From Raillietiella orientalis (Eukaryota), in contig JAYWIR010000025.1 of assembly GCA_036172245.1 (NCBI GenBank), forward strand, positions 744,001 through 808,000: 64,000 nt of DNA, written 5' to 3'. A model generated the notes under the pieces. The model was not told the origin of the DNA and did not search any database. It saw only the letters and a program-made list of their open reading frames with translations. A program made the translations under genes and the position numbers. This document shows, one piece after another, positions 1-64,000 of the stretch (within the stretch, counting starts at the first letter, position 1; every line of letters starts with the position of its first letter).

Positions 1-431
1 CCCATTTAACACTACGGTAATCTGAATTCAGCGAGCCATCCTGGACAGTGTAGGTAATTTATGGGAACCGAGCAACGTAATTTGATATTTTTGTTTCTGT
101 AGATTAGTGCGAAAACTGTGCATTATTTGGAATTGCACAACATAACTTCGAGGTTGAAGTACAGCAGTTATAATTATTATTATCGACCTTAATTCGGTAA
201 ATCTGTATTCAAATGTGGTTTTCAATGGACACTTGGGCAGCGAAAAGTATTCTGGTTCGTGAATCGCTCTTTATGCTGTTATTGTGTTTGCTGTCACCCA
301 GTCATACTGCTACCACGTTTGCCACGTTTTAAGTGCGTAGATTGCCCTGATGTCCGTAATGAGAAAATAAACATTGAGTATTATACTTTATTATCTTTCT
401 GTAATGTGAGCAGCGTAACGAAGTGAAGGGT

Positions 432-3254
432 ATGTCTTACACAAGAAGTACATTTGTTGATAATGAGGTAATTATAAAAAGTTTTGTATGAAAATGTATG
501 AGTGTATGTGTCTCTTTGCGTTTACCACTATCTGACTGCCATAATTTAATTCAAAAAGATGGTGTTAATCGGAAGTTTCGAGCCCGAATATTTCTCCTTC
601 CTCCCCCCCCTCCCCTTTTAAGTGGCTTGTTCATTTGTTTGTTATTTTAGATTGATAATGAGCAGAAAGAAGTGGAGGCCCAGTTTCATTTCCAAGGTAA
701 TACAGCATCGCTTTGTTCAATCAAATTGACTTTCAGATGCATGGAACTGATAATAATTCGTGTTTAAACCTTTAAGACATACTATGTAGTAACAAACATC
801 CCTGAAAGATATGCCTAATTGTCTCACAGACACTAAGTATTTAGTTGCAATGTATTCAGACTCCAAACCATTTTTTTCAGAGTTCCCCGTTTCGGACAAT
901 GCTGAAAAGAGGAACATTCAAACTCACTCGTTTCCAAAGTTCCCAGCTGTGTCAGATGATTACAGCCCAGAAGATGTGGTAAGAGTAATGTGAAAATTTT
1001 TCTTAGAAAATATGTAATGCACTTATATTTAAAACCATAATTTCTTATTATTTTCATCTATCATGTTTTCAATTAACCTCTCATTTGCCAAACATGATGC
1101 ATGTTTGATGTGTTGAATGAAATGCCCCATGTGTAGAATTTATTGTTTTCTTTTTTTTGTAAGTTGCGAATTCCATAAAACATTTCTAAGTATGCCTGTT
1201 TCTAAAAATCTTTTTGTCAAGTGTTTACTCTAAGGGGAAAAAATCCATTATTTTTTTTTTCTTCATTTACCAAAATGTAAAGTGAAAATAAAAGGAAGTG
1301 GAAATTTTCAGACTGTACCTAAGAGAAGCAAATTAAATACTTGTACAAGTGCAAAAATTGCTCACATTCAAAAAAGATCTGCAAGACAATCTCAATTTGA
1401 TGATCTTCATGCAGTTGTTAACAGTGTATTGGTTGAAAGCCCTCCTTTGAAGAGTGTTCTAGTAGGAGAAATCCTTAACCCTCAGCATGCATCTTCAGTG
1501 GTTCAGAAGTTGGCTTTGTTAAAACCCCTACCATCACTTAAACATTTAAAGAGAGTAAAAGTTACTAGAAAAGCTGATGGATCGACCAGTTTGTTTGTGA
1601 TTTTAGAAGAGCAGGACATGTCTAGTCCAGTGAATGATTTAGCCACTTTGCTACAGAAAGATAGTTGTTATTCCTCAATTACCGGCTTGAAGCAAACTCT
1701 CCAAAGCTGCTCTGTACCTGCTGTAGCCCCAAAGACAAGAAAACAGTATAATATTGCACAGCAGTTTTGGCCAGTGAACTTTCATGAGGACAAATATCTT
1801 GAAAGACTTCTTAATTGTAGTCTTTTTGGGCCAAAGGAGCTGCAACAGCTAGAATATTTTATGCAGAAGGCTATCCAACAAGGTAGGAAAGCTAAAGCAG
1901 AAGGTAGTGACCCTGTTGGAGTGGTTATCATGGATCCTTGCCAGGATACTATTTATGTGGAAGCTTGTGATGAACGTAATGTTTACCCACTTCAGCATGC
2001 ATGCATGGTGGCTGTGAACAAAGCAGCTATCAAACAGAGAAATTCGACTGGCATAGTCCAGTCTCGCTCAGCTCAGTACCTGTGCACTGGTATGGATGTA
2101 TATGTAACACGAGAGCCATGTCTCATGTGTTCCATGGCACTGCTTCATGCACGAGTCAGAAGAATTTTTTTTGGTGTTAGCAACATTACAGGAGCTTTAG
2201 AAAGCAAAGTGCGTCTGCATACACTGCAAGGCATTAATCATCGTTATGAAGTATTTGGGGGACTACTCAAAAAGGCAGTGGAGCAAATGGAGATGGATGA
2301 ATTGTAAATTTGAGCAGAAAGTGTTTTAAATTTTGAAAAGTGGATTGTTGGGGGCACTGACTGATCTGTGCCAGGTTGTAGGAAAATCATCACCCGGAAC
2401 ATCTCCAAACTTTTGGACTTTTAAGTACTACCAACAGTTCTTTGATGTGGATTCATGGCAGGTGGGCGAACGCATTTTACATTCCATGATTCCACGTCCT
2501 GGATATCTTCAAAATTATATTCGTCCCAAACCAGATCTATATGGTCCACTGTGGATTAGCATCACTTTGATCTTTAGCATTGCGATCTCAGGCAATGTGG
2601 CCAGCTATTTGCAGACAGCTACTTCAGCTGTTTATATCTGGAAATATGATTTCCACAAAGGTGTGTCTCACATGGCTGCGTGTGATTCACTTTGTACTTC
2701 CAGTCTCCCAGGCAGCTGTTGCCATCTTCAGCTACATGTGCTTGCTTCCCTTACTGTTCTGGGGATTGCTACGCTATCGGAAGAGCCTGACCAGTCTCAG
2801 TTTCATTGAAATCCTGTGTGTCTACGGCTATTCCTTGTCCATCTATGTGCCTGTTTCTGTAGGTGGCCTGGAAAGCAGCAATATTTGCGGTTCAGATTAT
2901 TTGGTTGATTCAGGTGAACTGGATTCAGTGGCTGTTTGTATTATTCGGAGCACTTTTGTCCGGAAGCACCTTAGTGTTAACATTTTGGCCTGCAATGTTC
3001 CAGGAGCGTCAGATAATAGCCATTCTTCTTATGTTGACCATTTTGACAGCTCACCTGAGCTTGGCTGTGGGATTCATGGTGGGCTTACCACTGGTTTTCT
3101 TTGTTACTGATTTTGCATATTTCAGCTTTACTTTTTCCATGTTCCAGATCATGCAGTTGCACTTACTCAAAGCAGTGTATCATTCTCAAGGTTGAGTTCT
3201 GCATCAAAGTCCATTATCTCATCAAATTTGAGTGCTAAAGCAGTTAGTCCCTAG
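432..3254 (+). CDS. YIPF1: Yip1-domain Golgi membrane protein YIPF1/YIPF2, 7 coding exons: 432-467, 651-696, 881-978, 2375-2660, 2704-2858, 2896-3078, 3126-3254
   Basis: Joined exons give [15 protein letters not shown]...[25 protein letters not shown]...[22 protein letters not shown]...[14 protein letters not shown], the YIPF1/2 signatures. All introns are GT-AG and phases are consistent. The first three exons are inferred from splice sites and frame only and are less certain than exons 4-7. Confidence 0.9.
1312..2307 (+). CDS. ADAT3: tRNA-specific adenosine-34 deaminase non-catalytic subunit ADAT3/Tad3; single exon nested in YIPF1 intron 3; start codon must come from an upstream exon
   Basis: ORF contains LKHLKRV, PKTRKQY...FWPVNFH, PLQHACM (no catalytic Glu, as in ADAT3), [32 protein letters not shown] and INHRYEVF. 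In-frame stop at 1231-1233, first in-frame ATG only at 1618, in-frame TTTTCAG acceptor ending at 1311. Confidence 0.93.
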
Positions 3255-3976
3255 TATTACGAAATGGAAGATGTATTTGCTCCAGCATGAATGCTGAAAT
3301 GTTTGTTGTGATTACTTTAAAAAGATATGTTTCACTTTTTTGGTTAATTTTTGTAATTGTTACGTGAGATGAACTGAGGTCACACATATTTTTATCAGTT
3401 ATTCTGAAAGCAATTTGAAGCTGAAGATGGCAATTTTTTTCTATCTGAAGATAGCAGAAATCTGTGCAGATTCAAGTTACAGGAAGATGAGGTTCATTAG
3501 TTACTAGAAAATAAGATTAAGTTTCATCGCTTTCATGATATGCAAAGTAACATGCTGTTTTTACAAGTGAAATTTATTGGACATATACCGAATTTTTGAA
3601 AGTGTGTGTATTTATTTTCCAAGGATGTGTGTTTCTATAAGTACAAACCAAATCCATTTTGGTGATTTCAGTGTTGAGTGGCTAGCTTCTTTATACCTAA
3701 GATACACTCCTAAGTTTCCAAGGGGTCAAAAATAAATAAATAAATAAAAATAAATCGCAGGTTATGTTTGTTATTTCGGAAAATACGTGAAAAAAAGTGG
3801 TGTGATGTCCACAATATAAATCTGAGTTTAGAAAATCGTGCTGTGTTTATGTGTTTTTGCACTAAGTCATCAAAGATTTGTAATTAACCAACGTGAGGGT
3901 GTGAACATTGGGTGGGTAAAAGTAGAAAAGCTGATCATTCAGCCGAACCAAAGATTTCCAAATTAAAGTGTTTCCA

Positions 3977-4017
3977 AATTGTGAGGCGCGAGATCGAGCA
4001 TGTCGCGCCTCACAATT
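3977..4017. repeat. Perfect 15-bp inverted repeat (hairpin) with an 11-nt spacer
   Basis: AATTGTGAGGCGCGA (3977-3991) and TCGCGCCTCACAATT (4003-4017) are exact reverse complements. Confidence 0.9.
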
Positions 4018-7000
4018 CAGTGCTTCTGTTTCTTAAACGGGTCCACAAGAGTGTGAAACGCAGTTAATACCAGAGGAAATTTCGTTTCCTCAAGGGAAAA
4101 CAGCCGGCATGTGGATTTTTCTTTAGCATGAAAGACCGCGCTCCAAAACATTTTTTGCTTCTTTTTAAGATCGTGAGGAATCATAGATATTACCAAGATT
4201 CAAATATCAGCGACGGAGTTTGCTGGAATCTGATGACATGGTCTTCTTGCTAGGAAGAATGGTGCAACTATGAAAACGAATAAAAACTGAGTGCACCCGC
4301 AGGAGACAGCGTAACCGAAGAAGAAAGAGATTCGCATGAAGTAACACGGGAACACCTTGTTTCCAAAGTCGAGCTGGAAACACAATTTCGCGATTTCTTT
4401 TCTGGTTTCCATGAGAGCCAAGCAGGGAGTTTTCCATCTTAATTGCACAGGAAATATGCTAAGTAATTTTAATACGAGCTTCGGGAAAAGTTCTATTTTT
4501 CCACGCTGCACTAGCTGGACCTCTGCTAACTAGGTAATCCTTCCGATTTCTGTACTTGCTCTTTTATTTGGAGGCTATTGGGATTTGCATCCAGCCTCGA
4601 ACCTTGCTTTCTTTTGCTTCCCCCCCTTCTCCTGCACGATTTGTCCCAGTTCATTATCAGATGCAATATTCCTTGAAGCTCATTCAGGAGCTTTTGTATT
4701 CCGACTATAAAATTCTAATATCCCGAGGCGTTATGAAATGCATCCTGTGCTAACCAGTTGTGCACCGTACACTTGGATTAAGTAAAGTCGTGTCCAAATG
4801 GTCAATAAAGTTTGGAAAACAAAGCGTAGTAAAGCATCAGAAACAAGCGGTTGCCCACCGAGAGACCTGTGGATGGATGTTAATGTGCATTCGTGTTTCT
4901 AAGGAGACAGCGAAGATGCAACTTCCAAGACCTGTCCTACACTGCATGTTCAACACCAATATTATTTAACCAGAGTTTACCGTGGACCCATGACGGGACC
5001 ACAGAAGGATATTTCGTGAAGCTTGAAGCCAGACTTTTCCTAACAGTTCCAGTGATCCATAGATTTGTGGCAAACACATGCATGTTTGAGCTGCGTGTTC
5101 TCAAGTGTTCTCGCGGCACTCAACCATTGTGAGCAAGATTTTTGTGAATGGAAATTGAGACATCGTTGAAATCCTCCAATCTATTCGACTTAATTTACGA
5201 GCAAATCATTATTTCGCCCAGCTGGATGTGGAAGAATGTATGCGCAGGACAGTTTAATTTACATTTTCTCATGAAGTGGTTATTACGTGAGAGCTTCAAG
5301 GGTGCAGAAATAAAAAGTAGCATCTAGTTGGATTATTCCGAATCCGGAATAAAATCATCTCTAGCGAGTGGCGGATGAGGTGAGGATCAAATTACGGCAC
5401 ACTGTTTGCGTGAGTTTAGAGGTGGATTTCACACGAGGCTCATGAAATGGAACCAGGTGTTTTGTTGTATGGTGGAACGAACAGGCAGCATTCGTGGTTT
5501 GAGAGCTGTGAATGTTGGTGTGGAGTTCGTTTCGTAATGGAAACTTGTCAATGAACAGCAGTTTGTGTTTCTGGATCGCAGTTCTAATCATGTAGAAGGG
5601 ATCCACCAAGAGGACATGGCGTAGGTTCTTCTCTTTGCCATCACACAGTATGGCGTTGCTACTACTTTTTGAATCGATCGCGAACGCCCTAAATCGAAAA
5701 GGATTCCTATTAAAGAAGTATCAAGAAACTGAATAAGGCAGCCATGTTGTGAGCATGATTAATGACGTTCCAATTGGAGATGACTCGCTAACAAACTAGC
5801 TGGAGGCCAGTGCCCAAAGGTGGCACAAGATTCATTCTTCCTCCTTGACGTTATCATGGTCAAAATGTCCATTCCATCAGACAGTTCCGTCTCTGATTTG
5901 AATTTATGCCAGAAAAAGCCTGACTTTAAGGAATGGGGAGATTTATCGTTCTCACTACGCGTATCATGACTTCTCGACGTGTTCTAAGATGGCTAAAGGC
6001 TGTTTGGAATGCATGGTAATGACTACGTTTCCACACTGTTTATTGAGTACAAAGTGAAACTGAAGGAGGATCTAGCTAGAGCTGGCATTAAATGAACTCT
6101 TGCAGAGTGTCGAAATGATATAAGAGCTTTGGATCTCGAGACGGAATCGGGTGACTCCACAAGGCAGGTGTAGCGGCTTGTTCCTCTAGGTGATTCCAAA
6201 GGTAATAAGTCTAGAATGGCCCTAAAGAGTCCAACTTTCAAGTCATGTAAATCTCAGTTCGGAGGATAAAATGGCAGCGACCGCTTTGTTGGTTGGAAAA
6301 ACGACTGTGACATGACAATCATCCAAGGGGGTTTCAAGATTGTCGGTTGATTTCAAGGTTTCCAGATGTGATGAACAGGTACGGATTTGGGATTGGGGAC
6401 CTGAACCAGGAAAGTTCCAATAAGGATCGGAGCTGAGGGTTTTGAGTCGCTGAGATTTGGTGCTTAGGAATCAGATGGTTCACCAAATGGCCGTTGTTGT
6501 TATGCTGGACTTGAATATGAAACAGGATCTTGATTCCCCGGAGTGCAGAGTTCAGCGAGCGAAGGGATTAGAATGATGTTAGCCGTGTGAAGAGCCTCAC
6601 TCTGTGTGTGTGACACTGATGTTGGGATGAATAAAAAATAAAAAGATTTTTATGCATATGGGTAGGATACATTCTAGAGCTCACATCATGAGTTGTTTGT
6701 GATTATTATCTATCACCTGAGCAGCGTAACTGCCACAGGGGATGGGTGAGATATAGAGTGGAAGTTGTGAAGAGGATGATGTCTGGATGATTGCGAAGGA
6801 TGGTTATGTGAAGTTTGCTTGGAAAGGGCTTGTTCTTGTAAATTGGAGTAGGGTTCTGAGGAACTTCTTTTCTTTCTCTGCCTTTGTACTGGCATGGATT
6901 CATTGTTTTCGACAGGATAATCAGTGGCGCGATTCCTCCAGGTTGGCTACGAATGTAGCAGAAACCTTGATTTCTCCATGACAGCTGAAGGTGCCTTTGC

Positions 7001-8236
7001 TGGAAAGTCTTTTCATTGGGAGAATTCATAGGATGTGACGTAAGACACGGGGATCGACAATCGTCATCTGATAAGAGATAGATGCGAGAACGAGTTGCGG
7101 AACCACTTTGCAATTGTATCGTACATGAATGTTAGGTCTGGGAGATGAATTTCTTAAAAATGTAGATTTACAATTTCTTGGTTTGGATTTCATGATTCTA
7201 TTGATGGATGGATTGAAGAGACATAGCAATGAGTCATAGCAACAACACGTAGAAAAAGTGGTTTGCATATATGAAAACAATCTTGCAACAGTAAGTATGC
7301 TGAAAGGAAGAGTTAGGGAAGACAAGAACAAAAAATGCTGTAAAATTGAAGTGGAGGAAGAAATCTGATAGAGGGGAGTTTATGCTGCAGATTGCAGATC
7401 CATGAATGCCTTTATTTAAAAGCAAAAGAAAAAAACGACTTCATATGTAATCACTATGTCGTAGCACCGAGCGTTTTCTGTCCAGCCATCACAGTCTCTT
7501 CATTCATCTTTGCCACAAGATGAACAAAGAGAACACGCGCATTAGGGGAAAGCAAGCAGAGGAGTGTGTGGCATTGCCCGTTTTGTGGGTGGTTATTTAT
7601 GGAAACCTTGGTTTCTTCCTTGGTTACAGAGTTGCTTACGAAGCTCATCAGTTGTGTAGATGTGACTAGGGGCTAGGAAGATGAGGTACGGTTGATCAAG
7701 GAGAGTATTCACTGCATCAAAGTTGAGGTCGTTCGACGCGGTAGACAATCAGGGTGAATTCACACGTCCACCAAGCTGTAGTCACGCATTTAACGAAAAG
7801 AGGAGACATGCAAGTAGTAAGTGGACTCCCGACTACCGGATTACCGTCCTGGTGAACTTGTGTCTGGTAGTTTGGAGTTGCTGGCGTGGAGGACGCATAC
7901 TAGCCGTAGAAGTCCGCCGAGGCCAAGAAGGGGAAGCTTGCGAAACGCTAGGCAGGCAGCAGGGTGTTTCCTTCTTTCTAATCCTTTAGCCGCGGCGGCA
8001 TTGCCTCCCGGGTTGGCACGCTCGGGCGGTGTTTACACTGGAGGCGAAGCCAGTGACGCGAGGCGGAGTGATCTCTTTCAGTACTTCAGAGCAGATCCTT
8101 CAGTGGAACGCGCGAAAGTGCTGCTGCTCGAAAAAAAAAAGGGGGGGGGGGAATAAGGGGGAGACCTTGCCGAAGACCAGGTTGCAGTCGGAAGAGCTGC
8201 TTTATTTCAATGAACCAGCAGGATAGTGAAGACATC

Positions 8237-11200
8237 TCAGACTAGAGGGGGGTAGACGATTCCACCTGATTTGTCACGTTTTGTGGCCTCATGGACTTCC
8301 CGCATCATCTGTTGCACTTGGTCGCTGCGCACTACCCGGATGGAATCCTCCAGATCGAAATCCCGTTTGGATCCAGTGCTCTTCCTTGCCTCCTCGATTG
8401 GGCTCAGCACAAGAGGATCCGCCGTTTGGCGAAGGAGCAACTCGAGCGGATCGTTTTCCCCGTAGTTGCTCTCCTGATTTCGGGAATCGTCTGCTGTTAC
8501 GGCGCTTCCCGGATTCTGGCACGTCGGATAGCAGGATTCTTGCTCACAGACATAAACTCTGGAGATAAACTTGATTTCGGAGAACCTCGAAAAGGCGAAC
8601 GCTTGCAAGGTGGTCACCCATTCGTTCTTACTGATCTTCACCACGGGGCTGAGGATTCGCTTGTCCACCACGCAGCCATGGCTATCTATAAGCAGGGCTG
8701 ACGAGTTGGTCTCCGGGTCGAATGCGACCAGGTCCGTGACGGCCATACTCTGGAAGGGGGACGAGTTGTGAGTGATGAACTTCAGTAGCAGGATTTCCTT
8801 GAGCTTGGACGCGTTCACCCTACAGCCCAAGGTATCCGTAACTACCAGCTTGATTTGATCCTCGTGCTCTTCCGGACCTGGGGGAAGAGATCTTCAGCAC
8901 TCCATGCAACATGGCAGTGAAGGGAAGCACAATTATTGGAAAGCATATGGACAGTCAGGAGGATTTTCGGGCAGATTTCGGGAGTGGAAGATACTCGAGA
9001 GCGCGAAAGAAGATCATTCTCGATCATAACTTTTTCCCTTCTTCGTGTGTGGCCTGCCGTTATTGAGAACATCGAAGGGATGCTGATGTGGATCGTCGCT
9101 ATGAGAAACGGAAACGTAGAGACGCTTCAGACGGAAGGAGTGTTGATGCTTCTCCTTGTTCAGTGGTATGGAATAGATGAGGTGGTAAGAAGAGGAAGAA
9201 CGTAGACATTAGTGCGAGTAGTTCGCAGCTGAAGACAACTTCCAGTGTGAGAGAGATCTTGCGTGCAAGATGATTATTCGCGTATGAAAGACAAAGTGAT
9301 GTACCACAGAAATTCGAACTAAAGACGAAGAGAAAAGGGTCAAACAGTGACTCAGGGACTGGGGAAGGAACAAGGGAGAAGGGATGAGGAGTTTATTTCG
9401 GTCCTGTGGAGTTCAACCTCTAGGGTCGTTTGGGAATACTTCAAAACAGAGAGAGTGACAAGATGAAGAATGCTCCCGGGAACAATATGGAAGTGGGTGG
9501 GGTGTTCGCCGCCTTTGACATTCTTGGTAGGCCTCTAATCGGACTTGTTATGAGTGGGCTGTCAAGGTCATGGAGCTGGTGATGCTGGATGTGTCGAATA
9601 GGGCATGCGTATGTACGCGCTTTTTCCGATGCAGGTGGAAGTTCAGGGGAGTTTCCATGGAGACACCTTTGGAACGACGGCTTTGGTCATCTCTAGAATC
9701 TGCAAGGTTTCTCCGAAATGGGCAGCGGAGGCAAGGATAGAGAAAGGCAACGTGTCTTGGGTAGTTCGTGGCTTCTCTGAAAAAGCTCTGCGATCCCACC
9801 ACTGCAGATCGAAATCGTGTTCGGGGATTCTGATTTCAAGGTGAACGACCATGCCAGTGGAAGCAACCTCCCGTTTTCAAGGAGATGCATGCCGCGAAGA
9901 TCCAGCAGAGGAGGGCAGGGTCCTCCTCAGAAGGGACTCTGGAGCCTGAGGCAAGGCTGCTGGATCTCCACGTGCGCGGCTGGAGGGCAGAGGTGAGGAA
10001 GGGATGCACCTCACGCTGGGGAAAGGGGTGGGGATGGGAGGGGGGGCATGAGAGACCAGCACCAACGATCGCAACGACACCGCCGATGTCCTTCCAAGAG
10101 GAGGGAGGACGCTCCTTGTGGCCTGGTACTTCCGAGAAGCACGTTGCGGGAGGGAGTGGAGAAGGGAAGAGCGTCAGATTTCCGGGAGGTCCGGTCAAAT
10201 AGGAAGCTCGAGTTCCAGCTGTTCGAGTTGGGGAGGGACTGGAGGAGGGATGCATCGGAAAGGGTGTTAGAAGGGGGGTGGAGTGAGAGGTGCACTCGGC
10301 TGGCCTGGAAGTGTGCAGGGGCTGCTTCTGAAAGCGCCGCTTTCCCCCCCTCCAGGCAGCAAACTACCCCGAGAGCTGCGTTGCGTCCCCGGAGACCTCA
10401 CGGAGAGTCTGGTTCCCTGGGGGGTAGAGGCGCCCACTGCCAATTCGTTGCTCATCCTTATCTACCCCCCTTCCCTCCTGCACTGGTGCCCTCCGGGAGA
10501 TGGAGACAGGGCATGGACTGCCGGGGTGCGCGTGGGTTTCCTCGCGGCAAAGCCCGGGGAGCGGAAAGAGAGGAGAGGGGGAGGGAGGAAGCCAGGAACA
10601 TCGCCTCGAGAAGAAGAAGGCCCCATTTCCCAAAGGCAATTTTATCCCAGCCTGTCTCCCGACTCTTGTCGCTCTCTCCTCCTCCCCCTTTGCGGACTTC
10701 CCGAGCGCTCAGCATGCCAACCTGTTTCTCTCCTGCAGGGAGGCCTCTCCTCGACGGCTCCGAACCAGCTGATGCCACCCCCTTCCCACAGGACCTTCTC
10801 TTCGTTCCCCATCTCTTTTCTGAGGCTGTGCTGGTGGTCTTTGTCCTGCAGGAAGGGATACCAGTACCCCAGAAGGGCCTCCTTCAAGTCCGAGACGGAG
10901 GGGATTTTGATCCTGTCTTCTTCCTTCTTGGTAGGAGGTCCTCTCAGCTTTCGCTCCGTTTCCTCCGTGTATAACCCTCCCAGGTCCTCGATGGACACGA
11001 TGGCGGCTCTCTGGCCGTTGAGACGGTCCGGACAATGCAGGAAGATTCGGAAGAGGTCGCGGCTCTTCCCGATCCTGGATTTCTGCTGAAGAAAAGGAGG
11101 TGAGGTCCGGGGGCGTTTCATTTGTGGGTGCTCGCCGCGCTCAATCGATCACCGTATCAGATCTGGAAACTCCGCGTGCCGATGGTACGGACGGATCCCC

Positions 11201-13485
11201 ACCCTTCCTCTCTTCCAGACCGCGTTTCCCCTGAAGGAACGGTGGCCCTCCTCCCGAACGCCCTCTTCCTGACACAGCCGTCTCCGCTGCTGCTGCTGCT
11301 GCTGCTCCTCCTCCTCCTCGCGGAGGCGACTAGCTGCCTCTCACCCACCTGCATTCGAGCGACGACATTCCCGGTTTATTTCGGGGCTCCCCGGGTGCCT
11401 TTCCCCTTCTCCCCCTGAGAGGCGGCAAGTCCCCGCACCCCTTTCCGCACCCACCTGTACGGTGACCGAGACCTCGAAGAAGTCCGCCTCCTTCTTGCTG
11501 AAGGGACAGTCGTCGTTCGCGTAGTCTAGACTCAAGTGAAAGGTGTGGTTGTTGACCACGTCGTCGAAGCATACTCCCGGGCCGGAGTCCACGGACATCC
11601 TGCCCGTGAACATGGCGTCGGTTTCCACGACGACCTCCAGTCCCTCGGGGCCGCAGTCGCCCTGCACGAGGAAGCAGTTGTTGGGTTCGTACGTACGGGC
11701 GGCGCTCCCTCCGTAGAAGGCGTGGCCCGTGGCGACCAGGGAGGAGGGGGAGTGGTGGGTGAGGCGGCACTCCCCGCGCCCGGTGGCGTTAAATTCGAAC
11801 ATGCGGCACCTTGGAGATGGCACGGGGAGGGAAGCCGTGTCTCCTTGCTTCCCGGGCCGGCGCGCGCCCCGGGCTCCCGCTCACCGGAAGGCGACGCTGT
11901 TCATGCAGAACTGGTGGCAGCTCTGCACGTTCTCCACAGATTCGACAATGACGTCCACGGACCGCGGGACGAGACCCATGACGGGCGCGAACCCGCACGC
12001 GCGGGAGTTCCAGCTGCGGGAGGAGCAGCCGTTCTCTAGGTAGCTCCATCCCCGGGATCCAAGCATCAGTTGCCTTTTGGCGATCGCAGGCCCCAGGCTG
12101 TGCCTGTCGAAGGGGTTCAGCTCGCACGTCTTGGACGCCTCGTCGAAGTTGATGGACCTGCGGGAGGGAGGGAAGCGGCGCGGAAGGATGGCTTTCCTCC
12201 TCCGGGGAGCCCCCACCTGCAGAAGAACCAGCCCCTCTCCAGGCACTGCGACATGCAGTCCTCGATCGTGATCGCAGCATAAAGCTCGCTTTTTTGGCTG
12301 AGTTCTGCGGGCAGCATCCTTGTCGCCGGGACCTCCTCGAAGATCCACATGCTCCTGGGGCATTCCTCCCCCTTGTTCACACACACCTTGTAGGCGTACG
12401 TCGAGGGCACCATCACCGTGGAGACTCTGCTATCTGGAATGCGCGGGCCGGTCAGGGACCCAGGGAAGGGCGTAAGAAGAAGAGAAGGGGAGGCTCCCAC
12501 CCTCCTCTAGCCCCCCAGAGCAAGGAGGCGCCTGGAGCCGTTCCGCCGGACACAAGAGAGATCGAGAGGACGGAACTACCCTGCTGGAGCGGCTGCGGCG
12601 AGGGATGACGAGGGGGGAAGGACGTCCCGAAAGTGCTCGAGGCCACACCGCGGCGGCAGCAGGAAGCGACGAGGAAAGGACCAATTGGGAACAGAGCGGA
12701 GGGAGGGGAGGAAGAGGGGCAGTGCGAACCGGACATCCTCTTTTCGTTTCCCTTGTAGATGGGGGCGATGCTCTCTCCGCTCCGTACCCCCCAGCGCTGA
12801 TCTCTCACCACCTTGCGGTCTTTTCAGGAAGGCCACCACACCTAGAAGAAACTCCCAGAGGGTCGCGAGCCCTCGCAGGGAGGATGTAGTCGTCGAAGAA
12901 GTCCACCTGCCTACGTGCATCGACTTCTACCTCCGAAAAGGGGTGGCCCCGAACGAAGGAGGGGAGGTGGGGAAGAGGCAATCACTGACATGACGCGGAG
13001 CGCAGCGGTGCCCCTGGTGGGACGCCTCGTAGATTCGCCCCCCCCCCTCCCACCCCATTTCAAGGATTTTCCCGGATGCCCGAGCTGCGTCGGCTTCCGC
13101 GTTGCGGGAGCAAAGCCGGAGGGCGGAGGGCGTCCCTCTTACCAAAGTTTCCCATGTCCCGGAAGGGAAACAGGTAGCAGCGTCCAGGGTAGAAGAGGGC
13201 GGATCTGCAGTTGCTGACGCCCTCGCAGGAGCCGATGCACCGCTCGATGGACAGGACATCTTCCATGAGGAAGTGGGTGGTGGTGGAGAGGTTGGAGATA
13301 GCGAAGGGGAAGTTTTGGACGATGACGAAGGAGTCATCGGGGTCGGGGCAGCCCAGCTGCCCCCCGATGGCCGAGCGCAGGAACGCTGGGGGCAGCAGCT
13401 GCAGCAGCAAAAGCAGCAGCAGCAGCAGCAGCGGCGGGGGTGGTGGGGGTGGGGGCGGAAGGGGTGAGGAGCGGCGTCCGCCCAT
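8237..13485 (-). CDS. Secreted PAN/apple-domain plus zona pellucida (ZP) domain protein (NOAH/nompA/trynity-like apical ECM or cuticle protein), multi-exon
   Basis: Leu-rich signal peptide at the start. PAN modules: CIGSCEGVSNCRSALFYPGRCYL; CPRSMWIFEEVP...DCMSQCLERGWFFCR|SINFDEASKTCEL...YLENGC; CGFAPV...SCHQFCMNSVAFR|CRMFEFN...CRLTHHS. ZP-N: VQGDCGPEGLEVVVETDAMFTGRMSV...VSVTVQ|QKSR...FLHC. ZP-C exon 8877-8237: LLIDSHGCVVDKRIL...LQAFAFSRFSEIKFISRVYVC. Exons at 12.4-13.1 kb and 8.9-10.7 kb are not resolved. Confidence 0.85.
13394..13433. repeat. (CAG)n microsatellite encoding the poly-Leu signal-peptide core of the PAN-ZP gene on the minus strand
   Basis: gcagcagctgcagcagcaaaagcagcagcagcagcagcagcgg, translated on the minus strand as LLLLLLLLLLQLL. 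Confidence 0.8.
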
Positions 13486-16400
13486 CGGAGCGACTCCTTC
13501 CAGCTCTTTTTGCAGAAGGCGGCTGTGTCGGGGCTGGTGGGCCCTCTCCGCTGGAGCTCCTCCTCACCGCCGCCGTCACGTGACCTCCAACCTTGGGACC
13601 ACGTTTTCTTCCGCCCCGCCGCCTCCGATGAGCGCACGCGTATCGGGTTGCTGGCCTCTGGGGAGAAGTGAAGGGTGGTGGTGGAGGGGGAGGCATGTGG
13701 AAATAGAGAGCAGCGCACCTCTAACCGTGAGAGCGTCCCGGAGGGACAACGCTGACGCCACGGTGGCTCAGACGCGGAAATCTCGTCCCCTGGGGGAGCC
13801 ACGGTTCTCTTCCGAGCCGATGGCAGCGCTGACTCCGCGCGGAGGCCGGTGGATCAGCGGACGGCTCGCACTTGGGAGGCGCTGGACGGATGGTCCTGCA
13901 GCTATCCACCACGAAGTGTGGGGGATCGGCTGGCACGGCACGATTGACGCGAGACTCCGAGCGCTGTCTCCTTGGCCCCCGAGGCTGTTCCAAAGCACTG
14001 CTGCAGGAGGACCGTCTCTCCAGAACCAGACGAGCCTCTTCTCTTGCCCGTCGGCACCAGTCGGAAGCTCCTCAGCACTCATATTCATCCACCCCTCGGA
14101 GCAGCGGCTATCCTTTGACTCATCTTGTTCCCTCCGTGACTTAGTGTGACTTAGTTGACGAGGGGGAAGGGAAAGGTGCCACCTGCTTATCAACTGCATC
14201 GTCGTCTGTCGGTGATGCTTCCCTGGTTCCAGTTGCCGCCCTCACTCCCTGGGCAGATCCACTTTTCCAGCACCACCACTTCTCTGTCCCATGTTGCATA
14301 GGGAAAAGGACTCGCGTCCTTCGTCCCTGGCCTCCCACAGCTGCCTCCTTGGGCGGAGCAGGCGGGGAGACGGGCAGGGCTGGAACATCAAGGTGGACCC
14401 TGTTTTAGCGCAGCAGATCACCGAAGGGTACGAACCAAAGGAGGCACGAATCGGCTATCGCCACGGGACTGCCTGGAGTGATGCAGCAGGATCTCGTGAG
14501 GAAACTCCAGCCTTCGAGGGCTCGGGGGCCTTCTTTTTCGGTCTGGGACGAGGCGAAATCGCGAGGTCCTCCGTCCCCAACAAGCCTATCCAGTTTCATC
14601 TCTCTCCGGGACGATAGAGCATGCTCTCCCCGGAGGCAGTGTGTGCGACGGGAAAACCCCAATTTTCAGCCACTTGCGAGGCAGAAGGAGGAAGGAGGTT
14701 GGTAAAAGAAACGGTGGTAACGGCGTGGCGAAGTGAGAAAGACCGCAAGGCAGGGGGACAGGGAGATGGGACGGGACGAGTGGTAGAGGGAACGGAGTTA
14801 GTTGGGAAGGAAGTCCAGATCACATATATGGGCGTGACCATAAAGCAAAACATCCGAAGAATCCACACGTGCATTTTTTTTTTCTCTTTTGTTTGTTCGG
14901 AACACTTTGAAACGACAACCACAAGGAGCAAAAATACATGATCTCCACTCCAGAGGAACAGACCTGCCTTCGTCAAGAGGAATGGATAAAGAAGGATTTT
15001 CGACCGAAGATCAGAACAACAATTTGGGAGGTCTCTAGGTGCTGAAGAAAAAATTCGGTAACACATCCAGCAGAGATTCAGCTGGTCCTGGAAAAAAAAA
15101 AAGAACTCTTTCATCCTCTTGCCACCCACCCATTTACTTCCATCCCTCGTCCGGGGCAGAGCAGGGACAATCGATCGTCGCCGGACTGACAAGCACTTCG
15201 CTGAAGTCGGGTAAAACGCACGCCCCAGAATTTATCAGCAACAGCGGTGCTTACCGTGGATCCACACTAAAGACTAGGCGCCCTTGACATCAGCTCCCGA
15301 GAAACCTAGTCCCTAGGCAGCACCTACGATCCAAAGGGCTGCAGGAGGCTTGCCCAATTGCTTCACTCCCATCACCATTCTTTCCCTTGGCATCCCAAAA
15401 TGAAGCTGCAAAACTCAAAGCACAGTGTGTGCATACTCACCATGAATCCCATTCTCTCTTCCATAGAACTCCTTTGATATGTTCACAGTGCGTTGTACAA
15501 CTCTCCTGGTGTTTAGGGAGCACATTAATGATCCTTCGAAAGCACCGATGTGTTGTGGGAGGAGAGCGAGAAACTTCCCTCTCCTCCGAAGGAACAAATT
15601 GCTGCGAAAAACAGGCCCTGGCATCCAAGTTGTAGACAGATGCATGTCTTATTCCAGGGACAGGGCATCTGGAGGTGTCCCGAAACCTTTCGGTATAGCC
15701 GGATGTTTCGGTCCGATCAAAAGTGAAGAGAAAAAGGTCCCATCTTTGCGTCAGCCTTCGTTGTCAGTGTTCCGGTTTACCAGTACCAACAAGAAAGTTG
15801 ATGAGTCGATCTTTTGAGGGAGCTGAAGTGAGGAGACAGAATCTGGAAAAGGCCATTCGGGAAAACCTCCCACCGACTGCATGAAAGGAAAGTCATTTCC
15901 TGCTGAACATGTAAGGGAAAGGAAACTCTTGAGGACAGTAAGAAGCACGATGCTGGTGCACTGAATAAAGTAGAGGCATTCTAGAAGCAAACTGAGCTGG
16001 CAGTCCCAGGACCTCTCCAAATTCCCCTTGATACCACTGACCATCGTGATTGCTCAGACTCCAGGTGCAGTACGAAGCAGTTCAAGAACATCGTGTCGTG
16101 CCAACAAACGGGTGAATAAATGTCCATCCTCGAATGATCACTGATCATTTGAGTAGTGATCTGTGCTCAGAATGTTATGCTTGAAAAAGTGATGCTAATA
16201 TGATGGTGTGCCGGAATACCTACCTTGCTTTGTCCCTTGTTGCCGCAGACTGGTCAAGAAAAGGGCAACACTGAAAACTGCTCCGCAGCCTCATTTCCTT
16301 CTATCGATCTCGCTTGAGTCTCTTGTTTCATCCTTCACTTCCCGACACATGAGAATGGAAGGATTCCCCCTCACTTGATGAAAAGACAAGAGAAACTTTG

Positions 16401-17626
16401 GAGCTGGAAAGCTGGCGTCTTCCTACTCGACCGGATGCCCTCATTGGCACCGTGACATTTGAAGCCACGCACGCTTTGTTCTCTGTGTGCACATGAACTA
16501 GGAAAAGTTCTTGAACTCGGAAATGAGTCTCTGAGTAACCAAATTGCCCAAAACTCTCAGTCCGACTAATGAGCATTTCCGGTGGCATGGAGACGGCTGC
16601 ACCTCGGATGGCATTTCGTCAGAACGAAAGGTCAATCAAAGAACACAGAGAATGCGTTTGCAAGGTTTGAAAAATGAAACACTCTTACTGTACATTGTAA
16701 CCCGTACCTTCGATGATCCAATGCACAGTGTTCAGTGCACATGCAAGATCGTACAGAATGTGAAAATAGCAAGGACGAATCACAAGAACGATATGCAAAC
16801 AGAGTGACAAGGAGAGAACCATTCAGGGGCATCAGCGATGGAACCAAGAAGGTATACGTGGAATACCCCCAGAGGACTGCGTCGAGTATGCAGCCCGAGA
16901 CGAAGCGCCTAGAAAGGGAAGCTGCCCCTCTACTCCTTCGAAGGGCCTCCTGCGCTGGGGACAGATTCCAGACGGATTCCTCAATTCTTCCTCGAGTCTC
17001 CTCGGCCATTACCGGACTGCACCATCCACACGCATCGGAGTGAATGGAACAGGTGACTCTTGCTCGAAGGTGCCTCTCTCCAGGAGACTGCTCGACGAGA
17101 CGCGCAAGAGGTTCGTTTCTTCTTCACGCAAGTGCACGCATCGAGGATGGTCGAGTGCCCCTTCCTTCCCCCTCCTCCCATGCAGTAGACTCGGTAAATA
17201 AAGCCGCCGAAATCTCGGGCACAATTGCTTCCTCCAAGACGTGCAGGCGCTTGTGCACGTTGCGCACGTTTGGAGCTACTTAGCTGAGGAGGTCTGGCGG
17301 AGGTTCTAACTCACGAGCTGCGAGCGGGCACTCTCTGCTCACAAATGGCCCCGCGCGGCCCATATCGGCTCGCCACATAGCAAAACGTGGGAAGGTTTAG
17401 ATGAGGTCGTCTTGGTTCTGTTCCCTCCACCACCGGCTACATCAGCTCCTTTCGCTCCTCTTTCACGGCGTTAGGTTCTCCATTTGGGTTTCCTGGTACC
17501 TTCCGTTAGCGCAGGTGTTCGTGCCTACCAGACCGCTGACGTGCACTTGAGCACGTACACATCAGCCAGAGCTCCCTGGCGTCTCATCCCGAATTGCTGC
17601 CACATCTTACCGTCCTCAGGCACCTT

Positions 17627-18180
17627 GCCGTGTGGCTACCGTCTCTGAGCGCGACACCAGGCGTCGCGGGTTCGTATCCCCACTTGGAGAATCGACGCCG
17701 AGGACGGGAATGCGTCGTGAGTTTCGAGTCCTTCCCTCAGAATGACGCTGGTTGGCCGGAAGGCTTCGGCTGTGGAAGCCGGATGCTCCCGTTGACAGGC
17801 TGGGGTTGGAAGTTGATACTCTGGGATCCTTTCCAGGCCATCAAGGAGACCTTTGAGGTTCCCCTCCGGTTGTGCAAATGGAGCCGTCCTCTTCACCTGG
17901 GGAATAGACCCTTCATCTCGTACCATTGATCGATACCTCTCCGCAGTCCCCACGCTCACAGTCAAGTGAGCAAATAAGGAGTTTCCCCTCCGGGAGACCC
18001 CCTGTGGAGAGAATTGGGAAGAGGTTCCCTTCGGAGCTCTCCTACCAAGCGTAAGAACACCAGAATCCTTCCTCAGGAGCTTTCCTGGATTCATGGGGTG
18101 GTCCCCTCCCGAGGTACTCCCCAACTTGAAGATTCATTACATGCACCCTCATGTAGCGTGGAACAGTGTCAAAGAGCTTC
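17627..18180 (+). mobile_element. tRNA-derived SINE-like element, near full length (family A)
   Basis: B-box-like GGGTTCGTATCCC at ~17668-17680. Body (TGACGCTGGTTGGCC...CCATCAAGGAG...CATCTCGTACCAT...CCTGGATTCAT) and 3' end (GCGTGGAACAGTGTCAAAGAGCTT) align by eye with copies at 27 kb, 34 kb and 49 kb. Confidence 0.75.
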
Positions 18181-18221
18181 TTGAGCCCCTAGGCGAACGG
18201 TTCTCGAGTAACTAACGAACC

Positions 18222-18653
18222 AGAAAAAATGATGTTAGTGTAGTGAAAATGTAAGCTTGGATGAGGGCTATGGTAATTTCTAGGATTATGATGGGGATGG
18301 ACGGGATGAGGTTTGTGAGGTTATTTGATAGTATAATGATGAGGATGTGTCCGGTAGTAATGTTGGCTGTTAGTCGTAGCGATGGGGATATGCGTTGGAT
18401 TATTAGTCTTATGGTTTCTAGTAGTGGGATGAATGGGGAGAGTAATAATGGGGTTCCTTTGGGAGTAAGGTGAGCTAGGAAGTGAGAGGAGTTGTTGAGG
18501 ATGGAAAAGGGTTGTCTAGAAGTTCATAATGGAATATCAAGGGATATGGATAGGAAGAGATGGGCAGATGAAGGAAATGTATAGGGAGTAAGTCTTGAGA
18601 AATTGATGAGAGTGATGGTGATTAGTAGGGTGATGAAGATTTTGATTGATGAG
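18222..18653 (-). pseudogene. atp6: NUMT: nuclear copy of the C-terminal two thirds of mitochondrial atp6
   Basis: Minus strand read with the invertebrate mitochondrial code (TGA=Trp, AGA=Ser) gives ...LINFSSLTPYTFPSSAHL...IPLW...HFLAHLTPKGTPLLLSPFIPLLETMSLMIQRMSPSLRLTANITTGHIL...LEITMALIQAYIFTTL, including the RLxAN and LExxxAxIQAY motifs. Strong A/C strand skew typical of mtDNA. Confidence 0.93.
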
Positions 18654-20120
18654 CTGGAAGAAAACCATCTTCAGCCGCTATCTTATGAGCGCCTACGTGT
18701 GCAAGCATTTTATTTTTATTTTTTTTTCACAATGACTCTTGCAAATAACTCACTGCTGATAAATAGGGGAAGTCTGAGTGGAACGAGGGAGGAAGAATCC
18801 GCCAGCGGTTGTGGTCTACACGGAACGATGGTCGGTGGGAGCCAGGAAGAAGCGCATACCTAATCTGGAATCCGGAACTGGTGTAGATGTTGGTCATCTT
18901 GCGAGGACAAGGATCCCCTTGCCGGTTTCCCAGCGGGCGGGAAAGCAGATTTCCGCTCTTTGGCAGGCAGGCTGAAAGTCCTTCAAGAGAAGAAAACGAA
19001 ACCTTGGCAACGACTTGCAAGCCAGACGGAACCGGAAGTTGAGTGAGGGTTCGCTCTCCTTGGAAGGTCGACCATCGATCCAGTGTTGGTGGCGTGGTAC
19101 CTGCTGGAAGGTGCGAAACGGATCCTCGGCCGTCGCTGCCTCAGCGCGGGGCACTTTCGAATCAGTATGGCTCCAGAAGACGGACCGACATACCAGAACC
19201 ATCGAGCGACTTCGACTCGATTCTTCTGGTTCTTCTGGGACGCGACGTTCACCGCGGTACTAAAATTCAAACCCTCACAGCTGCCGCATCGGTTCGACCA
19301 CACCCGCCCACACCGCCTTCGCGCCCTCGCCGCCGCCGCATACGGAGGTTTCGCTTTCAGCTTTGCGCTCGGTCAGCATTCGCATCAAGGGCGGATTCCT
19401 GCCGGGATTCCTGCTGGGGAAAGACTCGATCCGCCCGCAGCTCGCACGTGCGCCTGCTGCTCGCACGTGGCGACGCCTGCTGACTCGTGCATGTTCCCGC
19501 CGCTCCTCAGGGGACCGGCCTCCGGTGCGAGGCGCCGGCTCCGCGCTCTCGGAGCTCGAAGACGCCGCAGAGGAGAGCGCGCCACTGCGCCTGCGCGAAT
19601 CCTCCGCTCAAACGCATCGGCGGCCACGCGGACTCCGTTCCGAAGAGCATACGCGCTTTCCGGGCCTGCGCACTCCGCGATGGTCGGGGGGAGGGTTTTT
19701 GCTGTGGGCAACCACTTCGACCCATGTGCGAGCCGAAGATTCTCCTGGAGCGCCGGAGTGCGGCAGCAGCTCCCACGGGAGACTCCTAGATCATCCCCTT
19801 CCTCGCGTCGGAAGGGAAGCGGATAGCCTCTGGGGAAAAATCGCTGGAAGGTTTCGTGCTGAGGGATGGGAGGGATCCGGAGGCGCCCCGTTTCGGGAAG
19901 GGCAAGCATGGGAGGTGGAGGGTGTTCCCGGAAGGAAAGAGGGGGTCGCGACTGCGAACTCGACCATTCCCTCCCCCCCCTTTCTCTTCCTTCTGCAGCT
20001 CCCCAGTCCCCGAATACCAGGATTCCCTCTGGAGCCTTCCCCGAGCGGGAAGCCACCCGTGCTCGCGCGCGCATCCCGAGAAGCTCCACTCCCTCCTCGC
20101 GCGCGAGGGGCCGGCCCTTC

Positions 20121-20270
20121 GCCGGATGTACGGTGGCTACCATCTCGGAGCGTGGTATCAAGAGTTGCGGGTTCGAATCCCACCCGGGAAGGAACAACGT
20201 CGAGGATGGAGGACGTGTCGCGGGTCTCGAGTCCCCTCCCCCGCAAGATGACGCTGCCGGTTGGCTTCAG
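20121..20270 (+). mobile_element. SINE family A, 5' fragment with the best preserved tRNA-like head
   Basis: GCCGGATGTACGGTGGCTA...CGTGGTATCAAGAGTTGCGGGTTCGAATCCCACCCGG followed by TCGAGTCCCCTCCCC...ATGACGCTGCCGGTTGGC, homologous to 17627-17770. Confidence 0.7.
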
Positions 20271-22676
20271 GTGCAACACTGTTGGAAGCTCGGAAACCCC
20301 CCGATGCCCCCATTGAGTGGCGGACCTCCCTTCCTCCCTCCCCCCTCCTCCCAGCGACTTCCCATGCCAAGACGACGAAATCTCAGTTCTCGAGGTTCCC
20401 TTTCAAGAACCCGAGACTTCCTCTCCCTCGCCGTGGCACCGCAGCACCAGTCGACATGGACCTCGTTCCCGGGCAACAAGCAGGGTCCCCTCCCTCCGTT
20501 TCTATGGAACGGTCCTCACAGGCGGAAGCACGTAACCAGGGGCACTGAAGGGATGGGAAGCCTACTTTTTCGGGATCCGTGAGGCGGCAAGTGGACTTTC
20601 AGGTACAGCGCGGAGGCAGCAAGCGCGGCGCCTCCCGCCGAACTGAACGCGGGGGACGCTGCGTTCTCGTTCCTGTCTCCATCCCGCGCGGATCGGGAAG
20701 CGCCGAGATTCTGCCCCGGAGAGTCTCAGCACAGCCCGGCCTCAGGAGGGGCTGCGCCGGAACGAATCCTGGAACATACCCGGCGGTGACCCTGGAGTTC
20801 GTGGCTCGTGCTCGCCGACGCCTTCATCCCCTAAGGGTGGCACGAGAACGCGAGGACTCCACCGGGAGCACGGAATCCGCCACTGGCGGGTCCGGTACTC
20901 GTATGCGGCGACCGAGACTTCGGTGCGGGAACGCCCTCCCCTGAAGCCTTCCTTTCCAGTCCACCGCTTGGATCATCCAGTTCTTTCTTCGTCTTCTTCT
21001 TCTCTATTCCCGTTCGGTTTTCGGGAGTGCACAGTAAGAAGACCCTCATCCCAGTGGGGGGATCAAACAAAATATACAACAATGGAAGAGGTGTTGATAG
21101 TCAGTCCTTCCGCCTTCTCCACGCTCGGTTCATCCCAGTCCTTCCGGTCGTGCAGACAAAGAGGACCGAGTGGAGGTCGCCGTCGCCATGGGGATTTTTC
21201 GTCCTGGCTTCTGCTGCCCCCCCAACCGAACACACGCTCAATGCACCGGCTTTACGGATGCTGACCGTTGGGATGCGCCGATTCTTTTTCGTGTGCCCTT
21301 CGGAGCGTGCAGTGGGCTGCAGAACCAGGTCTCCGCGGAAACCCTTCACCCATCACTCATCTATGTCAAGTGAAGCCGGGATCACCTTGCCAAACACGGC
21401 GTCTGTGACTGCGCCAAACCAAGCAAAGCACTCGCACCCGGATCCATGAAGAACGGACCTAAAGGAGCGCTCCAACCTAGGGAGCGACTTAAGGGACCTA
21501 AGGTCTTCCTGGAATCTGCAGCCAATTTCGCAGGAACTCGGCGTAGCCACGGAAACGAAGACGGGAAAAAGCGTTTCCGTAGGACACTTTCAAAGTCTCA
21601 GAAGCGCTACATCTCTCTGGCTTCAAGTTCCCAGACGTTCGCAGCAGGTGGGCCATCTGTCCGCCTGCTGGGAGCTCGTCAGAGCCAGGAGCTGCTGGTG
21701 CTCTTCCGGAATGTGGAGTCGAAAGGATGCACTCGGAAGGGAAACGATCTGAATCGGTTGCCTCGAGTGATGGTGCTCGATTCCTGGGAACACGTTCCTC
21801 ATCTCGAAGATGGCGTTCAAATCATTGCTGGACAACACGCTGCATCAGAAACCGCCCGTTCATTTTCTTTGCTGATGGTGAGGACACCCGGACCAAAGGC
21901 TACGTGAAGAGACGGCGCAAAAATCATTCAGCTGCTTATCTTAATGATAGAATATGTATATGTATATGAAAAATATATGTACAGAAAAGTATATATGTAT
22001 TGCTGCTGCGAAGCTAGCTGAACGAACTACGCGTATTCGCTATTAATGGTAGGTTTATAATAAAGCATTGATCTAATAAGCGCAGCCACCTCACTTGAGC
22101 CTGGCGTTTGGGCTGTCGGGGTGATTTGTTGCAGAGAACAATCCAGCAGGAAATGCCGACCTTCACCTATCTAAACTTGGTCCATGTAGGATTTTCAGTC
22201 GAGGAGACTTTTCCCTCCGTAGATTCTCCTCCACCCCTTCGAGATGCCTGATTCGTCACCAAGGTCACCAAACCTGTAATTCATATGAACTTCCTATGAA
22301 AAGGCCCTTTGAGTGGATTTGTCTTTTCCTTTCATTTTCGATGGCACCTCTTCGTCGATAATGAGTTATTCATTCTCATCCACCTCCTAGGCTTTTGCCA
22401 ATTATTTCCTGACTCCCCCACACTAAAGAAATGCGTGACTTCAAATCGAATTCCTGACGTTTAGATCCATTATTTACTTTCGACCACAGCATCCAATCCA
22501 ATATCGTGGAACCAGGCAGCCTCCTGTCCAATGCAACTTCCCATTCATGCTGCCAATTAAATAGCCAACAATCATGCTACCTTAGCAGTCATCTCCTAAG
22601 GATCCAGCATCTTACATTCATCGTGGGAAATGGATTTGAGAGTGAACCAAAATTTTGAATAAAACAGCAAAAAAAG

Positions 22677-22702
22677 CGAGAGAGAGAGAGAGAGAGAGAG
22701 AG
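22677..22702. repeat. (GA)n microsatellite
   Basis: Direct reading: gcgagagagagagagagagagagagag. Confidence 0.9.
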
Positions 22703-25700
22703 ATTCACGCCAGGAAGTCTCATTATGAAAACATGCAGATGCGAAACGGCCAAACATGCAGCATCTGGAAGTCGCCCGTGGCTATCGGAGTTGGATCGAC
22801 CCGCGCCTGCTTCTGTCACATCAGCATTGCAAACGTAATGCAAACCATCTCGTCCACGGCGGATGTCGATCACCGGTTCGGCCTTGCATAGTTTACCACA
22901 GAGGTTCTTGGCTCCTTCTTCTATAAGCCACGCCTTTATCGCTTGGTGGAACTGCCGTGCTCTCGGCGGCCAAAGATTCCATCCTTGACGACGCTTCCAT
23001 CTGGAGTCGGGAAACTCTGCAGAGTACACATACTTGGAAAAGCATGACGCTGCTGTTAAACTGAGTGCTCGGGTCCATTCCAAGATATGCGCCGCAACCA
23101 GCCTTCCGGTTTCGGCCGTCGCAACTTGGGCGCGTCATGGAAACCAGAGGAAGTTCGCGAGAATGAGAGTCTCCGGGGATTGGGCATCGAAGATGCTCGC
23201 AGGAGATCAGTTCGCAGCCCATTCGGAACTGGAGAATCCCTATCTGCTGTCTCTTTGAAATGCAGGCGGATATACAAGAAGATCCTTTGTATTTCAAAGA
23301 TGAAAGAGAGCTTTCACTTTGTCACCAGATGGAGGACACTTAGCACTTGTCAGACGGTAAATGGCTGCTGATTGATGGCTGTCGTTTGGAGGTGCAGACT
23401 CCTCTGTTCACAAAGAGTGACCTCCATGCTCGTTACTGAACAATTTTGTCCTCATCGAAATGGGGAGGAACATGGAAAATTACCAAACTCTTTGACTCGG
23501 GATTCTCAGAGAATTTCGGAGAGGTGATCACTCCCAGAAAGAGTGTGTTCAAGATACAGATGGCAATTCGCCGAGGAACGGCTAAGGAAGACCCACGGAG
23601 CGGATGCAGGTGATCAAGAATGTGGCCAGTCTTTTGTCTTTCCTGCACTGAAGAACTGTCTGAGCAGAGCATTCTGGGCGAAAGAGGTCCACAGCGCAGC
23701 GCGGAGATGGGAAGATGCGTGTATTTCCATCGAGCAAAGAGATGCACCTGATGGTAGGAAATCCAGCATGATGTAGGAACTCGTTAGCATGAACACTCTT
23801 TCAGCAAGAGCTAGAAGACTGCTTCGGCCCTGCCAAAAGAGCCACAATCGCGCAAACACGGCTGCTGCTGATCGGCCATGAGGTGAAATTTCAGACCGAC
23901 GAGCAGGAACGGAACCCATCCTTCCAGCGTGGCTAAAAACTCTCGACAAGCACCGACAAGAGGAGGTATGGGGAAACCTTGCAACAGAGAAAGTGGCCAA
24001 GTAAAATCAAAAGATACGCAAGTATTCCATAATGATTGCAACTTTGGATCCTTCGTGAAGATCAGGGGATTAGAGCAGCGCAATAAACGCTGACTTTTAA
24101 GTTGGGACACGAAAAACAAACAAACAAACAAACAAAAGAAAAATTTTTCGGTAGAATTGAAAGATAGTCAGAAGGAAAAATTCCTCTGCCTCGGCTGTCG
24201 GAAGAGAGGAAGAATAGGTGCTGATGCCACGGTCATGTTGGAGAAAAATCCCTCCAATTTGTTTCTTTCCGTCTTTGCGGAAGATTTCCCGTGAGTGCAG
24301 CAGCGGCATCCAAGGGAGCTCACAGGACGGTGGCGCAGCTCTTCAGTGCGAATGCCAAGCTCCGGGATACGAGAAAGGTACTTTCAGCAGAAACTTTCTC
24401 GCAGACGAGGCAGCGAAAATGCAACTCGGCTGATTTCCAAAGAAATGGAAGCCAGCTCAGAGTCTTCTTGTTTGGGTGCATGAATTACCGACCCGAACAG
24501 CCTTGGTTCCTTCGCCAGCAGGGAGCTTTCCTGGTTCCTTGATTGCTGATTCTCAGCAGCAACACACATCAGGATGAGAATTCTCGGGGTTGGTCTACTA
24601 AGTTCTCTGGGGTACGTTCTCGGCGAAGTGACCAGTTATCGATTCCTCGATCCGGAGCATGGAATCAGATCCATGGAATCTACTCTGCGAGAGTGCTAAG
24701 GTCGTGCTTGTTTGAAGCGCTGCATGGTTATGGTAAGCATCTGAACCATGAATGAGCTTGTGCGGTCCACTGAACCATCAATGAGACAATTTCTCCGATG
24801 GGGATCCACAAGTTCATTTCTAGTGAGTCGTTTCATAGATACCACTCACACGGTAGTGGTTCCCTCGTGACCTTTGCTACAGTTCTAGTGGTTGCTTCAA
24901 GGTTTTTCTTTTACTGCTTTCCGTTTACTGTGAAAGGATGCACGGAGCTGAAGATTTCAGGAATTTCTCGACACGCAGGGGATTTCAGTGATTTTTTCAA
25001 TAAGCAGAGGATTTTCCTCTGCTTGTTGAGGAAGGACGCATGGAGCAGACGAAATACGAACTGAGCAGGGTTTGCATAGACGACTTTGCTCTCTCTCGTA
25101 TCAGTAGATATCCAGAGAAGTATTGAGGGGATCCATCCATCCATCTGTCGGTAGCCCCAGGCTTTTGCTCCATTGGATGTGAACGTACAGCTTCCGTTTG
25201 AAGCGGGTCATGTTCCCTCTGACGCCATGGCAACAAACTCCCATTCCTTCTTCGCGCAAATCTGAATTTCGAGTTTCTCTCAACTGAGCCGTGAACTTTT
25301 TGTTCACCAGGTGCATCCATTCGGGAGAATTTCGATGTATTTCTCCATTTCGACAGTGGTTGATCTTCGTCCCTCTGCAATTCTTTTCGAACCTCAGCAC
25401 CATCTGCTATCCCAAATGAAATTAGTGAATCTCATCTGTACGTATCCTTCCCGTTCGAAAAGGGCATTTTTGGAAATTCATCGGATTCCTTGCATTTCAT
25501 CGGTTTGCTCACAGATGGCATTGCAGCCTAAGAGCGTCGCAACAGCGACTTGTGTATTCATTTGGGCGCGTTTCAAGGCATGCTGCTAGTCCTTTTCTAT
25601 TGCTGTTCTAATTTGCATTTGGTAACACATCGTGTAAAAGGAGGGCAGGTGTCTTCCCTTTCTAGTGCAGGACTTCGTATTAAAGTACACGTATTCTAGG

Positions 25701-26479
25701 CAGAAAGGGATCTGTTCATTGAGATCTGGTTTCCATGAGCTTTTATCACGGCTTACAGGAGTGATGGCAAATCCGTCCTCTTGCATCTGGAGGCTTAAAC
25801 AGAAGACTTCATGAAAGATATTTTCTCGTTTTTCTTTCTTTCTTGCCTTCCGTGCTTTTTGACAGAAGGGGTTTGCGTGCACCATGCTGACCGACTTCCT
25901 GTTGTCGTTGTCGGATTTCCTTCTTGCGATGGCTGATTTTTTGCACTTTGGCTCACAAAATTCACCGTATTCAGGATAACTGGTCCATTTGCAGCTGATG
26001 GAGACTTCTTTGATATCCTTGGATAAAGCTATCTGTCGTCAAATCTGCTATCTGTTGCCCTTTGTTAATTCCCCGCGGCGCAAGAAGATCGATGACCTTG
26101 GACGCCTCGAGTTTAAAGAACGCCGTGTCGTAGATGTGGACTTCCCCGCGGTGCTGGTCGCAAAACCCCGCATGGAAATTTTCACCAGCATTGATCTCTC
26201 ACTGCCTCGATGGTGAGTCCATCCGTAACTCTGAAGACTTTTTCTTCGCTATGTCTTCTCGATGTACACGCCGAGACATCTCGGTTCTCTTCGGAAGCAG
26301 ATCTCTCGTGCTCGACTGCTTGTCTCTTGGAACCTGGATAGAGCTTCCTCTGCGGGACTTTTGCTCTTTCTCTCCCGCTGCTGTTGGAATCGTCTCATCG
26401 GAAATCACCGGAAGCTCCATGTGCCCTTCCTTTCCGCGCGTAGCTTTGCCTCTCGGGAGTCAATGTCCACTGTCGAAGG

Positions 26480-26586
26480 ACTCCGTGGCCTCGGTGAGCG
26501 GTCGGGATCCTTTCGAGATCCTTCCGGCACTTGGTCGCGTCCCTTTCGCCGGTGGTCGGCACGCCGCCGAAGGAGGGGACCTTCTG
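26480..26586 (-). pseudogene. Degenerate duplicate of exon 6 of the adjacent aspartic protease
   Basis: Aligns with 28331-28445. Translates KVPSFGGVPTTGERDATKCRKDLERIPTAHRG versus [32 protein letters not shown] in the gene. Confidence 0.8.
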
Positions 26587-26951
26587 TGGACTGGTGGTGC
26601 CACCGCGAATCCAAGCGCGTTTTTCAGTTCACCCCGGATTCCCCCCTTGTCAATCCATGGGAAGAAGACTCGTGGACACGCGAACCCACCTTCCCTGTCC
26701 CGCTAGCTCGCCAGTTTCTCCACCCCGCAGGCAGATGCAGAACGGATGCAAGGACTCAGAGGGGTGGGTGCCTTCCGAGTGTCCAGAGAGCGCTCCAGTG
26801 GACGGGAACTCTTCGAGGGGAGACAGGAAACGGCTTTGCAGAGGAGGAAGGAAATCCTTTCGAGTTCTCTTGTTTGCGCTGCTTTCCTTTTTTTCTTTTT
26901 TTTCGGGGTTCTCCAAGTGCTGAAGAACCTCTCGCTTCCTTAGGGAGGACC

Positions 26952-27540
26952 CACAAAGCTCTTTAACGCTGTCCACGCCACCCGAGGGTGCGCTCAGCTC
27001 TTCCAACGAGAAGGTAACCCCATACGGACCACTTTATGAATCCAGGAAGGACTCCGGAAGAAAGAGTCCGTTCCTCCTCGCACTGAATGTCTACGAATAG
27101 AACCCGGAAAGGATCCGCTCTTGGGATTTTTTCTCCGGAGGGGCCCGCAAGGAAACCGCTCCTGGTTTCCTCCCCTGAAGAGAGAACCCCAAAGGGACGC
27201 TTCCCGATTTCTCCGAATGATCGCTCCCCCGGAGGGAGAAGCACGGCTCTGACACTCTGGAGAGATCTTAACCAGCTCCATGGTACGAGATGGAGGGCTC
27301 CTCCCCAGGAGACGGCTCCACTTTCGCAACCGAGGGGAACCCCAAGGGCTCCTTGATGTCCTGGAAGGGCCCCAGAGGATCAATTTCCAATCCCGGCCAG
27401 TCAGCAGGGGTATCCGGCTACCACCATTCTGCGGGGGGATGGAAACCCACGAGGCCCCCCGTTCTCAGCGTCGACCCGTCTCTCTCCAGGCGGGATTCGA
27501 ACCCGCGGCGCCTGGTGCCAAACGCGCGAAGAAGCCGCAG
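26952..27540 (-). mobile_element. SINE family A, near full length copy
   Basis: Minus strand reads CACCAGGCGCCGCGGGTTCGAATCCCGCC (B box at 27492-27504)...CATCAAGGAG...CATCTCGTACCAT...CCTGGATTCAT...GCGTGGACAGCGTTAAAGAGCTT. Confidence 0.78.
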
Positions 27541-27727
27541 CTGCCCGGCCTCCAGCGCGGGTTCCCTTCCCTTTCCTTCAATCCCTCCTCCTTCCTTCGA
27601 CCCCAAGTGCAGCTGGGCGAGCGGAAGACCGAGGACTCTGGCGGAAGTGCGGCGGGGAGAAACCTCCACGCTGCGCCGTTAGACACAGCGCACTCTTTTA
27701 TTCCGGACAGCGAGCGCGCGTAGTCGG

Positions 27728-30354
27728 TCAGACGGACAGGGCTAGCTCGACGTCGCCCGTGACAACGTTGTACACGCTGTAATACCGGCGAAGGAACACG
27801 TCCCCCAGTATCCACATGGGTCCGATGGAGGTGGGGATGTCGAAAATGCTGAAGCCGCTGATGCAAACCAAGGTGCCTCCGATCATGTGCTGAAGCATCG
27901 CCTTTCAGGATTGCGCCCTCTCCGGACGCCCTTGCCGGAGGCGAGTTTACCTTCACCAAGTAATCCCTAGGGTACAGAGTGAAGTTGCGGTTGCCCATGG
28001 AGAACTTGAACACTCCGTGGCGCACAGAGGTGCAGGAGGGGAACTAGGGCGAAGAGACTCGTTGGAGCAGCTTTCCCGAGGTGCTCCCTGGGAGTTTACC
28101 ACGAAGATTCCGGAGTTGGGGATGCGCACGGCTCCCAGTCTCGAGTTGATCCTCGTGATTGTCCGGGTCGGTCCCGTGATCAGGGAGCTCCCCGTGTCCA
28201 GGATCCCGTTGCATCTGGGGGAGCAGAGGAGGAGGTCGGTTCTCCTGACGCTCAGGCAGCTGGTCGAGGGACCGGAAGGAGAAAAAGAAAAGTGGGGGGG
28301 GGTCGAATTTCCCTCATGGGTACCCTCCAAACTCCACGCGCCACCAGCCTCGGGAGATGGTTGGGATCCTGGTGAGCTCCTTCCGGTACTTGGACGCGTC
28401 CCTTCCGCCGATGGTCAGCACGCCGCCGACGGAGGAGGTCCTCCTAGCGTGCCGCAAGCACAGGTCAGCGGGGCGGGCTGCGGGGCGACTTGCCTTCCCA
28501 GGTAGAAGGAGAAAATGGGCTCTTTCAGGGCGTGGTGCTTCACGAGAAGGCTCATCAGCACCGACTGGCTGTTCACGGTGGTGGAGGTCGGAGGGATGTT
28601 TCCCATCCCCAGTATCGCGTAGGCGATCTCGTTCGGCTGCCCCGTCCCGTAGAGAAGTCCCTCTCCGAAGCTAGCGTTGCCGATGAGGTAGTTGGCCATC
28701 TAGACGTGGTTCCAGTCGGGAGAAGCCATGAGACTGCAGGGTGAGGGGTGACCTCCCCCCCCGTCCAAAGCAACAGGGGTGGCGGTGGAGGAGCATCGCA
28801 CCGAGGGCCGAGTGCGCGCATCTAGCAGGAGCGCGCCTTGCAGATCTGCCCGTTCGCCTTCTGGATGAGGAGGAGGACTCCAGGACCCTAGGCGCGCGGA
28901 TCGGCGACGGGAGCGCTCCTGGGATCCTCAGGATGTTTTGCTTCCTCTCCCTTCTCAAGGAGAAAAGTCATCTCGAGGAGAAGTCCCAGGAGCGCGCGTT
29001 CCTCTTCCCCAGTATCTCCGGAGAGCTTTCTTCCTCCTCCCCTTCTCCTTCCTCCTCCTCCTCCTCCCTGCACCCGGATCTGAGCCGGAAGTGATTCTCG
29101 GCGAGGCCTACCCTTCAAGCGCCTAGCCGAGAGTCACATCCTGAGTGATCTACGGAGCGCCTTGACGTGAGGGCGTTCTCACCTGGCCGCTGTCTCCTGG
29201 GAATAGGACGCTGAAGGAGGAAGAGGACCGAGCTATTCCTACTCGGAAGGGAGAGGAAGGGGAAGATCCCACCTCCCTGCCTTCCCGCCTCGCAGGCTCA
29301 TGGGAAGGGAGAAGCGAAAGATTAGGGACGGTCTCCCCCCTTTCTACCCCCAGGGCGACCTCCCTCCCTCCAACTTTACCTTGATGTTGTCCGTGACGAT
29401 CAGGCCGCTGACATTCCCGCTACCGTATGTGACCGAGAACGTCCGGTTGGTGGGGAAGTAGGTCGCCGAGGAGCTGTGATTGTACTTGTTGAAAGCAACT
29501 GAAAAGAATAGGGAGGGGGAGGAGGGCGTGCGCCCAGCCCTTACTGCAATCTTTGCACAGGACCGACGGGACGTTCAGGGTGAAGGAACCCGTGTCGAAG
29601 ATGACCAGCATGGGCTGCTGGGGCGTCCCGATGGAGATGTTCCCAAAGTACGCTAACTGGAGGAGAGGATCGTCAGCAGGGGGGCGGCGCAGAAGGGGAG
29701 GACAAGGAGAGCGTGGGTGATTGGGGAAGAGGGTGTGCGACTACGTACGTCAAATTTATTAATCAGAGTCACGCTCTCCAGCCTGTCTGCTAGGAAGCCA
29801 TCCCTGCTGCCAACGAGCCCTGCCAGTTCCTCCAGCCGCGGGCTTTCGGTAGTCCTGAGACCCCGCTGGCGTCTCACTAGGGGAATGCTAAAGAAATAAG
29901 TCACACAAGGAAGGACGGCATTCAGGGAGCGCATCAGTCCCGCGTCCGGCTCCCTTTTCGAGAGGAAAGGGGCCCGTCTTCCCCCTACTCCTCCCTTTCC
30001 CCCCCCTCCAGGTCCCTTGGGGAGGCAGTCAGCGACTCCATCTCCTCAGAGAGGAGGAAACGAGACAGCATGGCCTTCTTGAAAACGCAGGAGGGGGGGT
30101 GAGGATTGCCTCCGAGGGGGAGCGCGCCGCGGCGAAAAGAGCAAAAAGGTCTCCAGTCTCTTCCTCAAGAGGTGCGCAAGGAACGCGAAGAGAAAAAAAA
30201 AAAAAACGTTAAGAAAGTACAGGAAGAATCTTTACTTGATAGTAGCTCCCCCGCCTGGGGTGATGGTGGCAGTGGCAGTGGTGGTTGCTGAGTTCAGTCT
30301 GCAAGTCCCTAAGAAGATGACGGACAGCGTCCACAGTCTTTTGCAAGAGTCCAT
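27728..30354 (-). CDS. Secreted pepsin-family (A1) aspartic protease, about 409 aa, 9 exons: 30354-30236, 29887-29749, 29656-29545, 29498-29380, 28699-28494, 28443-28324, 28259-28100, 28043-27951, 27889-27728
   Basis: Signal peptide [16 protein letters not shown], then [12 protein letters not shown], the two catalytic motifs FDTGS and [11 protein letters not shown], flap [12 protein letters not shown] and [15 protein letters not shown]. Exon phases join to 1230 nt with no stop. Intron 5 is GC-AG. Confidence 0.92.
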
Positions 30355-32028
30355 GCCACCTGGGAAAGACACCTTCCATTCAGAAAAGAGGATGAGGAAG
30401 TGGCACTCCTCCACCGGCAGGCCTCTGGAGCATCGCGGGTCTCTTGGACAGATCCCTCGATCCGCTGGGGCGCAACGAAATGAGCCGAGCGGTGCTTTGG
30501 GGCGGAAAGTTTCCTCCCTCCAGGGTCCGAGCGATGGGAGAACCCTTTGTGGAAAATAGGGGAAAGCGGAGGGGAGGAAGGTGAACGGATGCGAGGCGCG
30601 CGCGTCCCACCTATGAGGGAGCCACCGCTTGTAGCTGAGAGCCTACCCGTAGCCACCCACACCCGTAGGCAGCACGCATCCATAGCAACGCACAAGTTGG
30701 AGCTGAACACACGGATCTGCACCTCTGCATCCACTGCCCGTCGGTCCTTTTGGACGCGCCTAATCGAATGCGACAGCGGCATGAACATCGGACCTCAGAG
30801 AGAGCAGGCGGGAGGTGTCCACCTACCTCCTCCTCTTTGCTCCCCCTTCCACTGAATGCGTGACTTCGCAACGGCACCGCGCACGCGTCTGGTCCTTGCA
30901 GCGGCTGGTTCTGTCCACAGACTCCGAGACGCTCAAAGGGTGGGAAGGCGTGGGATCAGACAAGTCCGGTTCCCCCTTCCTCTTTGTCTCCGGGAGACGG
31001 ACAGCGCACGCGTCCGGTTCGTTTTCCCTCCTGGGATGGAGCGTCGTTCAGGCCTCACGGCAGCGCGAGGACGAGGGCGAGGGCGCGAATCTAATGTGAA
31101 AGAGGGACGGAAGGAAGTGCACAGCTGCGAGCTGCGCTAGCTCCAGACAGGCATTGGAGTGCTCAGAGGAAGATCTCGGAACCCGTGTCGGTCGCCTCCC
31201 TACCTGGCCCCCGGGAGCGCGACATCCGAGACGGAGTCTTGCCCTCCCGCGTGTCCCTTCGCGTTCCGCGCGTCCGGCAGCGGCACTTCCTGGAGACGGT
31301 CCTCCACCCTCACCCCACCTCACCGCCCCGCTTTCGGAAGCACAACTCCCTTTACTCTTCTTTCCGCGGCTCTCCTCCAGCTTCGGGAAGGGCTTTCTCG
31401 ATCCCCGCATCTCCGTCTCTTCGCCTCCTCTCGAACCCGTGGAGGCTGGGAGGGAGAGAAGGGTTCGTCGAGGACGGGGGAACGCTGAGGGAAGAGGCCC
31501 CGGCTTACCTGGACCACTAGCAGCTCTCGACCGGGGAGGAATCCGTCACGCCAGACAGTGAGGAGCCCTGGAGAAGGGGTGTCCGGGAAGGGATGAAAAA
31601 ACTGAAATGGGGGAAGAAAGAGGGGGGAGGGGCAGGGAGGCGGCACTGATGGCTTCTCCCCGGAGGTACCGAAGTCCTGGACTTGGGAGGTGCGTTCCTC
31701 CTGCGCGCGCCCGGGTGTGAAGTCTTCCAGGAGGAACGCTGCGCTGACTGCTGCTCTCTGGTTGCGCCGGCCGCGGGTCCCGTACACGCTTTAAGCGGGA
31801 GCATTTTACGAGCCGCTCCCGGACCGCCTCCCCCCTCTTCCTCCTCCGGATCATCGTTTCTTCCCGCCCATCCCCCTCCCCTCTCTTTCTTGTGAGCGGT
31901 TGTCTGCGCGGAGCCGTTTGCAGGTACTTGTGCGATCCGCGTGGCTCTCGTCCGCTCCTCCCACCCACCCCTCATTTCTGAGCCTAATTTGGGAAATAGG
32001 GGCGAAGGCGAGGGAAGGAAGAAGGAAT

Positions 32029-33470
32029 GCATCCCATTTTCCCTTCTCCTCCTTTTCCTCGGATACTCTCTGTTCCTGGAAGTCTCCTCCTTCACGGAGG
32101 CGGGAGCGGGACGCCGCTGCGAGCCGCCGAGGAGAACGGATCTGGAACGTCTGTTCTCCTTGGGGAGCTCTGCCGGAACTTCCTGCTTGCTAAGATCACA
32201 CGTAGTATGGGAAGAAGGCATTTTGTCCTGCTGATCTGTTTGCCGGGGGGTAGCACGGCAATGCCCACGATATGTGGCCATCCCGTCAGCTGGCAGAAGT
32301 CTCGTCAGTTTTCGCTCTCCGACCGTTCGCTTCGGCGGGCGACGGGAGTTAAGGGTCACCACGGGACTTCTAGGTTCTGAGATACCACCTCAAGATCCCG
32401 CAGGCAGGTGGCTCGGATGCATCGAAGCTATCCTGGATCATCCCTGACTCTCTCAGGAAGAAGCCGTGAGGCGGCCTGCAGGCGTGGGGGCCGAGCTTCC
32501 GGGCGGATTGAACCTTTCCTCGGACCTTTCTCTCCTCGGGAGGTCTTCTGCAGCCTGTCTGCCACGATCACGACCGCGGGCTCACTCTTCGCGAGGGAAC
32601 GGGGTCCACCTCTCTGGCGGATCCGCGCTCCTTCCCGGACGCCGGGTCAGCAGCTCCCATCTGCGCCAGGAGAAAGGCCAGGTTTGAGGGAGGGGCAGTG
32701 CAGGTCTCCTCACGGAGATCTGCGCGGGATTGCGGCGTCCGGTGGTTGCCGGCCGCCACCGGTGCTTCTCTCGCTCGGCTCGTGGCGGGAACGCCACCGC
32801 GGCTCTTCCCGTGTGCTGCTCGGTTCCGCGTTGCCAAGGGAGAGAGGGAGAAAGGGAGGAGAGAGAGGGAGAGATACGACCGTGCGTCCTCGGCCTGCTC
32901 CTCGCGATCGCTGCGCCCAAGCTGGAGTCCGACCGCGACCCAGTCCATCCCGGGAGGATGCTCGCACGCATTGCGTCACAAAGAGCTTCTTCTTACGTCA
33001 AAGGTGGCTAACGCTAGGAACATTTCCTCCCTTAGGCTTCGCTGCGGCCCGCTCCAGGTGTTCCTCGCCTCCTTCGCTCTCCCCAGGGAACAGCTCGTGC
33101 TCGTCTCATTTCCCCCTGACCACCTGCTCCTCGGCTGCTGCTCCTCGATAATCAGCATCTTATTTTACTTTCCATATTTTGCTTTTTACAGCCTCCCGCA
33201 AACGAGGTGCGGAGCGGCGGCAGGTGTCATTGGAGCTGCGGGGATAGGTGCTTCTCCACGGGCCTTTTACGGTCTCTTCAGGGCGGGCCCCTTTCGAGAT
33301 GAGTCTCTTCCGGCGGAGATCTTTCGACAACGATCGTTAAGCACTCGGGAAGCTCATCTGCTCGCATCTCCTCTCTCTCTCCCTCTCTTCTCCTTCCTCC
33401 TCCTTGGATGCTCTCCCGTTCCTGGAAGCCTCCTCCTCCGTGGAGGCGGGAGCGGGCCGCCGCTCGGCCG
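32029..33470 (+). repeat. Two diverged copies of a ~100-bp element at ~32029-32126 and ~33364-33470
   Basis: GGATACTCTCTGTTCCTGGAAGTCTCCTCCTTCACGGAGGCGGGAGCGGGACGCCGCT versus GGATGCTCTCCCGTTCCTGGAAGCCTCCTCCTCCGTGGAGGCGGGAGCGGGCCGCCGCT. Confidence 0.75.
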
Positions 33471-34249
33471 GGCACCCCGGAAGGAGGACCCCGAGGCTAA
33501 GTGGCGGCGCGCGCATCTCTACTCGAGGAGAGACCCCAGCGCCCCGAGAAGAGGAAGTCTAGGAAGAGCCAGGTCCGGGGAACCGAGCTCGCGGCACCAG
33601 CGGCAGAGACTCCTCGGCTGGGAAGCTGCAGGGGGAGGCGACGCTTCCGACACCCAGGGCGTTCCGGAGGATCTCAGGTCATTTCCGACCCGTCTGCACA
33701 ATCCTCCCTCGGAACGGAGCTTTTCATCCCCGTGAGCCTGGAGCGGATGGGGAGGAGAGGGGAGGTAGGACAGGGTAGACCCCTTGTCTCCCCCTCCAAA
33801 GAAAATAAAAATAAAGAAAACTCAGGAGTTCCTTGCATTCTTTCCGCCCGCTCCCACCTTAGCGCGAGGCTTCGTAGGAGCCCGGGGGCATGCAGAGAGG
33901 AGGAAGGAGGCGCTCGAACTCTCCACCGATTCCCTGAACCTCAGCTGAACCCGGGCAAAGAGCATTGTTGGGAAAATCCGCCCCTGTCCTTACCTCGGTC
34001 GCTGCTTCGACTGCGACAGACACCTCTCTTCCTCCCCAAGTGAGGTTTGAGGTTCCACTCCCCCTTGTTCGGGGTTGGCGCACATAGACCTTCTCGAAGT
34101 GTCGACACTCCACTCTTCCATCCATAATGGAAACCCCTGGGGAGATTTCCCCGTTTCTGTGCCCCTTCCTTCCAATTTTTTTTTTCTTTGGAATTTTTCT
34201 TTCTTTCTTTCTTTTTTTTGGGGGGTGGGGGTTTGCTAAGTATTCTAGG

Positions 34250-34760
34250 GCCATTCGCCTCCCGGAGTACCCCATGGTTCCAGTAAGGTGCCGGAGGAAG
34301 GAGTCCATTCCTCTCACGCCTGGGGAGGGATCCCCGAAAGGAACCTCCACCCTGGTTGTCTCCAAAGGGAACCACAGAGGGGGCCGTTCCTCGTTTCTTC
34401 TCCGAAGGGAACCTGGAAAGAATCTCTTCCTGGAATTTCTTCTCCTCAAGGGAACCGCTTCTTGTTATTCCTCCTCTAAAGAGAACCCAGAAGAGTCGCT
34501 TCCCGATTTCTCCGAAGGGTCCGCTTCCCTAAGAGAGCAGAGCACTTATTCGGCCTCTGGAGAGGCATCCATCCACTAGCTCGATGGTACGAGATGGAGG
34601 GTCCTTCCCCACGGAAGAAGACAGTTCCATTTGACCAACGAGAGAGGGAACTCCGAAGGGAACTGCGACTCCTTGGTTCCTGAAGGAACCCCGGAGGGTC
34701 AACTTTCAGACCCGGCCACTCAGCAGGGGCATCCGGCTTTCACCAGCGCCACCTTAAAGG
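34250..34760 (-). mobile_element. SINE family A, body without head
   Basis: Plus-strand ATGGTACGAGATGGAGGG and CCCGGCCACTCAGCAGGGGCATCCGGCT match 27280-27420; GCTTCCCGATTTCTCCGAA matches ~27200. Confidence 0.72.
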
Positions 34761-35459
34761 GGCAAGAGTCAGCGTTGATGCTGCTGCACTCAAGTCTCCC
34801 ATGCAACGCCCGCCGGCATCACTGAACACGGGGGGAAGGGGGGGATCCCAACTGTGCAAGGTGCAGGGAGCGGAAGTCCCTCCCGCACCTCCTAGTGGAC
34901 TGTGTTGCCCTCTGATCCGTTTGAGGACGCTTTGCCGCGACCCTTGGAATCCCCGACGGCAACTCCAGAGACGTTTTGAAGAGTCTCCTCTTCCTGCTCG
35001 ACACCCTCACTTCGGCCGCATCTCCAGCAGCACTTTGCTGCCCACGAGGCAGGATCGTGGCTGCATGGAGCAACGCCAGAGGGGTCCAGGATGACGGGGA
35101 CGCCATCCATTTTGTTACCCTCTTCATGAGGAGATCGTCAAGATGGCCCCATCTGGGAGTCTGGAAACAGGAACTTGCTGGCATCTTTACAAGGGTGCAG
35201 AGGAAGCCCTCCAGCACGCAGTGATCCCTTACCGAACCCTCCTCCCCCTATTTTTTTGACTGTGTGTTTTTTGTTTTATGTCTTTCTTTTTGTTTGTCTC
35301 TCCGTCCCCTGTGCTGCCGAGACGATCCTCGCTGGCCTGCATGCCAGATCCCGGGAGATTCCCTGTCGTAGTTATAATTAACGTAGCAGGATCAAACCTC
35401 CTGCCACAGACGTTTCTTTTTTATAAATAAACGTCCCGGCGTGACCGTGTGTCAACCAG

Positions 35460-35620
35460 TGCCACCGCACCCGAAGCCTACAGGCCAACCAGCGCCCTCC
35501 TGAGGAGGGGACTCGGAACCCACGATGCGCCCATCATTTGTGGCATCGATCTTCCCCCCTCCCGCCCCCCGGATGGGATTCGAACCGGCAACTTCTGCGA
35601 GGAGACCGCAGGTACACAGC
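35460..35620 (-). mobile_element. SINE family A, head fragment
   Basis: Minus strand reads GTTGCCGGTTCGAATCCC...GTGGGTTCCGAGTCCCCTCCTCAGGAGGGCGCTGGTTGGCCTGTAGGCTTCGG, matching 17660-17770. Confidence 0.68.
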
Positions 35621-36068
35621 CGCCAACGCGGGAATCAGGAACGAGGTGGTCCATCATCCCCAACCCATCAGAACCGGATCTCCGATGAATCTCCATCACA
35701 GGCGCTGCCACCTCCACGCTCCTCCTTTCCCCTCCTGGGTCTGCGCACGGCGACTCTGAGAGGGCGTCTTCCACCTCCTCGTGGACGATGCTCCGCCAAC
35801 ATTCCACCAACAGTTTGCGTTCTTCCCGTTTTTTTTCCCCTGTTGCGGCGCTCCTCCGGCATCTTACGACGGCTGCCAAGCGAGCACCTTCACCTCCCTT
35901 CCGGTGGTTTTCAAGCGCGTGCCTCGGCTACGTGATTTTCTGGGGTCGTATCTCCTCCGCAGCCTACGATTGGCCTTCCCAGATAGGAGCCGAGCGCTGC
36001 AGCTTCCCATTTCTCCGAGATCCAATCCGCTCTACCGACAGGGACTCACCAGCGGATGGGCTGTCCTC

Positions 36069-39000
36069 TTCAAGGAGTATTTCGCGGTCACTATCCTGTT
36101 CTCTGTTTTTCGTCGCGGCTGCTGTAGTCATCTTCGTCTACCGCAGGCACCCGTAGCCCCGGGGAAACTCAGAGACCTCATGTCGAGGGCGTGGTCCTGA
36201 AACCGACTGACTCCGCCACACTTCCGTCGACCTCCCGCAAGCAGCCGCACCGAGTCGGACCGGAGACGTAGGAGGAAAAACGATTAGGAGACTGTTGGTC
36301 ACTCCTGAAAGCTCGCGCCGACCATCGCGAAGGGATTCTTTCCCTTGGTCGGCACACCTCGGGTCTTCAAGCACTTCCTCGGAGACTCTGCCGCCTCGCC
36401 CACCTTCCGCGAGGTCTCCTGTAGATGCGAATGCTGCAAGCAGTAGCAACCAGCGCAGGCGTTTCTCCCTCGTTGCTGGGCAGAAGCGGGATCTTATGCT
36501 TTTCGTCACCGCCTCAGCGCCTAAAGAGAGCAGCGGCATTCAGGGAAAGCGTCCAGCAAATGGCCAACCAAGGGGCGCCTTCGGATCGAAGACTGCTGCG
36601 AACGTTTCGTAGGTGGGTCGCTGAGCTTCGGAGAGCCGAGGCGTCCACGTGCTCCCGCCTTGTCATTGGCGGCAATGCTTCAGGGAGAAAGGACTCTTCC
36701 CTCTGGCGACTGGCATTCAGGCAAGGGCAAGGCGGATCTTCGCCCTGCTCTTGCCTGGATGGCAGTTCGAGTCTTCAGAAGAAGACAGATTTGTGTGCAG
36801 ACGACATCGCCTTCTGATATCGATGGAGTGGGGCCTCCCCCTGAGCGGCAAAGCTGCACGCTGGAACACCATACTGAGTTTTTGCTGGGAAGTGGATGAG
36901 GGTGAGACGGTGGCACCAGGAGCCGTTGCCGGCTCCCGCTGCAGCATCCGCCTTCGGGAAAAGCTCACAGATTCAATTCTCCGCTCGGCACGTTCCCGAA
37001 ATTTGTCAGAAGGAAGAATGGCAGTCGCTTGCAGAGCGCCTTCGAGCCCCTTTGAACGCTCGACTCAGTGGGAGTGAGCCGCTTGGCCATCTGGTGGTTG
37101 CGATGGCTCACAGACGTTCTAGATAAAATGCCGTGGTCCAGATTTGGCTGACCTAGAGCTCGGCGACCGACCTGCCCCAATGGAGATGACCAGAAACGAT
37201 GAGAAAGGCCATCAGTATCCCATCTGCGAATGCAGGCTCCGCAACAGTGTCGATTTCCCATCTTTTCCATGTTCCGTGAAGAAACCTCGGTCCCTCGGTA
37301 AGGATGCAGCGGCCGTTAACCTGGACAGTGCTCCCAGCACCCCCGACGACCTTCCACCAAGTCACGCGGATTGCCCCGATAGCCGCCCACCCACTCCCAG
37401 TCGGAAGGATGGGGTTCCCGCGCGGCTGGCAAAGACCTCGAGGTCATCGAGCTTTCCACCGTTCCGTGAGGGGAGCTCCGCCCCCTGCTGCATCGTACTC
37501 GACCCGCCTGAGCCATGCGGGTCCATGTCCCCATGTCGAAGTCTTCGCTCTTTGACACTTCTTCTTGACTTCTTGGCTTGGATTGACTTGGGGTGGCTAG
37601 CCAAAGACGAGCATACCTTCGCAGACCCGGACGGGATCGACTTGCACTTGGCCATGACAACGATTTCCCATGTCAGCGAGTCTGTGTGGTCGGTATCGCT
37701 GGTTCCAGGAAAGAAGGTCCAATGATGATGAGGCAGAAAGGCAGAGTTCCCGAGATGTCCACGAGGTGCAAACCGAATGAAGCGATGGCAGCACCGCGAA
37801 GGAGAAAGTCACCATAATTGCAGCTGATGACGAAACCATTACAAGGATCGACTTCGGCATCCCAGGTACAGAGTGACGAGTGGCGAGGGATTTGCCTCTT
37901 TCATCGAGAGAAGCGGTCGACAGTGAGACACCCATCCATGTTACGGCGAAGCCGTTGCCAACGGCAGCGACCTGTTCTCTCGGGCATCAGCCAGCCAGCC
38001 AGCCATCGCCGTCGAGATCAGCGTCTCCGGCCACAACGTCCGGAAGAATTCGCCCCCTTTCTTGGTAAAGGCACCCTCTGACTCGCCCCAGGATTCGATC
38101 CTTTGCTGCCCCGCCGCTGGGACAGAGCACTTCTGGTTGTTCTTCTCACCCGGAGCAGGGAACCTTAGAGCTCCCTTTCTTCGCAGCTTCCGTAAGAGAA
38201 AAATCTCCAGAAGAAATGCAGTTTCCTCCGCACAGCTGGGAATCCGTGCAACCTTGGGGTCGGCTTCCGCTCTTTACTGAGAGAAATACGCTCTCCCGGG
38301 TAAGGGGAAGATGAAGCCGCCAGCAGGAGCGCGCGTCACCTCAGACCCCGGACCCCTTCTCATTGAGGGGCGAGCGGGATCTGCTCCGAGCAGCAAGCAC
38401 CCTTCCCCTTCGCAGCGGCAAAGTGTGGGGGCGCATCCCTCCTGCACCCCCTCATCTCTATTGCCTCGGGCTCCCCTGAGAGCAGGGAACGCAACGTTCC
38501 CTGCCCTCAGGCGCCCTCGCGTGAGCACTCCTGCAGGCAGCCGACGCCTACGCAAAAGGTCGCGCAGAAGAAAGCTCGTTAGGGAGAGGAGGAGGAGAGC
38601 GGAAAGACCCCTCTCCTCCCTCCCAGCCGCGTCTTCCAACCGCCTAAAATCCTTGTTCTTCGCCAGGGAAACGTCCATGGGAAGCGGCTGGCAACCCTCG
38701 CCCTTTGGCGATGGGCCACGCGGCCTTCCTGACGCTCCGTGTTGTCAACGGGACGTGCGCATGCGGATGAGAGCCCGTGCCGACCCGCCCCCTGAAAACG
38801 CCGCGGACGCATCTGCTCCCCTTCCTCCCTCAGACGGGGTTCCCGCACTCCTTCCGTACTGGAGGGCAGAAAGTAGTGCGGCCCCTCCCCAGTGCAGACC
38901 GACCGTCTGCTGCGGGGTGCGACCCTCCAGAGAAGCGCGGAGTGCGTCGATCGTCCCTTCGATTCTGGCGCTGACCCCGAGATGACCACTTCGTAGTCCT

Positions 39001-39996
39001 CCAAGCGCTGCACATAGTTCCGATCTCGTCGAACTCTCCGGCCCAGAGGGTGCTCCGGTCTTCTTCTTCCCGCCTCCTTCTGACCTCCCTCCGAGAAAGG
39101 AGGGGAGCAGGAAGAAACGGCACGGTTGAGATGACTCCAGAGCGCATTCCCCTTTGTCCCTCCTTTTCCCACACCGGGTTCTTCGGGCGGGCAGAGCGCA
39201 CAAGGCGACGTCGGCCTTCGCTTCCCGGCAGCCCGCTGCTTGCGCGTCCCCTCCAGATGATGACGACGAGGTCGCGGAGCCGGCGAGCGGAACGCTTGCC
39301 GTCCCTGCGACCTCGAGGGGCGCTCGAGGCGCCTCAGCTGACCAATGGCTGACTCGCGAGCCAAGGAATTCTTCCCGACGGCCTCCTCCTCCTCCTTCTT
39401 CGGCCGCCTTCTCGGGAGTCCCTCCGTTTCAGGGCCCATCGCCACTCCCAGTCGCCCGCGCCGCGAGCTCCGAGCTTGAACGCTGCCGCCGTTGCTGCCG
39501 CGCCGGACGACGAGCGGCTCCCCTTCGAGGAGGACACGCGCTCCCGAGGCGGAGAAGCCCCACCGCAGGGTGAGGGAGGAAGAGGGGACGGGCGGAAGGG
39601 CAGCCGGAGGGGCGCCGCTGTCCGCCTCTCTTCCCCTCCTTTCCTCCTGCCTTCGCCGGAAGCGAAGGGGAGAGTGAAGAGGAGCGAAGGATCCAGAGGG
39701 CCGATCCCGAGCCAGTCGGCCATGGAATGGACCGAGGCGGACGCGGAGAGAGGAGGAGGCGACCCGGAGGCGGCCGCCCGTTCCGCGGGAGTTGCTGGCA
39801 GGGTGCAGGGCAACCCTTCCGCGGCAGCGTCGCCAGCCAATGTCTCTGGAGGGACCGCCCGCTTCAAGGAGTGCTTCGCAGTCACCGTCCTGTTCTTCGT
39901 TGCGATCGCCGTCATCATCTTCGTCTACCGCAGGCGTCCGTAGCCCCGGGAAACCCCAAGGACCTCACTCCGAAGGCATGGGCCCTGGACCGACTC
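36069..39996 (+). repeat. Two diverged copies of a ~135-bp element at 36069-36208 and 39863-39996
   Basis: Both read TTCAAGGAGT..TTCGC.GTCAC..TCCTGTTC...CATCTTCGTCTACCGCAGGC..CCGTAGCCCCGGG.AA...GACCTCA...GGC.TGG.CCTG. Confidence 0.8.
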
Positions 39997-42900
39997 CCCG
40001 CGCCTCCGTCCGCCTCCCACAAGGAGCCACAACACGACCTATTCGGACGGACTGGAGGTGGGGAAGGGACAGCGACGAGGACGTGACGGACCAGCGCTTG
40101 CCCCGAGGCGCGCGACCACGCCGCCAGAGGAGCAGCGGAAGAGAGAAAGAAAGGGTGAAGAGGAAAGAAATAAAAGGGAAGAGGAGGAGGAAGGACAAGA
40201 TGACGGTTCGAGTGGGAGACGGGCGAAGGAGAGGGGGGGCAGATCAGGAGAGACGAAGGACCCCGAGTCCCATGCTAGGCTCTGCGGGGCGCTGGGAAAG
40301 GTGAGGAGTCACGTGGCCCGACCTCCCCGTTTCCACTGATTCTGGTCTTTCCCTGATAGCTTCCAGGAAGAGGTCCGCTTCCGTTTCGCGCCATCTGCTT
40401 CCTGAAGAGGCGACCCGTCAGCCGCCCAAGGCAGCGTCGCTCTTCTCGCCCCTACGTTTCGCGTTCTCATTCGGACCCCAGCAGCGACCGCCAAGGGCTA
40501 CGTCCTCCTCCCTCTCCCTTCCTTCCGGGAAGGGAAAGCCCCTCAGCCGCTCGTCTCCGTCGCGACGGCCCCACGACATGCGCGGAGCGCTCGGTTGGGC
40601 GGTTTCGTCGTTGACCCCTACAGAGGGTCGAGGAGAGGTGGGACCCACCCAATCCCCCTTCCCATGCAGCTGGAGAGTGCGGTGTCCCATCGATGGGAAG
40701 CGCGGGCGGCGTTCTCTGTTTCTCCCATCCCTCAGATTCCCGGCATCCCCACGGACGCTCCACGGCAAGGAGGTGGCGGAGGAGTACTCCAAGGAAGGCT
40801 GCGTCCTTCCTCCCTTCCTTCCATCTCGCCTGCAAGGAGCGGGAGAGTCCCGGAAAATCTTAGGATCTCGTGGGAAGCCGGGAAGGAACGAGGAGAAAGG
40901 CGGGACCTCTTCAGGGAAGGAAAGCTCGGAGCCCTACGATGACCCGGTCCGCTCCACCCCTTGCGGAGGATCTGCTTTTTTTTGCGTGCGCGCGCTCTTA
41001 GCGAGAGAGAGAAGGGAGTGGGCGAACGGAGAGCGCTCAGTGACGTGAATGACCAGTCCCTTTGGCGGAAGGGAGCGCGCTCGGCTGCATTTCCCCGTAA
41101 GAGGAGCTGGGGAGACGCTGGGGTGCCGGAAGCAGACGTGACTTCTGGAGCCGCCTCCCCCTCGAGAGCGGCTGACCCTTCGCCCGCCCTTCCCTGCGCT
41201 CGCCGGTGGAGATCCACTCGTCCTCGTGGGGACGCCGAGGAGCTCGCAAGAGGGCGGAAAGAGGGGAGGAGAGGAGAGGGATGCGGATGCCCTCCGGGAA
41301 TCCTCTGGGGGAGACGCCAGCCTCCCCGCCTCGCGAAGGGTGTTGCCCCCAGAGGGGAAAGGGGACGCAAATACTTCCTGGAACGCACTCCGGCTGGAAG
41401 GCCGGACGAATCAGCAACGGCGTCCGTCCAGGCGGGTCATCCCCGAGGAGAACGCGCCGGCGTTCTTCCAGGGGCTCAGCACCGGGCGGGGTCGCCTGTG
41501 CTCCGGGGTCCCCGCCCCGTTTCGAGGACAGCAGGCGGAAGGGTGCGGTGCGCACTGGTGAAGTGGACCCTCTCCTTGACTCAGAGGGTGCCCTCTGGGC
41601 TCCCTCTCCTGGAGGGGGGAGGAGGAAGGGAAAAAAACCTTCGCGTGCTCCGAGTTCCCTCAAGGTCTCTTCCTTCCTTCTTTCCCTCCCGCCCGCGAGT
41701 CGGGACCTGCTCTTCACAGCAGAGTTCGCCGTGCCTCTAGCGGGCTCGCTCTGAAACACCCACCCGCGCGCGTTGTGCCTCGCCTGGCTCGGCGCGGTCG
41801 CACGTCTCCCCGTCTGCCTTGCCTGTCCGTCTGAAGGAACGCACGCACGCCGACCGCGTCCCTGACCTCTGGACTCGTCACTCCTTCCTTTCTCTGATTC
41901 TCCCTAAGGGGTTCCTGAAGGCAACCCCCGAGAAACGGCGAGCGAAGACGGGGAGGGCACCGTTCCGACAGGAAGGAAGGGAGATGTGTAAGTCTCTCAG
42001 CTGAGTCCGGGAACAGCAAGGGGGAGGGAGACGACCCCTTCCCTCGAAGAGTGTTTGCCCCCCACCGCCATCTCGGAGACGCTGCCAGTCCGACCAGCCG
42101 GAGAAAGAAGGGAAGAAGACACCTCCCGGGTCGGGGTCAACTTCCGGAATGCTCCCTTCCACCCGTCCTTCCCCGGCGAACAAAAAGAGCACCCCTCCAC
42201 CTCCTTCCCCATTCTTATTGCTCTTCGAGACGCGGCGGCTGGGGAGCAGCAGCAGCTGCTGCGGCAGCTGCAGCGACAGACCGATTTTTTTTTTTTTTCG
42301 GAGGGGGGGGAGAGGATTTAATTGCCAGCGTCCCCGTGGGGAGGCGCGGCTTCCTCTGCCTCCCTTCCCCTCTCCTTCTTTCCCCTCTCTCCCTTTTCCC
42401 AGTGCGAACGACCCCTCTCGTTCCCCAGATGGCCACCTGGCAGCGAGAGGGGTCGTTCGCACGCGCGCTCCGGGCGCTGCGGGAAACGGGCTGATGTCAG
42501 GAGCACCGAAACTCCCCCGCCGCCTCTTCTTCCCTTGCGGTCTTGGGGGGCGCTCGGCCGAGCATCTGGCAGCCGCGTGCCCCGGCGGCTGCTTCCGGGG
42601 CGGAAGGGCGGTGGGAGGGCCCTCCCTCCGGACCCTGCCGTTGGACGCTCCCCTTCCCCCGTCCACCGCCTCATTGGGCGGCTTCCGGGAGACGGCTCAG
42701 CTGCTACCGGTGCTCCCGTAAGGGCAGGAGGCGCAGCGCGGCCTCCAGAAGGAACAGCGACCGGGCGGCGATGGACGTCGGTGGCGCTCCCTGCGCCCGC
42801 GGATTCCACCTCCTCCCGCGGAGCGCCTGGGTGCCCTCCGAGCAGTGGAGAAGGCTCGGCCTGGAAGAGGACGGCGGCCCCGGCCCGAAAGGGGGCCTCC

Positions 42901-44924
42901 TGCACTCCCTGTACCGCGGTTGCGACCTCCACTACCGACCACACGTCCTCGCCGCCCTTCGCCGTTGGCCCGCGGTGCCGCCGCGGGAGGAGAGTGAGGC
43001 TGCTGCAGGCGTCTTCACGCCTGGAGGCGGTGACCCGCGAGGCGTGTGAGCTGCCTTGACCCACCCAATGCGAGAGTGGCCGACCCGGAGGTGCTTCTCG
43101 AGGACAAGGAGACCTTTCCCTGAAGTCCCCGCTCCTCAAGCCAAGACGAGTTCGTGTCCCCAGCCGTTCCGTCCACCCACGCCCTATGGCAAATAAAACA
43201 AGATGGAGCCTCCTAAGGATGTGTTGTGCTTCCTTTCGCGTCTCCAACGGAGCCCATGGGCATTTCAGGTGCGCGCAGTAGGGGCACGCACCTTCGCGCG
43301 CGCAAGTTGGCGGCGTTCGCGCTGCGCACGTCCACGTGTGTTCACGCACGTGGCTTGTTGTTGTTGTTAGAACGTGGAGAAGCGCGCGGCACGCGTGGGA
43401 ACGGGTTCAGCTCCCGCGTCCGCACGCGTGCACATCTCGGCGAATGCACTTGTCCATGTGGATTGTGTGAGCATCCCAGCGAGCGAGAGCTTGCAAAATT
43501 GCGGGCGCGCATGCGCACACGCGAGCGTGGGGTATAAGGGTGGGGCACAGAGTCCGTACGTGCCCGTACGCGCGCGAGCGCGCTCGGCACCATGGATTTG
43601 CGCGCGCGTTATCCGTGCGAACACAGATGCGCGCAGGCGCCGCGCAAGAGGGCAGATGCGCTCTCGGAAGGAGAGGCACCGGAGGCAGTCTGCTGCCAGA
43701 GTCCCTTTCCGGTCACGCGCGTCCCCATGGCGTTTTATCCGTGTAACCCTCCTCCGCGCGTCTCTTACCCTCAGGAAGTCGGAGAGGGAGCGAAAGGATC
43801 CTCGAAGTCGACGCCCGACCACCTACGGACGCCCACCAGAGTCTGGGAGAGGAAGGTGCGCGCCCTAGCAGCACCCGAGCCACGCTTCCTCCTCTCAGCC
43901 ACCCCCTACCCCAAGGGAGCGGACAGGATCCGCGAGAACGGGGGCGCCAATGCGAGAGTTCGGCCATCCTTCTCCAAGGTACCTCGAGACCTGTCCCCGG
44001 GATGGGTCGCTCCTCCCCCACCATCCGCCCGCTATCTGCCTCCGCGACTTCCCCAGCGTCCTGCTGGCGCTGCGTTGCCAGCGCGGTGGGAGCAGGGCCG
44101 GGTGTCCTCCAGCGGCACCGCATGCTCTCACCTCGGGTTGCGGCCACTGCCTGCTCGCAGAGAACCACCACCAGCCGCCCTCACCCTACAGCCCCCCACG
44201 CTGCCCTCTTGCCCCTCCTACTTCGGCAGCGGCGGCTTCCTGGAGAGGACGGCGACCCTCCACGTCGGCGCCCTTCCGTGCAACCATTCAGAGACCGCGT
44301 TTTTTTTCCCCCCGTCCCCTCCCAGTGCCTCCTGCAGGGAACATCGGCAAGGCTTCCAGGGAAGCGACCTCTCCGTTGGCCCTCCTGAAACAGCGCCTCC
44401 GAGCCCTCCGGCGCCTTCATCGCGCGCCGGTTTCGGGTCGACTCGCAGGAGCCACCTCCAGATCGCCTCGGGAAAGGCAGTCGCTTCCTCTTCGTCCCGG
44501 ACGTCCTGGCTCCCTGAAAGCAAGCAAGCGCGAGTGCGCAGGTGTCCTGTAAGAAGGCAGGAGGTTGACGAGCCGGGAGGAAAGCAGGCGCACGTGCATC
44601 GGCCAAGAGTAGCCCACCCGCGGTGCACTCCATGTGCGGCCGCGCGCTCCGACGAGCGGCCTGGAGAAAGGAAGGCGACTCGGGAACGACGCCGGCATCG
44701 ACGTCCACAACGTAGCGTCAGAGATGGTGCTTCCCCAGCGACGCCTCCACGAGCTCCGACCCACGCCCGAACAAGTTGGCAGCCCCCCCACTACTAGCAT
44801 CGGATCGCAGAGCCACTTCGTTTACCTGTTAACAGACACCAGCGGCGCAAGTTTGCCCCGTTTATTAATCCTAGAAGCAACGGGAACTTCCTGCTAGGAC
44901 CGCTGGGATCCAAGGATAGCAACG

Positions 44925-45480
44925 GTCAGCATCGTTAGTAGCTTCGTAGTATCAAATCATAGCAGGGATAAGTGGCATTGGAAGATTCTTTAGTATACAA
45001 TGCTAGTGATGGTCAGTTTCGATATCGATGATATCGCTATTAGCTTCGTTAGTATCCAATGATAGCAGAGATTAGTAGCTAGTAGCATTATTAGTTTTCT
45101 TAGTAACCGATGCCAGTGATGGTCAGTATCGTTAGTAGCTTTGTTAGTACCAGTGTTAGCACAGATTAGTAGCGTTAATAGTGTTTTTTAGCATAAAATG
45201 CTAGTGATGGTCAGTATCATTAGTAGCTTTGTTAGTACCAGTGTTAGCACAGATTAGTAGCGTTGGTAGTTTTTTTTTTTGGCATAAAATGCTAGTGATG
45301 GTCAGTATCGTTAGTAGCTTCGTTAGTACGCAATGCTAGCAATGATCAGCACAGTTAGTAGCTTCGTTAGTATCCATTACTCGTGAAAGTCAGTATCGTT
45401 AGTAGTTTCGCGAAAGTTGAGTGCTAGCAAGTGTCGATGTTTACAAGTATGTTTGTTAGTACCTACTGCTAGTAGTGATT
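44925..45480. repeat. AT-rich, strand-biased minisatellite; ~44-bp subunits forming ~88-91-bp higher-order units
   Basis: GATGGTCAGTATC(G/A)TTAGTAGCTT(T/C)GTTAGTAC recurs at 45118, 45206 and 45297, with degenerate copies at ~44925, 45008, 45345 and 45390. Confidence 0.85.
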
Positions 45481-45824
45481 GTGCGTTGCAATGTGCAAAA
45501 GTATCTGTGGAATTTCTAATGGCTGAGTATTCGTTTGCGATTTTGTTCAGTGCATTTTTCTATAAGTGGCGGCATCAGGAAACCTTGGTGGTCACGGCTG
45601 TCGTGGTGGTCAGTGTTTTTTTTCGATTGCAGCCATTGCAGTTCGCGTTCTCTGTTGCCTTCCGTCGGCGGCGGTTGAGCAGCAGGCACTGCACCGACTG
45701 TCTGTCCGTATTTCGCATCATCCGTTGCTGCTAGCAACCCCTCGCGGATCAGCAGGTTTCGTGCGCTGCAAACTCGGGTGAGTGATCGGCTCCCTGAGCA
45801 CACGGCGTTGACGACTGTTCGTTG

Positions 45825-45887
45825 ACACAGCAAAAGTTCAGTTTAAAAACATGTTTGGGGGGGGGGGGGGGCGAAGGGAAGGGATCA
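45825..45887 (+). repeat. Family B repeat end containing a G-run (copy 1)
   Basis: ACACAGCAAAAGTTCAGTTTAAAAACATGTTT-G(n)-CGAAGGGAAGGGATCA, near identical to 49022-49083. Confidence 0.85.
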
Positions 45888-48271
45888 GCGTGAGCCGCCG
45901 TTGCTGGGGAGCAACGCGTCTGCTTGCTCCCTCCCTCCCGCCATATCTCGAGTCGCCGGGAACAACGGCGAGCATGGGGGAGATTACGAGGTGATGAAGT
46001 CGGGAACGGAGGTGATGAAAAGGATGGCAAGGACGGCTAATTGGTCACCGGAGGGGATCGCTCAGGCAGCACCGGAGGCGCGACGAGGCTGTGGCTGCCA
46101 GCCAGGGGAGAAAACTCCCGTCTCACCGAGAGCTCTGCCGGCTCCTGGCTGTGAGCGCTTTTTTTTTTCTTTCTTCCTTTTCAAGAACAGCGGGAGAAGG
46201 TCGGCGGGACTTTAGTCGTGGCAGCCGCAAAGGGGATGGGAAAGAAACACGGACGGAAGGAGCGAGGGAGCGGTGAGACCGCGTGCGAATGCAGATCCGG
46301 GGAGGGATTGGAAGAGACCTGAATGAGCCCCCCCAGCGGAGCCTCCTCCTGACGAGAGTGCCTCCGGGAATCATGCGGGGGGAGGGCGGTGTCCGGTGCC
46401 ACCCGGACGCATTTTCTTCTGCTTCCGGGGAGATGTGGTCTCAAGAATGGACGGTCATCCCGAAGGACGCGCGACCACCGTGGACGCACCTTTTCGGGAA
46501 GGGTGAGAGGAAGGGAGGGATTGTTTGGCGCCTCCAGCGACCGCGGGGGGAGGAGGGATAGGCGTCGCGGTCGGCGTGCAGCAGGGGCAGCTTCCTCCTT
46601 CTCCTCTGGGAGGGGAGCGAAAAGAGCAAGCGGCGTTCGGACGGGTGCGTCCTCCCGCAGGAGTACTCGACGCCCGGAGCGCGCGGAAGACTCATGGTTC
46701 CACCCGGAGAAGAGGGGTCGGAGGATCGGAGGCAGGGCCACACGGCATTCGGACGCCCCAGGGCTTCCGGCATCCAACTGATCCTGCCTCGAAGCAGACG
46801 GCACGCGGGCCAGCGACCTCCCCTGCCGCGCACGGAGGCGGAAGCAGTGAGGTTCCTCCGAAGGCAGGGAATGCGCTCCCCCTTCTCCCTTGCGCGCGCG
46901 CGCTGCACCCCCCACCCCCACCCTCACGGAATTACGTGAGGATCAAAGCGCGTTCGCCATCCTGGGTCCCCCCACTCTGGGAGGCGGACCACGTCGCCCG
47001 CGGTTCCTTTCCTCTTTTTCCTGCCGCTCTCGAGCGAAAAGGCGAAACCGTCGCGTTTCCTTGGAAACCCGAGACCTTTCCGCGAGAGGCGCGGAGCTCG
47101 CCATCGTGTCGCTCCAGCGACGCTGTAGGCGTGGAGGGCCGCGGCCACGAGAGGCCGGAAGCGGCGAGCTGCGCGGGGACCACCACCCTCGCTAGAAGGC
47201 ACGGAAGAGAACCTGCTGAGCCCGGAAGCGGGGGCGCGGCCATCGTTATGGAAAGGGTTGTTGCTGCTGTTTCTGCTGCCCGCGCCCACAGCGAACTCAA
47301 ACCTGACAGGAACTCACGATCAGAAATCCCTTCTACATCCGTCCTTCTCCGTCTTTCCTGGGTCCTGGCTCGCTTCTGATGAGTCGCCGGTGCCACCTTC
47401 CTTCCGCCACAGATCCGGACCCGGTGCCTTTCTCCTACTCGCCCCCGCGCGCCTTCGTGAGAGCCAGCGAGGAAGGCGCGCGGCGCGCACACTTCCGCAC
47501 TTCCCGGCACGCGAACACGTCCACTCCCTGCGCGCATCCCTGCAGACCTCCCTCGCCGCCGCCGCCGCCGCTCCCCTACTCCTCCTCTGTGCCGAAACCC
47601 GCGGGGAAGGGGAAATGGCCACGCGATGCCGACTGTTCTGGGGGGAAAACACCCTCTTCGGCTTACACAGAGCATCCCGCATTATCTCTGCGCCACGAGA
47701 GGAGCAGCTGCAAGGCGGCAGGTGGTCGACAGAGTGCCACCAGCGCCGACAACGACCGCATCTCTCGATCCTCACGGGGTATGCAGGCAGCGGGGGCGTC
47801 GTCGTCGTCGTCATGGTGTCCAGACCCTGGTTTCCACCTCTTCCTCCGGACCAGGAGCGCAGGGAAGGAAGAAGGAGAAGGGAAGGCAGGAGTAGGCCCT
47901 GCAGGAGGTAAACGCCGCGCTCCGACGATAGTCCCCTGGGCTCTTGGAGGAATCAGCCGGAATGGAGGCTCAATGCGGCTCAGGTCCTGCCGAGGCGCAA
48001 AGCCCCCTATCCGGAACTCGCCCCCCCCCCCGCCTCCCTGCTGCTGCTTCTACGACACCCACTTTTTTCCTACTCTCGATTTCGCGGAGGGCTCCATCCA
48101 GGGGGCTCCGTAATCTCGGCGACCGTTGCCAGGAGGGAAAGGCCACGTGACTGCTCTCCTGCTTTCGCTGGAATTGTCTTTTTGTTTCCCTTTTTTGCTT
48201 CCTCAGGCGTTCAGTATCCTTGACCATTCGGGTCACGTGTCCCCTTTTTCTTCCTCTTCGTCTTCTTTTTC

Positions 48272-48299
48272 TTCTCTCTCTCTCTCTCTCTCTCTCTCT
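48272..48299. repeat. (CT)n microsatellite
   Basis: Direct reading of the tctctc run. Confidence 0.9.
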
Positions 48300-48829
48300 T
48301 TGTTTCCGGTGCCCCCTCTGCAGAGACCGCCGCAGAATCGCGCGCGTGGAAACACTTCCGGCAGCTTCCAGCGGAGCGGAAAGCTTCAAGCACCGGCGCC
48401 TCCCGAAACTCTCGCTGAACGAATTTTTGGCGAGAAGGGGGGGAAGGAAGAGGAGGAGGAGGAGGAAGGAGAGATGTCGAGAAAAAATTACCGAACGGGT
48501 TCCCTAGAAAGGACTTCCCCCAAGGAAGAACGAACTGTCTCCTCGAATCCCGGTCTGACCGCATCTGGGAGGAAGGAGGATGACCCAGCAATCGGGGGGG
48601 GGCGCCTCGAAGGAGGCTATCGGCACGCTCTCAGAGCGATGGGGGGGGGGGGCGGCAGAGGACACTACCAGACACCAGCAGCACAAAAGAGGGGATGACG
48701 AGAAGCAGGAAGACGGAGGGTGGGAACATGCACCTGAGCGAGGAGGTCCATGACTACCATCTTGTCAGGTTGATCAGCTATAGTCGCGGTTCTGCCTGAA
48801 CCACTCCTCCATCCTTTATTTTCTCCCGA

Positions 48830-49083
48830 TCACGCCGGAGCGTTTATTGTAAAAAAAAAAAAACATGAAATACAAGCATGTCTTTCTTCGTGGTGGTTTC
48901 ACTTCGTGGCACCACTGCGAAGGGAAATGCCGCCTCAGAGGCGCTTCTTCTCATGAGCAGCTCCCCCGATGAGGTCCTCACAGAAGTGGGGGAAGGGAGT
49001 AAACAAAAACAAAAAACATACACACAGCAAAAGTTCAGTTTAAAAATATGTTTGGGGGGGGGGGGGGGCAAGGGAAGGAATCA
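48830..49083 (+). repeat. Family B repeat, longer copy; weakly homologous to 35222-35445 on the minus strand
   Basis: Starts TCACGCCGGAGCGTTTATTGTAAAAAA (cf. minus strand from 35445: TCACGCCGGGACGTTTATTTATAAAAAA) and ends with the ACACAGCAAAAGTTCAG...G(n)...AAGGAATCA block shared with 45825. Confidence 0.6.
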
Positions 49084-49191
49084 CAGCTTTCTTCCTGGCA
49101 TCCCCAGCGTCTTCTAGAGGATGTTGACAACTTCCTTCTCCTTTTGTTGGCAGAGATGTGGCCATCTAGTTCTCCTTCCTCCATCCTTTAC

Positions 49192-49245
49192 GGAAATTCG
49201 AACCCGCAACGCATGATACCACGTGCAGAGACCGCAGCCACACTG
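49192..49245 (-). mobile_element. SINE family A, isolated tRNA-like head
   Basis: Minus strand reads GTGGCTGCGGTCTCTGCACGTGGTATCATGCGTTGCGGGTTCGAATTTCC, matching 20133-20182. Confidence 0.6.
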
Positions 49246-49289
49246 CTGCCGACGCGGGCGGTTCCCCTCCGAAGAAGAAACGAGGAACG

Positions 49290-49678
49290 GCTACCTCTGG
49301 GGGATCCCACTGGAATAGAAAAGAGGTTCCCTTCGAAGACAAACAAGGTGGAGGGTCCTTCCTCGGGAGAGGAAATTCCAAAAGCGGATCCTTTCCGGGT
49401 TCCCTCCAGAGAAGATATAGCGAAGTGGCGCTTTCCGGGAGACCCCTACAGAGAGAATAGGAAAGAGTTTCCCTTCGAGGTTCCCTCCCAGGCGTAATAA
49501 GGACCGATCCCTCTCTCTTGAGTCCTTCCTGGATTCATAGGGTGGTCCCCTCCCGGGATACCCCCTAATTTGAAGAGTCTCGTGATAATCACACTCTATC
49601 AAAGATCCTGATGAAGTATGATTTTAAGAGTTGCACGAGCCCTCTAGAGGCGTGGACAGCGTTTAAAGAGCTTCGTGA
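49290..49678 (+). mobile_element. SINE family A, 3' half
   Basis: AAATTCCAAAAGCGGATCCTTTCCGGGTT (reverse complement of ~27100-27130), CCTGGATTCATAGGGTGGTCCCCTCCC and terminal GCGTGGACAGCGTTTAAAGAGCTT. Confidence 0.72.
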
Positions 49679-52600
49679 TTCACTCCCTCCCCCTTCCCCC
49701 CCCCCACAAGAAGGAGAACGGTTCTTTCGCACTCTTTGAAGATCAAAAAAAGAACCCCCTCCTCCCAGGCATACATGTCTGTGACGCCGAGTTTACAGCC
49801 AGAAGCTTTCCCTAGTCCTTTTCCGCATTTTTCCCGTAAGGCTAGCAAAACGAGGATGAAGTTCCCCAGCTTCCACGAAACAGGAGGGCTGAGGATGGAC
49901 CGGCTGCGCGGAACACCCCATGATGGATTTCGACCCACAGCCTGATCTAGCCGGAAGCCACAGGAACAAAAAGAAGTAGGGACGACCTTCTCGAAGAGAT
50001 GGAGTTGGAACCGCAGGTCATCGTACCAAAGATGCAGATCTGGTCGGCTGCCTTGGTTTCTCAAAGCATACGGCAATATAGGAGTGACCTCAAGATACAA
50101 CAAGTGCTGTTGTTGCAGATCGCACGCCGAATGGGAAGCCGAGGGATCAACAAGGGACGGGTGGATGGGCGTCCACTTTTCATGACAAAAATTTCTGCAA
50201 AAAAAGGAAAAATGGAGCAAGGAGAGATGAATAAGAAAGGGATTACGACTATGGAAAGCTAGGTCGATCTGGAAAACGACCTGCGGTGGACGAGCAATCA
50301 CGGTTGCAGATACGTGGGAAAGCTGATTATTTCAGGATGAGCAACTTGGATCTCACCCAGAAGAAAGAGTCCGTTGCTTACGCAACATGCATGCATGGAG
50401 AAAACTCCCACATCTCTTGGGGAGATGGGATTGGTCGGTATCGATCTTCCTGCATGGGGGACACAGGAGGCTAACATCATGGAGCTACCTGCCCTTATTT
50501 TGTGTTCGACCGAGCAGAAAGAAGCAGGTAGAAGTGGACCATGATCTTGCAAAATCTGCTGACTTCTACCAGGCACTTTTTCACCTACATGCTAGAGTCA
50601 TCAACGCGATCGCTTACGCAAAGAACGAGGTGCACCTGAGAAGCACCTGGGCAACGATTCGCCAGTAACAAAATGGAAAAATGACGAATGAGACCACCTG
50701 CTGAACTTAACTCAAGGATGAATGAACCTCGGTCTCTGGTCTCCTTGTTTCTTGCAACCATCGTCTGTCCGCCTTTCCTTGACGTTCGTCCGATCCACAA
50801 AGCACTCGCATGTCCGATTTCTCCGCTACAGTTTCGCATTTTCGATTCCAACTGGTTCTCGTGACGGCTGCTTTTTCTACAGCTCCATTTTTCCTGCAGC
50901 ATGCAGGAAGACTCATCGTCTCTCGTTCATCTTTCCTCCCACTCCCCCTAAGACACTGCTAATTCGCAGCTATCCCATGACTTTCCTCATCTCTATGCAT
51001 GCACCTTTCACAATGTTCCTCTCGTATCAACGGCAAGCAGCTTCAGATCATCAGCAAACGAGAAATGCTTGCCTGTTCTCTTAGTGAGAACAGCGCTATC
51101 CCTTCAAGACGAAAATGTCGAGAATTCATCTTTAATCCATTCGGAGTCAGGCTTACATGCTTACCGCTAATGGTGCCGTCACCCCAACGTGACCCACACC
51201 TTCTTTTGAGCAGTTAACCATTTCGAACTCGATGGCAGCTGTAGTGAGAAATACGAAATTACGAAACGAAACGACAGTCCTCGATTCGGTTTCTTAATTT
51301 TCCCGCAATTCCCCATTCCCGCTTCTCTGCAGGCTCTTCAGAAAGACGTCCAGTAATCATCGTTCTTGTGAATAAATACTAGATAATGACTTCGAACTTC
51401 AAAGCCAAGGACTTGGAACATCAAAGGAGTACCATTCCTATCCTGCCTTCTCAAAGGGACTTTAGTAATCTTTACTGCTTCGGTCTCTGTTCTTCTTCTC
51501 TCGTTCATCAGTGTTTTCTTAGACCTGCCATGTGTTCTAAGTTTCGCAACTCTTCTCCATCAGGAACGAGAGATGCATGTGATCCAGCATCCACGAAATT
51601 CTCAGGACAAACAAAAGGACTCATCAGAATGAAGATTCGGAGAAGCACATCAGGCCAGAAACACTGTTTTCCACCAAGGAGACGCAGTTACCAAGCAAGG
51701 ATCAATAAGGGAAACTCTACTCAGAAAATGTACTTAAGATTAGAAATACGAATACGGCTGCTCTCCTGTCTTTCTTTGTGTATTTCTTCACGATAAACCT
51801 GCCAATATGGGAAACAACTAAATAGTCATCATGGAAAAATGCTGAATATCTTGACTTCTGCAGGGCAATTGTTTTATTATTTGACTATGCAGGAGTTTAG
51901 CATTCCTCGGGAAAAGCAGAAATTCGGAAACCACCCCCAGGTTGACCTCAGAAGGTGACGTTTGCTGCGATAATTTGAGAAACTCAGCTAGTCTCTCTCT
52001 CTCTCTCTCAGCTGGACCATCTCTCTCGAATTTTCTTGCACTCCCTGGCTGTGATGGATACAACGCATTTGAAAAATGACCACAGAAAAATTGGGATCCG
52101 ATAGTTTGACCTGACACCCATCTTTCTACAGGTGAATGCAGCAGTTCCGTCTAGTGGATGACAGTTTAGTTGGTTTCCATCTCATACAATCCCATCCCAA
52201 CTGGCTGAAGTCCGATGCACCGAAAGAGAAAGTTCTCGCATCAACACATGTCCTCTATTTTGCCATCTACTTTACAAGCAACCACATTCCTGGAGGCACT
52301 GTAGAGCAAAGATTCTGTTTTCAGTGCTGATTCCATTGATCAGTTTGAATTCACCCTCAACAAGCCATAGTAAAGTGTCCAGTGAAATCTCACCAAAACG
52401 GATGCTGACGGAAACGATGGAGGAAATGTACAGAACACCTCAAAAGAACACTTTTATTGCATAGAAAACACACACAAAAGAAAACTTTTCATGCAGTAAA
52501 ACAAGTCATAATTGAAAACCTTCCGTTTGGCATTCCTATTCGTCTACAGGAAGAGGAAAACGATTAGAGAAAAAAAAGTGAAGTACTTCCTAAAAATCGA

Positions 52601-55600
52601 TTATTGGATTTGAGAAGAAATTTCCGATTCATCGCCGCAAAATTTATAGCCTTTAGATAGCTCTTGGGAATTAGTTGCTTGAGGGATTTCTGGACCACAA
52701 ATAATAATGGCTGCCCATTCCAGTTCGGTTATTTTTGAAGGGCTTAGCAATTTCAAACTACGATCGTAAATCTTCTCAAGCAATGCATATGGGCTACTTA
52801 TGTGAAACCAAGGATCGTTCGAGAATTTTCAGCACGTAATTTTTTGGATGTGGCACTTGGAAATTCTGGAATTCTTCCAACGGAATACGAATTAAAAGAA
52901 AAGCAACAACAACAACACACATGAGGAATAATTGGCTTGGAAAAAAAAAAAAAAAACGAGTGGCAAGTGATGCAGAATAGTGATGCTAGGGTTGATTCAA
53001 GAATGCACATCTACAAACCTTATTTTCAACCTTTTATTATTGCAATTGAGGTCTTTTTTGGCTTTGCCAATGTTACCTTTGCACTTGTTCCATTTGACGA
53101 CCAGCTTGCTGGTGGAGGTGTTCAAAAAAGAATAGTTAGAGCTAAAATTATTTTTTCAAATGGAAATGTTTAGAGTGAAAAATCAGGATAAGTTTTTGAA
53201 AATCATGACTGATTCTTCCGTACAGCAGTCTGTAAAAAGCACGTAGTCCACGAAGAGAGATTCTTTTGGCTTTGAAAAATCCTCCAGTAAATCAAATTTT
53301 CGGCCATTTCTCTTTATAATGTAGGATCTGTACTAAATTTTTATCCATCACAAGCATTTTGTGGATAACAACAAAAGGAAATCAGAAGCAGCCACGCTGC
53401 ATCCGTATCATAATGTAATCCGTATCATCAAATGAAATTATTCTATAGGAAAGATCACTCGCTGCATTTGTAATGCAGTGATCCGCACATCAAAAATAAA
53501 ATGACAACACAGACAAGAAAACACGAGATGTTACAGACCATCACCACCATTCGTACTTTTTTTTTGCAAGAGAGGAAACAAAGCTCAGAAGATCTTGGCA
53601 CGGAACACCCCCATAAAGACAAGAAAAAATTCTATCCTATGAAAGCACACTTTCAGTGTGACCTTCCAACACAGTCACATACTACAACACACCTCACGAT
53701 GGGTGCGATCACCGCAGTGTTTTCATTCTCCAATCCCCTCACAACAGCCGCCGTGACAGCCTTTCTGCAAGTACAGTGCTCCTGGCAGATTCCCAGGAAA
53801 TCGCAGGATGCAGAGAAAAGGTCCTACGGAAGTGATACAACTGCTGCCGTCCTCTCACTGAGATGCATGTGACCGTTTCCTGCAGGGATACTTTCGGGAT
53901 GAACTCTTCCAGTCAAATCTGTAAAACTTAGAGGAGACCTCCTCAAGACACAAAATTAGAGCTTTTGGTCTACTCGAGCACGTTCCACAGGATGCATCCA
54001 GTTCAGGGAAATTCCCTTCCGGCAAAATTCATTTCTGGATCTAAATTTCCGAAAGTCACAGAAACCTTTTGGCCAATGATGCCATTGAATTTGATATCAC
54101 ATTCATATCCTGCGGAACGTGACGCACATAGTCATATCGCTATTTTTCGCTGCATTTCCAAGGCTTTCGTGAACTAGATTAATACACTTTTTTAATGCAT
54201 AATCGCCATTAATTTGATTTGACCAAGATAAAATATATAGGCATTTTTTGAAAAATCCATCTGACTTTCACTTGAATTGTTTTTCAGTTATCTGCATAAA
54301 CTTAGATGTTGAGCAGAAAATTTCCAATCTTACATTGTGAAATCCAGCATCTTACAGTATTCGCTTCCTTAATCCCGGAGCGCCCATTTTAATTTTTCTT
54401 GTTTCTAAAAATCCGCAAAGAAAAGCTTCTAATAATTAAGTTTACCAAATTTAAGAATCACGGAACAGTCACTTTTAGCCTTTTTTTTTCTTTCTTAAGC
54501 ATTTCGAATAACCTGTTAATAAGTATCGACCTCTATCAAATTTTTCTCCCAAGACATTTCGAAATTTAAATTGCCGTGTTCAAAAGTAATCAACATGCTC
54601 AATCCCGACTCTGAAATTTGCTTTCAGACCTTTGTTTGCTTATGAAGTCCCAAATTAGTTTCTCATTGCTCAAGTTTTTTTTTTTTTTTTTTTTACTAAT
54701 GTGCGTGAGGTCTTCGAGGCTGAAAGAAGCGTCTTCCGTGACTCTATACCCGGACAATTCATATGGAGAATTGGGAGATACCAGATAAATCCGATAGAAT
54801 AGTGTGAATTTATAATTTCCGATTGCAAAGGTGCATTGCAAACGGATTTGATGAGGTGGAACTTTTAAGGAAAAATGATGAAAAAAAGAATGATACATGG
54901 ACAGGATAAAGTCAGCTTTCTTCTACCTGGATTTCTTGCTAAATTCAGATCTTAATCCCATCAGACTTTCGGTCTCTTCGAATTATACATTTTCTCAACA
55001 TCATGGGCAGTGTGCTTGATTCTGATTGCTACACGTGTGAAGGAAAAGCAAAAAAGAAAAAAAGGATCTGCCAAAACTGTACAACTGAAATAGAAGTTCG
55101 TTCAAAACTGTTAAATCCTTTTCATTCGCATGCTTATCCATATCGTGTTCTCCTTGCATGACAATCAGTATATATTGGTTTTGGATCAAGAAAATTCTCT
55201 GTGGTACATCGTCCCTAAGACGGTGTCAAGTGGGACTCTTTTGCTTCCAACCTGTGCTCTCAAGTTCAAAAAGACTGCATGAAGCCTTGTTTTGACTCTC
55301 AGTGTGCTCAGATTGAAATCTTAAAGCGTGAACAAGGAATTTCAACTAAAATGATGTCGAAATAAATAGGCAGCCGATGAAATTTGCCATACCCACCATG
55401 TTACCAACGGTTGTTTCGTATTCCTTGCACTTGTGCTTTGACTGCTGGACTGAGTGCAAGTAATCGAAAGCTGTGTTAATGTTGAAGCATGATTCAGGAG
55501 AGCATTCTTTACTTGCATTCTTCACCACTGAAGTCTGAATTTCGTCTCGAAGCTTTCCATTGACAAGTCAATTCAATTCACTTCTATTTTCTGATAGCAA

Positions 55601-55864
55601 TGGCACAATAATCGTTTTTTAATAACCTATCGTAGATGTACGTGCAACATGGAACGGTATAATTGTGATGAAAAACCAAATGAATCGAAAAACCTATTTC
55701 CGCGCATGGAACATTCCCAACTTTGTACAAGTCGGTGTACTTGTTGAAATGCGGCCAAGGAAGATTCTGGTAGCAGCATGCAAGCAACAGATTTGAAAAG
55801 CATCCAAGTCGTGAGCACTCACCGTTGCATTTGACCATGGGATCTGTAAGCGTTTAGTGTAAAC

Positions 55865-58007
55865 ATGGGCAAAGGTGAGCCATGTTTTGAGAAATACTTT
55901 CAGGGTATCATATCTAGTATGGATAAGAGTGATATCAGTAATATATCGAAAGAACTAGCCAGCCTAAAAACCATTTACCGACAAGTTTCCTATGTCATGA
56001 ATAATTATGCATCAAAACTTCCCAACGTTAAAGCTGTAAAATCAGAAAAAAGTATCGATTCGTTCCAGGATCTTAAGAAGGAATCCATGTGCCTGTATAA
56101 AACGGGAGAATTTGAAAATGCTTTAAAATACATAAACCTGGCAATCGGCACATTACCCCTAACCCTGAATAAATCACACGAAAGATTGTTACTTTCCACT
56201 GACTGTGTGTGTTTCGATGAACAGTTATTAAATTGTTTCGATCCCGAAACGGCAACGAAATTCTGTGAGTGCGTAAATCAAAGATCTGCTATCTTGTACA
56301 AGCTGAAGGACTATTACTGTTGTGTTTGTGACATTAACAGGATTCTTCTTACCGAGAGTCCAGAAAATTTTGATGATCTACTTGTGAGAAAGGCTTCTTG
56401 TTATTTAAACGCTCATTTTCATCCTGAATTTCATTCCCAAATCCAAGACTTAATCAACTCCAGGCATGAAAATGATGAAGCAAGAGTTACCCATTTAAAA
56501 GCGCTGTTTGCAAAAGGAGGAGAATTATTTTTTCCCAACAAATCATGTGTAACTACGCGTTCGTATCAAACAATGTTGCCTAAAACTTATCCACACAGTA
56601 AACTCAAAATAAGGATTAGTGCAGAATTAGGAAGGAGCATACATGCTTCTGAGGATTTGAAACCTGGTAATATTGCTGACCAGATTGTTTAACAAACATG
56701 GTTGTAGTGTATTTATGATTCTGGTTTTTACAAAAATTGCTTCTGCTTAGTAATTACATGTTTTCATCATAGGAGAATGTATTTTAATAGAAGAGCCATA
56801 TGCTTCAACTCTTGTACCACAAATGTGGCACACCCACTGCCAGTATTGTCAACAAAGACTCCACTGTGCTTACCCATGTCTTCATTGTGCCAGTGTAAGA
56901 AATTCATTTACTGATTTCTTAAGTCAGATGTAGGTTCTGTTTTGCAGTCCAACCTGCATGCAGTCAGCATGGAATGAATTCCATCAGTTTGAATGCAAAT
57001 TTTCTTGCAATCTAGCTGATGACAGTCTTGGAAAAATGGCAGGCTTAGCATGCCGAGTCATTACTAGAACAGGAATTGATCATCTATTGCAAAATCGAAC
57101 CTTACTCTTAAATGAAATAAAGCAGAAGCTTCAAACGGATCCTTCCATCTGTGACAGCACGTATGAAAATATTTTTCATTTGGTTGGACACCATGCAAAA
57201 CGTACTGTTGCTGATCGATTCCGACGTATTACAATGTCTATATACTTATTACGCTGTCTTGAAGTCACAAGTTTTTTTAAAAATACGCTTACAGATGAGA
57301 ATAAACAAATAGTAGCATCATTTTTATTGCATCATTTACAGAATTTGCCATGCAATGCCCATGAACATAATGAAATGCTTTTGGCACATAGCTTAGAGCA
57401 TTCTCAGATGGTAGAAATAGCAAGTGGCATATTTCCAACCCTTAGTTTATTCAATCATTCATGTGACCCTAATGTGACCAGAATATCTATGGGACAAGCA
57501 ATCCAAGTACGGACAATTCGTTCTGTTCACAAAGACCAAGAATTAGTTGACAATTATGGATATCATTATGCTCTTCATAATCTAGAAGAGAGACGGGAGA
57601 AACTATTAAGTCAATATTACTTTTATTGCAAATGTGAAGCATGTTTAAATCAGTGGCATCTTTATAAAGATTTGCCACTTTGGCCCCAATTGAAGTGTCC
57701 TTGGTTATGTGAAAATCAACCTCACTGTTGCCATAAACATGAAATTAATGAGGAATTCTTGAAGGGACATCAATACCTGGAAGCTGGCATGGAAAAAGTT
57801 TTATCTGGACGTATTGATGAAGCACTAGGATTGCTGCTTCCTGTGATACCTATTTTTGATAAATATACAAGGAGACCATTTAGTCATTATAATGATGCTC
57901 AGGAAGCTTTGAAACAATGCTTTGCCATGATGGGAAACTGTTATGACAGTGATGGACAATGGGTTGAGCTTTTATCTTCCTTATCCAGTAAAATCACCTA
58001 TAGATAA
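55865..58007 (+). CDS. SMYD4: SET and MYND domain lysine methyltransferase, SMYD4-like, 3 exons: 55865-56666, 56773-56894, 56934-58007
   Basis: N-terminal TPR-like helices, S-sequence GRSIHASEDLKPG|ECILIEEPY, MYND finger CQYC...CLHC...FCSPTC...HQFEC, SET motif SLFNHSCDPN, NYG and post-SET YYFYCKCEAC. GT-AG introns of 106 and 39 nt keep frame. Exact start codon and orthology among arthropod SMYD4 paralogues are uncertain. Confidence 0.88.
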
Positions 58008-61000
58008 AATGCTCTCCTACAGTCCCATGAAACAATTACTTATGAGCTGATAATAAATTAAGCTGCAAAGCTCTGTATTATTTTGCAACTATTGTATTTT
58101 AAAGCATGTACATTTACCTACCACATATGCTTCACTTATGTTTTCAAGCAATTCTTTTTTTTGTTTTATTTCCAACCTTACTACATAAATGCCATCTCAA
58201 TGCCTAGTTACAACTGCATACATAATCCTAACACTAACTGAACCAACAAAGAAAACAGTAGTAGCAAGAACTGATTGTAAAGAAAAGGAACTTTACCACA
58301 GCAAGATATTAAAAGTTCGGCACTTTGCTGTCTCAAGAATCAAAACTCAAAGTACTGTACCCATGTTCACATAAACCAGTTTTCTTTGAAAATGGGTAGC
58401 ATTAGACTTTTTCATCAAAGTTTGCAATTCAAGCTCCTTCAAATTGTAGCATCCATAATGGTTTAAGCATGATGGCTAGCCCCAACCCACCCCAACACAT
58501 CTGTAACAAGCAATAAACAAAGTTGGGCTGGATGCCACACTTGAAACTGAGGTGCTTCATAAATCTGAAACTGGCATGCAAATTGGATATCACTCTTTTT
58601 AGTATACTTTGACACTTAAATTGGATCTCAAAACTACTGAGATGTAAATGCTCATAACTTAGTATGGATTTGTAGACTTTCACTACGATATTAACCGCAA
58701 ATACCATAATAGTCTTGCACTTAATTCCAGAAATACAAATTTCCTTTTGCTCCACCCATCACATGTAGTGCAACTTTGATCCATAAACTAATGATGTTTA
58801 TCCTGTAATGATTCTTCTCCATACTTATATGCTGTAATTTTGCACTTAATTTATGTGTTCAAATGATTCTTTATGAATTCTTTGATTCTTCAAATTCACA
58901 AATGGTTTTCAAGGGAAAAGTTCCAATCCGAAAATAATTTCCAAAAAGAATTTTAAAATTATTGAGGAGAAAAAGTTACTATGCACAGAAAAGAAAACGA
59001 TGAGCACAAAGTTATTATAAACAGCCAGAAAACTTGTCAAACGGAACAAGTTATCAAAGTTCAACATTTATCAAAGCTTTGGTGTTACTGGTAAAAGACC
59101 TGGCAGAACTAATGTTGCTCTTGATTCTCTCCTATATATGCTTGATACTTTATTAAATCTATAGATTTAATGAAGTTTCAAGCGTAACGTGATTTTGGGA
59201 GCTGAGTGAACTATATTATTATATCTGCAAATAAGGTTTGGAAATAAAACTTCACGCATGCATGCCAGAGAAATAATGATCCCGATATTGCACACCAACT
59301 ATGTTTAAGAAACAGTTCATTCTAATTTTACCTGAAGGAAGTTTTTGAAGGTAGTTTGAAAAGACTCTGATTAGCATATTGGAACTAAAACAGAACGAAG
59401 ATTAAGAAAAAAGTCTGCACACTTGCAGATTGGAAAGAAGGAAATGACCAGGACAAACTTCGCGATTTTTCTGGTTTCCAGAAGTTGAATTTTGGCTAGA
59501 CCAAAAATATACGAAAGCAAGTAATTAAATATAAATCATAGGTCGTTGAATCCATTACAGACTCAGACCAATCTTTCAAGAAATCTTCATGATTCGAGAG
59601 ACTTTATCCACAGAATTCTTTAGTGACTTATTAATATTCTTTAGTAAAGTACGCATCAATTGTTTTTTGGCTCATCACTCCTAACATTGAGTACTTCAAT
59701 AGTTGCTGTATGATCTCATCACAGATAGCAGCTTCACACAGTAACGTTGCGGTGAACTTTGATTCTTGGATCAATCTTCCAAAAACTTTCTCAATATGCT
59801 TTTCTTACGGGTCCAAGGTTGCAATCATAACATAAGCTTGAAGAGTTGCCATGCTAATCCTCGCACAATTCTGGATTTAATCCATTATCCCGATCCATGA
59901 TCTCTATGTAAGCCAGTAATCACGTTTGGCCGACAAACCCGAGATTTTCTAGCATTTTGCCCCACGGCAAGCAGCCGCATCGATAATAATGTTCGACCGC
60001 TTTTAGTTTATTTTGAGAACAAGGAAAATACTAGAGATGGCTTTCAGATCTTCTCAAAGGCAATCTTCTTCAATATGCCCAGCCTCTTTAAGAATGCCGA
60101 ATCATCATGGAAGACTATATCGTCCATCTCAGAAAAGAACGTTTTCCTCGATCGCATACTTCTCCGCGTACCAATAAACATGAGATCACCGGAAATCATT
60201 GAATACATCGATCCCATGATTTCCAGTGATTCACGTTTATGAAAGTAATGTAGCTATTTTAAAAAGAGTAAATTTAAGCAGTTTGCACTAATCTATTTGG
60301 TTCCCTTTTAGAGGTTGATTTCTTCACACATGCAGTTCATATTCGATTCAGAAACGCGCAATAAACTTGTGTTTGTGTTTGTCAAGATCTCCACCTTTTC
60401 AAAATCTCCACTCTCCTTTCACTTGGACTCAGAATTTTAACTTGCTTTTCAGAACACCAGTCTCCGTGTTCTTCCTTATATGGGTACGAAATGGATTCAC
60501 CACTACAAAGCTGCACTTCTCAATACAACAGGATCTGGTGCTTTCGCGAAAAGTTGTACGAAACATCAGTATTGGTCCGAATCTTAAGGTTCAATTTTCC
60601 AGTGTTCTGCTTTGATAAAGAACTTTTCATTAGTTTTGGAATAATCTATTTCCTGCTTTTACAAAGAGGAGTGAAAATGTACAAATTCGGTTCCAATTGA
60701 AAGAAACTATCACACAGATGGAGATTTGGGAAAAGTCTTGCTCCCTAATCTACACTGTACCAAAATTGTACTTAAAGGGTTGCTGAAAGTAAACTTCGGT
60801 GTGGATTGGAGAAAGAGTTGATCGCAGCCCATCGAAGTACCTTGAATTTTTAATCGTTTCATTCACTTCTACGCACAGCCATCCAACAACTATCCCGTTT
60901 TTACCTTCGAAGAGATCTTAAGAAGTTGAAGTAAAATCGAATGAAAAAGTCAGTCGCTAATATACAGAACTATTTTCCAATGAATACAAGCCTACTCTTG

Positions 61001-64000
61001 TGGACTCTTGAATAACATATTCGGATTTTCATTTTCTTCTTTTTGTTCTCAGATAGCTGTCAACTTTTCATTTTCGAATACAAACATTACGCAAATGATT
61101 TCATAATAGAAAATGCACGAGTGCATTGACATCGATAAGGCACAATGAGATAAGCACAATCTGACAATTTTGTCAGTCTTTCATGCACTTAGAGATGATG
61201 CCCCCTTATACATGTACAATAGATCACAAATCAACTGAGAATATGCCGTCATTTACAAAAGACTATAGCTTCCCTCAAATAATTATGTGACACACACACA
61301 CACACACAAAAAAAAAATTATATGGTTGCAAAAGACACTGGATTGTATTTCAAAACCATGTCTTAGGGTCTTCAGTATCTTAGGGTCACTCAACGAGATT
61401 CTCGATATCTATCCAAAATGTGCTACGCACAAAATTATCTAGAAAAAGCTCTTCACTTCAAGTTGAGTCTACCTCAGACGCAGAGTGCGCTTTTTATGAG
61501 AATCCTAAAATACGGTCATAAGAAATGTCCATGTCTTTCTCCTTTTTTGCAAAAGGAGTTTGGCATCTTGTTTGCGGACCCACTAATGCACTCATTGAAA
61601 TTCCAAGTCAATAACTGTCAGAAGCTAAACGGCTGTTTAACGCATATACCGTTTTAGGATATTACCGGTACATGACAAATACTGTCAACTGGTACTTAAA
61701 ATCAAATTATTGAAATTAAGCCAATCCATTGTATAATTTAAGTTTTCATGAAGCACGTATCTGCTTACCAGATATGTGCGTTATGAAAAGTGGGCTTAAT
61801 GATGATCCACCAACGGATTACTCAACTGGAGAAAATTAGGATTTCAGTATGCATCATTATCTACGGTACCTGGGCAGTTTCAAAACAAATCAGAGTTCCA
61901 GAAAATTTTCTAATCTAGCTTCTGCCAACGTGAACACATCCATTTAAATAGAGAAAATGACTTTATTCTTGCAATGGATATCACAATGGAGATTGTAGTT
62001 ATTATAAGAGAATCATTCGATGAGAAGCTGGCTCTAGAGTGTGAAATCAATGAATTTCGCGGTGATTAATGACACATGGACAGTTTTTTTTTCCTTCAAT
62101 GCACCCTCTGATGGACTGAGCTCAAAAGGAAAACCAAATATAGATTATAATGAGCTAAAACACTTTGAGCATCAATGCTGAATTCATGAAAATTCATTGT
62201 TAACGAGAGAAAATTTCAATGCCAAAATGACGGTAGATAAATAACATGCAGTACATATTTTGAATCGATTTCCAAATAAATTAAAGAAATGCACAGCAGT
62301 AGAATGTAATGATGGCAAAGGATTAGCCAATTAACAATGCAAAAGGTGTTTTGGTATCTCCGGATACAACCAGTAAAATTTCTCATCACTGATGGTTCGG
62401 ACTCATCACACAATTAAAGTTCAAAGGAAATCTGGAAAAATGCTGAGCATATTGCCCAAAAAACGAAATGAGATAATCAAAAACACTATCCATTCCATAC
62501 GTTTTGAATTCACATCACCGTTAATATCAACAGATTGCTTTCCGATGAAAAAGGCAGGACTTCAAGGGGAACTGAAACGAAGTAATACCAACTTCATAGA
62601 GATGTGAGCTGTTTTATTGTTCTGATGAATTAGAACGAATGAGCAAAGTATCGTTAGAATTGAACTTTCTAGCGCCTTTTGCGGTTTTTCGATTAGCCTC
62701 GGGGGTTGCTCCCAAGTTGCTGAACAATTCGCTTTTGAAGTGAGAGTTTGCGAAATACTTGGTCGAGTTAAAATTACCCCTGTAAAAAAAACTCTTGGTT
62801 CCTCAAATTGAAAATCGTCCTCAAACATGTCTGTCAGTGTTCTTTAACGTTCTCCTGTGATTTTCCCTACTCCTTTGCAATAGTTCGTTGTCACGTAGTT
62901 ATGTCAACCAGTGGTCGCTCAGAGTCCACTGCAGCATTCCAAATTGTGGAATAGAATGTGGCACATTACTCTCAACAACCAACTCCTCACTTCGATTCTT
63001 GGTGTGCTTCATTTTCCACTTGTGTTCCAGACTGTTCTGATTTCCAAATCATCTGAATGCCTGATTCCACTGATTATCTGAACTCAGCACAAAGTTCAAC
63101 AGGGAGAGGGCCTGCACTTTGAGAAGGGAAAAAGCATTTTTCAACTTCCACTGATACTGCCCACAGCTGAATTTCTGACGAAACAGTACGACTTGTTTCT
63201 TCGACATGGTTTTCCACCTTCAAGGAAATCTGCGAACCGCAAAACCGTAATCTGTATTCACTCAAGAGGAAATTTATTTTAGATAGAAGCTTTCGATCTG
63301 CTAGGGGCAGCCATGCTAGTGATTTATAACCGCGTAGTTTTCAAGATGTTTTTGTACCGCACTTGTCGTATACATGGAAGAATTCCGATTCAAATACAAC
63401 ACACACGACTGTTTGATTTTGAGGGCCATGCTCAGACTGTGAGAATTGACAACTGGAAAGCTAAAGATGGTTTTCAAATGTACTGTGCTGGTCAAAAGTG
63501 GACAACTATGCCACACACACAGAAAGAAAAAGCTGTTTGTAGTGCCGTCTGTACTTGAAGCACTTACTGTGTGAAATCAGTGGAGGACACAGCATCGAAA
63601 AATGCGGCACGTTATCGAAATCAGATGCTGTACTTAAGTAACAAACATGTTTTCCATGCTGGGTCACCCGCTGAAGTCAAATACGCATTACTTCCATGAA
63701 GATAAGCAGACTACCGGACAAGGTGCTGCGGCAATTTTCCCAGGAAAAAAAAAAAAAAAAAAAAAAACGCTAATCTGGATGGTTTTTTAAAGAACAAATG
63801 CTTGCTCGGAAGTGCATGTAGTTATGTTCGAATGTGATGCAGTGAATTCGGTATTGGCAATTGCAAAATAACATGCTGAAATCTTTTGTTGCAAGCATGA
63901 CTTTGCAAAGGGAAGTGACACAAGTGGCTGCTTACTTGTAGCCAACAAGATATTTTCGTATTCCCCGTATAAGATTGTTGTGCTTAGATTTGTATGTATG

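Follow-up and report, generated by a model that had tools for sequence, protein, structure and literature searches.

ADAT3 of Raillietiella orientalis very probably carries the first three exons of another gene, YIPF1, as a 60-aa coding leader, joined to the ADAT3-specific exon by splicing from the donor at 978 to the acceptor before 1312 (978>1312). This reading was obtained from the window, by which we mean the whole 64,000-nt stretch of DNA analyzed here. In the proposed mechanism, a single promoter upstream of 432 would give rise to one pre-mRNA, from which two unrelated proteins would be made by alternative 3′ splice-site choice: splicing 978>2375 would yield YIPF1 (310 aa) and 978>1312 would yield ADAT3 (391 aa). 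Exons 1–3 would supply ADAT3 with a start codon and a soluble leader derived from the cytosolic N-terminus of YIPF1 (topology as given in the accessible part of PMC6682643). Use of the YIPF1 promoter and of its first 60 residues by ADAT3 is the most likely arrangement of the locus, the features of which are collected in Table 1.

Table 1. Coordinates of the YIPF1 host gene, the nested ADAT3 exon and associated signals in the window
Feature	Positions	Strand	Remarks
Shared exon 1	432..467	+	start codon, 12 codons, phase 0 donor; aligns with decapod YIPF1 and ADAT3 N-termini
Shared exon 2	651..696	+	3′ border in F-Q of the YIPF1 LQFQDF-type motif; phase 1 donor
Shared exon 3	881..978	+	phase 0 donor GTAAGA at 979, the predicted switch point; end aligns with the end of the identical decapod ADAT3/YIPF1 prefix
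YIPF1 intron 3, host of ADAT3	979..2374	+	1396 nt
Candidate private mini-exon	1117..1158	+	ATG ... GTAAGT donor, phase 0
ADAT3 acceptor TTTTCAG	1305..1311	+	short pyrimidine tract
ADAT3-specific exon	1312..2307	+	331 codons and stop, without start codon; N-terminal tRNA-binding domain (HLKR), pseudo-catalytic deaminase domain (HAC, PCxxC)
Possible donor GTAAAT	2304..2309	+	spans last ADAT3 codon and stop; sequence only
Gap, ADAT3 stop to exon 4	2308..2374	+	67 nt; weak polyA-like TTTAAA, branch-point matches, acceptor CCAG
YIPF1 exon 4	2375..2660	+	DLYGP motif, first transmembrane segment
YIPF1 exon 5	2704..2858	+	spliced model
YIPF1 exon 6	2896..3078	+	spliced model
YIPF1 exon 7, coding part	3126..3254	+	ends at TAG stop
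First AATAAA cluster 3′ of ADAT3 and YIPF1	3731..3754	+	at 3731, 3739 and 3749; candidate polyA signal

The host gene is, as judged by its motifs and homologues, YIPF1 (YIPF1/YIPF2, Yip5p subfamily). Its spliced model comprises 7 exons over 432–3254 on the + strand with an open reading of 310 aa, and its introns (183, 184, 1396, 43, 37 and 47 nt) are each bounded by GT-AG, the donors of exons 1, 2 and 3 being of phase 0, 1 and 0. Both motifs given for Yip1 proteins in the accessible part of PMC6682643, D-L-x-G-P and phi-phi-G-Y..P, occur in the window protein (as DLYGP and VYGYS..P). Exon 4 is 46–69% identical to the 66 matches of a homologue search and the whole model is 39–56% identical to 25 YIPF1 rows; scanned singly, the exons gave no Pfam match, the Yip1 family PF04893 being present in relatives. 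The assembly (210 Mb, 491 contigs, possibly incomplete) holds one YIPF1 locus and, likewise, a sole match to ADAT3.

The ADAT3 open frame (1234–2307, 357 codons, + strand) lies within intron 3, is bounded upstream by TAA at 1231–1233 and has its first in-frame ATG at 1618. Its exon matches PF00383 (E=6e-16), and exon residues 52–329 align to the solved ADAT3 chain 7nz7_B (E=1e-49). The zinc ligands H229, C270 and C273 (the deaminase-fold H and PCxxC) are invariant in a separate alignment, and the catalytic Glu of HxE is replaced, the window protein reading HAC and 7nz7_B reading HAV; by these features the nested exon is assigned to ADAT3/Tad3, a pseudo-enzyme. ADAT3 is the tRNA-binding, pseudo-catalytic partner in the ADAT2/ADAT3 heterodimer that carries out wobble A34-to-I editing, and a partner-like frame of 171 aa with HAE and PCLMC, presumably ADAT2 from these motifs, was found elsewhere in the assembly (C13:1427976–1428284). 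The HLKR motif lies upstream of ATG 1618 and 77 codons from the ADAT3 exon start; it corresponds to HxKR, whose basic residues tRNA binding cannot do without according to the accessible part of a review (PMC11802342). This switch-to-HLKR distance (77 aa in the window, 72 aa in decapods) is close to the usual Met-to-HLKR distance of other ADAT3 records (median 71, quartiles 62–83, n=215), so that the nested exon appears to span the whole of ADAT3 minus its ATG. A sequence-only reading of this DNA had placed the ADAT3 frame on the same strand inside YIPF1 intron 3 (979–2374), with an in-frame stop at 1231, no ATG before 1618, loss of the conserved LKHLKRV region from that ATG, a phase 0 acceptor TTTTCAG ending at 1311 and phase 0 ends of exons 1 and 3; all of its coordinates were reproduced, and its description is correct.

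The acceptor ending at 1311 is in frame with ADAT3 and phase-compatible with the donors at both 467 and 978. Among the phase-0 AGs listed for 979–1620, it is the only CAG/TAG 5′ of the conserved region; from the AAG at 1222, the frame meets the stop at 1231. It looks weak, with purine-rich sequence upstream, competing AGs at 1282, 1294 and 1298, and no YTRAY branch match found in 1231–1311, while the YIPF1 acceptor CCAG before 2375 is preceded by branch-point matches CTGAC at 2357 and CTGAT at 2361. ADAT3 may be the minor product of the locus because its acceptor looks the weaker.

Candidate junctions were scored against a profile of nine leader-bearing ADAT3 N-termini from which the window was left out. 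The 978>1312 junction scored 42.4 bits, compared with 29.9 bits for 467>1312, 27.0 bits for the mini-exon junction 1158>1312 and 27.7 bits for the exon alone, and none of 500 shuffled leaders reached 42.4 bits (mean 29.2, sd 2.2, max 38.9). The profile score shows homology and collinearity of exons 1–3, as opposed to junction use. Phase-1 routes from exon 2 (696>1283 and 696>1415) are in frame but scored only 28.2 and 24.6 bits and were rejected. Furthermore, exons 1–3 of the window match a profile of 60 YIPF1 N-termini (E=0.0015) and align end to end with the decapod leader, and the codon at 1312 aligns with the first ADAT3-specific residue of the decapod proteins.

The decapod gene models supply the closest comparison. 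Among the 120 listed of 148 homologues found, three decapod RefSeq ADAT3s contain the LQFQDF-bearing leader, and a search with residues 1–75 of the Penaeus monodon protein picked out eight of 52 candidates, namely three ADAT3 and five Yip1-domain proteins. In each of the three species for which both proteins were compared, the ADAT3 and YIPF1 N-termini are identical (67 aa in Penaeus vannamei, 63 aa in Panulirus ornatus and 63 aa in Palaemon carinicauda) and then diverge, the point of divergence corresponding to 978|1312 versus 978|2375 in the window; these pairs are automated database gene models, and the two records of each species lie on contigs of identical length. A Pro stands third after the switch in the window and in all six decapod records checked (the switch having been set by alignment in three of the six). 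The decapod ADAT3 isoforms X1 and X2 are distinguished by an insert of 7 aa at the point matching the end of exon 2, with which the exon border of the window model is consistent. Gln stands directly before the switch residue, at the end of an otherwise unrelated N-terminus, in four ORF calls of decapod ADAT3 (P0058, P0063, P0069 and P0211) and in the GenBank Portunus model P0210, which is what read-through of a CAG acceptor would produce. The sequence-only reading had proposed that the choice of acceptor 1312 or 2375 yields ADAT3 or YIPF1 with a common start codon and coding residues, and had pointed to related genomes as a check: the same-species pairs from three decapod genera support the first of these at the level of predicted proteins, and the decapod models do display a shared leader and a homologous switch point.

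Beyond these pairs, the YIPF1 N-terminus profile (60 N-termini drawn from the 66 exon 4 matches, with no named decapod among them) matches 11 of 255 ADAT3 records at E<0.001, isoforms included. The 11 records come from Penaeus, Panulirus, Palaemon, Macrobrachium, Eriocheir, the amphipod Hyalella azteca and XP_045621537.1, which we take to be Procambarus clarkii; Portunus RefSeq ADAT3 X1 is also leader-bearing. As in the window, ADAT3 in the malacostracan RefSeq models starts as YIPF1 does and changes over to its own sequence at the homologous position (for Hyalella, the switch point was not located); examples are XP_037788315.1, XP_027223841.2, XP_068232884.1, XP_066967549.1, XP_045621536.1, XP_050689854.1, XP_045124639.1 and XP_018025331.1. 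The window proteins are ~35% (ADAT3) and 42–46% (YIPF1) identical to those of decapods, and compared with the malacostracan models the window locus is far more compact, exposing the 67-nt gap 3′ of ADAT3. On these gene models, which include those of shrimp, lobster and crab, the shared-leader layout is not peculiar to this genome and is a crustacean one.

The distribution of the leader has limits. It was not seen in RefSeq ADAT3 of the mantis shrimp Oratosquilla or of Amphibalanus, nor in the listed insect, chelicerate, myriapod, mollusc and cnidarian ADAT3 records; many unnamed records are unspliced ORF calls, in which no leader could appear. The leader of Artemia ADAT3 X1 looks similar (E=0.81, matched by 9, 15 and 43 of 1000 shuffles with three profiles), which is no more than suggestive, and a search for it in the ESM Atlas gave no usable match. 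A tblastn search of metagenomes (11 queries, E<=0.01) found YIPF1 near none of 80 loci kept of 541 confirmed; because many of these are short and most belong to distant deaminases and not to crustacean ADAT3, the result carries no information on the layout. In a YIPF1 tree (26 rows) and an ADAT3 tree (245 rows), the sampled malacostracan clade (5 rows with support 100/100, and 24 rows with support 0.977, respectively) excludes the window proteins, which sit on a long branch in each tree, and we are unsure of their placement in both.

Other routes to an ADAT3 protein were weighed against 978>1312. The sequence-only reading had itself named a competing mini-exon (ATG 1117–1158 followed by GTAAGT, phase 0), and this element is present as described. 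As the main or only first exon, it would make ADAT3 an ordinary nested gene transcribed from a promoter of its own within intron 3, the fit to YIPF1 being an ancestral relic after re-fission in place, which we consider quite improbable. Its donor is perfect, it has two in-frame ATGs (1117 and 1129), and the T before its GT is also found at one real donor of the YIPF1 gene; private starts exist, RefSeq isoform X4 of Artemia having a lone private Met before the ADAT3 body, and Su(var)3-9 has undergone re-fission in aphids according to the part of PMC1435931 available. An in-frame ATG before GTAAGT arose in 1.1% of 2000 shuffles of 985–1275 (3% for GTRAG), but the pattern was picked post hoc and looser donors pass in 29–73% of shuffles. 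Against the mini-exon also stand its intron-like composition (26% GC, 52% T), a peptide that matches neither the YIPF1 nor the ADAT3 N-terminal profiles, and an acceptor whose register and phase still match exon 3 exactly. That it contributes a minor extra isoform is a separate matter, and one we regard as unlikely.

Splicing from exon 1 alone (467>1312), whereby ADAT3 would share just 12 aa in a layout nearer to the human first-exon arrangement, is in frame at phase 0 and would give a product of 343 aa, an ordinary size for ADAT3. This junction would skip two exons and two nearer donors, its score falls within the shuffled range, and the part encoded by exons 2 and 3 is present in every leader-bearing decapod model seen; we hold it to be very improbable. 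Of the two host donors named in the sequence-only reading, 978 is thus favored by the profile and 467 is not. A start at ATG 1618 or at a non-AUG codon on unspliced or dicistronic RNA, or a decayed gene copy, seems extremely improbable: although ATG 1618 opens 229 codons that include the deaminase domain, it drops the HLKR tRNA-binding motif that is conserved in the ADAT3 exon, the region 979–1617 holds many short upstream ORFs, and decay is contradicted by the lack of an internal stop in what is the only ADAT3 match of the assembly.

Under the preferred 978>1312 splicing, the leader would be a tolerated disordered tail without a membrane segment. In a structure prediction of Penaeus ADAT3, residues 1–55 have pLDDT<50; the leader is covered by 9 of 76 aligned rows, and low pLDDT is weak evidence that it is unstructured. 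Human ADAT3 with an N-terminal GFP still binds ADAT2, as stated in the accessible part of PMC6751630. As for origin, an intronless ADAT3 copy may have inserted into YIPF1 intron 3, with an acceptor directly 5′ of its own ATG, which then decayed. The ADAT3 exon begins with a Met codon in Eriocheir, Portunus and Oratosquilla; in other decapods its first codon is one for Ile or Val, and in the window one for Thr, and these Ile, Val and Thr codons lie one change from ATG. This pattern, in few lineages, fits capture at the gene's own start codon. Judged from the leaderless Oratosquilla model and the Met-initial crab exons, dependence on the host is not absolute in Malacostraca.

Three endings can be envisaged for the ADAT3 mRNA: intronic polyadenylation within the 67-nt gap, an extended exon continuing into exon 4, or use of a donor at 2304, which would make ADAT3 a cassette exon. 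TTTAAA at 2325 is the sole polyA-like hexamer in 2281–2400 (13 tested). Joining the 2304 donor to 2375 would lengthen the protein by one residue and reach a stop in exon 4, in a frame other than that of YIPF1. A triple fusion product was considered for the window and rejected, the donor near the ADAT3 stop being out of frame with exon 4. An 852-aa Penaeus chinensis model does combine the leader, ADAT3 and the YIPF1 membrane part; it is the only one with a YIPF1 body of eight long or leader-bearing records checked, and is likely an annotation or splice by-product.

By analogy, the closest known system is Su(var)3-9/eIF2gamma of dicondylian insects, in which 3′ alternative splicing of transcripts from a single promoter gives two unrelated conserved proteins (Krauss et al. 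2006, PMC1435931, in the part available, as for the comparisons that follow). In both systems a single large exon, lying on the same strand within a conserved intron of the host, encodes what is specific to the guest, the host is the source of the N-terminus common to the two proteins (79–84 aa there, 60–67 aa in YIPF1/ADAT3), retrotransposition has been proposed and some lineages are without the fusion. The YIPF1/ADAT3 locus holds a single orthologue of both genes, as this type requires, and the all-exon transcripts reported for Su(var)3-9/eIF2gamma may be compared with the 852-aa Penaeus chinensis model. The two differ in genes and clade, in junction phase (phase 0 in YIPF1/ADAT3, phase 1 in the insect genes) and in the nature of the partners, YIPF1 being a membrane protein host and ADAT3 a tRNA-editing guest; both insect mRNAs have been cloned, whereas YIPF1/ADAT3 of the window is a model read from genome sequence.

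The sequence-only reading had instead cited human SCAMP4 as precedent. This stands insofar as ADAT3/SCAMP4 is entered as a promoter-sharing pair with a shared 5′ exon and little coding similarity (PMC2568002, Table 1, in the part available), and the human pair has the same guest, a membrane-traffic host and a shared promoter and 5′ exon. It is a less close match than Su(var)3-9/eIF2gamma, with its shared coding residues: the human host is unrelated and there is no large shared leader, whereas YIPF1/ADAT3 would share the start codon and ~60 residues. Because SCAMP4 and YIPF1 are unrelated hosts, the two would be independent events. The FlyBase class 'Genes with CDS overlap' (10 pairs and one triplet; PMC4528330) is alike in joining functionally and evolutionarily distinct genes by a common promoter, first exon(s) and translation start, as described in the part of the source available, and Adat3 had no matches in its main text as accessed. 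No paper on an ADAT3-YIPF1 pair was found in the open literature, from which most subscription papers are missing; implicitly, RefSeq models already contain the layout.

A wider reading joins these observations into one ancient fusion, close to the origin of a large clade of Pancrustacea and followed by losses, with a functional leader and ADAT3 as a serial hitchhiker. We offer it tentatively and think it rather doubtful; the sequence support for such a fusion beyond Malacostraca is weak. Were it true, the fused clade would comprise Malacostraca, Branchiopoda and the window lineage, and the fusion would have been undone in barnacles, copepods and hexapods. The leader, which holds two conserved F-x-D/E-F-like motifs, would be more than baggage and could place or dose ADAT3; the splice switch at 978 would tie the wobble-inosine supply of tRNA to the output of a Golgi-traffic gene; and ADAT3 would have settled twice in membrane-traffic hosts, counting human SCAMP4.

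With or without this wider reading, a single splice choice would decide between making one or the other of two unrelated housekeeping proteins, and a start codon and tens of residues common to two unrelated, widely conserved proteins would represent a rare type of locus. YIPF1/ADAT3 would be a second deep case after the long-lived Su(var)3-9/eIF2gamma, in another arthropod clade, and with YIPF1 the number of independent ADAT3 hosts would rise to two. For annotation, the warning is that gene finders give these genes wrong starts or run them together; a knock-down or knock-out directed at the 5′ exons of YIPF1 would, in shrimp, crab or crayfish, affect the inosine editing of tRNA as well. The presence and loss of the fusion, together with decay of the guest ATG, may serve as a rare genomic character for pancrustacean relationships, and the window locus would offer a compact test bed for the dosing of an essential low-abundance gene by one weak acceptor.

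Comparison of ADAT3 relatives across two prawn genera revealed a 7-aa insert in isoforms X1; it directly follows the LQFQ motif, where exons 2 and 3 meet in the leader that ADAT3 is proposed to share with YIPF1 (records P0194 and P0195 versus P0050 and P0036; Macrobrachium and Palaemon). Given that this insert, which is conserved across both prawns, lies inside the leader, we infer that the shared leader is itself alternatively spliced in these prawns. Downstream of exon 3 in the Raillietiella window (1159–1195), the sequence also suggests a candidate 26-nt exon, preceded by a pyrimidine tract whose terminal AAG lies at 1163 and followed by GTATGC at 1190; joined to exon 3, it would carry an in-frame stop and could, speculatively, represent a poison exon.

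YIPF1 itself carries three very short GT-AG introns (table), and its surroundings are compositionally divided, with an AT-rich block at 1–7800 (GC 27–48% per 200 nt) adjoining a long stretch (about 8000–48000) in which GC-type open frames are abundant. A G/T-skewed stretch (locus L002 8095–8360, G000:C25), which lies upstream of the window at a distance of about 1.7 kb, can be read with the invertebrate mitochondrial code as a hydrophobic frame of 64 aa and is possibly a mitochondrial insert; a Pfam search returned no match. Elsewhere in the assembly, two cytidine-deaminase matches of equal score, inverted to each other and 5.6 kb apart, would reflect either a recent inverted duplication or an assembly artefact.

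Coordinates of features in the window and in the R. orientalis assembly (G000, contig C27)
Feature	Location	Strand	Length	E-value
YIPF1 very short GT-AG intron	window 2661-2703		43 nt	
YIPF1 very short GT-AG intron	window 2859-2895		37 nt	
YIPF1 very short GT-AG intron	window 3079-3125		47 nt	
Weak PAN-domain frame	window 11344-11880	-		0.002
SET-domain frame	window 56934-58004	+		3e-8
Cytidine-deaminase match L087	G000:C27:1513026-1513340	-		
Cytidine-deaminase match L088	G000:C27:1518900-1519214	+		

In Penaeus chinensis, a single 852-aa model (XP_047477327.1, record P0193) joins the leader, a complete ADAT3 and the entire YIPF1 membrane part, and probably results either from merged annotation or from splicing that kept every exon. 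All-exon splice products are reported for the insect locus Su(var)3-9/eIF2gamma (PMC1435931), where two unrelated proteins share a host-derived N-terminus, and the Penaeus model may be alike.
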